From Nitrosopumilus sp. (lineage in GTDB: Archaea; Thermoproteota; Nitrososphaeria; Nitrososphaerales; Nitrosopumilaceae), in the NCBI GenBank assembly GCA_965205675.1, contig OZ242186.1, forward strand, positions 1 to 64,000: a DNA stretch of 64,000 bases. The letters run 5' to 3'. The notes beneath the pieces were generated by a model. That model searched no databases and was not told where the DNA came from. It saw nothing but the letters and a program-made list of their open reading frames with translations. Of the stretch, positions 1 through 64,000 are shown piece by piece. The position numbers were made by a program, and so were the translations under genes. The number at the start of each line of letters is the position of its first letter. Within the stretch, counting starts at the first letter, position 1.

Positions 1-344
1 GGAGAGGCCATCTGATGCGTATTATGCCAAAAAGATAACAAACGAGATACTCATAGACCACGAAATACTGTGAAGGAATCACTGTTGAAGATGCCACGGA
101 ATAATTTATGAGAAGAACAGAAAATCTGAAAGGTTTCTATCGTTAAATAATTTTACAACTCCAAATCTTTGAGATAAATTTCCTTTTCAAATGCACTTTG
201 AATCATAAATGGAAAACAATTTAATCAATTAAAGATTAAATGGAATTTTTGTATCATTTGTAATACCAATTTGGTATTTCAAAGATTAAAATCTCAAAAA
301 CCAAGCTAGTTTGAAATACAAGCAAATAAAGAAAAGTAGACGGA

Positions 345-1103
345 TTGAAAACAATTTTTGTATCAGGCACAGCAGGTTCAGGAAAATCATTGTTATCATC
401 AAAGCTTCATGAATATTACACAAAGAATAATGCATTTACTGCCATACTAAATTTGGATCCAGGTGTAGAAAATTTAGCATATACTTGTGATATTGATGTT
501 AGAGATTATGTAGATTATGTATCAATAATGCAACAATATGATTTAGGTCCAAATGGTGCCATGGTAATGGCAAATGATTTGATTGCATCAAAGATTGATG
601 AGATTCAAAATGATGTTAATAAAGTAAATCCAGATTATCTAATTGTAGATACACCTGGTCAAATTGAATTATTTGCATATAGGTCTAGTGGACGTTTTAT
701 TATAGAAAATCTCACATCAGAAGAGAAAAGCAGTATATTTCTTTTTGATGGTGCATTAATTAATACTCCAGTAAATTTTGTTTCAATTGCATTACTTGCT
801 ACATCAATAAGATTACGTTTGAATCTACCAACAATTAATGTTTTAACTAAAACAGATCTTATTGGTGATAAATTAAAAGATATTTTACAATGGTCTACAA
901 ATTTGAAGACTTTGGAAAATGCTATTGCTAATGATACAGATGGTGATACATACACCTTAACTACAAATATTTTACGAGGATTAAATTTGGGCGGATTTGC
1001 ACAAGGATTAATTCCAATATCAAATGTAACTGGGGATGGTCTTGTAAATCTCGAAGGAGCTTTAAGCAGAATTCTTAACTTGGGCGAAGAGGTAGAAGAT
1101 TAG
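345..1103 (+). CDS. GPN-loop GTPase
   Basis: P-loop GTAGSGKS, NLDPG, LGPNG (GPN) motif, DTPGQIELF. Confidence 0.92.
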   Translation: MKTIFVSGTAGSGKSLLSSKLHEYYTKNNAFTAILNLDPGVENLAYTCDIDVRDYVDYVSIMQQYDLGPNGAMVMANDLIASKIDEIQNDVNKVNPDYLIVDTPGQIELFAYRSSGRFIIENLTSEEKSSIFLFDGALINTPVNFVSIALLATSIRLRLNLPTINVLTKTDLIGDKLKDILQWSTNLKTLENAIANDTDGDTYTLTTNILRGLNLGGFAQGLIPISNVTGDGLVNLEGALSRILNLGEEVED

Positions 1104-2024
1104 ATGGTATCAAAAGTTACAATCAAGGCATCTTCTTCAACTGCAAATTTAGGTCCAGGTTTTGATGTATTTGGATTAGCAATAGATGCTTTTTATGATA
1201 CAGTTACACTAACCAAAACAAAAAATAGAATCAAAATAGTTACAGATGACAATATTCCCACAAATCCTGAAAAAAATACCGCAGGTCTAGTTGTAAAAAA
1301 TATGAAGAAAAAATTCAAAATAAAGGATGGTATTCAAATTAAAATTAAAAAAGGAATTCCAGCAGGATTCGGAATGGGAAGTAGTGCCGCCTCAGCTGCT
1401 GCAACTGCAGTTGCATTTGATAAGCTATTTGGATTAAAATTGACTGGGAATTCTTTAGTAGAATTTGCAGGTTCTGGTGAAAAGGCAAGTGCAGGAACAA
1501 TTCACTATGATAATGTTGCAGCTTCTGTTTTAGGAGGTTTTGTAATTGTAAGAACAGATCCTCTAGACGTAATTAGAATTGATCCTCCAACTAATCTTAG
1601 AATGTGTGTAGCTGTGCCAACAATTAATGTTCCAAAGAGAAAAACAAAAGTATCAAGAAGCATTATTCCTAAAAAAATCAAATTAACAGATAGTATTTTG
1701 AATTTATCAAACGCTGCAGGGATTGTAGCAGGATTTATGAAAAAAGATTCTGAGATTATTGGAAATTCAATCAAGGATGTAGTTGTTGAACCTGCAAGAC
1801 AACATATGATTCCTGGATTTACAAAAGTAAAAGAAAATGCCATTAAAGCAGGAGCATTAGGTGTCACTATTAGTGGTGCAGGGCCTTCAGTTATTGCTTT
1901 TGCAAAAAGATCCTCTGATTTAAAAAAAATTAATTTGGCCATGGTAAGAGGGTTCGCATCTGCAAATACAAAATGTCAAACTATAATATGTAAACCAAGT
2001 AAAGGTGCACATCTAACAAAATAA
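1104..2024 (+). CDS. thrB: Homoserine kinase
   Basis: STANLGPGFD, GHMP motif IPAGFGMGSSAA, HYDNV, SGAGPS. Confidence 0.95.
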   Translation: MVSKVTIKASSSTANLGPGFDVFGLAIDAFYDTVTLTKTKNRIKIVTDDNIPTNPEKNTAGLVVKNMKKKFKIKDGIQIKIKKGIPAGFGMGSSAASAAATAVAFDKLFGLKLTGNSLVEFAGSGEKASAGTIHYDNVAASVLGGFVIVRTDPLDVIRIDPPTNLRMCVAVPTINVPKRKTKVSRSIIPKKIKLTDSILNLSNAAGIVAGFMKKDSEIIGNSIKDVVVEPARQHMIPGFTKVKENAIKAGALGVTISGAGPSVIAFAKRSSDLKKINLAMVRGFASANTKCQTIICKPSKGAHLTK

Positions 2025-2040
2025 AATAGTTGTATAAGTT

Positions 2041-2715
2041 ATGAAAAAAGCAATAATTGTTTTTAGTGGAGGAATAGATTCTGTTTGTGCTGCATCATAT
2101 TTGAAATCAAAATATGAGTTGTATGGCATCACATTCTCATATGGACAAAAAGCAACTAGTGAAATTGTTGCTGCAAAATCTTTTGCAAAAAAATTAGGAT
2201 TAAAACAACATAAAATAATTGATATCGGATTTATGAAAGACTTGTATGGAAATTCTAATGTTTTAACAAGCTCAAAAAGAAAGATTCCCAGTAAATTTGA
2301 ATATTCAATTGTGGCACCCATTAGAAATGCAGTTTTTCTATCGATTTCCTCAGCATGGGCTTTTACGCTTAATGCATCTCTAGTAGTATATGGAGCTCAT
2401 ACTGGAGACAAACATTATCCTGATTGTAGACCAAATTTTGCAAAAAAGCTAGAGACTGCATTTAATCAAGGTGAGATAGATGGGATAAAATTAAAACTGC
2501 GAAAGAATATTGAGATTTGGTCACCATATCGTATGGGGTTATCAAAAAGTCATTTGTTAAAATCAGGTATGAAAGTTTTAGGAAATTCTATATTCAAAAC
2601 ATGGAGTTGTTATTCAAACAAAAAATATCATTGTGGTGTTTGTGAATCATGTAATAATAGAAAAACTGCATTTAAAAAAGCTGAAATTATAGATAAAACA
2701 AAATATGTAAAATAG
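2041..2715 (+). CDS. queC: 7-cyano-7-deazaguanine synthase
   Basis: SGGIDS PP-loop, YGQ, YPDCR, TWSCY..CGVCESC. Confidence 0.95.
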   Translation: MKKAIIVFSGGIDSVCAASYLKSKYELYGITFSYGQKATSEIVAAKSFAKKLGLKQHKIIDIGFMKDLYGNSNVLTSSKRKIPSKFEYSIVAPIRNAVFLSISSAWAFTLNASLVVYGAHTGDKHYPDCRPNFAKKLETAFNQGEIDGIKLKLRKNIEIWSPYRMGLSKSHLLKSGMKVLGNSIFKTWSCYSNKKYHCGVCESCNNRKTAFKKAEIIDKTKYVK

Positions 2716-2717
2716 TT

Positions 2718-2987
2718 TTAATAGCTATTTTTAAGAATTTTCTTTTTTAGAATAATACCTCTAATGCCAATATACCAAACTAAAAAGAATATACCAACAA
2801 TTCCCATAAACACATAGTTCTGTACTTCTGGAAGTTCACTAATACTTTCAATGGAATCAGTAATTTGACTTGAAGTTAGCATAGAAACTGCAATTACAAC
2901 TATACATTCAATTGCATACCATGTCCAGTTTGGCCATGATTCTTTTGGAACGTGAATGTGTGGATTTGCTCCCATGTTTGGGATCAA
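2718..2987 (-). CDS. Small membrane protein (2 TM)
   Basis: Two hydrophobic segments; tightly packed between queC and folE. Confidence 0.65.
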   Translation of the reverse strand: MIPNMGANPHIHVPKESWPNWTWYAIECIVVIAVSMLTSSQITDSIESISELPEVQNYVFMGIVGIFFLVWYIGIRGIILKKKILKNSY

Positions 2988-3018
2988 AAATATTGATTAT
3001 TTAATTTTTCAGTATTAT

Positions 3019-3576
3019 TTACAGTGACAAATCTGAGCTACGGTTTCTAATTAGTGACATTATGCCTGCTTTGTCTTCTTTATTTTCGTAAATTCCTCTA
3101 AATGCTGATGAGGAAAGCGTTGCATCATTTTTGACACCACGCATCTTCATGCAAAGATGTTCAGCATCAGCTAAAACGACAACTCCTTTTACCCCCTGAG
3201 AGTATAATTCATCAGCAATATTTTTGGTAAGTCGCTCCTGAATTTGAAGTCTTTTTGAATATTTTTCTACCAATCTTACAAGTTTTGAAATTCCAAAAAC
3301 TCTACCATTTGGTGAGTAAGCAATGTGGATTTTTCCAAAAAATGGTAACATATGATGTTCACACATAGAATAGAATTGAATATCATGTGCAACTACTACA
3401 TCAGAATCTTCTGAGAATTGAACCGATAATTCTGAATCAGAATCATATCCGCTAAAGATTTCCTTGTACATATTTGAAATTCTTTCAGGAGTTTCACGTA
3501 ATCCTTCACGTGTAGGATCCTCTCCAATCTCAATAATCAATTCTCTAACGAGTTTTTTTACACGTTCTCGATCCAT
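3019..3576 (-). CDS. folE: GTP cyclohydrolase I (FolE type)
   Basis: REGLRETPER, SMCEHHMLPFFG, RLQIQERLT, HLCMKMRG. Confidence 0.96.
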   Translation of the reverse strand: MDRERVKKLVRELIIEIGEDPTREGLRETPERISNMYKEIFSGYDSDSELSVQFSEDSDVVVAHDIQFYSMCEHHMLPFFGKIHIAYSPNGRVFGISKLVRLVEKYSKRLQIQERLTKNIADELYSQGVKGVVVLADAEHLCMKMRGVKNDATLSSSAFRGIYENKEDKAGIMSLIRNRSSDLSL

Positions 3577-3640
3577 TTTATATTCTAACAGAATTTTTCT
3601 AGTATTTGAACCTAATCAGATTTTTATGCAGGTGCTAATG

Positions 3641-4354
3641 TTATGGAGCACCAATGAATTTATGCAATTGAGGAACTACTTTGACATGGACATAATGTGG
3701 ATATACTAAATCATATAATTCCAATAAAAGATCTAAGGAGGGTTCTGAAATTCCATAAGTGGGTTGAATGATAAATCCATCAATATTATCTTTAGATATT
3801 TTATCAAAAATTTCTTTTACTAGTCTTGTAAATTCATTTGGTTGAGTCTTTGAACTAATTACAATTTTGATGTATGTTGTTTTTTTTGATTTTATAGATG
3901 ATTGGAGACATTTCATTGTATGGTCAATTAATCTTTCATAGTGTTTTGTATCAACAAAATTAGAATCTTTTGTTTTAAATTCAATTTTAACAATATCAAT
4001 GAATGGTAAAACATGATTAAATCTACCAATATCAAAACACGATGATTCAAGATATGTTGGTATTTTTTTATCTTGGATATGTTTTGCAAGTAACGCTACA
4101 GCTTCATGTTGAATTAGAGGATCACCTCCAGTGAAATTAACTTTGTAAGTTTGATGTTTTAAGTTAGAATCAATGAGATGGTTAGCATCTTCAATAGAAT
4201 ATTCTGTTCCAGAATTCAGAGGTAGAGATTCTTTTGTATCGCAATAAAAACAAGTAAAAGGACATCCTGCTAGTCTAACAAAAAGAGTCTTTGTCCCATA
4301 GAGAATTCCTTCGCCTTCAACTGATGTAAATATTTCAAATAGTCTTACTTTCAA
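3641..4354 (-). CDS. queE: 7-carboxy-7-deazaguanine synthase (radical SAM)
   Basis: EIFTSVEGEG, CPFTCFYCDT, TGGDP, C-terminal PQLHK. Confidence 0.93.
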   Translation of the reverse strand: MKVRLFEIFTSVEGEGILYGTKTLFVRLAGCPFTCFYCDTKESLPLNSGTEYSIEDANHLIDSNLKHQTYKVNFTGGDPLIQHEAVALLAKHIQDKKIPTYLESSCFDIGRFNHVLPFIDIVKIEFKTKDSNFVDTKHYERLIDHTMKCLQSSIKSKKTTYIKIVISSKTQPNEFTRLVKEIFDKISKDNIDGFIIQPTYGISEPSLDLLLELYDLVYPHYVHVKVVPQLHKFIGAP

Positions 4355-4395
4355 GTAATAATAGTAATTTTTTTCATTATTTATTCAGTGAGTTT

Positions 4396-4596
4396 CTAAT
4401 GCATTATTGGTTCTTTTGTATAGAATAACCCCGAGATGAAAAATATCACTCCCAGAATTCCAATTGTACTTCCTACAAGCTCAATTTGGTTTTGAAGATC
4501 CACTTCAACAGGAGCCCACAACCATGCCATCAAAGCACCTACGATAATCATTGGTATTCCAACACCAACAGTAATTGTTTTAGATGCCATGATCAA
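4396..4596 (-). CDS. Small membrane protein
   Basis: Two hydrophobic helices in 66 aa. Confidence 0.6.
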   Translation of the reverse strand: MIMASKTITVGVGIPMIIVGALMAWLWAPVEVDLQNQIELVGSTIGILGVIFFISGLFYTKEPIMH

Positions 4597-4630
4597 ATTC
4601 TTTAGAAAATGTATATGAAGCTTATGATGT

Positions 4631-5446
4631 TTAACTTAAAGATTCTTCGATGATTTTTACTAGTTTAATCAATTTTGTAAATTTTTTCTTTACATCAAAA
4701 ATGTTGTCTTCAGATATTAAAATTTCAATTTCTTGAACCAGAGAATTTGCTTCTTCAAGTTCGAGTATATCAGAATCTGCAGATTCAGCTTTATCTAATG
4801 TAATTTTAATTTTCTCTAATTGTTTTAAAGCAAAATTCTTGTTTCTATCAGATATTAAATGAGAGTCATGTTCATGAATATTTTGTTTGACTGCTTCAAT
4901 AAGTAATTCTAATTGTTCGATTGTCTCAACAGCTAACTCAAGTTCATCAGAGTTTATCTGTTCATGTGTTTGGATAAACAATTGTTCGATATCAGATAAA
5001 TCAATTCTTGTATCATGTTTTTCAGATATTGTTTTTATGTTCTGGAAATATTTCTGTAATCTGTTTAATTCACTTCTAAGATCTCTATCATCCACATCCT
5101 TTGGAGTGTTGTTTATTTCTGATGTAGATGCGGAAAGCATTCTTGTAATTTGTTTAAAGGCTTTCATTGCTACAAGGAAGTTTTCTTTTGCTTCTGCTAC
5201 ATCATTAGGTAAGGAGTCTTCTAATGTTTGTACTGCATTTTCACCATTTTGATATAAAGTTTGAATATCAAAAGGGATAGAATTGCCATAAATTCTGTCT
5301 AATTGATTGACAATTTGTTTATCAGCTTGTGTAGCAATTCGTAACAAAATGTATGGATCGTTTTGAGCATATGCAATACCAACTAATGAAGTTGATGCAG
5401 TTCCAAAAATTAAGGCAAATATCATAAATAGCGCTAATGATTTCAT
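4631..5446 (-). CDS. Exported helical protein of unknown function
   Basis: Signal peptide ending AYA-Q; acidic helical body; overlaps the upstream gene by 4 nt. Confidence 0.75.
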   Translation of the reverse strand: MKSLALFMIFALIFGTASTSLVGIAYAQNDPYILLRIATQADKQIVNQLDRIYGNSIPFDIQTLYQNGENAVQTLEDSLPNDVAEAKENFLVAMKAFKQITRMLSASTSEINNTPKDVDDRDLRSELNRLQKYFQNIKTISEKHDTRIDLSDIEQLFIQTHEQINSDELELAVETIEQLELLIEAVKQNIHEHDSHLISDRNKNFALKQLEKIKITLDKAESADSDILELEEANSLVQEIEILISEDNIFDVKKKFTKLIKLVKIIEESLS

Positions 5447-6471
5447 TCTTCCTCTATATCCTTACGTAATTTTACCAAGTTTTGCATATCTTTCTTTTCA
5501 ATTTCAATTATACCATAACGTTCTAGTCTCTTAACTGCACGCCACATAGTAGTTCTTGGTTGTAGGAATTTCTTTCGCAAATCACTTTCAAATGCTTCTC
5601 CTCCATTATCAGAGATAAACTTCACTATCTCTTTATCATCTTCACGAATGTTTGGTCTTAGTTTGAAGATTGTATCAGTATCTATTATTTCAGGGTTTGA
5701 AGTGGTTTGAATTACTTGTTTTTCTGCGATAGATTTTTTATTTTGTTTTCTTTTAGCAATTGCCGTAATTCCAATTGCACCAGCTATGCCAACTCCAACA
5801 ATTACAACATAGAATAGATAGTTTGGATCAGTCGTGATTGGTGGAGTAATTGAATCAATAATATCTGATGAATCTGGTGTTGTGCTGAAAAGATAATCGA
5901 TTTCGGTATTACCACCAGATAATGTTAATTGGTTTTGATCGTTTATTATTTCCATATTAATTGGAATATTTGTCATAGTAATGATTGCAGAATTTTTTGG
6001 AAAAAGTAATGTAAAATCAAAAGGGGCATTTAAAGAAAATGTCCAGATTCTGCCTTGTTTAGACACTAAATCATGAATATCATATTCTACAGAGATAATA
6101 GATGAGCCAAAAGTTTCAATCAATGCTAAGTTACCAATAGCGTCAGATTCTAGTAAGAATCCATCTTCGCCTACAGCTACAAAATTATCAATTGTACTAC
6201 CAAATAGTTCTAATTCATAATCAATAGTTAATGGATCCAGATCAATTTCTGTAGAAACGTGAGTTGTTCCATCTGGATATATGATTAGATCTAAGACTCT
6301 GGGAGAACTGAACGAGGGCTGAATTGGTATTATCGTCGCTACAATTATTACACTTGCTACCAAAAGAGGTACTTTGATCATCGTATCGAGAATACCATCA
6401 GTCCTTACAAAAAGCATTCCACTCTCTCGAAGAGACTCTTTCCTGTGAATTGGTACGATTTCTGGATTCAT
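5443..6471 (-). CDS. Membrane-anchored winged-helix (MarR-like) regulator with extracellular domain
   Basis: Hydrophobic N-terminal segment, beta-rich acidic domain, TM helix (YLFYVVIVGVGIAGAIGITAIA), C-terminal wHTH (PRTTMWRAVKRLERYGII); start uncertain. Confidence 0.8.
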   Translation of the reverse strand: MNPEIVPIHRKESLRESGMLFVRTDGILDTMIKVPLLVASVIIVATIIPIQPSFSSPRVLDLIIYPDGTTHVSTEIDLDPLTIDYELELFGSTIDNFVAVGEDGFLLESDAIGNLALIETFGSSIISVEYDIHDLVSKQGRIWTFSLNAPFDFTLLFPKNSAIITMTNIPINMEIINDQNQLTLSGGNTEIDYLFSTTPDSSDIIDSITPPITTDPNYLFYVVIVGVGIAGAIGITAIAKRKQNKKSIAEKQVIQTTSNPEIIDTDTIFKLRPNIREDDKEIVKFISDNGGEAFESDLRKKFLQPRTTMWRAVKRLERYGIIEIEKKDMQNLVKLRKDIEEE

Positions 6472-6475
6472 ATAC

Positions 6476-6763
6476 TCAATACCTTAGATTCATGCTTTCG
6501 ACTAATCCCTGAAACTTTTTAAATTCTTGGAAAAAATGAAGTCCTTTTTCAGTTATCAAAAAGACTCTATTTCTGTCATTTTTGACGGATTCGACTAGGC
6601 CAGCTTCTACCAACTTCTTACATTTGTCTAGTACTGCATAGTGAGACAGGTTAGCTTTGCGAGAGATTGCAGATACAATGACTCCACCACGACCACCATC
6701 AGCTGTTACGTCTAAAATATCACTCATTATACCCATTTCTGACCTGTATTGTTGTTTTGGCAT
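6476..6763 (-). CDS. Winged helix-turn-helix transcriptional regulator
   Basis: AISRKANLS..KLVEAGLV..ITEKG pattern. Confidence 0.85.
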   Translation of the reverse strand: MPKQQYRSEMGIMSDILDVTADGGRGGVIVSAISRKANLSHYAVLDKCKKLVEAGLVESVKNDRNRVFLITEKGLHFFQEFKKFQGLVESMNLRY

Positions 6764-7067
6764 GTCCTAGTATACAACAATGTAGTTTATGAGGAACATT
6801 TTGAAACCTTATAGCGGAATGCAGAGCGGAACAGGCGTTTCATGCAAAAAAATCTCCAATTTTTAATGATTTTGAAAATAAAAGAAAAATTTATGCGTGG
6901 AAATTAATCCGAACAAATGTATTTTTCAAAAAAATCCCCTTTTGAGATATTTTAATGAAGTTGAACAGATTTTTCCCAAAATTTGACTAGTTTTGCTAAA
7001 AATTCATATATAAAAAAACAGATAATTCCTCGTCGTTCCTAATCTACCATTTAAGCAGATCTTAGTA

Positions 7068-7540
7068 TTGGTAAAAACGTAGATTCGTGTTATTGGAATT
7101 AGTCATATACTCCTGATGCTTGATGTTTCATTCCTCCCTGTAACCTACTCATTTGCAGAAAATGAAGAGAATCAAGAGCTTGGAGGAATTGTTACAGAAA
7201 AAATTGTGGATGGAAAGCTAATAGTTCGTCACTATGTTTTCCTTGAGGAATTTTCAGAGACGAATTTGAAGAGAATCCTATAGTTTGATGGAAAACATCA
7301 AAAAATAGTTAAAATCGATGGAAGATCTCAATAGAAGAGAATGACTTGGGTGAAAATCTAATCTGCAAAATCATATTTTCTGGGAAAATTATAGAAACAG
7401 ATAAAGAAAATGTGTTTGGTCTCATTTGTGAATTCTATGATCAAAAATCTGGAAATAGCTCAGAATATCAGGCTATTACAGATTTGGGGAAATTATCATG
7501 AATTCAGAAAAATTTGTTTGCTCTAATCAAGAATTCAACA
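7068..7540 (+). pseudogene. Decayed exported-protein gene
   Basis: Signal-like segment (..VSFLPVTYSFAENEE) and GGIVTEKIVDGKLIVRHY, then stops and frameshifts; limits approximate. Confidence 0.35.
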
Positions 7541-7651
7541 TTTAGGTCATATTTTCACCATTTCTTCTTTGATTGACTAAAAATCATTCATAAGGTCAGC
7601 TTTGAGATGTAATGTAACTTTTTATTCCCATTTTGAAAAGTAAATCATAAA

Positions 7652-8125
7652 ATGTTTGATAAATTCAAAAATAAAGAAGAAGGTGGAGAGATGGTAGAAG
7701 AAGGAAGCACAGATGTTGAAGAATCTGTAGAATCTAGCTCAGTATCTGAGTCAACCAGCCAAATTGGAATTGGGGAATTAATGGGAAAACGTGCAAAACT
7801 GGAAGAAGCAATAGATTACGTTGGTTTAATGATTAAGAATCTCAAAGACAAGAGAACATTACTTGAAAAAGATATTGAAGAAGAGTCAGTGGATATTAAA
7901 AATCTCAAAGAAAAATTACAAAAAGTTAATGAATACATAGAAGAAGAAAATAGAGGAATAGAAGAGCTTGCAAATAAGAGAAAACAAGTAGAAAATCAAG
8001 CAGATGAAGTAGGCTCTATTATCAATACATTAAGAGAAAGACTCTCTGGTGTTGATAGAGTAATTGATGATGAAGGTAACAGAGTTAGAAAAATTAAAGA
8101 ATCCAGAGATTCTGTAAGTGAATAA
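7652..8125 (+). CDS. Acidic coiled-coil protein
   Basis: E/K-rich heptad pattern over about 110 aa. Confidence 0.75.
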   Translation: MFDKFKNKEEGGEMVEEGSTDVEESVESSSVSESTSQIGIGELMGKRAKLEEAIDYVGLMIKNLKDKRTLLEKDIEEESVDIKNLKEKLQKVNEYIEEENRGIEELANKRKQVENQADEVGSIINTLRERLSGVDRVIDDEGNRVRKIKESRDSVSE

Positions 8126-8137
8126 AAAAATTTTGAA

Positions 8138-8785
8138 TTATATGAATTTGTTTGTAGAAGCTTCTTCTTGTGTGTCAGTAGGTACTGAGGGGAACATTTG
8201 TCCTGCAGAACTTTCTGCAACTGCTGCTGCTTCCTTTAGAATACTTTCAGATTCAGGACTCATTGTTTCATCTGTACCAAATGCTGCATCACCTGAGAAA
8301 CTTTCAGTCATAAATCCACCAAGCATTTCAGACATTTGACCAATTTCTTGTTCTGCTCCTGGCATTATTTTTCCAAGTGATGATTTGAGATTCTTCATTA
8401 ATCCCATTGTTGGCATAATTGCTACTACAGTATCTCCAAGATCACTGCATGTAGTTAATCTTAATTCAATTTGTTCTAGTGCAATTCTTGCACTACCCAA
8501 AATTTTTGTAACTTTTCTTACTTCAGCTAGTTCATTTCCAAGAACTTTGGTGGTTTGAGTGTCATGTTTTTGTGTTGCATTAACAATTCTTTGAAATAAT
8601 TTTGCATCACGCTCTTGTAAGCTTGAAAGCATTGTATCTAATTTTGTAATCTGTAATCGTAATTTCTTAATTCCTTCCTGAACTCGTGGTTTTAAGGCAC
8701 CTTTTGGCTTTATTGTGTCACTAATTTTTTCAGTAATACCAGGTTGTGATTGTTTTGACCATTTGTTAGATAGACCACTAGGCAT
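8138..8785 (-). CDS. ESCRT-III / Snf7 family protein (CdvB paralogue)
   Basis: ELAEVRKVTK..ALEQIELRL..LGDTVV, ILKEAAAVAE..FP pattern of thaumarchaeal CdvB-like proteins; ATG at 8785 preferred over 8836. Confidence 0.85.
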   Translation of the reverse strand: MPSGLSNKWSKQSQPGITEKISDTIKPKGALKPRVQEGIKKLRLQITKLDTMLSSLQERDAKLFQRIVNATQKHDTQTTKVLGNELAEVRKVTKILGSARIALEQIELRLTTCSDLGDTVVAIMPTMGLMKNLKSSLGKIMPGAEQEIGQMSEMLGGFMTESFSGDAAFGTDETMSPESESILKEAAAVAESSAGQMFPSVPTDTQEEASTNKFI

Positions 8786-8881
8786 GCCTTTGGTTTTAGA
8801 ATATGTACTTAATTTCCAGTGTAAAGAATGATTCACCGGACATTAAAAATAACTAACAAAAATAAAGTATTTTGAATATAG

Positions 8882-9023
8882 TAGACGTCTTGCGTAATTA
8901 TTTCTAGGCGTGAATTTTGCTGCAGGATTTTTCAAATTGGTTGAAAAATTTGAATTTTCAGGTATGAATTCTGTTAAAATACAAAATTTGAGAAAAAATC
9001 TCTATAATTACGCAAGAGGTCTA
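8882..9023. mobile_element. MITE (142 bp) with 20-bp terminal inverted repeats
   Basis: TAGACGTCTTGCGTAATTAT (8882-8901) versus ATAATTACGCAAGAGGTCTA (9004-9023), 19/20 complementary; same end sequence at 63817. Confidence 0.8.
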
Positions 9024-9289
9024 GTTTCTAAATACAATTCATGATTTTGTAATTTAGAATTCTCCAATTCAGATTTTTTATGTTCTTCAAGTTTTTTGAT
9101 TCTTTCTTTATTAATTTGTAGTTCATTCTCTAACAAATCTAAATGAGTTTTACAAGTCTACATCTGTTTCTATTTTAAATAGAAAATTACATCTTTTACA
9201 AAAATACCAATTTCTGCAAATATTGTCATGTAATCCTCATCTGTGGGGTTTGGCACATATCGATTTCTGACAGATAATTTGAAATACAA

Positions 9290-9773
9290 AAACGTGACAC
9301 TCTCAAACCCATATCTTACAAAGGTAATTGCTGCATCAAAGAAAAAAACAGATAAGATTGATGCCTAGATACTGGCAGATCTCTTGCGCGGTGGATGTAT
9401 GCCACATGCTATGTTCCCGACAAAAGGACTGGACAATAAAGACAACTCATAAGATACAGGAAAAAACTAGTTCAATGGAGGACATCTGTCAAGAACTCTG
9501 TTCGTGGAATATTGTTACAAGAAGGGATTAAAATTCCAGGAGTTACGTTTACTGAGACATACAACAGAAGACTCGAAGCGTTAGATGACTAAAATAGATG
9601 GCTTTTTGAGACAGATAAACTATCTTAATCTGCAAATTGCAGGGATTAATTCCAAAGTGTATGCTGCAGTGAAAGTTAATCCTGATGCTCTATTGATAAA
9701 ATCAATTCTAGGAATTGGAGATTATTCTGTACTAGTGATATCATCAGAAATTGCAGGTATTGAGAAATTCAGC
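9290..9773 (+). pseudogene. IS110-family transposase remnant
   Basis: LSNPYLTKVIAASKKKTDKIDA*..LLRGG, KNSVRGILLQEG, SILGIG..SEIAGIEKF with stops and frameshifts. Confidence 0.85.
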
Positions 9774-9807
9774 AAGATTGTAAAATCAAAAGAGATAGAA
9801 GGAGATT

Positions 9808-9905
9808 GTTTGAATCAAACTATTATAGAATTGAAATTTATTTTCTGCTTATCAAGTCGCTGACTTGGTGATCATGTTTGAATCAAATTATTATAAAATT
9901 GAAAT
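9808..9905 (+). CRISPR. Orphan CRISPR relic: two 30-bp repeats and one 38-bp spacer
   Basis: GTTTGAATCAAACTATTATAGAATTGAAAT (9808-9837) and GTTTGAATCAAATTATTATAAAATTGAAAT (9876-9905), 28/30 identical, with GTTT..ATTGAAAN ends; no cas genes in window. Confidence 0.65.
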
Positions 9906-9938
9906 CAATAATTTCTTTTTTATTGTTTTTTGAGATGA

Positions 9939-10211
9939 TTATTTTGATTCTGAGATTTCAGTTGTTATTTTATTTCCTACATCATTGATCTTATTGGATA
10001 CTGAATCAGTTGTTTTCTCTACAATTTTATCAGTTGATGAATCAATTCGTTGTTCTACAAAATCTAAAGCTTTAGAACTAAAATCAGACACATCAATTTT
10101 CAAAGAATCAACTACAGTTCCAGTTGTAGGAAACAGACTGTCAATTTCATTAGAAAATATCATACCACCTAGAATAACAATTCCAACAATTATGCCTAGT
10201 TTTATGAACAT
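9939..10211 (-). pseudogene. Truncated membrane-anchored protein
   Basis: N-terminal TM (MFIKLGIIVGIVILGG); frame continues past the stop (SK*SSQKTIKKEIIDFN) and runs into CRISPR repeat 2. Confidence 0.55.
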
Positions 10212-10285
10212 CAATGAATAATGTAAAAAAATAGATTTTAGATTCAAACTAAAAAAAATAATCAGAAAAGAGTGAATTTTCTTAG

Positions 10286-10693
10286 CTAATTTGCAAAAGC
10301 TAACCAATCAATTATTCTATCAATATTAGATGAAGTCAAAATGACTTTGATTGGTCCTAATGGAGATTCTTCCGATTTATCACAAATTGCTATTTTTTCA
10401 ACAAAAGCTGCTTGTTTATTCAAAAAAAACCAAGTCATATTATCCTCTAAATTATTTTCTAAATTTCGGGTATAGTTTTTTTGGGATTGTGTTAATGAAA
10501 TTGATTCATAAATTTTTTCCAAAGATCTTAATTCATTTGATATAGCTTTAATTGAAAAATTTTCATTTTTTATTTCTAAAAATGGAAAAATATTAGAAAT
10601 TGCTTGTTTGATTTTTTTTGGATCTTCAGATGAATTCACCGGACATGTTATTTCAATTTTACAATTAACATTTGGGATTTTCATTCTATCCAA
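10286..10693 (-). CDS. UPF0201/DUF54 RNA-binding family protein
   Basis: SEDPKKI..NIFP, LNKQAAFV, ESPLGPI. Confidence 0.85.
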   Translation of the reverse strand: MDRMKIPNVNCKIEITCPVNSSEDPKKIKQAISNIFPFLEIKNENFSIKAISNELRSLEKIYESISLTQSQKNYTRNLENNLEDNMTWFFLNKQAAFVEKIAICDKSEESPLGPIKVILTSSNIDRIIDWLAFAN

Positions 10694-11232
10694 CTTTGAA
10701 TGATTTTAAAAGCTTGCTCAATTAATTCTTCTTTAGTTAAACCAATATTTGAAATTGCATAATCAGATAGTGCAATTGAATTACTAATGCCAACACCTAA
10801 TTCACGATTATCTCTTTCTTCAAAATGTTCTTTTGTTTGTGGATCATCTGATCTTCCTCTTTTTTGTAAAAAATCAAATCTAGTATCAGTTGATGCATGA
10901 ATTGCCAATAATTTTACAACTCCAAATTTTTTTAATACTTGGATTTCATCATTTGATCTTACTCCATCTATTAAAATTACATTTGAAGATGAAGATTCAA
11001 TTTGTGGTTTAACTAATTCTGTAATTGCTCCAGGGCCATTTTTTTCTCTAAGCTCAAGCATTAATTTCCCAAGATTATCTCTAGTGGATTCCAAATTTCT
11101 TTTTTTTGCCTCTTTTCTTACAGCATTACCCATATTGATAATTTCATATCCTTTGGGTTTCAAACCATCAGCAATTGTAGATTTGCCTGCACCTGGCATG
11201 CCTGTTAAGCACACAATTAATTTTGTCAACAT
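10681..11232 (-). CDS. UPF0200 P-loop kinase (dephospho-CoA kinase-like)
   Basis: GMPGAGKS, IDGVRS..E, RGRSDD, RDNRELGVG. Confidence 0.85.
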   Translation of the reverse strand: MLTKLIVCLTGMPGAGKSTIADGLKPKGYEIINMGNAVRKEAKKRNLESTRDNLGKLMLELREKNGPGAITELVKPQIESSSSNVILIDGVRSNDEIQVLKKFGVVKLLAIHASTDTRFDFLQKRGRSDDPQTKEHFEERDNRELGVGISNSIALSDYAISNIGLTKEELIEQAFKIIQSWIE

Positions 11233-11301
11233 ATATCAAAAAAAAGGCTCGTCTATGAAGTTACCGGAAATAATTATAAACATAATTCAAAAGATCTTAT
11301 A

Positions 11302-11844
11302 ATGCGTGTTTTTGTAGCAATTGAAATCATAGATAAAACAGTGATTAATTCGATCAAAAAATTTCAAAATGAATTAAAAATTGATGCAAAACCTGTTGAA
11401 CCGGAAAATTTTCATTTTACATTACAATTTTTAGGGGAAATTTCACAAGATCTTTCTCTTAAAATCATCAAGGCCCTGCAAACAATAGAATTTTCAAGTT
11501 TTGATCTAGTTCTTAAAGGAACAGGAGTTTTTCCTAATCCCAAGTTTCCTAGGGTAGTTTGGATAAGTACGGATGAAAAAGGAAGAAAATTGTTAATTCA
11601 GCTATCCAAAAAGGTGATAAAAGCACTAGAATCATTAGGATTTTTTCCAGATAAGCCGTTCAAACCTCATATCACAGTATTTAGAATTAAAAAGAAGATT
11701 GGAGATATTTCAAAAGAATTGGAAAATCAAAAATTAGCTGATTTTGGAACAGAAAAGGTATTGAATATTAAATTGAAAAAAAGCAAACTTACTTCAAGTG
11801 GACCAATTTATTCAGATTTAGGGGAGATTAGTGCAAAAGAATGA
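11302..11844 (+). CDS. thpR: RNA 2',3'-cyclic phosphodiesterase (2H family)
   Basis: Two HxT motifs (HFTLQFLG, PHITV), RVVW. Confidence 0.92.
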   Translation: MRVFVAIEIIDKTVINSIKKFQNELKIDAKPVEPENFHFTLQFLGEISQDLSLKIIKALQTIEFSSFDLVLKGTGVFPNPKFPRVVWISTDEKGRKLLIQLSKKVIKALESLGFFPDKPFKPHITVFRIKKKIGDISKELENQKLADFGTEKVLNIKLKKSKLTSSGPIYSDLGEISAKE

Positions 11845-13172
11845 AACAAATAATTTCTAAAGTTTCTAAAACTGTAATACCTTCAAAAATAATAGAAAAA
11901 TCAAAGAAGCAAATTGCAGAAAAAGCTTTTAGTTTAGTTGAAAAAGAAGTTGGAAAATATCCAGAAGTGGTTGGATTAGAATTTGGTGGATCATTTGCAA
12001 AGGGTACTTGGCTAACTAAAGATGCAGATATTGATATTTTTATTAAATTCAGAAAAACCGTGTCTGAAGAAAAGTTTGAAAAAATTGCTGAAAAAATTGG
12101 ATTTGATTCATTAAAAAAGCATTCCCCATACGTTAGATATTCTCAACATCCCTATGTTGAGGCTAAAATTGGAAATACTAAGATCAATGTTGTACCATGT
12201 TATTATGTAGAAATCGGTGAATGGAAAAGTGCTGCAGACAGATCTCCATTTCATACACAATTTATGAAAAAATCACTAACATCAAAAATGAGAAATGAAG
12301 TACGAGTTCTGAAAATATTTCTAAAGTCAAATAGAATTTATGGTTCAGAAATAGCAAAACGAGGATTTAGTGGCTATATTTCAGAAGTTTTGATTTTAGA
12401 ATTTGGAAATTTTGAAAATCTTATAAAATCAATTTCAGAAATTAAAGAAAATCAAATCATTGGAAAAACAACTAAAAAATTTGATACGTCAATTGTAGTA
12501 ATTGATCCAATAGACAGTAACCGAAATTTAGCTGCTGCTATTTCTGATGAAAATATTGGAAAATTTATTCTTATTTCAAGAGCGTTTAAAGAAAAACCAA
12601 GTTTAAAATTTTTCAAGATTAGAAAACCAAGAATATCAAATAGATTTTGGAATAATTTGTTGGTTGTAAAATTTAATTTTAAAACTAGAAGTCCAGATAT
12701 TATTTGGGGACAAATCAAAAGAGCAACTTCAACATTATCTACACAGCTAGAATTAGGAGGATTTACGGTATTGAGGAGCAAATCTCACACAGATCAACAA
12801 AGAGAAGTCTTTCTTTTGTTCTTTTTAGAGTCTACAAAAATTAGTGAGATCTATTGTAAAAAAGGGCCAGAATTTTTCAGAGAAGATAGTACTTATAGTT
12901 TCATTACTAAAAATCTCAAAAATGCAGAACTAGTATGGGTTGGAAATGATAAAAAAATAATTTCTTTAGAAAAAAGAAATCATACTGATGTAGTAAGTTT
13001 TATGAAAGAATTTTTGAAGAAAAATCTTCAGATAGGCATACCAAAAGGTCTTCAAAGTGATTTTAAACGAGGTTTCAAGATATCTGTGGGAAACAAAAGT
13101 CTAAGTAAATCAATTAAAGAGGAAGCAGCTGAGTTGATTTCAGTAGATGGCACACTCCTTCATTTCAATTAA
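11841..13172 (+). CDS. cca: CCA-adding enzyme (archaeal class I)
   Basis: GSFAKGTWL..DIDIF, HPYV, AADRSPFH, GFSGY, DPID..RN. Confidence 0.95.
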   Translation: MKQIISKVSKTVIPSKIIEKSKKQIAEKAFSLVEKEVGKYPEVVGLEFGGSFAKGTWLTKDADIDIFIKFRKTVSEEKFEKIAEKIGFDSLKKHSPYVRYSQHPYVEAKIGNTKINVVPCYYVEIGEWKSAADRSPFHTQFMKKSLTSKMRNEVRVLKIFLKSNRIYGSEIAKRGFSGYISEVLILEFGNFENLIKSISEIKENQIIGKTTKKFDTSIVVIDPIDSNRNLAAAISDENIGKFILISRAFKEKPSLKFFKIRKPRISNRFWNNLLVVKFNFKTRSPDIIWGQIKRATSTLSTQLELGGFTVLRSKSHTDQQREVFLLFFLESTKISEIYCKKGPEFFREDSTYSFITKNLKNAELVWVGNDKKIISLEKRNHTDVVSFMKEFLKKNLQIGIPKGLQSDFKRGFKISVGNKSLSKSIKEEAAELISVDGTLLHFN

Positions 13173-13908
13173 AAAATTTTTAGAAGAGCCATACTCAAAC
13201 ATTTTAGGATATCCAAATGCAACTAGCCGTCAAATTAAATCAAGAATTAATGAATTAGAAAAATTAAAAATCAAGTCAATTTCTTTAACAGGTCCTACTA
13301 CACTTGGAAATTTAGCAATTTTAGGAAAAGGCTATGTTGGAGTTGTGGTAATTGCGAAAAAAGGTAACAAAGAAGTTGCTTTAAAAATTAGAAGGACAGA
13401 TTCTCCAAGAAAAGATATGAAAAATGAAGCAGAATTGTTAAAATTAGTTAATTCAGTTAAAGTTGGTCCAAAAATGATTGACGTTAGTAAAAATTTCTTA
13501 GTTATGGAATACCTTGAAGGGGAGAAATTTGGTAATTGGATTGAAATGTTAAAAGGAGTTGGAAGTGCAAAAAAAATGAAAATTATAATAAAAAGTGTGT
13601 TAGAAGATTGTTACAGATTAGATCAAATAGGATTTGATCATGGCGAATTAAGTAATATTTCAAAACATGTTATTGTTGGTAAAACAAAAGCTTCATTAAT
13701 TGATTTTGAAAGTTCTAGTACAAAGAGAAGACCATCTAACGTTACATCAATAACTCAAGCTTTTTTTATTGGATCAGGCATTGCGAAAAAAGCTCAAAAA
13801 ATTTATAAAAACTCATCCAAAGAAAAAATTATTCATATACTGTCATCATACAAACAAGAAAAATCCAGAGAAAATTTTGAAAAATTACTAAAAATTCTAA
13901 AATTATAA
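13147..13908 (+). CDS. Archaeal Ser/Thr protein kinase
   Basis: LGKGYVGVV, VALK, HGEL, IDFE. Confidence 0.85.
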   Translation: MAHSFISIKKFLEEPYSNILGYPNATSRQIKSRINELEKLKIKSISLTGPTTLGNLAILGKGYVGVVVIAKKGNKEVALKIRRTDSPRKDMKNEAELLKLVNSVKVGPKMIDVSKNFLVMEYLEGEKFGNWIEMLKGVGSAKKMKIIIKSVLEDCYRLDQIGFDHGELSNISKHVIVGKTKASLIDFESSSTKRRPSNVTSITQAFFIGSGIAKKAQKIYKNSSKEKIIHILSSYKQEKSRENFEKLLKILKL

Positions 13909-13930
13909 TAGGATCGGCAGATTTGGAACT
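13909..13930 (-). repeat. Degenerate copy of the tRNA-Pro 3' end (att-like site)
   Basis: TAGGATCGGCAGATTTGGAACT aligns with TGGGAACGGCAGGATTTGAACCT (16137-16159) in the same orientation. Confidence 0.55.
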
Positions 13931-14012
13931 AGTTTGGTGATTATTTAGATCCCAAATAGGCTTGCACGTCAAATACTGTTTAGCGAATATTGGCCACACA
14001 TAAAAGTTGAAT

Positions 14013-15506
14013 TTAGATTCGTTTTCTAACTTGCCACACTACAGTTGCAGGAATTCCAACATACATTGCCAAGTTTAGTGCAATTACAGAAATTCCCAGT
14101 CCTAACACTTGTCCTTCTGAACCATCTTCAGCTAGTGTAATAATGGAGAGAGTTGAAATCATTGGAGTGATGAATGCTCTAACTGCTTCTTGGAACATTG
14201 GGTTTTCTCTTTCCAAGTCAGCAATTGTTGGTGAGAATGAATAGTATAATTGGTTAAATCCTGTCATAAATGATGCACCAGAAGCAGTACTCATCACAGT
14301 GTTATCTCTAATTTCTCTTAAGAGTTGAACTTGTGGTGCAAGTTCTGTCCCATAAGCTGCAGTTGCAATTAAACAACCGCCACCAGTATTTTCAGAGGAT
14401 GTAGAAATTTCTTCAGCATCAGAAACAATAGCACCGTATTCAGCATCATTAGCCAAGTCAACTGCAATAACAACTCCATCTTTAATGATTGAAGCAAATA
14501 ATCTTTGTTTCTCTGAATCAATACCAATTATGAAAGGATTTTCATCGATTGAAAACCCTCCAATAAGCTCATTTGTGTTAGTATCAATAAAATCTACTTT
14601 GCCTGCACTTCCAGGACCAGTAACGCCACTCTCTGGCATGTAAGTTACATGAAGTATGTCATTTTTTGTATCTAAAGCAACAGCATGAGTAGGGTTATCA
14701 AGTTTAATTTTTTTATCAATTTCCTGAGTTGTCAAATCAATTACTGTGACATGTGGTGATGCATGATGAGTTACATAGAGCTGATCATTATCATAATCTA
14801 TTTGCATTTGATCAGGAACAAAACCCGTTTGAAGAGTATCAGTAACAGTATGTGATTGTAGATCAATAACAGAGACATTGTTAGTCTCCCAGTTAGTTAC
14901 ATAGCCAATATTTCTTGTATTATCAATAGTAATTAAAAGAGGACTTAGTCCTACAGGTATATCCCCTATACTTGTATCTGTATTAGTATCGATAATGTTT
15001 ACATGATTAACTGTAGAGTGTACTGCATAGAGTAATTCTGTGTTAGGATTATAATCCAATCCAATTGCTTCAGTTTGAAATGTAACATATTCTCTTTGAC
15101 CGTATGGCTTGTCTGATTTAGACCATAAAGTAATTTCTGGTTCTCCGATATCAATCTCTTTTAATTTTTCACCAGTTGTTAAATCATATACAAGAACAGG
15201 AGCATAGTCCCCTACTGTAGCATACATTTTATTTTTTTCTTCCACAATTTCTAAAACTTGAATACCTATTTGAGATGCAATCGTATTAACAATTTTGTTT
15301 GTATTAGCATCAATCACTACAATGTTCCCATCTTCAGGATTTGAAACATATACTTTATCTCCAGATATTTCTACAAATAATGCAGAAGATCCTACATTAA
15401 TTTTCTGTGTAAAATCACCTGCTTCTTGGGCATGAGCATTTGGAATGATTAAGACCATAGAGAAAACAGTTGCTAAAAGTAAGAACAGGGAATATTTTCT
15501 AAACAT
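14013..15506 (-). CDS. YncE/YVTN-like beta-propeller surface protein with CFI-box-CTERM domain
   Basis: Signal peptide, YVTN..NNVSVID repeats, GGCLIATAAYGTELAPQVQ, C-terminal TM. Confidence 0.9.
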   Translation of the reverse strand: MFRKYSLFLLLATVFSMVLIIPNAHAQEAGDFTQKINVGSSALFVEISGDKVYVSNPEDGNIVVIDANTNKIVNTIASQIGIQVLEIVEEKNKMYATVGDYAPVLVYDLTTGEKLKEIDIGEPEITLWSKSDKPYGQREYVTFQTEAIGLDYNPNTELLYAVHSTVNHVNIIDTNTDTSIGDIPVGLSPLLITIDNTRNIGYVTNWETNNVSVIDLQSHTVTDTLQTGFVPDQMQIDYDNDQLYVTHHASPHVTVIDLTTQEIDKKIKLDNPTHAVALDTKNDILHVTYMPESGVTGPGSAGKVDFIDTNTNELIGGFSIDENPFIIGIDSEKQRLFASIIKDGVVIAVDLANDAEYGAIVSDAEEISTSSENTGGGCLIATAAYGTELAPQVQLLREIRDNTVMSTASGASFMTGFNQLYYSFSPTIADLERENPMFQEAVRAFITPMISTLSIITLAEDGSEGQVLGLGISVIALNLAMYVGIPATVVWQVRKRI

Positions 15507-15720
15507 ACAAAAAACTGCAAATTCTAGGTTTTTAAATCTAACCTAGTTTTCCAACATTGTTTTAAAGCCAAATTCTAGAGATCTAAATTGTGTTTGTTCT
15601 TATTATGGTTCACAGACCAAACTTCGTTTTGCAAGTATTGGTTTGAGTTCCTAGAGAGATTTGAGCTGTTTTAGTAATAGTTAGGCTGTCAAAGGGAATT
15701 ACAAAGTTAGTTTAAATCTC

Positions 15721-16134
15721 TTATCAATATCAGAACAAAAAGCATGATTCATCATTAGACTTTGTATTCTCTTTTAGTTTTACTTGTTCATCATATCATC
15801 CCATTTCTTGTTTCTTTTCTTCTAATCTTTGATCTGCTAGTTCTTTTGAAGATATAGATTGGAATTGCTTATTTTCCTACTCTAATTGCTTCACTAATGC
15901 TTCTAAAGAAATCACCTCATCTTGTAAACTATTAATCTGATTTTCAAGCATAAAGCCTTGAAGTTCTGTACTAATAACAGATGGAATAGATTCTTGGGTA
16001 GATTGAGCTTTGGGTTAGGCATTTCCTGTTTTAGTTGTTTTACTAAATGCTTCTTGAGACAATAACGTATCCTGTAAATTATTAATCTGACTCTCAAGCA
16101 TAGAGACTTGAAGTTTTGTGTCAAAAACAGGTGG
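15721..16134 (-). pseudogene. 3' remnant of a coiled-coil repeat protein with a decayed CFLFWCW-like tail
   Basis: Two imperfect ~150-bp units (MLESQINNLQD / MLENQINSLQD); ends TGC TTT TTG TTC TGA TAT TGA TAA; starts abruptly at the tRNA 3' end. Confidence 0.65.
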
Positions 16135-16136
16135 GG

Positions 16137-16210
16137 TGGGAACGGCAGGATTTGAACCTGCGACCACTAGTCCCCCAGACTAGTATCATACCAAGCTAGA
16201 CTACGATCCC
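16137..16210 (-). tRNA. tRNA-Pro(GGG)
   Basis: GGGATCG acceptor, anticodon stem CTAGT/ACTAG around CTGGGGG, GGTTCAAATCC T-arm; U-U mismatch in acceptor stem; CCA not encoded. Confidence 0.95.
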
Positions 16211-16266
16211 TTGCTTCAGAGACACAAAATGAAATTATTAAATCGTCCTATTAATAGACAGAATCA

Positions 16267-16476
16267 ATGAAACTTTGCAATATTTGTCATAAGATTTCTG
16301 CTACAGATGAAGATCATCTAGATTGTGTTCAAAGAAGAAGTATAGAGTTAGAAGCTGAAGATTTCAAAAATCGTATTCCTGAAGAACTCAATCTTTCAAA
16401 AAATACTCAAGAATTAGATATTAGAGTGAAGGCAATATTAGAACATCTTTCAAAAATCAAAGATTCAGATGAATAA
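16267..16476 (+). CDS. Small hypothetical protein, possible Zn-binding
   Basis: CxxC..HxxC pattern. Confidence 0.6.
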   Translation: MKLCNICHKISATDEDHLDCVQRRSIELEAEDFKNRIPEELNLSKNTQELDIRVKAILEHLSKIKDSDE

Positions 16477-16477
16477 A

Positions 16478-17626
16478 CTATAACCATTTTGATAGTCTTT
16501 CTTTTTCAAATTCAATTTTTTTAGAAAGATTATCAGTTGTTGATTCTGTAAGATTTGTTGATGGTTTAGCATTTGTGAACATATCAACTTCAATTATAGA
16601 TGCTGTATCCCTGCCAGATTCAATGAAACATCCACCTTTTCCATCAAATAACGTAGATTCTTTTTGTGATTGAATTTTTAAAATAATATTTTTAGCAACT
16701 GTGATTCCTTCTCCTTCTGCAAAAATTCCTGCTTTTGGAACTGCCATGTTTTCTGCAACAGTTAAACTAGTTACATCCCCAATTGCAAAAACATTCTCAA
16801 AAGATGTTTTACAATCTCTGTCTATTGGAATAAATCCAGATTCTTTGGCCAATCCAGAATCATAAATTATTTTTGGAGCAATATGAGGAGGAACAGCTAA
16901 AAGTAGATCAAAATCAGCTTCACCATTTTCAAAAATTAATTTTTTGGATTCAACAGATTTTATTTTGGATAAACTATGAAAAATAATTTTTTCAGAACTT
17001 ATTAATTCAAGAATTTGTTTACTTACTTCAGATCCAGCTGCAGGTAAGGTAATTGGAGCAGGACTGTAAAAGTCAATTTGTACAGAATCACGAATTCCTC
17101 GCTTTCTTAACATAGAATCTATCAATAAACTAGCCTCAAATGGTGCTGGAGGGCATTTGTAAGGCATTCCCATTATTGATAATGCAATTTTTCCAGATTC
17201 AATATTCTCAAGTTTTTCACGTATTTCTAAAAGTTGATCATGATCATAAAGATTGAATCCGTTCTCTTCTAATCCCGGAATTTTCTGAGGAGCTAATACT
17301 GCGCCCATAGAAATAATGAGAAAATCAAAAGAAATTTCTTTAGTTTTTGTTTTTACATTATTATCTTCAAGGTTAATTGATAAAATTTCATCTTTAATAA
17401 AATCAATTCCTTTTTTTGATAATTCGTTTAACGAACCAATTGAATTCTTAAAGGTACGAGTTCCATTAATAATCCATAATTTTGCAAATCCAACCATGAA
17501 CCAATCTTTTTTATCAATTAGAGTAATTTTTAGTTGAGATGAAGATAGTGTGTTTCTTAATTCATTAGCAGCTGAGAGTCCACCAAATCCTCCTCCTAAA
17601 ATTACAACATGTGGAATATTTGTCAA
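16478..17626 (-). CDS. FAD-dependent oxidoreductase, sulfide:quinone oxidoreductase-like
   Basis: GGGFGG, YKCPPAPFE, FAIGD, PKAG..A, CFIE. Confidence 0.85.
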   Translation of the reverse strand: MTNIPHVVILGGGFGGLSAANELRNTLSSSQLKITLIDKKDWFMVGFAKLWIINGTRTFKNSIGSLNELSKKGIDFIKDEILSINLEDNNVKTKTKEISFDFLIISMGAVLAPQKIPGLEENGFNLYDHDQLLEIREKLENIESGKIALSIMGMPYKCPPAPFEASLLIDSMLRKRGIRDSVQIDFYSPAPITLPAAGSEVSKQILELISSEKIIFHSLSKIKSVESKKLIFENGEADFDLLLAVPPHIAPKIIYDSGLAKESGFIPIDRDCKTSFENVFAIGDVTSLTVAENMAVPKAGIFAEGEGITVAKNIILKIQSQKESTLFDGKGGCFIESGRDTASIIEVDMFTNAKPSTNLTESTTDNLSKKIEFEKERLSKWL

Positions 17627-17627
17627 C

Positions 17628-18368
17628 TTAACGTTCTTGAGTTGTAGGTCGAATCAAAATTTCATTTACATTAACATGTGATGGCGAATCAACAGCATAC
17701 AAAATTGCGTTTGCAATATCTTCTGCCTGCAAAGCCTTCATTTTCTTTGCATTTTCAATAAATCCTTGGAGGGACTCATCAGTAATTGCATCATTAAGTT
17801 CTGTATCAACAACTCCTGGTTCAATACTAGTTACTCTAATGTTAGATCGAACACTAAATTCTTGTCTTAATCCCTCACTAAATGCGGCAACTGCATGTTT
17901 AGTTGCACAGTAAACACTACCAGCAGGAAAAACTATTCTTCCAGCAACAGATGAGAGATTAACTATGTGACCAGATTTTTTTTCTTTCATGTGAGAAATT
18001 ACAGCGCCTGTAGAATACAAAACACCTTTGATGTTCACATCAACCATTTTATCCCATTCATCAACTTTGAGGTTTTTGAAGAAACTCAAAGGCATTAATC
18101 CTGCATTATTTACAAGGATATCTATAGAGCCCCATTTTTCTAAAACTGCTTTAGCAAAATCATTACATTCAATTCTTTGTGTCACATCTAATTTTTGGTA
18201 AAAAACTTCTCCACCATCATCAGATATTTTTTTTGCAAGTTCTTCTAATTTGTTGACTCTTCTAGCACCTATAGCAACTTTTACACCTGCTTTTGATAAG
18301 GCCAAAGCAGTAGCAAATCCAATTCCACTACTAGCTCCGGTAATTATTGCAACTTTATCCTTAATCAT
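17628..18368 (-). CDS. SDR family oxidoreductase
   Basis: TGASSGIG, NNAG, YCATK. Confidence 0.95.
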   Translation of the reverse strand: MIKDKVAIITGASSGIGFATALALSKAGVKVAIGARRVNKLEELAKKISDDGGEVFYQKLDVTQRIECNDFAKAVLEKWGSIDILVNNAGLMPLSFFKNLKVDEWDKMVDVNIKGVLYSTGAVISHMKEKKSGHIVNLSSVAGRIVFPAGSVYCATKHAVAAFSEGLRQEFSVRSNIRVTSIEPGVVDTELNDAITDESLQGFIENAKKMKALQAEDIANAILYAVDSPSHVNVNEILIRPTTQER

Positions 18369-18475
18369 TTAAATCTCTAAAATTAAGGAAAGTTGAACAT
18401 CGTAAAAATGTTTAGACACTAAATAATTGAAAAAGTCATTGACACCTTTATTAAAAGAAAACAATAATTAAAAAT

Positions 18476-18697
18476 ATGGAATCAGAAAAATGTGCATATT
18501 GTGGAGATTTAACAGATATGCCATTTCAATGCAATTACTGCAAAGATCCTTTCTGTGCAGAACATAGACTTCCTGAAGAACATAGATGTGTGAAACTAAA
18601 CCAAATTAGAGCAAAAAGATTTGGTGAAAAAAAAGTTGTTCGAGATGGAGGACGTAACAGACCAAGTATTTTAAAACGAATTTTTGGGAGATTCTAA
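18476..18697 (+). CDS. AN1-type zinc-finger protein
   Basis: CxxC..FQCNYC..FCAEHRLPEEHRC. Confidence 0.9.
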   Translation: MESEKCAYCGDLTDMPFQCNYCKDPFCAEHRLPEEHRCVKLNQIRAKRFGEKKVVRDGGRNRPSILKRIFGRF

Positions 18698-18699
18698 AA

Positions 18700-18974
18700 T
18701 TAATACGGACTTTTTTCAGGAGAAATTTTTGCTGGTCTTTCTTGATGAATTAATGCGATAACAAGTGCAAATATCACCATAGTTATCAACGGAAAGTTTT
18801 GTGGTGCAGGTAAAATAAACCAATAATAAATTCCAAAACCAATGGATACAAGAGCTTGTGTCCATGATTTTATCCATTTTGATGCTTTTACTGTCTACTA
18901 ATAGCTTCAACTGCAAAAATGCCGATTACTGGATAAAATAGAAAATCAACTACATCAACACCTGTATGAGACGT
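18700..18974 (-). pseudogene. Frameshifted small membrane protein gene
   Basis: DVVDFLFYPVIGIFAVEAISR, then a frameshift to KWIKSWTQALVSIGFGIYYWF..EKSPY*; ACG at the expected start. Confidence 0.55.
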
Positions 18975-19005
18975 AATTTGTTATAATAAAAGGTATAATT
19001 TCTAT

Positions 19006-19563
19006 CTAATCTTCCAGATGAACCTTAGTTGCGACATTTTTGGTAATTAAAGCCTGGGCATTCTCGTATGGAATTGTAGCTATATCTTCAGTTTTGAATG
19101 GACCGTATTTTTCAAGATCAACACCTACAATTTCGTCTACTTCATGCAAAAATCTAATAACAATTTTTTTTGTTTTGTGGTTGTGTGCTAATAATTCCAA
19201 AAATTTTGATTTTCCATTAATTGTTGCAGACAGAATCATCTCTATTCGTTCTCTTTGATCTTCTTGTGAATCCAAAATAAATTTTTCTTCATCTAATAGA
19301 TAGCCAATTTCTATGTCTGAAGATTTTGAAATTTTATCTAATCTTATTTCAATTAATAGTGACGTCAGTTCTGTAACCATTTCTATCATAGTATCTTTAA
19401 TTTTATTTTCTACTCCATCAAATTCTTGTTTTTGTAAATTTCCAATAAAATTGGCAAGATTTCTGTAAAAATTAGGATCAATTTCTAAAATAGAATCGTT
19501 TTCAATTTCACGTAAAACGGCATGATGTAGAGAGTGGATATTGATTTGATTTGATTCTGACAT
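19006..19563 (-). CDS. GINS complex protein (Gins15/51-type)
   Basis: Helical A domain (FY..EIRLDKI..EEK) followed by B domain GVDLEKYGPF..DIATIPYENA. Confidence 0.85.
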   Translation of the reverse strand: MSESNQINIHSLHHAVLREIENDSILEIDPNFYRNLANFIGNLQKQEFDGVENKIKDTMIEMVTELTSLLIEIRLDKISKSSDIEIGYLLDEEKFILDSQEDQRERIEMILSATINGKSKFLELLAHNHKTKKIVIRFLHEVDEIVGVDLEKYGPFKTEDIATIPYENAQALITKNVATKVHLED

Positions 19564-19617
19564 TTCTTACCTAATCCTTAAATGGCTGATGTATTTGTGT
19601 TTGATTGAAGAATAAAA

Positions 19618-21078
19618 TTGCCATATAAAGTCAGCCACGGTAAAGCAATCCCAATATCATACTCATCTGATGAAGTCTTTTCAAGAATTCAACATGAAGG
19701 TATTCAATTTATTGATCTTCAGTTTACAGGCCTTACAGGTCATTTTCATCATACTACAATTTCAGCAAATACGTTTACTCCAGAACAGATGAGGGATGGA
19801 TTACCAAAGTTAGATGGTTCATCAATTATTGGATTCACTAGTATTGATGATTCAGATTTACTTTTAAAACCTGATCCAAATACATTTGCAATTATTCCTT
19901 GGATGACTGAAAATAAAACAGCTAGATTGTTGTGTGATGTTTATTGGGGAGAAGACAGGGGACGATTATCAAGAGACCCTAGAGGAATTTCTCAAAAGGC
20001 TGAAGAATATATTAAAACGCAGGGTTATGATTTTAGTACATGGGGTCCAGAAGTTGAATTCTTTGTATTTGATAAAGTACATTGGGATGTTCTAACTCCA
20101 TACAAAGGACAATCATATTCAATTGAATCAAAAGAAGCTCCATGGAATCAATCAGGTGATGGATATCCGATGGGATTACAAGAGGGATACTATCCAAGTA
20201 CACCTGCAGATACTCTTACGCCATATAGAAACGAGTGCGTGAATATTCTCAATAAAAATTTTGGAATATTATGTGATAACCATCATCATGAGGTAGCAAC
20301 TGCAGGACAATGTGAAATTGATATCAAATATGATCATATGACAAATGCTGCAGATGCTGCCCAATCATACAAATATGTTATTAGAAATGTTGCACAAAAG
20401 TACGGTAAAGTTGCAACAATGATGCCAAAACCAATTGCAATGGATTCAGGTTCTGGTATGCATGTTAATGTCAGTTTATGGAAAGGAAATGAAAATGCAT
20501 TTTATGATCCAGATGACGAAATTGAACTAAGCCAGCTTGGAAGATACTTTTGTGGCGGTATAATTAATCATGCAAAAGCACTATCTGCAATTTGTAATCC
20601 AACAACGAATTCATATCATAGATTAGTTCCAGGATATGAAGCTCCTGCATACATTGCATGGAGTTCTGGAAATCGTTCTGCAATCGTAAGAGTTCCAAAA
20701 CATTTGAGAGGTAAAAATTATTCTAATCTTAAAAGGCTTGAATTTAGAGCACCAGATCCTTCATCAAATCCATATCTTGTGTTTGCAGCAGTAACTGCAG
20801 CAGGAATGGATGGTGTTAAGAAAAAAATGGATCCAGGAGAGGAAGTTCGTGATGATATATTCAAGATGACAAAGTCAGACAGAACTAAAAGAGGAATTGG
20901 AGTTCTTCCAAAAAGTCTGGGTGAGGCATTAGATGAATTAGAAAGTGACAGAAAATTCCTCAGTCCTATTTACACTAATGATGTTGTAGATAAAATAATA
21001 GAATTGGAAAGAAGAGATCAACGTGAGATAGCAATTAGACCACATCCGCACGAATTTTATCTGTATTTTGATGTTTAA
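19618..21078 (+). CDS. glnA: Glutamine synthetase type I
   Basis: DGSSI, GPEVEFF, HHEVA..GQCEI, MPKP..GSGMH, RLVPGYEAP, EFRAPD. Confidence 0.97.
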   Translation: MPYKVSHGKAIPISYSSDEVFSRIQHEGIQFIDLQFTGLTGHFHHTTISANTFTPEQMRDGLPKLDGSSIIGFTSIDDSDLLLKPDPNTFAIIPWMTENKTARLLCDVYWGEDRGRLSRDPRGISQKAEEYIKTQGYDFSTWGPEVEFFVFDKVHWDVLTPYKGQSYSIESKEAPWNQSGDGYPMGLQEGYYPSTPADTLTPYRNECVNILNKNFGILCDNHHHEVATAGQCEIDIKYDHMTNAADAAQSYKYVIRNVAQKYGKVATMMPKPIAMDSGSGMHVNVSLWKGNENAFYDPDDEIELSQLGRYFCGGIINHAKALSAICNPTTNSYHRLVPGYEAPAYIAWSSGNRSAIVRVPKHLRGKNYSNLKRLEFRAPDPSSNPYLVFAAVTAAGMDGVKKKMDPGEEVRDDIFKMTKSDRTKRGIGVLPKSLGEALDELESDRKFLSPIYTNDVVDKIIELERRDQREIAIRPHPHEFYLYFDV

Positions 21079-21353
21079 GCTCTTCCAGTGAGCTGGAAAA
21101 TAAAGTATGTTGAAATAACCATTAAAGCAAATCCACTTGTTAGGAATATTGCTCTATTACTTTCAGATGTTGCAGATCTATAAACTAAAACTCCACCTGC
21201 AAGACCTACAAATAAAACTAAAACTCCACTAATCACTCCAACAAAACTACTCTTAATGATAAGTGGATGAAAAGGCGCTGCAAGTAATGTAAAAAATACA
21301 ACTAGATAAATGTATTTGAATCCAGTAAGTGTTTTGGAGGTTGTTTTATTCAA
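21075..21353 (-). CDS. Small membrane protein (3 TM)
   Basis: Three hydrophobic segments. Confidence 0.65.
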   Translation of the reverse strand: MNKTTSKTLTGFKYIYLVVFFTLLAAPFHPLIIKSSFVGVISGVLVLFVGLAGGVLVYRSATSESNRAIFLTSGFALMVISTYFIFQLTGRA

Positions 21354-21408
21354 TATTTTTCGTAAATAAATTTAGCAATTAAAGGTTTAACAAGATTCTA
21401 AAAATAAT

Positions 21409-23121
21409 TTACATCATTCCGCCCATGTCAGGCATTCCACCCATACCAGGTGGCATTCCACCCATACCAGGTGGCATTCCACCCATACCAGGTGGCATTC
21501 CACCTTCTCCGCCGGGAGGACCTCCTGCAGATTTCTGGGTGGCAATAACATCATCGATTCTAAGAATCATGGATGCAGCTTCTGCAGCTGCTGAAACAAT
21601 TTGTAGTTTGACTGCAAGTGGTTCAATGATATCACTTGATTTCATATTTGCAATTTTTGCTTTCATTACATCAATTCCAGTCCATTTTTCTCCTTTTTGT
21701 TGTTTAGAACGAAGAATTGTAAGTGTGTCAATTGGATCCATTCCAGCATTTTCAGATAATGTGAGTGGGATTTCTTCTAAAGCATCTGCAAACTTTTCTG
21801 CTGCAAGTTGTTCTCTACCCTCTAAGGATTTAGCCCATCCTCGAATTTTAGTGGCTGCAAATGTTTCAGGGGCACCACCACCTGCAACAATTTCAGGTTT
21901 TAAAATTACGTCTTTTACAACCATTAAAGCATCATGAATAGATCTTTCTACTTCATCTACTACTCTTTGCGAACCAGCACGAAGAAGTAATGTTACAGAT
22001 TTTGGATGTTTACAACCTTCAACAAATACCCATTTATCCTCTTCAATTTTTCTCTCTTCTACAACTTCAGCAGAGCCTAAATCTTTTTCAAAGAGATCAT
22101 CTAGGTTTGTAATGATTCTAGCGCCAGTTGCTTTTGCTAATTTTGTAAGATCACTTTCTTTAATTCTTCTAACTGCAATAATTCCTGCTTTTGCTAGATA
22201 GTGTTGAGCCATATCATCTAATCCTTTTTGACATAACACTACATTAGCACCAGAACCAATGACTTTGTCAACCATTGTCTTTAGCATTCTGTTTTCTTCA
22301 TCGAGAAATGATTTTAGTTGTTGTGGATTTGAAATGTTAATTTTAGCATCAGTTTCAGTTTTACTAATTTCTAATGCTGTATTAATTAATGCAATTTTGG
22401 CATCAGTAATTTTTCTAGGCATTCCACCATGAACAATTTCTTTATCAAGTACAATGCCTTGAATAATCATAGAATCTTTAATTGAGCCTCCTGCTTTCTT
22501 TTCTACTTTAATATCATCAATATCAACATCATAGGATTCTCCAGATTTTTCTGAAACTGCAAGAACAGATTTTACAATAATATCTGCAAGTAGATCAGAA
22601 TCTTTTCTAACAAGTTTTGTTTGCATTGCAGTTTTGGCAATTTTATTAAGAATATTTTTGTCACTTGCAGAAATTGTGTCTGCAATTTCTTCTAGGTATT
22701 CCTTTGCTTTTCTTGCAGCTTTTCTGTAACCGTCCACAATAATTGTCGGATGTACTTCTTGATCAATTAATGATTCAGCTTGTGAAAGTAATGCACCTGC
22801 CAATACAACAGCAGAGGTTGTACCGTCACCAACTTCATTATCTGTGGTTTTGGAAATCTCAACTAGCATTTTTGCTGCTGGATGTTGAACATCGATTTCT
22901 TTAAGGATGGTAGCACCATCGTTTGTAATCGTAACGTCACCTAATGAATCGACTAGCATTTTATCCATACCTCGTGGACCTAAACTTGTGTGAACAATTT
23001 CTGCAATAATCTTAGCTGCTGCAATATTGTTCTTTTGGGCTTCTTTACCTTTGGTTTCAGAACCACCCTCTTTTAGCAAAACAACGGGCATGTTTCCCTT
23101 TGAAGTTGCTTGCATTCCCAT
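21409..23121 (-). CDS. Thermosome (group II chaperonin) subunit
   Basis: [29 protein letters not shown]-rich tail; alpha/beta not assignable by eye. Confidence 0.97.
21431..21504. repeat. 21-bp perfect tandem repeat (x3.5) encoding the GGMPPGM tail
   Basis: GGCATTCCACCCATACCAGGT at 21431, 21452, 21473 and partial at 21494. Confidence 0.95.
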
Positions 23122-23224
23122 AGATGAAAAAACTCTGGATTCCCCTTTTATACCTTCCAGATCAAGAAGGTATTTTTTAAATGATATCGGTGTTTTTAAA
23201 TTGGGAAAATCAAAATGTAGAATA

Positions 23225-24547
23225 TTGACTAAATCTCAAAATAAGCAATCTTATGATAAAATTTTTACAAAATTAAAGGATCATCATAAATGGTTTGCAA
23301 ATTCAATCCCACTAATTGCAAGTGAAAATATTCCTAGCCCGGCAGTTAGAGAAGCAATAATTTCTGATTTTGGAAATAGATATGCTGAAGGATGGCCTGG
23401 GGAAAGAGTTTACGCAGGTTGTGTCTACATTGATGATGTAGAATTCGAATGTATGAAATTAGCTAAAAAATTATACAAAGCAAAATTTGTGGATGTAAGA
23501 CCAATATCAGGAGTTGTTGCAAACTTGGCAGTATATTCTGGATTTACAAATCCGGGAGATATTATGTTAGCACCTTCAATCCCAGCTGGAGGACATATTT
23601 CACATGGTAAAAAAGAACATTCTGGAACTGCAGGGTTGGTACATGGATTAGAAATTGAATTCTATCCATTTGATGCAGAAGAAATGACGATTGATATAGA
23701 TAAAACAAAACAAAAAGTCAAAGACCTCAAAAAATCAAACCGTCTCCCAAAAATGGCGATGTTTGGTGGTTCATTATTCTTGTTTCCACATCCTGTCAAA
23801 GAATTATCTGACTTTCTAAAAAGTTATGATATGCATATCAATTATGATGCAGCTCATGTTGCAGGATTAATTGCGGGTGGAAAATTCCAAGATCCTCTGC
23901 GAGAAGGAGCAGATACAATGACTATGAGTACTCATAAAACTTTGTTTGGACCCCAAGGTGGACTTGTGTTAGGGTCTAAAGAACATGAAGAAATTATCAA
24001 AAAAGCTACGTTTCCTGGTCTAACTAGTAGTCATCATATTCATCACATGGCTGGTAAAGCAATAGCATTTGCAGAAGCCTTAGAGTTTGGAAAAGATTAT
24101 GCTGTAGAAGTAATCAAAAACGCCAAAATTTTTGCAGAAGCTTTGAGTGATGCAGGATTCAAAGTCCTAGGCGAGAGTAGAGGATTTACACAATCACACC
24201 AAATTGCAGTTAATGTTTTGGATTATTCTGACGGTGGAAAAGTTGAAGCCGATTTAGAAAAAGCAAATATTATTGTAAATAGACAGCTTATTCCCGGAGA
24301 TATTAAAGCAGGAAGGAACTATTTCCATCCAAGTGGAATTAGATTAGGAGTTTCTGAAATTACACGACTTGGAATGAAAAAGAATGAGATGCAAGAAATT
24401 GCATTATACATTAAACAAGTTGTAATTGATAAAAAAGATCCAAAGAAATTGCTTTCAAAAGTTAAAGCATTCAGAAAGGATTATCAAAAAATAAAATTCT
24501 GTTTTGATAATAAATTAGGTGCTTATGAATACGTTAAACTGAGATAA
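23225..24547 (+). CDS. glyA: Serine hydroxymethyltransferase
   Basis: LIASEN, YAEG, GGHISH, DAAH, STHKT PLP lysine; TTG at 23225 preferred because the longer ORF overlaps the thermosome gene. Confidence 0.96.
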   Translation: MTKSQNKQSYDKIFTKLKDHHKWFANSIPLIASENIPSPAVREAIISDFGNRYAEGWPGERVYAGCVYIDDVEFECMKLAKKLYKAKFVDVRPISGVVANLAVYSGFTNPGDIMLAPSIPAGGHISHGKKEHSGTAGLVHGLEIEFYPFDAEEMTIDIDKTKQKVKDLKKSNRLPKMAMFGGSLFLFPHPVKELSDFLKSYDMHINYDAAHVAGLIAGGKFQDPLREGADTMTMSTHKTLFGPQGGLVLGSKEHEEIIKKATFPGLTSSHHIHHMAGKAIAFAEALEFGKDYAVEVIKNAKIFAEALSDAGFKVLGESRGFTQSHQIAVNVLDYSDGGKVEADLEKANIIVNRQLIPGDIKAGRNYFHPSGIRLGVSEITRLGMKKNEMQEIALYIKQVVIDKKDPKKLLSKVKAFRKDYQKIKFCFDNKLGAYEYVKLR

Positions 24548-24549
24548 TT

Positions 24550-27500
24550 TTACGAATAATCAGTGAGTAAAGATTGATCTCTCTGACGCTTACCAAATAC
24601 TAGTTCAATTTCATCAGATAAAGCATAGATTCTGCCTCTCTGATATTCACCCACATCATATTTTTCAACTAATCTTTTGGCAAGCTTGAGATATTTTTCT
24701 ACAGAACCTCTAGTAATTGTGGCAATTAGTTTATGGCCACAAACACATGTTTGGATAAGAGGCATTCGACGAAATGATTTTCCACATGCTGTACACCTAA
24801 AACTTTGTCTAGCATACGCTCTGAGATTTCCCATTAGATCAGGAACAAGATGTGTTGAAATTACATTTGAAACAATCTCTGAAGTATTTACTGCATTAAT
24901 CAACTCAGCATTTCTAACTTGCATGTCAAATTTGTCAAGTATGGAACCAAGTGTAGAATATGCGCTTCGTGACTTTGAAGTTGTTAGAGATGAAGTTGTA
25001 TGTGTAAAATAATAATCATAGAATTGTCTTTCAGTTTCAAGACGTGATTTGATAATTTCTATTGATGTTACATCAGATGATTTGATTTGTTTGTACGTAG
25101 ATTCAAAAAATTCTAGAGGGAGTATTTTTGTAACTTCTAGATTGTGAGCTTGGGGTTGAGATTCATGTGGTAACACATGTGGTTGAACAAGTAATGGTGC
25201 ATCCATTAATCCGCCTATTCTATCTGAAAGAAACTGTCGTGAAAAATTCAAAAGACTGTCCATTAACAACATTATAGAGTCAGCATCTCCATCAGCATCT
25301 CTTCTTTTAGCAGAATGCCAATTTGGAGTTCCAAAACAAACATGAGTTTCAGTGTATCCAATAATTCTTCCAACTATTCCTACAGATGTATGTGGAGCCA
25401 GACCAATTATTAGATGTCCTACAAGTTCTTCTGTATTTTTTACATTGTAAAATGGAGATTTATCATAGAATTTTTCTAATAATACATCAATGTATTTGCA
25501 AGTAGCAACCAAATACTTTCCACTCTCATATGGAACAATTACATCTTGCATGCGAAGTTCTAAGGTTTGATCTAGAAATTCAAGTGGATTCCCATCAATA
25601 TCATGTGAATATCCAAGTTCTTTGAGTTTTTCAATAGATGTTCCTATCCAAGATGGTTTGAATTGTGTTAGGGGAGAATTTGTTGCATCGAATCTTACAG
25701 TTCCATCTTTGAAGGTGGTTAACCCAAAGTTTTGTCTGACTAACCCTTTTTCAAGTGGTTCAGCAATTTTATCTTGATTGATTAAATCCTTTACTCCTTT
25801 GAATGGTTCTTTAGCACGGATACCCATTTTTTCTTGAGCTAAAAGTAATCTTGCTTTTAATGGAAATTCTTTGTGAGAGTGAGCAGTAGCTTTACGTTTA
25901 CATTTTTCACAAAATGGTTCTTCAAGTGTATCTCTACAGTTAGAACATCTGTAAATAATTGATGTTTTTGTACCACAAATAGAACATTTTATTCCGATTG
26001 AAGGTTGATCACAATTTGGACAATAACGATTGTATAAACTAGCAAAAAAATGCTCAGTTCTAGATGCTTTGAGAAGATCTCTAGTGGGCCCACCCTTATC
26101 ATTAATCGGAAACAATACATGAGTTGCAGGCTTCATTTGTCGAGGTGCTGCTTTTTCAGGTCTTCCTATTCTTACTCCGATACTTGTTGAGAATTTATTA
26201 TTAATTTGAATACCAGACGATTTGGTTAAGATTTGTGGAACAGAGAGATCATCAATAATTGGCTTTTCTCTAAATAAAAGATTGAAAAAGATTTTTGCTT
26301 CTAAATGTTCTAAAATGATTGAATTGTTTTCAATTTTATGTGGTGTTCCCAAATTTTCAAGAATTTGTTTGGTTTGGATTGAGTATTCAATTGATGTTTC
26401 ATTAGCATTTTTTGGTTCAAGAAGTTTGGTTAATTCTTCAGAAGATATTCTATCCCAGAAATACAAATAATGTGGGTGCAATGGCAGTTTAAAATCAAGT
26501 GAGATTTTTAGTGCTTCATCTATTGTGGGGGTTTTATTTAAAAATTGATTTAGATATTGATCTTCTGATTCATATTTTTGAATTTTTTGTTTTAATTCTT
26601 CAATCCAAAATTCTTCAACATATCCTGATGGTACAAGTTGAGCATTATTCTCAAGAAAATCCCCAAATGAAATTAAAATGTCGCCAAGGTGTAAAATTTT
26701 TTCTATTTCATTTTTAATTTCTAATCCATGTTTTACATCTCGAATTTTTACAACATTGCCATTATTGAGACGTACTGTTGGAGTATCAATTGAATCGACA
26801 AAAGCTATAGTTGCTCCTTTTCCAGGTATGTCTATTTTTATCTGAGTTCCTACTGCAATAGTATGATCTAAAATCTCAGCAATTATTGGATGAATACCCA
26901 CAGCTGCAAAGCCAGTATTACATGCTCTTCCATATCTTAGTCGAAATCCACCTAATTTGTTAGGCATGGATAAAACGGATCTGCCTAGAATTACTTCATG
27001 CATTCTTTTTGCTGCTGCATCCTCTTGATTGTCTCCAGTCTGAACTGCTCCTTTTAGATCATTGAGCCACTCCCAACCATCTAGATTATACAATTCAATT
27101 CTTTTGAGAAGTTTTTTTGATCTTCCAATCAATCCATCATTTAGAACACGTAAAGCTCCACCCCTAACTCGATCTGTTTGAATTCTAGCCATGGATTTAT
27201 GATTAACAACCTCATATGGATCAGTATCCACACCAGCTAATTCTACTGGAAGATTAGAAATAACATGTTCAATATCTTCATCTAATATATGAAATTGGAA
27301 ACTACTGGCTTCTCTTTCATAGATTCTTAATTCTTCAACGAATCGTCCTGTTTCATCATCAAATGAATTGGCTTGAAATTTTGATAATCCTGCTATTTTT
27401 CTAACGTGATCGGCAATTAGTAGAGTTACAGCAGACTCTGTTCCTCCTGCTGAACGCATTGGTCCGGCAATTGAAACAGAAAGATATTCTGTTCCATCTT

Positions 27501-27927
27501 TATTTTTCTTTATTTTTACTTCATTGATACCTTGTAGTGGTGCAATAGTAACTCCTTCAGTAATAATTGCTAGTCCTACACGAACTGCAAGGTCTAATTT
27601 GTCTTCTAAAGTAGCATCTGGAAGACAGTATTTACCCGAAGCAATCTCTTTAGCTAAAATTAATGCAGAAAGTTCCTTTCCATTAATTTTTAGAATTTCT
27701 CTTAGGGGATCAGCAATATCAATTTCGTGCATTTTTGCAACTCTATCTGCTAAATCAAATGCAATTTTTGGTTCAATAGTACCTGAAGAATCTACCAAGT
27801 TAGATTTTGCAGATGCTGCATGTTGAAATATTGAGTATGTTTCAGTTGAAAGGCTGTAATAGTAATCCAGATAGTAATCTGGCATTTGGATATCACTAAT
27901 TCTAGATATTGCATCATTTTCAGACAT
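24550..27927 (-). CDS. polC: DNA polymerase D large subunit DP2
   Basis: AGPMRSAGGT, GGFRLRYGR, FKDGTVRFD, AKRRDADGDAD, GGLMDAPL, Zn fingers; no intein evident. Confidence 0.97.
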   Translation of the reverse strand: MSENDAISRISDIQMPDYYLDYYYSLSTETYSIFQHAASAKSNLVDSSGTIEPKIAFDLADRVAKMHEIDIADPLREILKINGKELSALILAKEIASGKYCLPDATLEDKLDLAVRVGLAIITEGVTIAPLQGINEVKIKKNKDGTEYLSVSIAGPMRSAGGTESAVTLLIADHVRKIAGLSKFQANSFDDETGRFVEELRIYEREASSFQFHILDEDIEHVISNLPVELAGVDTDPYEVVNHKSMARIQTDRVRGGALRVLNDGLIGRSKKLLKRIELYNLDGWEWLNDLKGAVQTGDNQEDAAAKRMHEVILGRSVLSMPNKLGGFRLRYGRACNTGFAAVGIHPIIAEILDHTIAVGTQIKIDIPGKGATIAFVDSIDTPTVRLNNGNVVKIRDVKHGLEIKNEIEKILHLGDILISFGDFLENNAQLVPSGYVEEFWIEELKQKIQKYESEDQYLNQFLNKTPTIDEALKISLDFKLPLHPHYLYFWDRISSEELTKLLEPKNANETSIEYSIQTKQILENLGTPHKIENNSIILEHLEAKIFFNLLFREKPIIDDLSVPQILTKSSGIQINNKFSTSIGVRIGRPEKAAPRQMKPATHVLFPINDKGGPTRDLLKASRTEHFFASLYNRYCPNCDQPSIGIKCSICGTKTSIIYRCSNCRDTLEEPFCEKCKRKATAHSHKEFPLKARLLLAQEKMGIRAKEPFKGVKDLINQDKIAEPLEKGLVRQNFGLTTFKDGTVRFDATNSPLTQFKPSWIGTSIEKLKELGYSHDIDGNPLEFLDQTLELRMQDVIVPYESGKYLVATCKYIDVLLEKFYDKSPFYNVKNTEELVGHLIIGLAPHTSVGIVGRIIGYTETHVCFGTPNWHSAKRRDADGDADSIMLLMDSLLNFSRQFLSDRIGGLMDAPLLVQPHVLPHESQPQAHNLEVTKILPLEFFESTYKQIKSSDVTSIEIIKSRLETERQFYDYYFTHTTSSLTTSKSRSAYSTLGSILDKFDMQVRNAELINAVNTSEIVSNVISTHLVPDLMGNLRAYARQSFRCTACGKSFRRMPLIQTCVCGHKLIATITRGSVEKYLKLAKRLVEKYDVGEYQRGRIYALSDEIELVFGKRQRDQSLLTDYS

Positions 27928-27939
27928 AATAGAGTCCTA

Positions 27940-28692
27940 CTACTTGCTTCTTTGAATTGTTTTTGCTATTTCTTTGAGTTTTTTGATACTACCTCCTTTC
28001 TCAAGGAAGGTTCCAATAACTAGAGCATCGGCTCCTGCTTTGACTAGACTTTTTGCTGTCTGTACGTCTTTGATTCCTCCACCCACTATCAAAAATCCAT
28101 TAAAAGTGTGTCTTACAGTTTTGACCATTTCAGGAGTAACATTGGTTTTAGCGCCTGAGCCTGCTTCTAAATATACGAATCTCATACCAAGGAATTGAGC
28201 CGCTAATGAGTACGCTGCAGCAATTTTTGGTTTTTCAAACGGAATACCTCTTGCAGAACCAACAAACCATGCAGATGTGCCATCTCCAATTACAAGATAT
28301 GCAGTAGGAAGTGGTTCTAATCCAAATTTAAGAACGCTAGGAGCGCCTAGAGCCTGAGCCTGAGTAATAAAATATGGATTTTCAGAATTCATTAATGAAC
28401 TAAACAATATCGCATCAGCGTCAGGTACAACACCTGTAACATTACCTGGAAATAGAATAATTGGAATTTTTAGACCTTTTTTAATACCTTTGACTACTTG
28501 GGCCATCTCAATTTGATCAGTAGCAGATGAGCCTCCGACTAGTATAGCTGAAGCACCAATCTTTTCAACATCTTTGGCAAGCTTGCTTGATGCCTCTAAA
28601 TTTGATACTTCTGAGTCAATTAACACGAATAGTAAGGCATTTTTCTTTTCTAATTCTGATTTTAGGAATGATTCAACTTTGTCTCCAGCCAT
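27940..28692 (-). CDS. Geranylgeranylglyceryl phosphate synthase
   Basis: LVGGS, LFPG, YLEAGSGA, VGGGI. Confidence 0.93.
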   Translation of the reverse strand: MAGDKVESFLKSELEKKNALLFVLIDSEVSNLEASSKLAKDVEKIGASAILVGGSSATDQIEMAQVVKGIKKGLKIPIILFPGNVTGVVPDADAILFSSLMNSENPYFITQAQALGAPSVLKFGLEPLPTAYLVIGDGTSAWFVGSARGIPFEKPKIAAAYSLAAQFLGMRFVYLEAGSGAKTNVTPEMVKTVRHTFNGFLIVGGGIKDVQTAKSLVKAGADALVIGTFLEKGGSIKKLKEIAKTIQRSK

Positions 28693-28757
28693 AAAAGAGG
28701 TCTGTATCTGTCTCTTTAAAGTTTAATTGGAAGGCGGTATACAGATTTGTATAGATA

Positions 28758-29120
28758 ATGGATAAGTTGGAAGGATCTAATTTTAACAATATTATACGTA
28801 AAATTATCAAAAAATCACTGTTTACAGAACGACAAATTGAAATTATTTTAAATCAGAAGGATCTTCTAGAATCTAATTTTTCTATAACTAAAGGTGCGTA
28901 TTATAGGCAAGTTGGACAGTCCAGAGAGAAATTAATTGGATTATTCTATTCAATCATCCTTTTTCGTGGTTTAGGCATACTTTTACCTGATGATATCGAT
29001 GTGATATCAAAACTCTCAGAGCAAATTAATGTGATAAATAATGGTGATGTTTTTCTCGAAGAAGAAGATAAAGTGATGAGTGTGATAGATACGATCATCC
29101 GACAGGCATGTAATATGTGA
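28758..29120 (+). CDS. Hypothetical protein, HTH-like
   Basis: KSLFTERQIE..ITKGAYYRQVGQ. Confidence 0.75.
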   Translation: MDKLEGSNFNNIIRKIIKKSLFTERQIEIILNQKDLLESNFSITKGAYYRQVGQSREKLIGLFYSIILFRGLGILLPDDIDVISKLSEQINVINNGDVFLEEEDKVMSVIDTIIRQACNM

Positions 29121-29249
29121 TGTATGTGATGGTGGTGACCAGTAGTAGTTTAATTCCTATGTGATAATTTGTGTGAGTTTGTTAATCTAAAGTGTGAATT
29201 AATGTTGTTCAATCACGATAAATCACAACATAGGCGTAAATGTTGTGAT
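29000..29249. promoter_or_regulatory. TGTGAT motif array with a terminal 10-bp inverted repeat
   Basis: TGTGAT at 29000, 29030, 29081, 29116, 29125, 29160, 29244; ATCACA at 29222; ATCACAACAT-N8-ATGTTGTGAT at 29222-29249. Confidence 0.7.
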
Positions 29250-29844
29250 GTTAGTAGAAATTCCTGAACCTGAAGTGATTTTAGGTATGATTCTAGCATT
29301 TATTGTAGGAATAGTGGGACTGTATGCATATTTCAAGATACGTCCATTTGTAAAAACTAGGAATGAAGTATTTGATGCATCACAAACAGAACGACTAGAA
29401 TATTATGAAAGACAGTTAATTGACATGAAAATACGTCTGGATGCATTAGAAATACAAGGAATTGAACAAAAAGTAGAAGATCCTAACTTGGAACTCAAAC
29501 AATTTTTGGAGAAATTGGCAAAGAATGAGATTCAAGAAAGGCCTATCAAGGTTGTAAACAAAGTACCTGAGATTATGCCTGAAAAAATAATTTCAGCGCC
29601 TAATACACCTAATCTTACACCTACAAATCCAGTTGATTATGTGTTGCATCTAATCACAGACAAAGCTATGACATCACGTGATATCCAAATCACATTAAAG
29701 AAAAGCAGGGAACATACTTCACGCCTAATGAAAAAGTTGTTTGAAGAAGGATATGTTCAGAGAAATACAGAATCAAAACCATATACTTACTCAATTACTG
29801 AGAAAGGAATGACAAAAGTAGAAATAAAACCAATAGTGGAATAG
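29245..29844 (+). CDS. Membrane-anchored coiled-coil plus winged-helix DNA-binding protein
   Basis: N-terminal TM (VILGMILAFIVGIVGLYAYF), coiled coil, wHTH (TSRDIQ..SREHTSRLMKKLFEEGYV..YSITEKG). Confidence 0.85.
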   Translation: MMLVEIPEPEVILGMILAFIVGIVGLYAYFKIRPFVKTRNEVFDASQTERLEYYERQLIDMKIRLDALEIQGIEQKVEDPNLELKQFLEKLAKNEIQERPIKVVNKVPEIMPEKIISAPNTPNLTPTNPVDYVLHLITDKAMTSRDIQITLKKSREHTSRLMKKLFEEGYVQRNTESKPYTYSITEKGMTKVEIKPIVE

Positions 29845-29955
29845 AATAATCTTAAATATTTTTAGTTGTTTTCATATCAATTAGTTGTATTTTATGATAA
29901 AATTAGAATTAGATAATTTATTAAATTATATATATTATTAAATTATAATAACAAT

Positions 29956-30117
29956 ATGTCAGTCCAAGATAATGAAGTTTTAGTAAAGATCACTTCTGCA
30001 GGTACAATTTCAATCCCAAAACAATTCAGAAAGTATATGGACATCCAAAAAGGGGAATATGTCAAAATAATTCTTGGAAAAGATCGATTATTGGTAAGAA
30101 AAGTTACTATCTCTTAA
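29956..30117 (+). CDS. AbrB/MazE/SpoVT-family DNA-binding protein (53 aa, absent from the ORF track)
   Basis: Manual translation: MSVQDNEVLVKITSAGTISIPKQFRKYMDIQKGEYVKIILGKDRLLVRKVTIS. Confidence 0.88.
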   Translation: MSVQDNEVLVKITSAGTISIPKQFRKYMDIQKGEYVKIILGKDRLLVRKVTIS

Positions 30118-30121
30118 TAGA

Positions 30122-30508
30122 TTATTGTTGTTTTTGCCCAATCTTGATGGTTTGATATGTCCATTCTCGACCTGTTCTGGATCTATTCACCCTACCTTTT
30201 GCAGAAAATCTTGACAGATATGTAGAGATTATACTAAGTTTTACAGGTTCGTTATATTCATCTTCATATTTTTCAAGAATGTTTGTGGAGGTGAATTTTC
30301 CCATTGGAAAGAACTTGTCTACAACAGACCAAATTTTTGAGCCCACAGAATCCATGTTTGTTGGTTCTTGTTCTTCTTCAATATTCATCAAGTCCATCAT
30401 TTCAAATATTTTGAGAACTTTGTCTCTGGTAACGTTGCCTTCCAATTTAATATCATAACGAGCACCGTCAGAGTCTTCCATGTCTATTCTAATTCGTTTA
30501 TTGGCCAT
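30122..30508 (-). CDS. Hypothetical protein with C-terminal winged-helix-like domain
   Basis: FTSTNI..LSIISTYLSRF..GRVNR..EWTY. Confidence 0.75.
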   Translation of the reverse strand: MANKRIRIDMEDSDGARYDIKLEGNVTRDKVLKIFEMMDLMNIEEEQEPTNMDSVGSKIWSVVDKFFPMGKFTSTNILEKYEDEYNEPVKLSIISTYLSRFSAKGRVNRSRTGREWTYQTIKIGQKQQ

Positions 30509-30509
30509 C

Positions 30510-30990
30510 TTTGAGATCTAACAAACCAAATGTTAACAATTGAAATGATCTGATAATGTTTGTTAACTAATTGATTTGTTAATATTGACTGCCTAGACCA
30601 TGCCTAGCCCATTTTTTGTTATTAACAATTAATCTAACATGAAGCTCTTAAATTAAGAAATGTCTATGACTGGAGTGGAAATAAAGGGGTCATTTATAGC
30701 ATATTCACATTGTTAACATCCATCTTAACGCCTGGAGTGGAAATAAAGGGGTCAAAATAGCCTTTTTTGTTATTTCTTAACAACAATTTAACAAAAATGT
30801 TAACTATATTAATTTCAGGCATACCCACACACCAATATTTCCACTCTGTTTTTTCTTTAATTTTTTTTAAAAAGAAAATCTAAAACTAACTAAAAATAAT
30901 TACTTACAAACTAAACTACTATTACTATTCTATACTATACTCTCTTTATTCAGATATGATTGTGTTATTATTGAAAGGAAACAAAGGTGT
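30510..30990. other. Probable replication origin (oriC)
   Basis: Intergenic region upstream of cdc6; two identical 23-bp ORBs CTGGAGTGGAAATAAAGGGGTCA (30670, 30732), an inverted partial ORB (about 30836-30848) and AT-rich tracts. Confidence 0.9.
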
Positions 30991-32199
30991 GTGAGTATGT
31001 CTGATCCGATAGATAGATTTCTTGATGCAGCAGAACTTGGAAACTCAATTATTAAAAATCGAGATATTCTGCATTTTACATACATTCCAAAAACTATCTT
31101 GCATAGAAATTCTGAACAAGAACAAGTAACTCAATCACTATTGCCCATTCTAAAACAATCTAGGCCTTCTAATCTTTTGGTTTATGGAAAACCTGGAACA
31201 GGCAAAACTTTGGTTGTAAAAAAAGTAATTTTTAAAATTCAAGAAAGGGTAAAAAAATCAAACTTTCCAATTAGACTTGTATATTCAAATTCCAAAGAAG
31301 AGACCACACTGTACGGATTATTAGTCAATCTAGGTAGACAATTAGGTCTAAATGACAAAGAATTGCCCACAACTGGACTGGCAATCAGTGAAGTTTTCAA
31401 AAGACTCCTAAACAGGATTGATGAGGAGAAATTAAATGCAATTTTTGTAATTGATGAAATCGACTATCTTGCTCAACTAGTAGCAAAAACAGGCAAGGAT
31501 ATTCTCTATCAACTCACTAGAGCAAATGAGCGTCTAAAACAAAGTTCCTTGACCTTGGTAGGAATATCAAACGACTTGACATTCAAAGAAAAACTTGATC
31601 CTAAAGTAATTAGCAGTCTTGGAGAAGAGGAGATTGTCTTTACCAACTATAATGCTGAGCAAATCAAAAAAATCCTACAAGAAAGAATCAATGAATCTTT
31701 TGTTGAAGATTCTGTAGATGAATCGGCTCTAAATCTATGTGCAGCTCTGGCAGGTGGGGAACACGGTGACGCTCGTAGAGCAATTAATTTGATTCGTGTG
31801 GCAGGCGAACTAGCTGAACGACAACAATCAAAGAAAGTCACAAATGAGCATGTAAGAGAAGCATCTCAGAAAATAGAAGAAAATAAAGAGGAAACAACTC
31901 TCAAAGCATATCCACTTCATGAAAAACTAGTTCTTATTGCAACAATGAAGGCTAATGGTTCTTCAACAGGAGAAATCTATACTTTATACAAAACCCTCTG
32001 TAAGAGGGTCGGACAAGACGCATTGACTCAGAGACGTATTACACAAATGCTTAGTGAAATTGCATTATCTGGGATTATTTCTGGCAGGTTAGTACATCAA
32101 GGAATTCATGGTAGGACAAAAAAATACAAACTTACAATATCCACTGAAATGATAAAAAAGACATTCAAAGATGATCTAAATTTGCAAGACGTTATCTGA
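30991..32199 (+). CDS. cdc6: Orc1/Cdc6 replication initiator
   Basis: YGKPGTGKT, IDEID, GISN, GDARRA, C-terminal wH with GRT. Confidence 0.96.
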   Translation: MSMSDPIDRFLDAAELGNSIIKNRDILHFTYIPKTILHRNSEQEQVTQSLLPILKQSRPSNLLVYGKPGTGKTLVVKKVIFKIQERVKKSNFPIRLVYSNSKEETTLYGLLVNLGRQLGLNDKELPTTGLAISEVFKRLLNRIDEEKLNAIFVIDEIDYLAQLVAKTGKDILYQLTRANERLKQSSLTLVGISNDLTFKEKLDPKVISSLGEEEIVFTNYNAEQIKKILQERINESFVEDSVDESALNLCAALAGGEHGDARRAINLIRVAGELAERQQSKKVTNEHVREASQKIEENKEETTLKAYPLHEKLVLIATMKANGSSTGEIYTLYKTLCKRVGQDALTQRRITQMLSEIALSGIISGRLVHQGIHGRTKKYKLTISTEMIKKTFKDDLNLQDVI

Positions 32200-33621
32200 G
32201 TTTAAACTGTAATTTTGATGGAAAACTTGGAAAGTTTTTAGATTAACAATTATAGCAATACCCGGATTTGGGGTCATTCCTACACTGGCCTGAAACGGTG
32301 TCTGTTTTTGCCAAGAACCAGAATTTATCAACAAAATTCCCTTGTACATATCCAACTGGGCTCTATGTACATGACCTACATGAAAAATATCTGGAATATC
32401 TTGAATTACTAAAAGATCCTCCATTTCGGGCGCTATTGGTGTCTGACTGCCATAAATTGGACTAAGATGTCTTGCTCTAAGTAGATGTTTCATTACATTT
32501 GTAGGTCTATCATAACTAAGACCCGGTGTAGTCTTTACAATATCATCTATACTTTGCCCATGAAACATTGAAACTATTACTCCATTTAGTGAGACCACAG
32601 CTGGATTACCTACCATTATCACATTTTCTCTTTCCCATAAACTCGAATTGTATTTTTTTGGTATAGCTGGCTGTGGCAATGCTCTTCTACCAGGATCATG
32701 GTTTCCTGGCATCATGATGATTTTTACATTTTTTGGGATTTTATCTATCAAATCCTCTGCTTTTGTTAATTGCTCTTGGATAGTCTGACAAACCAATTCT
32801 TTATTCTGGTTTGGGTATATTCCAACTCCATCTACCACATCTCCGCCAATTAAGACAAATCTAATTTTTCTTGCTACAGGATCTGGACTTGATATCCACG
32901 AAACAAATTCTGAGAATTCATCCTCCATGAAATATTTACTTCCAATATGCAAGTCAGAAAGAAATACTGCATAGACATCACTTTCTGATTTGTTTTTTAC
33001 TTGTTCTGGAATGTCTGGCAGAATTAACTCCTTGATGATATGCCCCGAATTTTTTGCAGAGCCTATTCTTGCCATGACAAATTGGTCTATTAGCAAAGTA
33101 CCTGCAGTTTTTTGCAATTCCTTATCAAAAATTATGCCCTCAAATGAGCCTGATGGATCCTCTAAAACTATCTTAGTAACATTTCTTTCAGAATTTCTAA
33201 CACTAACTAATCCACATACATACGAATCATCATCAATTTTTGTACTTTTCAGAGAAGCTGCAGATTTTAACATTTTTGACTCTGGTCTGTTTGAAATGAT
33301 TCGTTTGAGCTTGTTAAAACGGCTAGAAAATAAGGCATTGTATCCTTTAACTCCCTCCCCTGATGTGATCTTCCCAGTTGGATCTGATAACACATTGACT
33401 TCACTTTGTAATGATGAATCTTCTTTAATTCCAAGATATGTCTCTAAATCATCTTGATTAATCTGAAATAATTTCTGTCTAGTCTTTTCTCTTATTATTT
33501 CTTTGATAATTTTCTCTAATTTTTTTACATCTATGTTTTCTAAAATCTTAAAAGCATCTGGATGAATCTGAAATCCTTTGTTTAGTGCATAGTTTAATGC
33601 AAAGGAGAGTTCCTTCTTCAT
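32176..33621 (-). CDS. polB: DNA polymerase D small subunit DP1
   Basis: SDLHIGS, GDVVDG, PGNHD, HG, RHLSP, GHVH phosphoesterase motifs. Confidence 0.95.
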   Translation of the reverse strand: MKKELSFALNYALNKGFQIHPDAFKILENIDVKKLEKIIKEIIREKTRQKLFQINQDDLETYLGIKEDSSLQSEVNVLSDPTGKITSGEGVKGYNALFSSRFNKLKRIISNRPESKMLKSAASLKSTKIDDDSYVCGLVSVRNSERNVTKIVLEDPSGSFEGIIFDKELQKTAGTLLIDQFVMARIGSAKNSGHIIKELILPDIPEQVKNKSESDVYAVFLSDLHIGSKYFMEDEFSEFVSWISSPDPVARKIRFVLIGGDVVDGVGIYPNQNKELVCQTIQEQLTKAEDLIDKIPKNVKIIMMPGNHDPGRRALPQPAIPKKYNSSLWERENVIMVGNPAVVSLNGVIVSMFHGQSIDDIVKTTPGLSYDRPTNVMKHLLRARHLSPIYGSQTPIAPEMEDLLVIQDIPDIFHVGHVHRAQLDMYKGILLINSGSWQKQTPFQASVGMTPNPGIAIIVNLKTFQVFHQNYSLNSDNVLQI

Positions 33622-33676
33622 ATTAAAAAACACAATTTGGTTTAATTAAATCTGCGCCCACATCAACCCTCAAATA

Positions 33677-34240
33677 ATGTTCAAGAGGTATGGCAATGTG
33701 AATAAAATTAGAATAATTACATTTTTTGTATTTTTAGGACTGTTTGCAACTGCATATCAAATAGGTTCAATGTCTACAGTGACTGAAGAAGAAGCAAATG
33801 CCTTCATGGCAGAATTTGAAGAACTTGTTTTAGACATTGATGCATTTGGAATATTCACTCATAATACAACCATAGCTCTACCAATGTTTATTCCGGGATT
33901 TGGTGTTGCGTGGGGGCTTTTCTCTGCATGGTCTACTGGGTTTGCTTTTGCTGCAATAGTACTAACTGCGCCCCAACTTAATGAGATTCCTCCACTTTCG
34001 ATTCTTTTATTGTCTCCATTTGGATTAATGGAACTAGTTGCATATTCTATTGGAATTTCTAGAAGTTTTATTTTGATTAAAGCAATTGTGAAAAAAACTG
34101 GTTTGGCCCCACTTGTCAAACCAACAATAATTGAAATTGGAATTGTTGTAAGCCTTCTTTTAGCTGGAGGGTATCTTGAATTTTACATGATAGAATTAGC
34201 ACAAGAAGAAGGGCTAATAGATAACATGTCTGGCTTCTAA
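33677..34240 (+). CDS. SpoIIM/DUF95-like membrane protein
   Basis: IFTHN..PGFG..PFGLMEL..LE; multiple TM helices. Confidence 0.8.
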   Translation: MFKRYGNVNKIRIITFFVFLGLFATAYQIGSMSTVTEEEANAFMAEFEELVLDIDAFGIFTHNTTIALPMFIPGFGVAWGLFSAWSTGFAFAAIVLTAPQLNEIPPLSILLLSPFGLMELVAYSIGISRSFILIKAIVKKTGLAPLVKPTIIEIGIVVSLLLAGGYLEFYMIELAQEEGLIDNMSGF

Positions 34241-34645
34241 TTTAGATGATAAATTTTTGCGTAAAGGAAAGTATATCTGAATTATGGCGAAATTGAAAGT
34301 TCAAGCAGATCTGATACATCAATTAGCTTTTTTGTAAGATTAATTGAAGAAAGTAAAGATCCATTAGTTTATGGGTTTACAGACAGAATCACAACATGAG
34401 ATGATGCCTATAAAATAATTTACACAATAAAATTATCTGCTTTACCAAAGATTACTTTACAAACAGTTCTATACTCAATAACAAAAATTCGTCACCCTAT
34501 TCTGAACTCGATTTACGTACATTGTAGATTCAAGTTTAAATTTCAGGAATTAGTATAGTTTGGAAGATTTTGGGTCATGAATATTTGTTAGACAGTATAC
34601 AACATCTGATAACTTTACCTTTGATGATGTACAAAATACAGGCAA

Positions 34646-35359
34646 TTAATTTTCCCATTGCCATCTATAATTCATGTATGAATCAAGGCTTACTTGGTTA
34701 AACACCATTACAGATAAGTCAGAAAATTCTTTTAATTCTAATTCTTGCACCGTTCCTTCAAAACTTGTCTCATTTTCAGTTGTTATTGCTTCAAACACAT
34801 GCACTTTCATCTTACGAGTTTCAAAATTATGCATTCGAAGATAAATCGCTATTTCAGAAGGCATGAAGTGCTTTTCTGGTTGTTTCGGCCAAGGTCTTGG
34901 AACTAAAACTACACTAAAACCATCAATCAATGCTTTCTGCAGCTCTAATTTTTTATCTTCTATAGGAGTTGTAACATGCATAGTAATCACTTTGGATTTA
35001 TCTAGAGGAACTTTTGCCCTTGATGCAGCTACTTGAATTGAACTAATACCTGGAATGATTTCAACTTCTCCAAAAATCTCTATTAATCTATCAACTACTT
35101 CTGATTCTGAAAAATTTACATCTCCTGTGAATGGTATTACTAATGTTTTGTCCTCAAGTTCTGGAAGAATTTTCTGATAAGAATCTTCTTGATCATTCAT
35201 AGTAACTTCATAGATTTCTTTTCCAACTATCAAATCTTCAATTGTTTTTAATGTATACTTGTAACCAATAACAACATCACAATTTCGAATTATTTCTCTT
35301 ACAATTTCTGTTATATATTCTGGAGAACCAGGTCCAACACCTACTGCATACACTTTCAA
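34646..35359 (-). CDS. cbiE: Precorrin-6Y/cobalt-precorrin-7 C5-methyltransferase
   Basis: VGVGPGSPEYIT, TGD, IPGISSIQVAASR tetrapyrrole methylase motifs. Confidence 0.82.
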   Translation of the reverse strand: MKVYAVGVGPGSPEYITEIVREIIRNCDVVIGYKYTLKTIEDLIVGKEIYEVTMNDQEDSYQKILPELEDKTLVIPFTGDVNFSESEVVDRLIEIFGEVEIIPGISSIQVAASRAKVPLDKSKVITMHVTTPIEDKKLELQKALIDGFSVVLVPRPWPKQPEKHFMPSEIAIYLRMHNFETRKMKVHVFEAITTENETSFEGTVQELELKEFSDLSVMVFNQVSLDSYMNYRWQWEN

Positions 35360-35361
35360 TT

Positions 35362-35853
35362 TTATTTTGTAAATTTTTGTCTGTCTTTAATGTATTGCAC
35401 AAAAGGTTCCCAATCAACTTTCATGTATTTTGTAGGCTCTTTTACAGGATATTTTACCCAATCTTGTGCTATTGAATATTGAAATTTCTCATCTTTTCCA
35501 TCTTTTTGATATTCTAACTGTAATGAACTTCCCCAATCTCTCTCCGTGAAACTTATGTTGGATATATCATCAAATCGTAATTCAATATTTCTATCATCCT
35601 CACTATCATTCATCAAATCTTTTTCGTTGTACCCGTCATGACGAATCATTATATTTTTTGATTTGATAAAATTAATTACTTGTCTTTGAGTGATAGCTTT
35701 CCACCAATTCATTTTAGATTCTGTTTTATGAACAAACATTAAATGTTTGTCAGTTAATACCAACATGCCTTCTTTACCACCAATCGAAAACATTTTTTTT
35801 GATTCTCTCCAAACTGAAACTAAATGTGCCTGAATCTCTTCATCAGGTTCCAT
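35362..35853 (-). CDS. Hypothetical protein (PH-like fold possible)
   Basis: GMLVLTDKHLMF pattern. Confidence 0.7.
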   Translation of the reverse strand: MEPDEEIQAHLVSVWRESKKMFSIGGKEGMLVLTDKHLMFVHKTESKMNWWKAITQRQVINFIKSKNIMIRHDGYNEKDLMNDSEDDRNIELRFDDISNISFTERDWGSSLQLEYQKDGKDEKFQYSIAQDWVKYPVKEPTKYMKVDWEPFVQYIKDRQKFTK

Positions 35854-35926
35854 ACTAGTTCATTTATCAGACTTTGTTAAAAACTAATACAATTAGCTTT
35901 TAAGTGAGCATTTACGGGGAAAATTA

Positions 35927-37414
35927 TTGAATAAAACATATTTGATTTTATCTTTTTCAGCACTGTTAATTGGTTTTGGAAATAATGCGTTTGCTCAATT
36001 CGATGATAAATTAGCAGTTTTAGAAACAAATCTTGGAACTATTATAATAGAATTTTTCCCTAACGATGCACCAAAACATGTTGATAATTTTATTGGCTTG
36101 ACTGAGTCAGGATTTTATGATGGTGTATTATTCCATAGAATTATTCCAGGATTTATGATTCAAGGTGGAGATCCTAATACAATTGATGGCGATCCAAACA
36201 CTTGGGGAATTGGTGGACCAAGTACAAGCGTAGATGCTGAATTTAACACAATCAAACATAATCGTGGAATAGTTTCTATGGCAAGATCAGCTGATCCTAA
36301 CAGTGGAGGTTCTCAATTTTTTATTGTTCATGCAGACTCTAATTTTCTAGATCAACAATACACTGTATTTGGTAGAGTTGTTACTGCTGAAAGTTTAGAA
36401 ACTTTAGATAAAATTGCATTAGTTGAAACTGGTACTGGAGATAATCCATTAGATCCTGAACAAGTTAGACTTGTAAAAGCTACTATAGTTAACCATTCTG
36501 AAATTTCAAATCTTCTTGATTTAGAAGAACCAGAACGTGTAGAATCTGTTGCAATTCCACCAATTGGTAATCAAAAATTTGAAAGTATCGAACATAAAAT
36601 TTCACTCAGTATACCTGAAGGTTGGATGTTACAAGAAGGAGAAAAAACTGCAGAAGATTCCCCTAATTTTGTAGCAGTTGGGCCAAAAATAGGCATAATG
36701 AATCCAAATATTTCACTAACAGTTCAAAACACAAACGGAAAAACATTTGATGAAATAATATCTGAAAAAATTGATATGTTAAAAGAAATTAAAGAATCTG
36801 GAAACTTAAAAATAATTTCACAAGATAAAGTAACAATTAATGAAAATGATGCATTTGTAACTGATGCACAAGGAATATTTTTTTCTAATAGTTCAGACTT
36901 TAATGTACAATTCCGTGAAGTAATTTTTTATTACAATGAAAAATACTATATCATTGCATATGCAAATGGAATAGATGAATTTGATTCCCAACTCCCAAAA
37001 TTTGAGGAAACAATTGATTCATTCCAACTTTTATCTGAAGAGGAGGATGTAGGTGGATGTTTGATTGCAACAGCTACATTTGGTTCAGAACTAGCTCCAC
37101 AAGTTCAACAATTAAGAGAACTACGAGATAATACAATCTCATCAACAAAGTCTGGAACTGCATTCATGACAGGCTTTAACCAATTCTACTATTCATTTTC
37201 ACCTGTAATTGCTGATTTAGAACGTGAAAATCCTCTTTTCAAAGAAGCTGTTAAATTATCAATTACCCCAATGCTATTGACATTATCAATTCTAAATTAC
37301 GCTGAAATTAATTCTGAAGAAGAAATGCTATTCTATGGAACTGGAATAATTTTGATGAATATTGGAATGTATTTTGCAGCACCTATAATAATTATCTATA
37401 AAATTAGAAAATAA
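35927..37414 (+). CDS. Exported cyclophilin-type PPIase with PsbP-like and CFI-box-CTERM domains
   Basis: FHRIIPGFMIQGGDP, SMAR, SQFFI, YTVFG; GGCLIATATFGSELAPQVQ. Confidence 0.92.
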   Translation: MNKTYLILSFSALLIGFGNNAFAQFDDKLAVLETNLGTIIIEFFPNDAPKHVDNFIGLTESGFYDGVLFHRIIPGFMIQGGDPNTIDGDPNTWGIGGPSTSVDAEFNTIKHNRGIVSMARSADPNSGGSQFFIVHADSNFLDQQYTVFGRVVTAESLETLDKIALVETGTGDNPLDPEQVRLVKATIVNHSEISNLLDLEEPERVESVAIPPIGNQKFESIEHKISLSIPEGWMLQEGEKTAEDSPNFVAVGPKIGIMNPNISLTVQNTNGKTFDEIISEKIDMLKEIKESGNLKIISQDKVTINENDAFVTDAQGIFFSNSSDFNVQFREVIFYYNEKYYIIAYANGIDEFDSQLPKFEETIDSFQLLSEEEDVGGCLIATATFGSELAPQVQQLRELRDNTISSTKSGTAFMTGFNQFYYSFSPVIADLERENPLFKEAVKLSITPMLLTLSILNYAEINSEEEMLFYGTGIILMNIGMYFAAPIIIIYKIRK

Positions 37415-38773
37415 CTACCAAACATCATCTACTTCATCAAGTAGTTTGTATTCTTTTTCAGGTTCACGTTTCATTAGTTTTAGTCTGGAAATATCTCTAT
37501 CAAAGAACAAATCTATTGTCCAATCAAGAAACACACGAATTTTTTTATCGAATGTTGTAATCTTTGAAAGGTATACATTTCTCCAAATTAACCAAGCCCA
37601 AAATCCTGAAATATTCATTCCCAAAAAGGTAGCAATACCTGATCTTTTTCCAATTATTGCCATCTGTCCTTTGGAATGATAAACGAATTTTTCTTTTTTC
37701 GAATTTTTAATCAACGATGTTAAATTTTTAGCAGCAACTTTTGCTTGAGCTTCTGCGATCTGAGCAGTTGGAGGTAACGGTCGTTGTGTTTCAGGATCTA
37801 TATGTAATGCACAATCTCCAATCACAAATACTCCGGAAAAATCTGAAACTTCCAAATAATTATTTACTACAACTTTTCCTTTTTCTGTCTTAAACATTGA
37901 TCTCTTTATCGTATTAACTGGCGTAACCCCTGCAGTCCAAATCAAAGTCTTTGTAATTATTGAATTGATTTTAGACGAATCAATTGAATCCTTTGGATAT
38001 TCATCTAATGATTTGGTAGTAACTTCGTTTCCATCAAAACTAGTAACAGTTGTTTTTAATCTGATGTCAATTCCACGCTCTATCATCTTGTCTTTTGCAA
38101 AATCAGCTAGTTTTTGATTAAATCCAGGTAAAATCACACCTAGAGCCTCCAACACAATCACCTTAAGATCTTCCTTGTGAATTGTAGGGTAGTGTTTTCT
38201 TGCATCTAAAAGAAAATCCATTAATTCTCCCGCTGTCTCAATACCCGCAAATCCTCCTCCCACGACAACAAAATTCAAGAAACTCTTTCTTAGTATTGGA
38301 TTTGTTTCATTCTCTGCCTTTTCTAGCATATCTATTACTCGATTCCTTAGCATTACAGCATCATTGAGTGTCTTCATGGTGTATGCATTTTTTTCAACAT
38401 CTGCCATTCCAAAAAAGTTAGTCTCACTACCTAATGCAACAACTAAGAAATCATAATGTATTGAAATACTTCTTTTGTCCCTAGTTCCCCATAACGTTAC
38501 AAGCTTTCCATATGGATCAATATTTTTAATTCTACTTTCATAGAATTTTATTTTTTTACAAACTGTTCTAATTGGTAAAATAATATGTCTAGTTTCGATC
38601 ATTCCAGAAGCAACTTGTGGCAACATCGGAGTAAATAAAAGAAAATTATCTTCACTTACCATGACCAATTCAATTTCAGGATCATCCCCAAATTCTAATT
38701 CTAATTCTCTAGCACATTTTACTCCTGCAAAACCCCCACCTAAAATTACAATTTTTCTCTTGTTTTTTACCAA
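37415..38773 (-). CDS. Type II NADH dehydrogenase-like flavoprotein
   Basis: Two GGGFAG motifs, FTPMLP, WTAG, PPTAQ.A, KGQMAIIG. Confidence 0.88.
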   Translation of the reverse strand: MVKNKRKIVILGGGFAGVKCARELELEFGDDPEIELVMVSEDNFLLFTPMLPQVASGMIETRHIILPIRTVCKKIKFYESRIKNIDPYGKLVTLWGTRDKRSISIHYDFLVVALGSETNFFGMADVEKNAYTMKTLNDAVMLRNRVIDMLEKAENETNPILRKSFLNFVVVGGGFAGIETAGELMDFLLDARKHYPTIHKEDLKVIVLEALGVILPGFNQKLADFAKDKMIERGIDIRLKTTVTSFDGNEVTTKSLDEYPKDSIDSSKINSIITKTLIWTAGVTPVNTIKRSMFKTEKGKVVVNNYLEVSDFSGVFVIGDCALHIDPETQRPLPPTAQIAEAQAKVAAKNLTSLIKNSKKEKFVYHSKGQMAIIGKRSGIATFLGMNISGFWAWLIWRNVYLSKITTFDKKIRVFLDWTIDLFFDRDISRLKLMKREPEKEYKLLDEVDDVW

Positions 38774-39134
38774 TTACACTCTTCTCATAATTTATATGAA
38801 TATATGCTCAACTGATCCCAACACAAACCATTTAGGCAAATTTTGATGATCATTTAGATCTACGAACAATGTCATTTAGAACAATTCTATGCAATTTACA
38901 GAACTAACAAACAAGCAATGAAATATGTTGCAATTACATTTGCCAAAACCAGCTAAAACTGGCCAGACCTAGAGCCGATGACAGGATCACCATCAATCCA
39001 ATAATGTTTGTGTTAATTACAGGTTGCAGGTGGATTGACCTACCTGTGCAGTACAGTTCCAAATCATCCGCACATAGGAGATTTCAGGATTTCCAGCAAA
39101 AGGGAATATGGAAAAAGATTCTCAAATATGTAAT

Positions 39135-39244
39135 GGTTTCTTCCTAATCTGTTTGTTTGTAATCTTTTTTGGAGCCGAGTATTTACGAACCTTGGAACTG
39201 CTAGACTCATTTTTTATGCTATCTGATTTCCTTGCTTTCTTATT
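39135..39244 (-). pseudogene. 5' stub of a second IS110 transposase (type B)
   Basis: Identical by eye to 62208-62317. Confidence 0.75.
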
Positions 39245-40577
39245 CACATATCCATGTGAATCCCTTTTAACTATTGTCGGTATTTTTGCCATATTAATTA
39301 CAGCTTACGCTAATACACTCATACTTTCAATCACAGATGAAACCAGACACATATCCATTCGGGGTTCTCCCCCAGTACCATCTTCATCCATTTATTAGGT
39401 GAAACCGCGGTTATAGTTTCGAGGTATTATGCATCCTCAATGTGAAAACGCGGCCAAACTCCTAACTGTAATGTTTTACAAATTATTGATGACATTGAAT
39501 AAATTCTCTCCTCTCTTTTAGCATCCAATAAATGACACGCAATAACTTTGATGCAGCAGCAACTGCTGCCTTTGAGGTCCCTCTCTTTTTCTTAATGCGA
39601 TTATAAAATTTTGTAATGTCGCTATCTAGTGCGTATCTAACATGTGCATGAATTGCCTCCACTAGCAACCATCTTAGCATGGTGCTTCCTCTCTTTGTAA
39701 TTCTTCCGTGATGTATTGTATCTGCAGAATTTCTCACCGATGGAACAATCCCTGCATATGCACATAACTTGTGAGAATTTGAAAATCTACTAATCTCTGC
39801 AATTTCTGAGAATATGCTCAATGCAGTGTATGGTCCAACTCCAGGTGTGGATGTCAAAATACACACACCAGGATTATCATTTACCATGCGACGTATCATG
39901 GAATCTATCTTTGCAACCTCCTTTTTGTGAAATTTTATGCTTTGTAGGTACGAATCTATTCTATAACTCTCCAATTTTCCAAGTGCACGTATGTGTTCTG
40001 AGGAAAATGGTGTTGCTTTGATATGGATTCCCTCCTGTAGTGTAATACCATGTATGGAATTCTTCATCTTTACAATAATGCGCACAATCTTGTGTCGATG
40101 TCTTACAAGCTGTCTGTATTGCACAATTGTGTGATCTGGCACAAATGATTCTGCAATGTATTCCTCGTAGCAAATTTGCAAGATGGTACGCATCAATTTT
40201 ATCAGTCTTTTTGAGTGATGATGCTATTATCTTTGTGTTGTATGGATTAGATAGTATAACATCAAGATGTAATTTGTCTGTCATGTGTCTATAAAGGCCA
40301 TACCAGACAGATGATGACTCTAAAACATATTTTGCGTTCTTTGGAATTTTGGATGTAATTTTGCTAATAGCAGAAAAATCACTGGAAATCTTTTTGTTAA
40401 ATAATAATTTGCCAATCTCATCTACTGCTGCCACCTGTACAGAGTTCTTGTGAACATCCAATCCTACAAACATCAAATATTTTTTTTTCAGGAAGGGTAG
40501 TGTGTTTGTTTGCATTTCTTACTTTCTTGATACGAATGCAAGTACCATCTAATTTCCTAGCTGATTTTGGCACATAT
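39245..40577 (-). mobile_element. IS110/IS1111-type element A, copy 1 (frameshifted transposase)
   Basis: MFVGLDVHK, LESS, KTDKIDA (DEDD), PGVG, AYAGIVP..SA; bounded by an ATATGTG direct repeat; exact ends inferred. Confidence 0.9.
39333..39465 (-). ncRNA. Candidate bridge/seekRNA of IS110 element A (copy 1)
   Basis: Two hairpins, each with a large internal loop; loops match element junction sequences. Confidence 0.65.
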
Positions 40578-41153
40578 GGTTATAGTTATCTGCACACAAA
40601 GCAAACAAGATTAGTCTGAAAAAAGCATCAGTTGATTCCTCAAGTGCTGCTGCAAAAAAGGGGCAACGATATAAGAAGAGATGGTTTCAAAAAGATTACA
40701 AGCACAAAAATTCATGTTGCAGTAGAACAAAACGGTTTATCAATATCTATTACAATGGATTCTGCAAATTTTCATAATTTCACAAAATATGGAATTGATG
40801 AAAAAGAAAACATTTCTGATTTTGTAAATGATGAGGAAAATTGTTTCAGTTTATGCAGACGAAATTTGTGATGCAAAATCAATTAGAAATCATTTGAGAA
40901 ACAGAAACATCAATCCATGTATTCCATTTAGAAAAAATAATGATGGAGCAACAAAAAATAGATCATACAAAAAAATATAACAAGATTCGTTATGTTGTGG
41001 AGAGATTCTTTGCATAACTCAAGTGTGGATTCTGCAAGAACAGCAATAAGATATGAAAAGAATTGCAAGAATTATTTGGGACCCGTTTACTTGGCACCAA
41101 TTCTGATGTATTGGAGAGTATTGGGATGAGTTGGCTATAAGAATAACCTTCAT

Positions 41154-41819
41154 TTAGGTTCTCATGATATCTGAATGTAAAATATCATAAGCTCTGGATG
41201 AATCTCTTTCATTTAAAATTATTATTATATTATCCTGACTGAAAAATGCATTAACCAATTCTATCCCATTTACATGTAAAACTTCAGCAACATATGACAC
41301 TACATCTGATTGATTTTGAGATCTAGGTATTGAAATTCTTATTTTTGCTAATCCAGTACTAAACATATTATCATTTACTGACACATTATTGAAGATTTCT
41401 CTAATGTCTTCCATATCTTCAGCAAGGAATCTAAACGAATCAGAAACTCTGAAAAAATCATAATTGTTAGTTATTTTGGAGAATTTATCTAAAATTATCA
41501 TAGGATCCATTTCATTTGAATCCTTCATGGAAAACTTGACATCCATTATACCGTCAGTTAGTGCTAATCTTGCATTTTTCAAAACTGATTCCTCTTTGAC
41601 TTCATCTTTAATTTCAAATGAATCTGCATATCTCTTAATTGCAACAACAACAGTATTGAGGTTCACAGAATTTCCTAGGATTTTTTCAATTTCTGGTTGG
41701 ATCTTTACTGCCAGAGCTGTATAGTTAATCAAATCCATCTTCATGCAATCATAAACTGAGCGATTTCTGGTGATGATCTCTCTTACTACTTCAGGTATAG
41801 ACATGCTTGAAGCTCTCAT
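41154..41819 (-). CDS. ACT-domain-containing protein with N-terminal HTH-like region
   Basis: LINYTALA..TVVVAIKRY N-terminus; C-terminal ACT-like GIELVNAFFS. Confidence 0.8.
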   Translation of the reverse strand: MRASSMSIPEVVREIITRNRSVYDCMKMDLINYTALAVKIQPEIEKILGNSVNLNTVVVAIKRYADSFEIKDEVKEESVLKNARLALTDGIMDVKFSMKDSNEMDPMIILDKFSKITNNYDFFRVSDSFRFLAEDMEDIREIFNNVSVNDNMFSTGLAKIRISIPRSQNQSDVVSYVAEVLHVNGIELVNAFFSQDNIIIILNERDSSRAYDILHSDIMRT

Positions 41820-41884
41820 TAAGATTATTATATTATGTCAGTTATAATAGGATTATGTAAAATTTTATCTAAATACTACTAATC

Positions 41885-41910
41885 TTTATATAATGTAATA
41901 CCTATTACAT
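41885..41910 (+). promoter_or_regulatory. TATA box and operator-like inverted repeat upstream of hsp20
   Basis: TTTATATA (41885-41892) followed by ATGTAATA-CC-TATTACAT (41893-41910). Confidence 0.6.
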
Positions 41911-41917
41911 AAAATAG

Positions 41918-42424
41918 GTGAATATGACAATGTTCTTCGATAGTGAAATTGATAGAATTTTCAAAAAAATGTCAAAATCTTTTTTTGATATAGACGACAT
42001 TTTTGAGGAATTCAAGGAAAATGGTTCTGAATCTGGTTCATATTGTTATGGTTATACCATGACCGTTGGCCCTGATGGAAAACCTGTTGTAAAGGAGTAT
42101 GGAAATGCCAAACCGGGTCTTTTACCAACTTCTGATATACGAGAACCATTAGTTGACATAATTGTCGACGAAAAAGAAAAAGTAGTAAAACTCATAGCTG
42201 AGATGCCGGGAGTTGAAAAATCTGATGTCAAAATTGTTGTTGAAAATAAAACAGTAGAACTTTCAGCAGAACATGGTGAGAAAAAATATCATGCCAAAGT
42301 TCCTGTACAACACAAGGTTGATGAAAACTCTGTAAAAGCTTCTTATAAAAATGGAGTTTTACAAATTGTCTTCAAATTAATTGAAGAAGAGAAACCAAAA
42401 GGCAAAACGGTGGAGGTTGAATAA
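41918..42424 (+). CDS. hsp20: Archaeal small heat-shock protein Hsp20
   Basis: GPDGKP..EYGN, REPLVD, AEMPGV, ASYKNGVL. Confidence 0.93.
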   Translation: MNMTMFFDSEIDRIFKKMSKSFFDIDDIFEEFKENGSESGSYCYGYTMTVGPDGKPVVKEYGNAKPGLLPTSDIREPLVDIIVDEKEKVVKLIAEMPGVEKSDVKIVVENKTVELSAEHGEKKYHAKVPVQHKVDENSVKASYKNGVLQIVFKLIEEEKPKGKTVEVE

Positions 42425-42454
42425 ACCCCTCGTTAATTTTTTTGAGGTAACGAT

Positions 42455-44590
42455 ATGAATGAAGTAATTTTAAAAATTGATGAAAGTCCACAACAACACG
42501 TTGGAAGAGGTAGAGCAATAATTGATCCTAAAATAATTGAAGATCAAAATTGGAATACTGGGCAAATACTAGAACTAACGTATAACAAAAAAACACATGT
42601 AAAACTTTGGCCAGGTGCATCTGAAGAATATGGTTTAGGTATTATCAAAATAGATGGAATGACAAGACAAAATATTGGAGCTGGAATTGGGGATAAAATT
42701 TCATTAAAAACGGTAGAAGCAATAACTGCCGAACAAATAATTTTGTCACCTACTGAAAAGATTGCTGCAGAAGGATTGCAAGAATATATGATTTACAATT
42801 ATCTTAATCATGTGTTTACAACTGGTGATTCTATTTCTCTTAATACCCAGATGGGAGGTAGAGTTCAGTTTGTTATAACAAGTACAAAGCCATCAAAACC
42901 TGTAATTGTAACAGAAAATACTGTGTTCAAACTTGGAGTTATGACTAAAGCGATTGATTCGGCTGTTCCAAGAATCACATATGATGAACTTGGTGGTCTA
43001 AAAAATGAAGTTCAAAAAATTCGTGAAATGGTGGAATTGCCAATGAGGCATCCTGAATTATTTGATAAAATAGGTGTAGAGGCACCAAAAGGTGTTTTAT
43101 TGTATGGTCCTCCCGGTACTGGGAAAACACTACTTGCAAAAGCAGTTGCTGGTGAAACAAATGCTCATTTTATTTCACTTAGCGGGCCAGAAATAATGGG
43201 AAAGCATTATGGAGAAAGTGAAGAAAGAATCAGAGAAATCTTTACTCAGGCAGAAGAGAATTCTCCCAGTATAATTTTCATAGATGAGATTGATTCTATT
43301 GCCCCCAAAAGAGATGAAGTATCAGGTGAGCTAGAGAAAAGAGTCGTTTCACAATTGTTGACTCTAATGGATGGTATGAAATCAAGAGGAAAAGTTGTAG
43401 TTATTGCAGCTACTAACAGACCTGATTCAATTGATCCTGCACTACGAAGACCAGGTAGATTTGATAGAGAAATAGAAATTGGAATTCCAGACGATGGAGG
43501 ACGATTTGATATTCTTTCTATTCATACACGTGGTATGCCAATTGATGAGAAAGTAGATTTGAAACAAATATCAAAAACAACACATGGATTTGTAGGAGCT
43601 GATTTAGAAGTATTATCCAAAGAGGCTGCAATGAGCTCACTTCGTAGAATTCTTCCTGAAATTGATCTTGACGAAGAAAAAATTTCATCAGAAATTCTTC
43701 AAAAAATCCAAATTACTGATGAAGATTTTAGAGATGCATTAAAAGAAGTTCGACCAAGTGCACTTAGAGAAGTTCAAGTTCAAATCCCAAACACAAGTTG
43801 GGATGACGTTGGCGGTTTAGATGAATTAAAAGAAGAACTCAAGGAAGCAGTTGAATGGCCAATCAAATACAAAGATGCATATGATTATGTTGACGTAGAA
43901 ACGCCAAAAGGAATTTTGCTTTATGGTCCTCCCGGTACTGGTAAAACTCTAATTGCAAAAGCTCTTGCAAAAATGACAGAATCGAATTTTATCAGCATTA
44001 AAGGTCCTGAATTGCTCTCAAAATGGGTTGGAGAATCTGAAAAAGGAATTCGTGAAATCTTTAGAAAAGCACGACAAGTAGCACCATGTATTATTTTCTT
44101 AGATGAAGTTGATGCACTTGTTCCAAGAAGAGGTAGTGGAGGTACTGAATCTCATGTTACAGAAAATGTAGTATCTCAAATTTTAACAGAAATTGATGGA
44201 TTAGAAGAACTACACAACGTTTTGATAATTGGAGCTACAAACCGACTAGATATTGTTGATGAAGCACTTCTAAGACCCGGTAGATTTGATAGAATAATCA
44301 AGGTTCCAAATCCTGATGAAAAAGGACGACAACATATCTTTGAAATTCATACAAAGAACAAACCACTTGGAAACGATGTGAAAATCTCTGAACTGGTAAA
44401 TCTAACTAAAGATTTCAGTGGTGCCGAGATTACAGCAGTAACAAATCGAGCGGCGACTGCTGCTTTGAAGAGATACGTTGGCGCAAAATCCAAGAATGTG
44501 AAGGAGATCCAAATCACCCAATGGGATCTAACTGATGCTGTGGATAAGGTAAGACCTAAAAAGAAAGAGACACCCATACCCAATCCATAA
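42455..44590 (+). CDS. cdc48: CDC48/VAT family AAA+ ATPase
   Basis: Two GPPGTGKT modules, two RPGRFDR motifs, N-domain. Confidence 0.96.
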
Positions 44591-44625
44591 AATAGTCTAA
44601 ATAGTAAGGAAAATGACGTAAAATT

Positions 44626-44844
44626 ATGAAACTCTATCTTGACTTTGAACCTTGCAAAGAATGCAACACAATGATGACTGAGCTAAGCAGCCCTGAAATG
44701 TTATTTGCAGATGATAAAACTAGAGCAGATGAATCTGCAAAATTTCTCAGACATCTAACATATAATCATAATGAAGTAGTTCAAGCTGTGATGGAAGATC
44801 TCCCAAAACAAAAAAGAAGTCAAGAGCCTGATTTTTACAAATAA
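44626..44844 (+). CDS. Small hypothetical protein
   Basis: CxxC..HxxxxH; follows cdc48. Confidence 0.65.
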   Translation: MKLYLDFEPCKECNTMMTELSSPEMLFADDKTRADESAKFLRHLTYNHNEVVQAVMEDLPKQKRSQEPDFYK

Positions 44845-44919
44845 TCTTCTTTTTCGTTCTTAAAATTAATAATCATATTCATATACAAAAATAATATAAC
44901 ATTATTGTGAAATCATAAT

Positions 44920-45357
44920 ATGAAATCTGTCATTCTTTTTAGTATAATTGCAATACTTGGATTTGTTAGTTTTTTACAGATTACATTAGCATTTGAAACA
45001 GAACAAGAACCAGAACCTCCACAAATCCCTGAACCTAGTCCTGTACCAGAACCTATCATAATGCCAAATCCTACACCTGTACCAGAACCATTTCCAGAAG
45101 AATCTAATTCAGAAAAAATACAACGATTAACTGAAGATAATCATAAACTTAAACAACAAAACACTAATCTCCAAAGTCAGATATCTTCTCTAAAAAATGA
45201 TAACCTAAGACTACAAGATGAAATTTCTGAACTTCATAGTTCCGTACAAGATCTTAAAGAAATTACATTAGAACAAGTTCGTATCATCATGGAATTGGTA
45301 AATCAATTAAAAGAAATAATATTTGAAAAAATATTTCCTCCTACCCTAAATGTGTAG
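44920..45357 (+). CDS. Exported Pro/Glu-rich coiled-coil protein
   Basis: Signal peptide, PEP repeats, heptad region. Confidence 0.75.
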   Translation: MKSVILFSIIAILGFVSFLQITLAFETEQEPEPPQIPEPSPVPEPIIMPNPTPVPEPFPEESNSEKIQRLTEDNHKLKQQNTNLQSQISSLKNDNLRLQDEISELHSSVQDLKEITLEQVRIIMELVNQLKEIIFEKIFPPTLNV

Positions 45358-45491
45358 GATTATTTTGAGATATCTACTCAACAAAATTTAACGTTTTCCT
45401 AACCAAAATAACTCTGTTTCTAATTGTGACGTCAATCATACTAGATTCTATTGCAAACTTTTTTTAATTAATTTTTTCACCATTTATGATA

Positions 45492-45628
45492 TATAGCGAG
45501 AAGCATAAGTTTGTGAGTTATTTTTTAGGTGTTTTAATTTGTTTATTCGTATTTGCCTATAAGGTAAGATCAACTGATTTCGAGTTTTTTGAAATTATTT
45601 AGTTCACGAACTTTTGATCGTCGCTATA
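45492..45628. mobile_element. MITE family 2, copy a
   Basis: TATAGCGA..TCGCTATA imperfect TIRs (20/26); homologous to inverted 53141-53274. Confidence 0.78.
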
Positions 45629-45629
45629 C

Positions 45630-45900
45630 CTTTCATGAATTGATTTCCAGAGGAAACTTTGGATTATCTTGTACTCTTTGACATGGTTTCATGAATTGAT
45701 TCTACGATCTAGATCTTTTGGATTAAAATACTTGATAGTTTATTCAGAATTTATATGCCTAAACTATACCATCCTCATAAAGTCTTTTGAGTTGTAATCA
45801 TTGTTTTGACATCATGCATCAGCCATATTTTGCAATAAAATAAGACTGCATTCCGTACAAACAATTTCACTTCTTTTAGATTCTGTAATTGTAAGCATCC
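45630..45900 (-). pseudogene. tfb: Strongly deleted TFB (TFIIB) remnant
   Basis: ITESKRSEIVCTECSLILLQNMAD Zn-ribbon-like segment followed by stops. Confidence 0.55.
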
Positions 45901-46091
45901 AGTTGACACCATAATAATTTGAATAATTTTTTACTATGATAATTACTAATGATTATAAAATAAAAATAATATGATTTAGATAATTTTGTATTAAAAATCA
46001 AACTTGACAAAAAATCCCCAAAACTTTTGCTAAGCTAATTCTTAATTCCAATATAATACACAATATAATAAATATTAAAAATAATTTAGAT

Positions 46092-46283
46092 TTATTTCTT
46101 AATAGATTCTAAAGAATGTCCACGATTTGTTATCATTTGAGTAACTGCCTCAACAGTATAATCAATTCCATGCTCTTCTTCAAAATGGTTTCTTAATTTT
46201 TCAATTAAACCTACAGTTTTTTCTTCGTCGAGAATATAAGCACATTCAAAACCATAATCCTCACATCTTAATTTTAATGTCAT
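46092..46283 (-). CDS. DUF1059-like small metal-binding protein
   Basis: CEDYGFEC..HFEEEHG. Confidence 0.82.
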   Translation of the reverse strand: MTLKLRCEDYGFECAYILDEEKTVGLIEKLRNHFEEEHGIDYTVEAVTQMITNRGHSLESIKK

Positions 46284-46320
46284 TCAGTCTGAAAAAATTA
46301 TCGAACCTATAAAAATCATA

Positions 46321-46400
46321 GAGGCATCTTTCCTCATTTAAAACAGAATTAGGTACAAATCAGATCTAAATTCAAGGTAAATAGCACTAATAATGTCATA
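46321..46400 (+). promoter_or_regulatory. Possible degenerate fluoride riboswitch
   Basis: GAGGCATC..TCCTC, AAAC and CTAATAATGTC resemble the motif GGAGAUGGCAUUCCUCC..AAAC..CUGAUGAUGCC; directly upstream of crcB. Confidence 0.35.
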
Positions 46401-46415
46401 ATATTCATTGAATAT

Positions 46416-46796
46416 ATGAAAGGTCTTGAATTTGTTTTCCTTGCAATTGGATCAGTACTAGGATCTTTTCTGAGATACAAAGTAACTGAATCGCCATTAC
46501 TATTCAATACATTACCCGTGAATGTTTTGATAATCAATATTCTTGGTGCCTTTATTCTTGGTGCATTTGTTGTGCTTTCACAGCATTGGCATCTTGATGT
46601 AAGATATTCTTTGTTTGCCGCAGTAGGATTTTGTGGATCACTTACCACCATGTCATCATTTGCACTTGATTCAACTACTCTATTAGAGAATAATCATTAT
46701 GGTACACTTGCCATTAATATACTAGCTAACGTTGGGTTGTCAATCGCAGCATTAATTGGAGGAAAGTCATTAATGAGTACAATTATCAATAATTAA
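46416..46796 (+). CDS. crcB: Fluoride channel Fluc/CrcB
   Basis: LRY, NILGAFILG, GFCGSLTTMSSF. Confidence 0.93.
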   Translation: MKGLEFVFLAIGSVLGSFLRYKVTESPLLFNTLPVNVLIINILGAFILGAFVVLSQHWHLDVRYSLFAAVGFCGSLTTMSSFALDSTTLLENNHYGTLAINILANVGLSIAALIGGKSLMSTIINN

Positions 46797-46802
46797 TTAG
46801 AA

Positions 46803-47033
46803 ATGGTCTATTCATATCAAGTTGTAAAGTTTCAAACAATTTCTTTTGTACAAGGAAATCATTGGTCTCAATCAGTAGGAGATAAAGGAATTCTTTACAA
46901 ATCTCTTAAAGATCCATTTTCAAAACTTATTGTTCAGTCCTCTAATGGTTCAAAAAAATTGTATCGTGTTCCAAAAGATAGGACTGTTGTAGTAACAAAT
47001 GATGCTGTACACTTTTTAGGGGAACTATCTTAA
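46803..47033 (+). CDS. Hypothetical protein
   Basis: Clean ORF 6 nt after crcB. Confidence 0.65.
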   Translation: MVYSYQVVKFQTISFVQGNHWSQSVGDKGILYKSLKDPFSKLIVQSSNGSKKLYRVPKDRTVVVTNDAVHFLGELS

Positions 47034-47306
47034 TTATTTAAAAAATTGATCAACTTGATCTCTATATTTTAATGCAATTTTTCCAAAGTCTGCAAAATCA
47101 TTTGCAGTAGGATATTTCATTTTCATTGCAAATTGATTTACAAATACAGATAATGCACTACCAATAATTAGGTTGTATACTCCATCTGCAACATTATTTG
47201 AATATGGAAATGCTACTCTAATAAATGGCAAATATGTTTCAGTCTGAGAAATCATTAATTTGATATGTTTTTCAACAAATTCTTCTACATCCGTAGGAAT
47301 CGTCAT
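47034..47306 (-). CDS. Hypothetical protein
   Basis: Clean ORF, convergent and abutting. Confidence 0.65.
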   Translation of the reverse strand: MTIPTDVEEFVEKHIKLMISQTETYLPFIRVAFPYSNNVADGVYNLIIGSALSVFVNQFAMKMKYPTANDFADFGKIALKYRDQVDQFFK

Positions 47307-47376
47307 AACTATACTTGTATTGATTTCATATAAATAGAACTTTGACTTTTAGGCATGATGATCTTATCTGATAATT

Positions 47377-47568
47377 TCAGCCATGTAACTTTTCTTTTCT
47401 ACTTCTTGGTAAACATTCTAACTGCCTATTATAGCATGGATAAATCATTCCATCAAATTCCCTAAATATTTCACAATAATTACATCTTTTTTGTCCTAAC
47501 AGCATTCTGCCAATTTCAGTTGGAATTACAGCCTTGCACTCTTCACATTCACCTATCCAATAAGTCAC
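47377..47568 (-). CDS. Small Cys-rich protein
   Basis: Two CxxC pairs. Confidence 0.5.
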   Translation of the reverse strand: MTYWIGECEECKAVIPTEIGRMLLGQKRCNYCEIFREFDGMIYPCYNRQLECLPRSRKEKLHG

Positions 47569-47673
47569 AAAGTAATAATGAACTCTCTAAAGATAAAACA
47601 TTGGCTATTCAGTATTCTACTTTTTGAATTATTTCTAAAATGAAATTTATATTACTAATTTGATTTTTTATTA

Positions 47674-47991
47674 TTGCTTGAACTGGACAAGAAAGTATTT
47701 GGAAACATTACCACTAAAGAAATTATTGGTGCTATTCCACCTGCACTTCCTGATACCAAACATAATCTTGAAAAAGAATTTACATCTTTGTTAGCCGAAT
47801 TAGAAACCCTTTCAAAAAATAGTCTTGAAAAACTCTTAGATGAACAGAAAATTGCTGAAAATCATATCAATAGTAGACCTGGTGCGATGGCATTGGCTCA
47901 AAACAAAATCCAATTATTCAATGAATATAATGAAAAATATATTCAATCAATAAAACAAACTTTAAAAGCGTATAATGAAATATTTAGATAA
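47674..47991 (+). CDS. Hypothetical protein
   Basis: Clean helical ORF. Confidence 0.6.
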   Translation: MLELDKKVFGNITTKEIIGAIPPALPDTKHNLEKEFTSLLAELETLSKNSLEKLLDEQKIAENHINSRPGAMALAQNKIQLFNEYNEKYIQSIKQTLKAYNEIFR

Positions 47992-48149
47992 TGGATGATG
48001 AACCAATAGATGATGCAATCTATCTTGATAAAAACTGGAAAATAGTAGATAAGGAAGATGCTGCATTTAAAAAAATATTTTTCATAGATAAAGATGGCAA
48101 TAGTGGAACACGAATATCCGAGATTATGCCAAAATTTTATCCTAGTTGA
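47991..48149 (+). CDS. Possible 52-aa acidic protein (absent from the ORF track)
   Basis: MDDEPIDDAIYLDKNWKIVDKEDAAFKK..; TAATG coupling with the upstream ORF. Confidence 0.4.
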   Translation: MDDEPIDDAIYLDKNWKIVDKEDAAFKKIFFIDKDGNSGTRISEIMPKFYPS

Positions 48150-48490
48150 AAATCTAACTTTGGCACTTTAGTTTCTCTGATATTAATACCAAACATTTTC
48201 ACATCTCGAGCATGAGATATTCCCAATTTTTCTTCTTCCTGTTCTTTTGTTTTTATTTCATCTTCTAGGTCTTTTTGCTTTTGTGTAGGTTCTGTTCTTT
48301 TTGGTAGTTTTTCCCACTGTTTCTGATTAATTATTTGTGTTTCACCAAACACATCATTGACATAAATGGCAGTCTTGCACCCACAGTCACAAATAGATTC
48401 CTTAATCACATAATAATCCTCACGATATTCTGTGGAATAATCAGGTTCGTATCTGTCGGGGTTTATGTTTTGTCTAGGATATTTTGGCAA
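48137..48490 (-). CDS. Hypothetical protein
   Basis: 117-aa ORF with CDCGC. Confidence 0.5.
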   Translation of the reverse strand: MPKYPRQNINPDRYEPDYSTEYREDYYVIKESICDCGCKTAIYVNDVFGETQIINQKQWEKLPKRTEPTQKQKDLEDEIKTKEQEEEKLGISHARDVKMFGINIRETKVPKLDFQLG

Positions 48491-48665
48491 ATTTTATGAT
48501 GAAATATCAGAAGCAACACCTTTGGAATAGATTCTATCAAAATTTCACTCCTCCATCTTTCAAGTAATATCCATCAATTAACATCTTTAAAAAATCAATT
48601 ATAGTTCTTTAACACACTAACTTATTTTAGAAATTATTAATGCCTATTGAATCTGGAGAAACGTT

Positions 48666-49350
48666 TTGTTCAAAATGTGGGTTTGTATTACTGAAAAACT
48701 ACAAGAATCTGGTCCAGAATGGAGATCATTTGCACAAGATGAAGGCAACAACAAAGCCCGAGCAGGTGCACCAACATCATTGACAATCCATGAATCAACT
48801 GATAGAAATCTTAGACAGGTATTTAGTAAACTAAATAGACTAAAAGATAAATTTGCAATTTCTGATTCAGTAATTGAAAAAACTGCTTGCATTTCCAGAA
48901 AAACTCTTGAGAAAGCTCTAGTTAGAGATCATTTTATTTCTGCTTTAATGGTATCTGCATATATGCCTACATACTGTGATACTTTTACACTTAGAACTCT
49001 AAAGGCTATAGAATAAGCTACAAATATCAAAAGAAAAGATATTGCAAGATGTTATCGATTATTAGTTAAAGAACTTGATTCGAATATATCAAAACTAATT
49101 CTATTCAATATGTTGCAAGTAGAATTGAGATTGCTGAAAAAACAAAACGACATGTTATCAAAATATTGAAGATATCTCAAGAAAATAAAGTCTCTGCAGG
49201 AAAAAATCCAATGGGATTAGCTGCAACAGTATTGTACATATCCCATGTTAAAATTAGTGGGATAAAACTCAGTAAGATATGGTAGAAGTAACAAACGTGA
49301 CTGAAGTGACTCAGAAATAGACATAAAGGTCTCAAAGAATCACTTGAGAA
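48666..49350 (+). pseudogene. tfb: Transcription factor B pseudogene
   Basis: GPEWRSF, RAGAP, DRNLRQ, IARCYRLL, AGKNPMGLAA; lacks an intact Zn ribbon and the B-linker; stops and frameshifts. Confidence 0.9.
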
Positions 49351-49379
49351 CTGTAACAATAATTTTCATAAATATACAA

Positions 49380-50843
49380 TCAGGATTGATCAGATTTTTC
49401 TTTAACAAATCCACCTTCAATAGAATCAACTAAATCTCCAGATATTTCTTCTGTTATACCTGAATCATCTTTAGGATCTTCTGGAGGTTTAACAAATCCA
49501 CCTTCCACAGATTCTGGAGGTGGAATTTTCTTTGATTTTCCTAATCCAATTGTTGTAATAATCACTGATGATAAAATAATAAAAAATATCAATTGTGGAT
49601 ATGCATCTGCATTTGGCAATCCCATGGTAATTGGATATGTTGCAAGAACTGCAGCTGCTAAACCTCGTGGTATCATAGAATTTGTTACTGCTCTATCCAA
49701 AAGTGAAAATCTTTTTGTTAATGTTATCTTTCCAACAAACACTCTTCCAAAATAAACTGCAATTGTTATCAACACTCCAAATACAAGATATTCTATCTGT
49801 CCAAAACTAGCCATTAATCCTACAAATACAAAGAAAAATGATCTGACTAAGAATGTCAATTGATTATGTGTAGGATCATCAGTCTCGATCCTTGGAAGTT
49901 TGAATCTAAGTACACGTGAAAGATGATTTTTGTTTCCAATCATCAAACCGAATACTAATGCTGTTAATGCTCCTGATTCTCCAAATGAGTTTGCTAGAAA
50001 GAACAAAACAAACAAGACTCCCAATGTGAGCATGTAGGCATGTTGGGCATTGCCAAGCTTTGTAGATACATACATCCATGGAATTCCTACTCCGAATCCA
50101 AGAACTAAACCAACAACAATTGCTCTTCCAATGGTTTCTTGTAGAGTTTGAATATCAAAATGTCCAGCTAAAACTGCTTCAAATAGAATGAATGCAATAA
50201 TTGTCGCTAAGATATCAGTTAAAGCAGATTCAAAACTTAGCATTGATTTTGTTTCTTCTGAAATTTTGACATTTCTCACTAATCCAAACACAATTGCTGA
50301 ACTGCTTCCACCTACAATTGATCCCAACAGAATACTTTCTAACCACAACCATCCTAATCCAAAATGAGCTGCAAGAGTAATCATAACAACGGATAAAATA
50401 AAACCAAGAACTGCAAGTGTAACTGAAAAATGTGCAGTTTTGATAACATGTTTGATATCTAGATTTAGACCTCCATCAAACATGATTATAATTAACGCAA
50501 GAGCAGCAAAGTATGGAACTACTTGAATTACAGCTTCAGGTTGGATGATTCCAAATACCGGTCCAATAATTACACCAAGAATCATTAAAAATGCAACATC
50601 TGGAATGCCGGTTTTTTTGAAGAATGCTTCACCTGCCACTCCAAGAAAAATTACTACTCCCGCAGCAAGCAAAATGACATGAGCTTCAGCGATAGGTCCA
50701 TTTTGAATAGACAATGTTCCGATAGAATTTTGTAATTCTGTAATTTTATTAGAAACTACACTTGTATCAAAACTAAATAATGAAGGTGTATTTTCTGTTT
50801 GCCCTCTAAACAAATTCAAAATAGATAATATTATGAGATTCAT
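49380..50843 (-). CDS. Cation:proton antiporter (CPA1/NhaP-like)
   Basis: FDGG, ESALTD, FFFV, PRGLAAAVLA; many TM helices. Confidence 0.92.
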   Translation of the reverse strand: MNLIILSILNLFRGQTENTPSLFSFDTSVVSNKITELQNSIGTLSIQNGPIAEAHVILLAAGVVIFLGVAGEAFFKKTGIPDVAFLMILGVIIGPVFGIIQPEAVIQVVPYFAALALIIIMFDGGLNLDIKHVIKTAHFSVTLAVLGFILSVVMITLAAHFGLGWLWLESILLGSIVGGSSSAIVFGLVRNVKISEETKSMLSFESALTDILATIIAFILFEAVLAGHFDIQTLQETIGRAIVVGLVLGFGVGIPWMYVSTKLGNAQHAYMLTLGVLFVLFFLANSFGESGALTALVFGLMIGNKNHLSRVLRFKLPRIETDDPTHNQLTFLVRSFFFVFVGLMASFGQIEYLVFGVLITIAVYFGRVFVGKITLTKRFSLLDRAVTNSMIPRGLAAAVLATYPITMGLPNADAYPQLIFFIILSSVIITTIGLGKSKKIPPPESVEGGFVKPPEDPKDDSGITEEISGDLVDSIEGGFVKEKSDQS

Positions 50844-50944
50844 TTATGACTGAATGTAAATCCATCTGGATAAAAGTTAAACTCGATAATTCAGAATTTT
50901 TAGGCTCTAACTGATTTTTAAATAACACATTCTAGTCAAATATT

Positions 50945-51487
50945 ATGAGCGCCACAAACCAACTTCGTGCTGATCATGATCAAATTCGTCGTTTAGAAAA
51001 ATTAGTATCAAAATGTGCTGATGAATTATACAAAGGCACCAAAATACCTTTTCCAGATTTAACAAAAATTGCTATAGTAATTTCAGAATTTGTTGATGCT
51101 ATTCATCATTCTAGAGAAGAAGATTCGTATTTTCCATGTGTTGCAAGTTATGATACATTAAAAGAAGAAATTAGAAAATTCATGATTGAACACGAATTTG
51201 GAAGAAACATAGCACGACAAATATTTCACCATCTTAAAAGATGGAAAGGTGGAGAAGATGCACAAGAGTCTGTATCAAGATATTTGAGAACTTATGGTGT
51301 GTTTCTAAATGATCATCTTAACAAAGAAAACAAATTTTTCGATGATGCAGAAACAAATATTCTATCTAAAGAAGAAGAAATTGAAATGTATGAACAGTAT
51401 CGTTCAGTTTTTGCTATAGTAAAAAAAGTCGATGAAATGATTGCTGAGATTGACTATTTAGAAAAACAACCTTGGGCCAAAAATTAG
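50945..51487 (+). CDS. Hemerythrin-like domain protein
   Basis: DH, HHSREE, EH, HLNKEN. Confidence 0.88.
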   Translation: MSATNQLRADHDQIRRLEKLVSKCADELYKGTKIPFPDLTKIAIVISEFVDAIHHSREEDSYFPCVASYDTLKEEIRKFMIEHEFGRNIARQIFHHLKRWKGGEDAQESVSRYLRTYGVFLNDHLNKENKFFDDAETNILSKEEEIEMYEQYRSVFAIVKKVDEMIAEIDYLEKQPWAKN

Positions 51488-51518
51488 CGTAAGCTCTTTA
51501 TGGGTTATTCAGATATTT

Positions 51519-52040
51519 TTGTTCATGAAACCTTTCATTCTTTGGATGACTGGTCTTCCTTGTTCAGGAAAGACTACAATCGTAAAAGATTTACAAAAAG
51601 ATATTCCAAACTTGGCAATGCTTGATGGTGATGAACTAAGAGAATGGTTATCTCCAAAAGATTTCTCAAAAGCTGGACGTGATGAACACAACAAAAAAGT
51701 CGCTCATTTGGCAAAGCTCTTGTTAAAACACGATGTTCCAAGTGCAGTGTCTCTTGTATCTCCATATCTTGAGAACAGAGAAAATGCTAGAGAGATTATT
51801 GATGTAGGTAATCAGTTTGCAGAATGTTATGTAAAATGCTCACTTGAAAAATGTGAAGAAAGAGATGTTAAAGGTATGTATGCTAAAGCAAGAAAAGGAG
51901 AAATCAAAGGATTTACAGGAATCGATGATCCTTATGAGGCTCCAGAAAAAGCAGATTTAGTAGTTGATACAGAATATAACTCACTTTCAGATAGTGCAAA
52001 CAAAGTAAAGGATTTCCTCAAAGGAAGAAACCTACTCTAA
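51519..52040 (+). CDS. cysC: Adenylyl-sulfate kinase
   Basis: TGLPCSGKTT, LDGD, RDVKGMY, FTGIDDPYE. Confidence 0.96.
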   Translation: MFMKPFILWMTGLPCSGKTTIVKDLQKDIPNLAMLDGDELREWLSPKDFSKAGRDEHNKKVAHLAKLLLKHDVPSAVSLVSPYLENRENAREIIDVGNQFAECYVKCSLEKCEERDVKGMYAKARKGEIKGFTGIDDPYEAPEKADLVVDTEYNSLSDSANKVKDFLKGRNLL

Positions 52041-52847
52041 TTTTTTAAATTCTTCAACTATTTTATCATGAACTAATCCATTTGTTACTAAAATTCCATT
52101 TTGATGACACACATCTTTATTGTTATATGTAATATCGTTTCCTGACATGTCAGTCATTTTTCCACCAGCTTCTGAAATTATACAATATGAAGCAGCCGAA
52201 TCCCACTCTTTCATTTTATTTGTAGTTGTAATGTATGCTTCAGCTTCTCCCGAACTAATCTTTCCAACTTTTAATGAACTTCCAATACTTGCAAAATTTT
52301 CAATACCTAATTTTTTAATAAATAATTTTTCTCTGTCTGATAAATGATGTCTTGAACCAATAGTTCTGCATTTAGAAATTTCTGAAATCTGAGTTACAGA
52401 AATTTTATTCCATTTACCATTTGAAAATCTAAACGCCCCATTTTCTTTTTGTGCAGCAAACAATGTTTTTTCTGTAGGCCAGCTAATTACTCCTAGAATT
52501 GGTTTATTGTTTTTGATTAATGCAATCATCACTGTAAATTCTCCGGTTTTATCAATGAAATCCGAAGTTCCATCCAAGGGATCTACAATCCAAATTGTAT
52601 CTTGTGACAACCTACTTAGATCATCTTTATCCTCCTCAGATAGAATCTGATGTTTTGTTTGAGATAAAATTCTTTTAATAATTTCATTACTCTTTAAATC
52701 TGCATCTGTTACTGGGGAATCATCATTTTTTATAGATGTTTTATAATCACTATTGTAAATCTCCAAAATTCCATCTCCCGCCTCTTTTGCAGCCTGGATT
52801 GCAACATCCAGTTCTGGAATCTTATGAGAAATTGGAATATCTTTCAA
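52032..52847 (-). CDS. cysQ: 3'(2'),5'-bisphosphate nucleotidase
   Basis: SPVTDAD, SEE, WIVDPLDGT, GSSLK, EWD. Confidence 0.93.
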   Translation of the reverse strand: MKDIPISHKIPELDVAIQAAKEAGDGILEIYNSDYKTSIKNDDSPVTDADLKSNEIIKRILSQTKHQILSEEDKDDLSRLSQDTIWIVDPLDGTSDFIDKTGEFTVMIALIKNNKPILGVISWPTEKTLFAAQKENGAFRFSNGKWNKISVTQISEISKCRTIGSRHHLSDREKLFIKKLGIENFASIGSSLKVGKISSGEAEAYITTTNKMKEWDSAASYCIISEAGGKMTDMSGNDITYNNKDVCHQNGILVTNGLVHDKIVEEFKKLE

Positions 52848-52856
52848 TTGAAATAC

Positions 52857-53063
52857 CTAAGTTGTAAGTTCTGGTTTTAGTGTCCAGACAACTCCTAGAA
52901 CAATGAATGGAATTGACATTACTCCTATGATGGCAAGTAGTGTATTGAATTGTGTTTCTGATACTTCAGGATTATTTACTATCCAAGGCAATGGCAATGT
53001 AATTACTATCCAAATAATTCCTAAAAGCATGATTAATTTTGCCTTGGATTTTCTATCTTTCAT
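52857..53063 (-). CDS. Small membrane protein
   Basis: Two TM helices. Confidence 0.65.
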   Translation of the reverse strand: MKDRKSKAKLIMLLGIIWIVITLPLPWIVNNPEVSETQFNTLLAIIGVMSIPFIVLGVVWTLKPELTT

Positions 53064-53140
53064 CAGTTTTTCTCCTTTAGAGTTGTATTAAATTCATGTG
53101 AATTCATTTTATTGATTTTTCACATCTACTGTAAGAATTG

Positions 53141-53274
53141 TATAGTGAAAAGACAAAGTTTGTGAACTAAATAATTCCAAGAAACTGAATCAGTTGATTT
53201 TATCTAAAGATAAGTAGTAATAAATAAATTGTAACATCTGAGAAATAACTCACAAACTTGTAATTCTCGCTATA
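53141..53274. mobile_element. MITE family 2, copy b (inverted relative to copy a)
   Basis: 53233-53276 matches 45490-45533 at 38/44 on the opposite strand; shared internal AAATAATT..AATCAGTTGAT. Confidence 0.78.
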
Positions 53275-53624
53275 TACCTATAGTCCAAATGCATCCTCTA
53301 ATGCAAAACACAATACTATTTTGCATATCTCTTCAAAATACTTGTTTGGAAGTATTACTGCAAAAATTTCAGATAATAATTAAATTTGTTTTAACCAGTT
53401 AATTTGTATTTGATTTTTCACAATACAATATGTTTTCACAAGTAAAAAAGACAAATAAGATCATATTAAAATATTGGATAAACTATTTTTCTTTATTGAA
53501 ATTTTGCCCAACATGTAGTTCTAGCTTGACTAGAAAAAATAAATGCATGTGTAATGCTGATATTGATTTATCTATTAATGAGAAAAGTAATTCAAATTAA
53601 TCTTAATTAATCTTATTCATCATC

Positions 53625-54037
53625 ATTTCCTTTTGAAAAAGAAAAATATTATGAACAAGGATTCATTCGAAAACAAATTGGGCATCTACAATGGGGAATA
53701 AGTCATAACAAAGAAGGAAATTATTGAGTCATCATTAAAAATAAGAGTAATATCAATACTTATGATGATAGAATAGAAAAAGATGGACTTTACCGATAAT
53801 ACTGGTCAAGGATTATCTGGTGATCAAAGTTATGCCAATGCCAATAATTCTGGATTAAAAAATGCAGCATCAAAAGGACAAAAAATACATTTGTTTTGGC
53901 AAGACAATCAAAATAGCAATTACAAGTATATTGGAATAGTCAAAGTAGTAAAAGCAGATGATGGCGGTGAAAAACAGCGTGAGTAAGATGATTATCCAAG
54001 AACCGTAACTATCTTCACTTTGGAGCCTGTAAACTAA
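53625..54037 (+). pseudogene. SRA-like (modified-base reader) domain pseudogene
   Basis: QWGI..YDD..TGQGLSGDQ..N..L..IHLF..YKYIG across a stop and a frameshift. Confidence 0.6.
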
Positions 54038-54072
54038 TCATCTTTTTTATTCTCTTAACTTATAGAGATCAT

Positions 54073-54933
54073 ATGCAAAATACAATAGCAATTATTTGTG
54101 ATTGTGATGATACTTTAGCGCCTGATACTACTAGTTTACTTTTAGAAAATAACGGAATTGATATCAAATCTTTTTGGAATAAGAACATTTCAAAACAAGT
54201 GAAACAAGGTTGGGATCCTCCAATCGCTTGGATGACAGCGATTGTAGATATGATGAAAACGGGGAAAATAAAGCAAAATACAAATAGAAAATTAGCTGAT
54301 TTTGGAAAAAATATCAAACCATACGAAGGAGTTACAAAATTTATTCCTGAATTAAAAAAAACTATCAGTAAAAATAGTGATTTTGTTGATGTAGGAATAA
54401 AATTAGAATCATATATCATCTCATCTGGTATTGAGGACATCATTAAAGGAAGTTCATTGAATAAACAATTTGATGATATTTTTGCAGGTAGGTTCTTAGA
54501 AGATCCTAAAAATAAAAAAATTACTGGAATCAAATCCAGTGTCACATTTACAGAAAAAACAAAATTTCTCTATGCAATTAACAAAGGTATCACTGGTGAT
54601 GTTTTAAGAAAATCTCCTTATAGTGTAAATGATTCAATTTCAAAAGAAAATCGTAGAGTTCCTTTTGAGTACATGATCTATTTAGGAGATGGACCTAGTG
54701 ATATTCCATGTTTTTCTGCCATTAAAGAAAATGGAGGAAATTGTATTGGAATTATTGAAAAAGAAACTGCTCATAAAGGATATCAACTTGCAAGAGGAAA
54801 ACGAACCACAGTAGGACCATATTCACAAAATTATAAAAAAAATAGTGATTTGTATATGGTTTTAGAAACTATCATTAAAAAAATAGGATATAATATTGTA
54901 GATAAACAACAAAGAAAACAAACTATTGTCTAA
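54073..54933 (+). CDS. HAD-superfamily hydrolase
   Basis: DCDDTL motif I, ISSG motif II, K, YLGDGPSD motif IV. Confidence 0.88.
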   Translation: MQNTIAIICDCDDTLAPDTTSLLLENNGIDIKSFWNKNISKQVKQGWDPPIAWMTAIVDMMKTGKIKQNTNRKLADFGKNIKPYEGVTKFIPELKKTISKNSDFVDVGIKLESYIISSGIEDIIKGSSLNKQFDDIFAGRFLEDPKNKKITGIKSSVTFTEKTKFLYAINKGITGDVLRKSPYSVNDSISKENRRVPFEYMIYLGDGPSDIPCFSAIKENGGNCIGIIEKETAHKGYQLARGKRTTVGPYSQNYKKNSDLYMVLETIIKKIGYNIVDKQQRKQTIV

Positions 54934-54959
54934 TTTTGTGGAACAATTTCTAAAATTGA

Positions 54960-55892
54960 ATGCTGAACATTAAATCATAGTCTATTCTTTATCATTTTTT
55001 CAATTTCAAGAGGTTGCTTTTTTGCGATATTTTCCTTGCCTCTTGATTGATTCTTCTTTTCCAAATAGTTTATAATCTTCAAAATTTGCCTCAAAATTTC
55101 CATCTAATCCAGTATCTACTTTGGAAATAGTTCCATACCCCCAGAAATAATGCGTTCCATCTATTTTGTCATACCAAACTGCTTTTGCTTTTTCTACCAC
55201 TTTTTTGTAATTTGGATTATGAGGAAAATGATAAATTTTTCCACTAGGATCATCCTCATATGGATTATTTTTAGATTTGTGTCTAAATAGTAAATGATAA
55301 GGAACTTTTTCAGGCGACAATTTTCCTGATTTGAATTCTCCAACATTTTTACATAATCTGGTAGTTATTCAGGAAGTTCTTGGCTTGTAATATTTGAAAT
55401 TATAATTAGTTTTCTTAATTCATTCCTACCGTCATCTACAAGAATCCATTTTTCTGCATTAGGATATACTTTATCAAAACCTAATGGAGTATTTCTTCCT
55501 CCTAATTTTCCGCCATGGCAAATGAAAATATTATTGTCACACTATCTTTGACAAATGCCCTATCACATTGTCTGTTGATTCCTTTCATTGAGGGATTAAT
55601 GTCTAGAACAATGTTATTATTTTTGCCCCAATTTGGTTCATCGATTCCAAAACAATTCCAAAATCTAGGTACAGATACTTCAGGAAGATCATATGTGTAC
55701 CACCATAGATTATCTTTTGAAATAAAATCAACACTATCATCTACATTTTTTTCAGGTCATGGAAATCCAATAATTATTTTATTCCGTTCTGTTGTATGTT
55801 TTTTTAAATTATCTAAAAATATTTTTAGTGGCATTTTGAAGTTCTTTTTCATCTTCTAAGACAAAATATTTTTGATTTTGTTTATTCATCAT
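54960..55892 (-). pseudogene. Fragmented multi-domain restriction-type gene
   Basis: Segments RFWNCFG..IVLDINP..GINRQ..AFVKD and YED..YHF..WYD..YFWGYGTI (PUA/EVE-like) separated by stops; begins right after the helicase stop. Confidence 0.5.
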
Positions 55893-55893
55893 C

Positions 55894-58800
55894 TTAATTT
55901 CCATTTTCCTTTGCATCACAAATTGAGGCATAATCACATCTACCACATTTTCTAAACTCTGGTTTTGCATCAAACTCTTCATTAAAAATTGATTCAATCT
56001 TGCCACTTAGGCTTTTTTTGAATTCATTTAATTTTTCTTCCTCGATAAAATGAGGTACTAGTTTGTTGTCCTTTATGTAAAACAAAGATGTTTTCTTTGG
56101 TAGTTTCCCATAGAGTTTCTCTGTTCCCAAAGCATAGATATTCATCTGAACATCTTCTTTGATTGTATTTTTTGTCTTGTATGCATAACCTGTTTTAAAA
56201 TCAATTACTTCATATTCTCCATCTGGAGTCATATCCACTCTGTCAATTTTACCTGAAATTGTTACATTATTTAGTTTGATTTTGAATTTCGACTCTACAT
56301 CAACTGGAGTGTTAGGATTTTTTTCTGCCCACTCAAGATATGTCTTTACCATCTCTTTTGATTTGTCTTTATCTTGAGTCTCTTTGGTTCTTTGATTTCT
56401 ATAAGATGATGTATCCCACTGTTTATCTAAAATTTCAAGTGCTATTTTTTCAGTAGGAACTTTGCCCTCTTTTTGCATTTTGGTCATATTTTCTGCTACT
56501 ATGTGTATTGCAGTACCCACCCCAAAGTATGGCTTTGAAGGAGTAGGGACTCTCAACACATGCTGGAATTTAAATTGCAAAGGACATTCCTCGTAGGTTT
56601 GAATTTTTGATGGACTGAGTCGAAAGTTTTCTTTTTTGATTAGAGGTATTGATTTTTGATATAATTCAGAGTCAATATGAGAATTTTCAGGCGTGATTTC
56701 AAGGATTTTTGCAGGATCAAAATCATCTAAACTCTTGAATTCCTCAAAATGTTTGATTTTTGCCAAATCAATAATTTTCTGGATTGCTGTTTTGAGATTC
56801 ATTTGATTAATTGAATTAACTGCAATTTCTTGATGTTCTTGTTTTAATTGTTCTAGATGATCACCTTGTGCTAGCTGTACATCTGTAGTTGATGTAAATT
56901 CTTCAAATTCAATTAATTCATTTTCCTTAAACTTTAATTCTTCCAAGAATGAAGATGGTTTGGCTTCGGTTTTTCTGTTCTCATAGTTTTGTGCATATGT
57001 AATGTATAGATGACTTTTGGCTCTAGTCATTGCAACATAGAGTAGTCGTTTTTCATCTAAGAGATGAAGTGTTTTCTCATCTGTAGTTCTAACTAATCCC
57101 TCTGCTAAATCTTTTGGCACATAAAATTTCTTAGTTCTTACACGTAATGGTAATTTGTCTTTTGCAGCATCAACTACAAATACAATTTGAAATTCTTTTC
57201 CTTTACTTTGGTGAATGGTAGTTACAAGAATACTGTCTTCTTCTTCTAGTTTTTCAGGTAGTTCCAAATCAAATCTAAATAGATAATTCAGATAGGAAAT
57301 AAAATCGGTAAGACTTTCATCAGGGTATAATGTCTCATATTCTAGTGCATAATTGTAAATTTCTTTGAGTAAAATTCGGTTTACTCTATTCTTAATAGAG
57401 TCATCTTGAATTGATTTTTTGTATAATCCAGAAATTGACATTAAAATTTTATAAATAATGTCACTAGGTCTATCTCTTGATAATTTAGATAAACTTGATA
57501 AAATATCTACAAATTCTAAAATTTCTTTTTTCTGTGTAGTATCTTGACTTGCAATTTCTTGCAAGGATTTTAACACATAATCCACTCCTGGATTATCATC
57601 ATCAGATATTTTCTCACCATAGTGATTAATTTTGGCAATGTTGTATTCTGTTATTCCATGATTTTTTAATAATCTTGTAATTTCTCTACCTGCATTTGCA
57701 GGGCAATTTACCACAGCAAGATATGCCATCACATCTTTGACTATGGGGGTTGCAAAGAGATTATCAGAACCTACAAAATCTGCAGGTAATCCATGAGCTT
57801 TGAGAGATTTGACAAATTTTACGCCTGATTTTCGACTCCTAGCAAGAATTGCAATATCTCCATATGATATTGTCCCTTCAATTCCATCTTCTCGAACTAT
57901 TGGTTTTCCAAGTAGTTTTTTTATATTTTTTACAACATATTCAACTTCGGCGTTTTCATCAGAACATGCACATACTTTGATTTTCTCGCCTTCAATGTTT
58001 TTAGAAAATAATTTCTTTGTTTGACGCTCTTCAATATTTGAAACTAGAGTGCTTGCTAGATTTACAATATTTTGTGTACTACGATAATTTTGATCAAGAT
58101 TTATAATTTTTGTATTCTTAAAATATTCTTCAAAATCATCAAAATTTTTCATATATGCTCCTTGGAATCGAAATATGGATTGATCATCATCACCTACTGC
58201 CGTTACATTCCCATTATCTGAAATTAGTTTGACTAGTTTTAGTTGTGCAAAGTTGTTATCTTGAAATTCATCAACTAGAATGTGTTTGTATTTTTTTTGT
58301 AGTTTTTGCTGAACCAATGGTTTTGATTTAACAAGGTTAACTGTCTCAACTATAATATCATTAAAATCAATCACACTTTTGGCACCCCAGAACTCTTGAT
58401 ATTTTACATAAACACTACACAAATCACTTAATCTATTTATCAAATCTTGCTCTTCATCATCTAATTCTTGAGAATTTTTTGAATCAAGGTATTTGTTTAG
58501 AGATTCCGGCGAGATTAATTCATCTTTGAATGTTCTTATCCCATCAATGATTGCTCGGATTAAATCTTCAGCATTATTTCCTATTGTAACATGTTGAAAA
58601 TTAAATGAATCAATATTTTTAAGACCCCATGCTAGTTGAGCAGATCTTTTGATTACACCTGATGAAATGTTTATTCCTGATTCTAGTACATTGTCTTCTA
58701 GAACTGATTTTGCAAAAGAGTGAAAAGTACTAGTTTCTACATCTGTAATGTCTTGACTTTCTAACCTTTGAGCCATTTCTTCAGTTGCTTTTTTGGTAAA

Positions 58801-58959
58801 AGTGAGACAAAGAATTTCTGATGGCTTTATTCCTGAATTTACTAGATGAAGAATTCTTTCAATGATCACTCTGGTTTTTCCACTGCCTGGACCTGCAACA
58901 ATTAGTAATGGTGAATCTGAATGTTTTACTGCTAATTGCTGTGATGTATTTAATTCCAT
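55894..58959 (-). CDS. UvrD/PcrA SF1 helicase fused to a PD-(D/E)XK nuclease with a 4-Cys cluster
   Basis: AGPGSGKT, VDEFQD, GDDDQSIFRF, NYRS, TIHQSKGKEF, YVAMTRA; SPSK..CP, GKIDRVD..IDFKT, Q..Y, CGRCDYASIC. Confidence 0.93.
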   Translation of the reverse strand: MELNTSQQLAVKHSDSPLLIVAGPGSGKTRVIIERILHLVNSGIKPSEILCLTFTKKATEEMAQRLESQDITDVETSTFHSFAKSVLEDNVLESGINISSGVIKRSAQLAWGLKNIDSFNFQHVTIGNNAEDLIRAIIDGIRTFKDELISPESLNKYLDSKNSQELDDEEQDLINRLSDLCSVYVKYQEFWGAKSVIDFNDIIVETVNLVKSKPLVQQKLQKKYKHILVDEFQDNNFAQLKLVKLISDNGNVTAVGDDDQSIFRFQGAYMKNFDDFEEYFKNTKIINLDQNYRSTQNIVNLASTLVSNIEERQTKKLFSKNIEGEKIKVCACSDENAEVEYVVKNIKKLLGKPIVREDGIEGTISYGDIAILARSRKSGVKFVKSLKAHGLPADFVGSDNLFATPIVKDVMAYLAVVNCPANAGREITRLLKNHGITEYNIAKINHYGEKISDDDNPGVDYVLKSLQEIASQDTTQKKEILEFVDILSSLSKLSRDRPSDIIYKILMSISGLYKKSIQDDSIKNRVNRILLKEIYNYALEYETLYPDESLTDFISYLNYLFRFDLELPEKLEEEDSILVTTIHQSKGKEFQIVFVVDAAKDKLPLRVRTKKFYVPKDLAEGLVRTTDEKTLHLLDEKRLLYVAMTRAKSHLYITYAQNYENRKTEAKPSSFLEELKFKENELIEFEEFTSTTDVQLAQGDHLEQLKQEHQEIAVNSINQMNLKTAIQKIIDLAKIKHFEEFKSLDDFDPAKILEITPENSHIDSELYQKSIPLIKKENFRLSPSKIQTYEECPLQFKFQHVLRVPTPSKPYFGVGTAIHIVAENMTKMQKEGKVPTEKIALEILDKQWDTSSYRNQRTKETQDKDKSKEMVKTYLEWAEKNPNTPVDVESKFKIKLNNVTISGKIDRVDMTPDGEYEVIDFKTGYAYKTKNTIKEDVQMNIYALGTEKLYGKLPKKTSLFYIKDNKLVPHFIEEEKLNEFKKSLSGKIESIFNEEFDAKPEFRKCGRCDYASICDAKENGN

Positions 58960-59269
58960 AGAATTCTCTTTGATATGTTCATAATGTAAGAATTATGTTT
59001 AATTTTAGTCGTAAAATTGATGAAATATGCATATCTATTCGGTAAATTGTTTTAATTCCTCTTTTCTTCCTTTAGATTCAAATTCTTTTGACAGTTCTTT
59101 AATTATATGAGACTTGGGCATAACTAATTCTAATTTTTGAGTCAATTCTCAAATTATTCAAATAGAAAAAGCTAAGGATCTGTACAATATCATTTCATTG
59201 CAACTTCCTGTTCTAAAAATCCCCAACAACATAAGGTATAATCATTCCTTATTGGTGTGTTACATTTGG

Positions 59270-60248
59270 TGGGACTGTTGTCTTTGTATGAGGAGATACT
59301 GAAACCTGGTAAGACCGTACGTGTACTCTACAATTCTGATGGTACAGCTGTTTATCATAAAGTCATGGATGAGAATTCCAAGCAATAACACATTATATCA
59401 TTTCCTTTCGACTAGAGGTACTGATGATAAATTGTTCAAGGTTTGCAGATTAACTCAAAATCCCAAATAGAAGAACAATTGACAGGTGATTCCAAGTTCT
59501 GCCAATTGGTGATATCGTTGGGACAATGGAAAGCCTGTTTGTATCAGAGAAACTAGTCGACGACATATCTGCATCAGTGGATAGTTCCATGCTAAAAGCT
59601 GCAGGATCCAGTATGGCACAAATCAGATATGAAAAAGAATGGAATTCCAATCTCAGGAATTGATACTGATGCCTTTGACTTTTTCAACCAAAGGGTTGGA
59701 TATTTGGATATAAACTACACATGAGTTGCAGTACTGGAAAATTATCAGTACCATTGTCTGCCAATGTTAGTACTGCAAATGTTCAGGACAACAAGATGTA
59801 TGAAATGCTAACTGAATCTCTTGCAGGATTAGTTGAGAATATTTTAGCAGATCCTGCATATGACAATGGTTCACTGCATCAATTTAGCAACAAGAAAAAT
59901 CTGAGACTAATTACTCCAATAAAACAATACCCGCATACGCCACCAGAGGGAATAAAACTCGTAGAGTTTTATAATTCTGTAATTAGTCAAGAGCTGTATG
60001 CAGATAGAAAAGTCTCAATTGAACCTCTATTTGAGTATCTCAAAGATATTTTTGACATCAGAGTATTGCCTGTAAAGGGATTGCACAATGTCAAATCATT
60101 TGTGTTGGTTTGTGTTCTTGTGTATCAGTTGATAGTATACTACAACTGTGCAATTAGGACAGAGAATCCAAGAATTGTAAAGAGAATGCTGTATTGCTAG
60201 AGAGATATTGGAAATTATTTTTGTAAATCATTATGTCCAAGTCTCGGG
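59270..60248 (+). pseudogene. DDE transposase remnant (IS982/IS5-like)
   Basis: SVDSSML, GWIFGYKLH, TANVQD, ADPAYD, RKVSIEPLF with frameshifts; ends approximate. Confidence 0.8.
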
Positions 60249-60288
60249 TACATAATCACCAATTTTTTTTATATTAGTAACTATAACC

Positions 60289-61231
60289 ATATGTGCCAAA
60301 ATCAGCTAGGAAATTAGATGGTACTTGCATTCGTATCAAGAAAGTAAGAAATGCAAACAAACACACTACCCTTCCTGAAAAAAAATATTTGATGTTTGTA
60401 GGATTGGATGTTCACAAGAACTCTGTACAGGTGGCAGCAGTAGATGAGATTGGCAAATTATTATTTAACAAAAAGATTTCCAGTGATTTTTCTGCTATTA
60501 GCAAAATTACATCCAAAATTCCAAAGAACGCAAAATATGTTTTAGAGTCATCATCTGTCTGGTATGGTTTGTACAGACACATGACAGGCAAATTACATCT
60601 TGATGTTGTATTATCAAATCCATACAACACAAAGATAATTGCCGCATCCCTCAAAAAGACCGATAACATTGATGTGTATCAACTTGCAAATCTGTTACGA
60701 GGAAGGTATTGCAGAATTATTTGTGTCAGATCATACTATTGTGTAATACAGACAGCTTGTAAGACATCGACACAAGATTATACGCGTTATTGTAAAGATG
60801 AAGAATTCCATACATGGCATTACACTACAGAAGGGAATCCATATTAAAGCGACATCCTTCTCCTCAACACATACGAGCCACTTGGAAATCTGAAAAGTTA
60901 CAGAATAGACTCGCATCTGCAAAGCATGGGATTTCACAAAAAAGAGGTTGCAAAAATAGATTCCATGATACGTCGTATGGTGATTGGAAATCATGATGTG
61001 CATATTTTGACATCGATACCTAGCGTTGGACTGCAAGTCGCGTTAGAATTTATGAGGGACAAGGCCTCGTCTGATAACTGCGAACAATCCTAATGAAAGG
61101 ATAAAGATAGCATTGAGAGAATAGTCTCGTATGGATACATGCCCGCATCTTTTGATTGTAATTCTTCTTTAACGAAAGCCATGCCCTAATGTTTAGAAAG
61201 AGAGGAAATGTATAAAACAATTCACATGGAT
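60289..61231 (+). mobile_element. Internally deleted, mosaic IS110 element (copy 2) with a variant right end
   Basis: 5' part near-identical to element A, truncated near 61031, followed by a homologous non-coding end containing TTCACATGGAT; end could extend to 61262. Confidence 0.8.
61035..61155 (+). ncRNA. Candidate bridge/seekRNA, variant C
   Basis: Conserved CGCGTT..TGAGG..CCTCG..ATAACYGCG frame and ATGGATA, with different loop sequences. Confidence 0.55.
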
Positions 61232-61424
61232 AATCATATGCTTCGGCTTTCGTTAGTAACTAGGCAATTCCAGCAGACAATTTCAATAATCTTTGAGTTT
61301 ATGGATTTAGTAATTTATAGTTCCATTAGCTAATAGTATAAATATTAAAAATTATACAAAAATTATTGTTTTTATGCAAATTTTCATACTAAATGTTAAA
61401 TACTTAAAGTTATTATAGTAATTA

Positions 61425-61557
61425 ATGTCGAAAGATATACTTCCTATCGACTGAACTTGCGTAGCCCCGCAGAACGAAAAAGGTAATCAGACGTTAAACG
61501 ACTGACAAATAGAGGAAATCTCTCAAAGTTCTGTAGCAAAGGGGTATACGCCTTTTT
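61425..61557 (+). ncRNA. Unassigned structured RNA with a 9-codon ORF at its 5' end
   Basis: GC-richer multi-stem fold, upstream TATA-like tract, T-run end. Confidence 0.5.
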
Positions 61558-61984
61558 AATTTTCTAAAATATCTACAGATACCGAACCTGTTGTTTCACT
61601 ATTTGGATTAATTGTAATTGAAAGAGTTTGCATTTCTGAAATTGTAATATTTCTCTTCCCATCATAATCCCATGTATAATATTCTGATATTCCAGTTTGA
61701 TGTTGTGTTCCAATTCGTTTAAAATCTTCAGCATATTCAAACGAATTTCCATTTAATGTAATTGACAAAACTTTTGGACTACTACCATTTGGAACAAAGC
61801 GAAAAAAATATTCGCCACTCTCAATTGTAAAAGTCGCAGTATATACTCCATCAACGTATACTTTGGGATCTGCAAGTGTTGCATGAAATACTATATTCTT
61901 TTTTTCTATTGGTTCATTTGATGAAAAACTGGCTAGAACAATTACAATGATTGTAAATATGGGAATTATTATTATTTTATTCAA
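61556..61984 (-). CDS. Exported/membrane-anchored hypothetical protein
   Basis: N-terminal hydrophobic anchor, beta-rich body. Confidence 0.75.
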   Translation of the reverse strand: MNKIIIIPIFTIIVIVLASFSSNEPIEKKNIVFHATLADPKVYVDGVYTATFTIESGEYFFRFVPNGSSPKVLSITLNGNSFEYAEDFKRIGTQHQTGISEYYTWDYDGKRNITISEMQTLSITINPNSETTGSVSVDILEN

Positions 61985-62068
61985 TAATATTTGTTTTAAA
62001 TTCCATTATAAAAATAAATTCTATCAATACGCTCAAGTCTGTAATTTATACATAATTTAAAAATGGAT

Positions 62069-62317
62069 TTAATTTGTAAAATGCTTTTTGATGGATTCAT
62101 GAGTGTTATCCACTTTGTCATTTTGTAATACTTTGCCTGCATCATCCATTATTGCTACTTGAAGAAACTTCTTGTGCAGGTCAATGCCCACAAACATGCC
62201 TTTCTTTGGTTTCTTCCTAATCTGTTTGTTTGTAATCTTTTTTGGAGCCGAGTATTTACGAACCTTGGAACTGCTAGACTCATTTTTTATGCTATCTGAT
62301 TTCCTTGCTTTCTTATT
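62069..62317 (-). pseudogene. Truncated IS110 transposase type B (N-terminus only)
   Basis: MFVGIDLHKKFLQVAIMD, then truncation; read in frame from the ATG at 62365. Confidence 0.85.
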
Positions 62318-63653
62318 CACATATCCATGTGAATCCCTTTTAACTATTGTCGGTATTTTTGCCATATTAATTACAGCTTACGCTAATACACTCATACTTT
62401 CAATCACAGATGAAACCAGACACATATCCATTCGGGGTTCTCCCCCAGTACCATCTTCATCCATTTATTAGGTGAAACCGCGGTTATAGTTTCGAGGTAT
62501 TATGCATCCTCAATGTGAAAACGCGGCCAAACTCCTAACTGTAATGTTTTACAAATTATTGATGACATTGAACAAATTCTCTCCTCTCTTTTAGCATCCA
62601 ATATATGACACGCAATAACTTTGATGCAGCAGCAACTGCTGCCTTTGAGGTCCCTCTCTTTTTCTTAATGCGATTATAAAATTTTGTAATGTTGCTATCT
62701 GGTGCGTATCTAACATGTGCATGAATTGCCTCCACTAGCAACCATCTTAGCATGGTGCTTCCTCTCTTTGTAATTCTTCCGTGATGTATTGTATCTGCAG
62801 AATTTCTCACCGATGGAACAATCCCTGCATATGCACATAACTTGTGAGAATTTGAAAATCTACTAATCTCTGCAATTTCTGAGAATATGCTCAATGCAGT
62901 GTATGGTCCAACTCCAGGTGTGGATATCAAAATACACACACCAGGATTATCATTTACCATGCGACGTATCATGGAATCTATCTTTGCAACCTCCTTTTTG
63001 TGAAATTTTATGCTTTGTAGGTACGAATCTATTCTATAACTCTCCAATTTTCCAAGTGCACGTATGTGTTCTGAGGAAAATGGTGTTGCTTTGATATGGA
63101 TTCCCTCCTGTAGTGTAATACCATGTATGGAATTCTTCATCTTTACAATAATGCGTATAATCTTGTGTCGATGTCTTACAAGCTGTCTGTATTGCACAAT
63201 TGTGTGATCTGGCACAAATGATTCTGCAATGTATCCCTCCTCGTAGCAAATTTGCAAGATGGTACGCATCAATTTTATCAGTCTTTTTGAGTGATGATGC
63301 TATTATCTTTGTGTTGTATGGATTAGATAGTATAACATCAAGATGTAATTTGTCTGTCATGTGTCTATAAAGGCCATACCAGACAGATGATGACTCTAAA
63401 ACATATTTTGCGTTCTTTGGAATTTTGGATGTAATTTTGCTAATAGCAGAAAAATCACTGGAAATCTTTTTGTTAAATAATAATTTGCCAATCTCATCTA
63501 CTGCTGCCACCTGTACAGAGTTCTTGTGAACATCCAATCCTACAAACATCAAATATTTTTTTTTCAGGAAGGGTAGTGTGTTTGTTTGCATTTCTTACTT
63601 TCTTGATACGAATGCAAGTACCATCTAATTTCCTAGCTGATTTTGGCACATAT
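62318..63653 (-). mobile_element. IS110/IS1111-type element A, copy 3 (frameshifted transposase)
   Basis: Near-identical direct repeat of 39245-40577 (about 8 differences seen, including a 3-nt indel). Confidence 0.9.
62406..62538 (-). ncRNA. Candidate bridge/seekRNA of IS110 element A (copy 3)
   Basis: Identical by eye to 39333-39465. Confidence 0.65.
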
Positions 63654-63816
63654 GGTTATGGTTATAGTTATCTTTTATTATCATATTTTTTCTGAGATAT
63701 GATTGGATTTGAAATATATGCGATCCAAATCTCTTTAGGTGGTACTTTGAGTCTAGATTGTATATTAGGAAACAAAGTTATGCAGACCAAACTTTGATTT
63801 GATTTTTTTACTACAA

Positions 63817-64000
63817 TAGACCTCTTGCGCAATTAGACATATTTTACCATATTACACAGATTCCTTCACAGCAAGATCCAAAGCTAAGAACAATAACTCC
63901 ATTTCATGTTAACATACAAGCAACTCTCAAAAAAGCCAAAATCCCTTCTCTCTTTTACTGGAGTGACTAGGCAACAGTTTGATGTGATTCTAAGAGACGT
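63817..64000 (+). mobile_element. Left end of an IS5-family (ISL2-like) element running off the window
   Basis: TIR TAGACCTCTTGCGCAATTA; ORF from 63906 MLTYKQLSKKPKSLLSFTGVTRQQFD resembles the N-terminus of DDE_Tnp_4 transposases. Confidence 0.7.

Follow-up and report, generated by a model that had tools for sequence, protein, structure and literature searches.

At positions 39325-39474 of this DNA, on the minus strand and just past the end of a broken transposase gene, lies a segment of about 150 nt that forms two hairpins and whose loops repeat words found at the ends of the surrounding mobile element. The question raised by this locus is what the segment encodes, which DNA its loops read, and where the element is cut and joined. 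Our comparisons make it very likely that the region is the guide RNA (seekRNA or bridge RNA) of an IS1111-type element of the IS110 family in a Nitrosopumilus-like archaeon, the placement in IS1111 being based on layout. The window, that is, the whole stretch of 64,000 nucleotides analysed here, is the start of one 2.01-Mb contig with a G+C content of 33.7%. The closest homologous loci elsewhere were Nitrosopumilus sp. records, with 98-99% protein identity. An archaeal SSU rRNA model found an end-to-end match in the contig with 1467 bits, a match that is weak on its own since the model also fires in bacterial controls.

Three related elements were found in the genome, here called IS-1 (the one under study), IS-2 and IS-3, together with several degraded variants. 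IS-1 is represented by 16 left-end matches and nine intact right ends, and its copies are 98-99% identical to each other. IS-2 is about 1326 bp long and encodes a transposase approximately 60% identical to that of IS-1; the IS-3 transposase has 369 aa. Copy A of IS-1 occupies 39251-40582 on the minus strand (1332 bp when extensions of 7 nt on the left and 3 nt on the right are counted as part of it) and reads TAACCAT-ATGTGCC ... ATTCACAT-GGA. Copy B (62324-63664, minus strand, including one extra ACCATA unit at its left end) is 99% identical to copy A and adjoins a truncated IS-2 at 62073-62323 on the same strand. Copy C (60284-61230, plus strand) is a deleted chimera in which the 5' half of IS-1 (91% identical) is fused to an IS-2-like 3' region, leaving a transposase gene without its middle. 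Copy A itself is flanked on both sides by IS-2 sequence on the minus strand: TAACTA at 40583-40588 represents the first 6 nt of the IS-2 left extension, split from the remaining IS-2 by IS-1, and a truncated IS-2 left-end remnant, TATGTGAATAAG...GAAGAAACC, is located at 39135-39250. The internal deletion of this remnant shares ACC with the flank, and the IS-2 part looks as if a deletion running from one ACC triplet to another had trimmed it to ~116 nt.

The IS110-family transposase of copy A (39483-40515, minus strand) is split over two frames, with the Pfam domain PF01548 in ORF 39961-40515 and PF02371 in ORF 39483-40196; intact sibling proteins carry both domains. The NCBIfam model NF033542 ('IS110 family RNA-guided transposase') has a cut-off of 140 and was matched with 250.5 bits. 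Among relatives of solved structure, the transposases of ISCro4 and IS621 score best (E ~1e-12), and the identity to IS5075/IS4321 amounts to 22-23%. In a five-protein alignment, the candidate catalytic residues E89, D128, D131 and S283/S287 are invariant, and a GIDLHK motif is visible. The gene is out of frame at one site in all ten IS-1 copies examined, including copy A. Relative to the intact IS-1-like genes of loci L076, L077, L080 and L082, the same extra G is found in seven copies; copy A, the copy at genome position 571479 and the interrupted copy at 443820 carry distinct frame lesions of their own. A 2-nt loss parts the first catalytic motif from the remainder in nine of 14 N-terminal regions of IS-2. 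Intact transposases are nevertheless present in the genome, in two full copies of IS-2 and three copies of IS-3.

The guide RNA of copy A begins 9 nt past the transposase stop (39483), on the downstream side, and was matched by a covariance model with 110 bits (E 6e-22). A base stem TTAGG/CCTAA encloses hairpin 1, and hairpin 2 follows. On the minus strand, the outer stem of hairpin 1 is formed by GGCCGCG (39455-39449) with CGCGGTT (39409-39403) and its inner stem by GAGG (39438-39435) with CCTC (39424-39421); hairpin 2 pairs GGATGAA (39389-39383) with TTCATCT (39341-39335) outside and GGGG (39373-39370) with CCCC (39364-39361) inside. The four loop strands lie on the same DNA strand. The 5' strand of hairpin 1, TTTTCACATT (given also as UUUUCACAUU; 39439-39448), is the right-target guide, complementary to the target top strand A-TGTGAA. 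The 3' strand of hairpin 1, GAAACTATAAC(C) (given also as GAAACUAUAACC; 39409-39420), contains AACTATAACC at 39418-39409 and consists, in this order, of the left-target guide AACUA, the core UA, and ACC, which agrees with the element's own left extension. In hairpin 2, the 5' strand GATGGTACT (given also as GAUGGUACU; 39374-39382) serves as the right-donor guide and has its complement in the ACCAT of the left extension, and the 3' strand GAATGGATATGTGTCTGG (given also as GAAUGGAUAUGUGUCUGG; 39343-39360), with ATGGATATGTG at 39358-39348, is composed of the left-donor guide AUGGA, the core UA, and UGUG, which agrees with the right target half. The covariance model located an identical guide RNA in copy B (62398-62547, minus strand) and a variant of the IS-2 type, with different hairpin-1 strands, in copy C (61016-61162, plus strand).

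All stems and loop words that the original prediction had described at 39333-39465 on the minus strand are present, and they are not due to chance. AACTATAACC occurs six times in the window against 0.15 expected, a number reached in none of 100 shuffles: each of the three copies has it once at its left junction, two more lie in the RNA copies, and a stray one is at 16476. ATGGATATGTG occurs four times against 0.02 expected, twice in the RNA copies and twice at right junctions. Folding of the single sequence with RNAfold returned both hairpins, but the fold was not significant by itself, with a z-score of only -1.83 and 11 of 200 shuffles folding equally well. Therefore, the case for a real RNA rests on comparative evidence. 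No Rfam family was matched by the guide RNA: a search of the window found only a tRNA, and matches to Rfam families otherwise stayed at chance level (18.4 bits at best, against a gathering score of 50).

We built a covariance model (R1) from nine variants of the genome, with a 26-pair structure of two hairpins inside a base stem. It was searched against 92 sources, comprising the window, seven loci of the same genome and 84 loci of relatives; own-genome duplicates and weaker matches (L003, L004, L010-L013, L019, L023 and L025-L042) as well as the near-identical IS-3 copies L044-L047 were left out. The search returned 78 matches at E<=0.01, mostly in Nitrosopumilaceae loci, and nearly all of them start at or just past the end of the transposase match. 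At the same threshold, the model found nothing in L020-L022 and L024, nor in L107, L109, L111, L112, L115 and L117-L121 (labelled Methanomassiliicoccales, Thermoplasmat-, Archaeoglob-, Bathyarchaeota and Patescibacteria), which does not imply that such RNAs are absent there. Pairs were counted in a model-based alignment (A3) with the structure string set by hand. A MAFFT alignment (A1) was set aside; in it, IS-1 is one column out of place in hairpin 1 and two columns out in the 3' stem of hairpin 2. Among 66 distinct rows, 93.9% of the paired cells were indeed paired, compared to 40-51% with the partners slid by one to three columns; the alignment is fitted to the structure of the model and thereby biased towards it, and the sequences are related, so that the slid-partner controls, which keep this relatedness, are the fairer comparison. 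Both sides have changed in 19 of the 26 pairs, compensatory changes support five helices, and none of 500 shuffles reached any of the pairing measures. Taken together, the region encodes a real, conserved RNA as judged from its homologues, with a predicted transcript. The class had been named correctly, as a guide RNA with two loops that belongs to an IS110-family element and is encoded, as in IS1111, downstream of the transposase.

The position of the cut points was derived from filled and empty sites. All 16 left ends of IS-1 read TAAC(T/C)A + (TAACCA)x0-2 + TAACCAT + ATGTGCC, with TAACTA upstream in 13 of them, and at all nine right ends ...ATTCACATGGA gives way to TATGTGAATAA, the left end of IS-2 in eight cases and of IS-3 in one. 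Solo copies of IS-2 have the arrangement flank|TAACTAT-ATGTGAAT...ATTCACAT-GGA|TAATTA(C/T)A. Three empty paralogous sites of IS-2 were found (genome positions 1159227/8, 1629593 and 1994509/8; 90-98% identity), twice with the sequence ...AATCCAA|TAATTACAATTGA... and once with ...TTTTCCAA|TAATTACATAAAA.... The empty site ...CCAA|TAATTACA... corresponds to the filled site CCAA|TAACTATATGTG...CACATGGA|TAATTACA, in which the insert begins with TAACTAT and ends with GGA. Therefore, TAACTAT belongs to IS-2, and the TAAC(T/C)AT left of ATGTG comes in with the element. Donor and target share only TA(A), and insertion is site- and orientation-specific, without any duplication beyond the short shared core. 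The same empty sites flank a composite at genome position 1667529, where the inserted DNA begins with TAACTA-TAACCAT-ATGTGCC, and AACTATAACC was therefore not pre-existing DNA at this locus. The loci 815081 (IS-2 alone) and 1667529 (IS-1 plus IS-2) were dropped as a before/after pair because their IS-2 subtypes differ; they represent separate insertions into paralogous targets, although the shared empty sites still show the insert. For copy A, two empty paralogs (E1 and E2) read GCAGATA(T/C)AATTACAT and differ from site A in 2 nt at the junction. An empty-allele contig, which joins 39136 to 40587 in two of four sequencing runs, fits site A better than these. When read by coordinates, its joint would be GCAGATA|CCATTACAT, with the left crossover directly after TA.

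The best reading of these sites is a crossover at TA, with AACCAT belonging to the element within its left extension of 7 nt, TAACCAT. IS-1 would then target AACTA-TA-TGTGAA, the boundary between extension and inverted repeat in the left ends of its siblings IS-2 and IS-3, and the expected donor junction would be CACATGGA-TA-ACCATATGTG, with TA as the core. Unoccupied targets of this kind are found in the 2.01-Mb genome six times as AACTATATGTGAA (IS-2 left end) and four times as TAACCATATGTGAA (IS-3 left end). Because the target is the boundary of a sibling's left end, every intact IS-1 copy stands head-to-tail before a sibling element; a tandem of an IS-1-like and an IS-2-like element also occurs in L077 and L082 of another assembly. 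The empty sites fix the terminal extensions as TAAC(C/T)AT at the left end and as GGA or AGA at the right end, and relatives keep them. The sub-terminal inverted repeats are short (ATGTG in IS-1, ATGTGAAT in IS-2). The circle predicted with TA as the core is ...TTCACATGGA-TA-ACCATATGTGCC.... Neither this junction nor the circle or tandem junction that follows from an AT core was found in the genome assembly or among the contig joints of four runs, and none of the fetched loci contained a right end joined to an extension and inverted repeat. The variable number of ACCATA units may be a trace of insertion into the similar left end of IS-1 itself (AACCA-TA-TGTGCC), after which the tandem would have been lost by homologous recombination.

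If the loops are guides, they should follow the flanks across relatives, as the original prediction had also held, and such covariation was found. The four loop strands were cut from the model-based alignment. The right end of each element was located by the motif CA[CT]AT[AG][AGT]A, 40-115 nt past the RNA, and the left end by TAA...T[AG]TGTG, 1000-1270 nt before it; rows lacking the motifs were dropped. Many loci come from few closely related assemblies, so that the classes compared below are not fully independent. The reverse complement of the right-target guide agreed with the right flank at 6.64 of nine positions in cognate combinations and at 4.42 in non-cognate ones (39 classes of distinct strands, offsets of +/-2 being allowed for both alike; 0/10000 permutations). 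Examples are IS-2 itself, with the guide AATAATTACAA and the empty site CCAATAATTACAAT, L097 (ACATACAAAAC and TACATACAAAAATA), L090 (TATACTGCGCC and TATACTGCGG) and the L060 group (TGATTCATAAC and TGATTCATACC). The fit was poor (<=5/9) in ten of the 39 classes, such as L098, L080 and L014, and IS-1 and IS-2 place this guide in registers 1-2 nt apart with respect to helix 3. For the left-target guide (up to 6 nt before TA), 31 classes gave 3.13 matches to the cognate left flank versus 1.28 to others, again with 0/10000 permutations; L069 has GTTGA-TA-ACT at GGTTGA|TAACT, and L018 and L059 have TCTGG-TA-ACT at TTCTGG|TAACT.

Hairpin 2 behaves differently with respect to what it matches: read as its reverse complement, the right-donor guide holds the pentamer of the left extension after TA (ACCAT, (G)CTAT, ACCGT, ATCAT or ACAGT), and in 21 classes it agreed with the cognate extension at 4.38 of five positions versus 3.85 (0/10000 permutations). 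The left-donor guide AT(G/A)GA-TA follows the right end CACAT(G/A)GA in 45 of 46 distinct combinations (32 GG, 13 AA, 1 AG, 0 GA). Based on these comparisons, the two hairpins divide their tasks: hairpin 1 reads the insertion site, hairpin 2 the ends of the element. By inspection, the three bases after TA in the 3' strand of hairpin 1 usually repeat the start of the extension or could form wobble pairs with it: the combinations of loop and extension are ACC/ACC in IS-1, ACT/ACT in IS-2, ATT/ATC in L099 and L087, and AAT/AAC in L071, and they do not fit in L051, L014, L081 and L079. For IS-1 and IS-3, the corresponding bases in the 3' strand of hairpin 2 agree with the right flank; for IS-2 and L014 they do not. 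Their overall covariation with the flank is weak (153/10000 permutations), which gives a handshake role of these bases only weak support.

The original prediction had assumed the same kind of RNA with other boundaries, namely an element ATGTGCC...CATGG, a target AACTATAACC-AT-ATGTGAA, a donor CATGG-AT-ATGTG and a core of AT, from which a circle ...TTCACATGG-AT-ATGTGCC... would follow. These boundaries account for the hairpin-1 3' strand, 10 nt of which recur to the left of ATGTGCC in each of the three window copies, and for ATGGATATGTG, which they turn into right end + AT + ATGTG; the hairpin-2 3' strands of IS-3 and L014 can likewise be read as right end + AT + ATGT. Yet they are quite improbable, since the empty sites lack TAAC(T/C)AT, and the three empty paralogs, the empty-allele contig and the family-wide pattern all place the crossover at TA. 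The uninterrupted target that an AT core requires, AACTATAACCATATGTGAA, does not occur in the 2.01-Mb genome, compared to the 6+4 unoccupied sites for TA, and every insertion would have required a sibling IS whose extension is doubled, a kind that was never observed. Furthermore, the hairpin-2 5' strand covaries with ACCAT/ACTAT/ACCGT/ATCAT/ACAGT and so puts this pentamer into the donor, the hairpin-2 3' strand of IS-2 (ATGGATACATG) is not right end + AT + ATGTG, and a 7-nt left extension is typical of the IS1111 family (PMC11187229). The 11-nt ATGGATATGTG, which had been taken for the circle junction, is instead the right junction, made up of the element end, TA and the neighbour's TGTG; with the expected circle junction it shares only 7 nt (ATGGATA). 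The true cut points are thus a few bases away from the positions first proposed. Even less probable is that the loop words act as DNA, either as sub-terminal protein-binding repeats of the ends or as leftovers of nested ends. The hairpin-2 word AGATGGTACT is indeed also found ~30 nt inside the left end in the same orientation. But the hairpin-1 strands follow DNA outside the element that differs between relatives, pairing is kept through double changes, which only RNA or single-strand structure explains, and one strand matches as complement and the other as identity, like in known guides.

A further alternative concerns present activity and not the identity of the RNA: the RNA gene may be intact by descent in an element that is now immobile, the flank matches recording past events. 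We regard such a relic as possible, but doubtful. The frame of the transposase is broken in ten of ten IS-1 copies, the IS-2 next to copy A is truncated and copy C is a deleted chimera, and the circle junction was missing from the assembly and from the contig joints of the four runs, as stated above. On the other hand, the copies are 98-99% identical and stand in at least three independent insertion contexts (the IS-2 subtype with GGAAGAAACCA, the IS-2 subtype with GAAAAAATCCA and the IS-3 left end), intact transposases with near-identical hairpin-2 strands exist in IS-3 (three copies) and IS-2 (two full copies), and the variable number of ACCATA units points to repeated events.

With the crossover at TA, a mechanism can be outlined that follows work on IS621 and ISEc11. 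The DEDD transposase would bind the RNA, and the element would excise as a circle with the junction CACATGGA-TA-ACCATATGTG. The two loops would then pair with both strands of target and donor. In hairpin 1, the 5' strand is the complement of the top strand on the right side of the insertion point, and the 3' strand has the sequence of the top strand on the left side, then TA and the first bases of the element. In hairpin 2, the 3' strand repeats the last 5 nt of the element plus TA, and the 5' strand complements ACCAT in the 7-nt left extension. Strand exchange would take place at the shared TA. Since the frame is broken in all ten IS-1 copies, these are dead, or they were mobilised in trans, or they travelled as IS-1+IS-2 composites driven by the intact IS-2/IS-3 transposases. 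The IS-2 copies behind IS-1 share one subtype (GAAAAAATCCA) and the solo IS-2 copies share another, suggesting that an IS-1+IS-2 composite may have spread as a unit. From the contexts of copies A and B and from that at IS-3, a minimum of two further insertions of IS-1 is evident. One extended scenario is offered only tentatively. In an IS1111-like clade of the Nitrosopumilaceae, handshake-like bases would extend the bottom-strand guides, implying an order of strand exchange opposite to that of IS621; IS-1 would have been re-programmed into the left end of its siblings, splitting their donor site, forming IS-1+IS-2 composites and spreading despite its broken transposase. Such an IS-1 would live as a non-autonomous parasite of other ISs that brings its own guide RNA.

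The RNA class is already known, the member is new, and the known mechanism is unchanged. The IS-1 RNA resembles the seekRNAs of the IS1111 elements ISEc11, ISKpn4, ISPa11 and ISPst6 (Siddiquee et al. 2024, PMC11187229) in its location in the non-coding region downstream of a DEDD transposase, in a segment complementary to the top strand that stands 5' of a segment matching it, both meeting at the insertion point, in inverted repeats that are sub-terminal, with 7 nt beyond them on the left and 3 nt on the right (7 or 6 bp and 3 bp in the IS1111 group), and in relatives that are naturally re-directed. Its length of ~150 nt is comparable to the 'long' seekRNA forms of 148-172 nt, and the stem-enclosed hairpin 1 of ~71 nt to the short forms of 82-96 nt (PMC11187229). 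It differs in its archaeal host, in the low identity of its transposase to IS5075/IS4321 given above, and in the lack of an Rfam match. The inverted repeats of IS-1, IS-2 and IS-3 (5, 8 and 7 bp) are shorter than the published ones of IS1111, given as 11-13 bp (PMC11187229) or, in another report, as 7-17 bp (PMC11208160).

As described in the reports on the IS621/ISCro4 bridge RNA of the IS110 group (Durrant et al. 2024, PMC11208160; Hiraizumi et al. 2024, PMC11208158), that RNA likewise has two internal loops for target and donor, with one strand per loop pairing to the top and one to the bottom strand, a core dinucleotide shared by donor and target, and handshake guides, that is, extra bases beside a guide that match the other partner, as in the IS-1 RNA. 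In contrast, the IS-1 RNA lies at the 3' end of its element and not at the 5' end, the core is TA instead of CT, and the handshake-like bases stand beside the left guides (bottom-strand pairing) and not beside the right guides (top-strand pairing) as in IS621. The order of the loop strands is also reversed: the top-strand complement comes first in IS1111 seekRNAs (PMC11187229), the opposite of IS621 (PMC11208158). Bridge RNAs were predicted in 93% of the IS1111 elements of ISfinder, within the right end (PMC11208160). A literature search on full texts turned up no description of an RNA of this kind in Nitrosopumilaceae or any other archaea; the supplements of PMC11208160 and PMC11187229 may list archaeal elements or predicted RNAs of the clade. 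RNA-guided transposition by seek or bridge RNAs would hereby be extended, with direct sequence evidence, to ammonia-oxidising archaea. The ~40 naturally re-programmed pairs of guide and site make the pairing rules of the little-studied IS1111-type loops readable; the rules offered are a core of TA, a donor arm of 5 nt within the '7-nt extension', and, adjacent to the left guides, bases that match the other partner. For tool-building, the locus and its relatives provide a candidate compact pair of recombinase and RNA from a mesophilic archaeon.

IS4321 and IS5075 insert into the terminal repeats of Tn21-family transposons. ISEc21 inserts into transposase genes of the IS3 family (PMC11187229). 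IS-1 is like these elements in that its target is a conserved sequence of another mobile element. It differs from them in that this target is the left end of siblings of its own family, resulting in head-to-tail pairs of IS-1 and IS-2, which explains the head-to-tail pile-up of elements in this IS-rich archaeal genome.

The transposase reading frame of IS-1, the IS110-family element with a guide RNA, was broken at one and the same site in all ten copies that we examined across the genome (the whole 2.01-Mb contig), and seven of them have the same extra G in common. In the window, this site is found at 40162-40178 and 63238-63254. Transposase genes of IS-1-like elements are in frame at four of the loci fetched for comparison (L076, L077, L080, and L082). 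The sibling element IS-2 is also affected: a 2-nt loss in 9 of 14 N-terminal regions (genome positions 202678, 815210, and seven more) leads to MFVGIDLHKKFLQVING* and detaches the first catalytic motif. The intact form of this region is present at window position 62197, and two full-length IS-2 copies (genome positions 1109250 and 617005) are intact.

Two of the comparison loci, L077 and L082, both from another Nitrosopumilus assembly, show the same tandem arrangement as here, with an IS-1-like element placed head-to-tail ahead of an IS-2-like element. The transposase of the IS-1-like element is intact in this tandem. This element carries a G to A exchange in its right end and also in the guide of hairpin 2, the guide RNA hairpin that reads the element's own ends.

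Each right end of IS-1, IS-2, and the second sibling IS-3 contains an A/T-rich box 12-21 nt before the tip (TTAAAA in IS-1, window 39251-39275, minus strand; TATAAAAA in IS-2; TTTTTAAAG in IS-3), which is a candidate outward-facing archaeal TATA box. If so, it would drive expression of the transposase and the RNA from the circle, or expression of the element that follows in a tandem.

Repeats and insertion sequences are very abundant in this genome, and some copies of IS-2 and IS-1 are flanked by sequences that are high-copy repeats in their own right. For copies v754 and IS2_1109, the left flank in each case has about 30 genome matches at 92-100% identity; in the window, such repeats lie at 8878-9023 and 63814-63942. 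Another repeated element (38900-39134 and 40589-41000) encloses IS-1 copy A. Judging from an ORF at 40632-40871, it looks like a fragment of a putative IS5-type DDE transposase gene, and uninterrupted paralogs with 94-95% identity are located at genome positions 497472-497722 and 1789476-1789726.

A further IS110-family transposase gene fragment is located at 9195-9773 (plus strand), its protein being ∼57% identical to IS-2 residues 24-217. Directly left of the deleted chimeric copy C, positions 59480-60200 (plus strand) look like the putative 3' portion of another, unlike transposase gene with apparently broken frames. A stray AACTATAACC, followed by ATTTTGATAG in place of ATGTG, was found at 16476-16485 (plus strand), ∼270 nt from a tRNA gene (16137-16210). 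It may have arisen by chance (0.15 expected per window) or may be the footprint of a lost element. Finally, a direct repeat of 78% identity (43060-43149 and 43879-43968) lies within a 711-aa ORF (42455-44590). This ORF may encode a Cdc48-like protein, whose two ATPase domains would account for the repeat.
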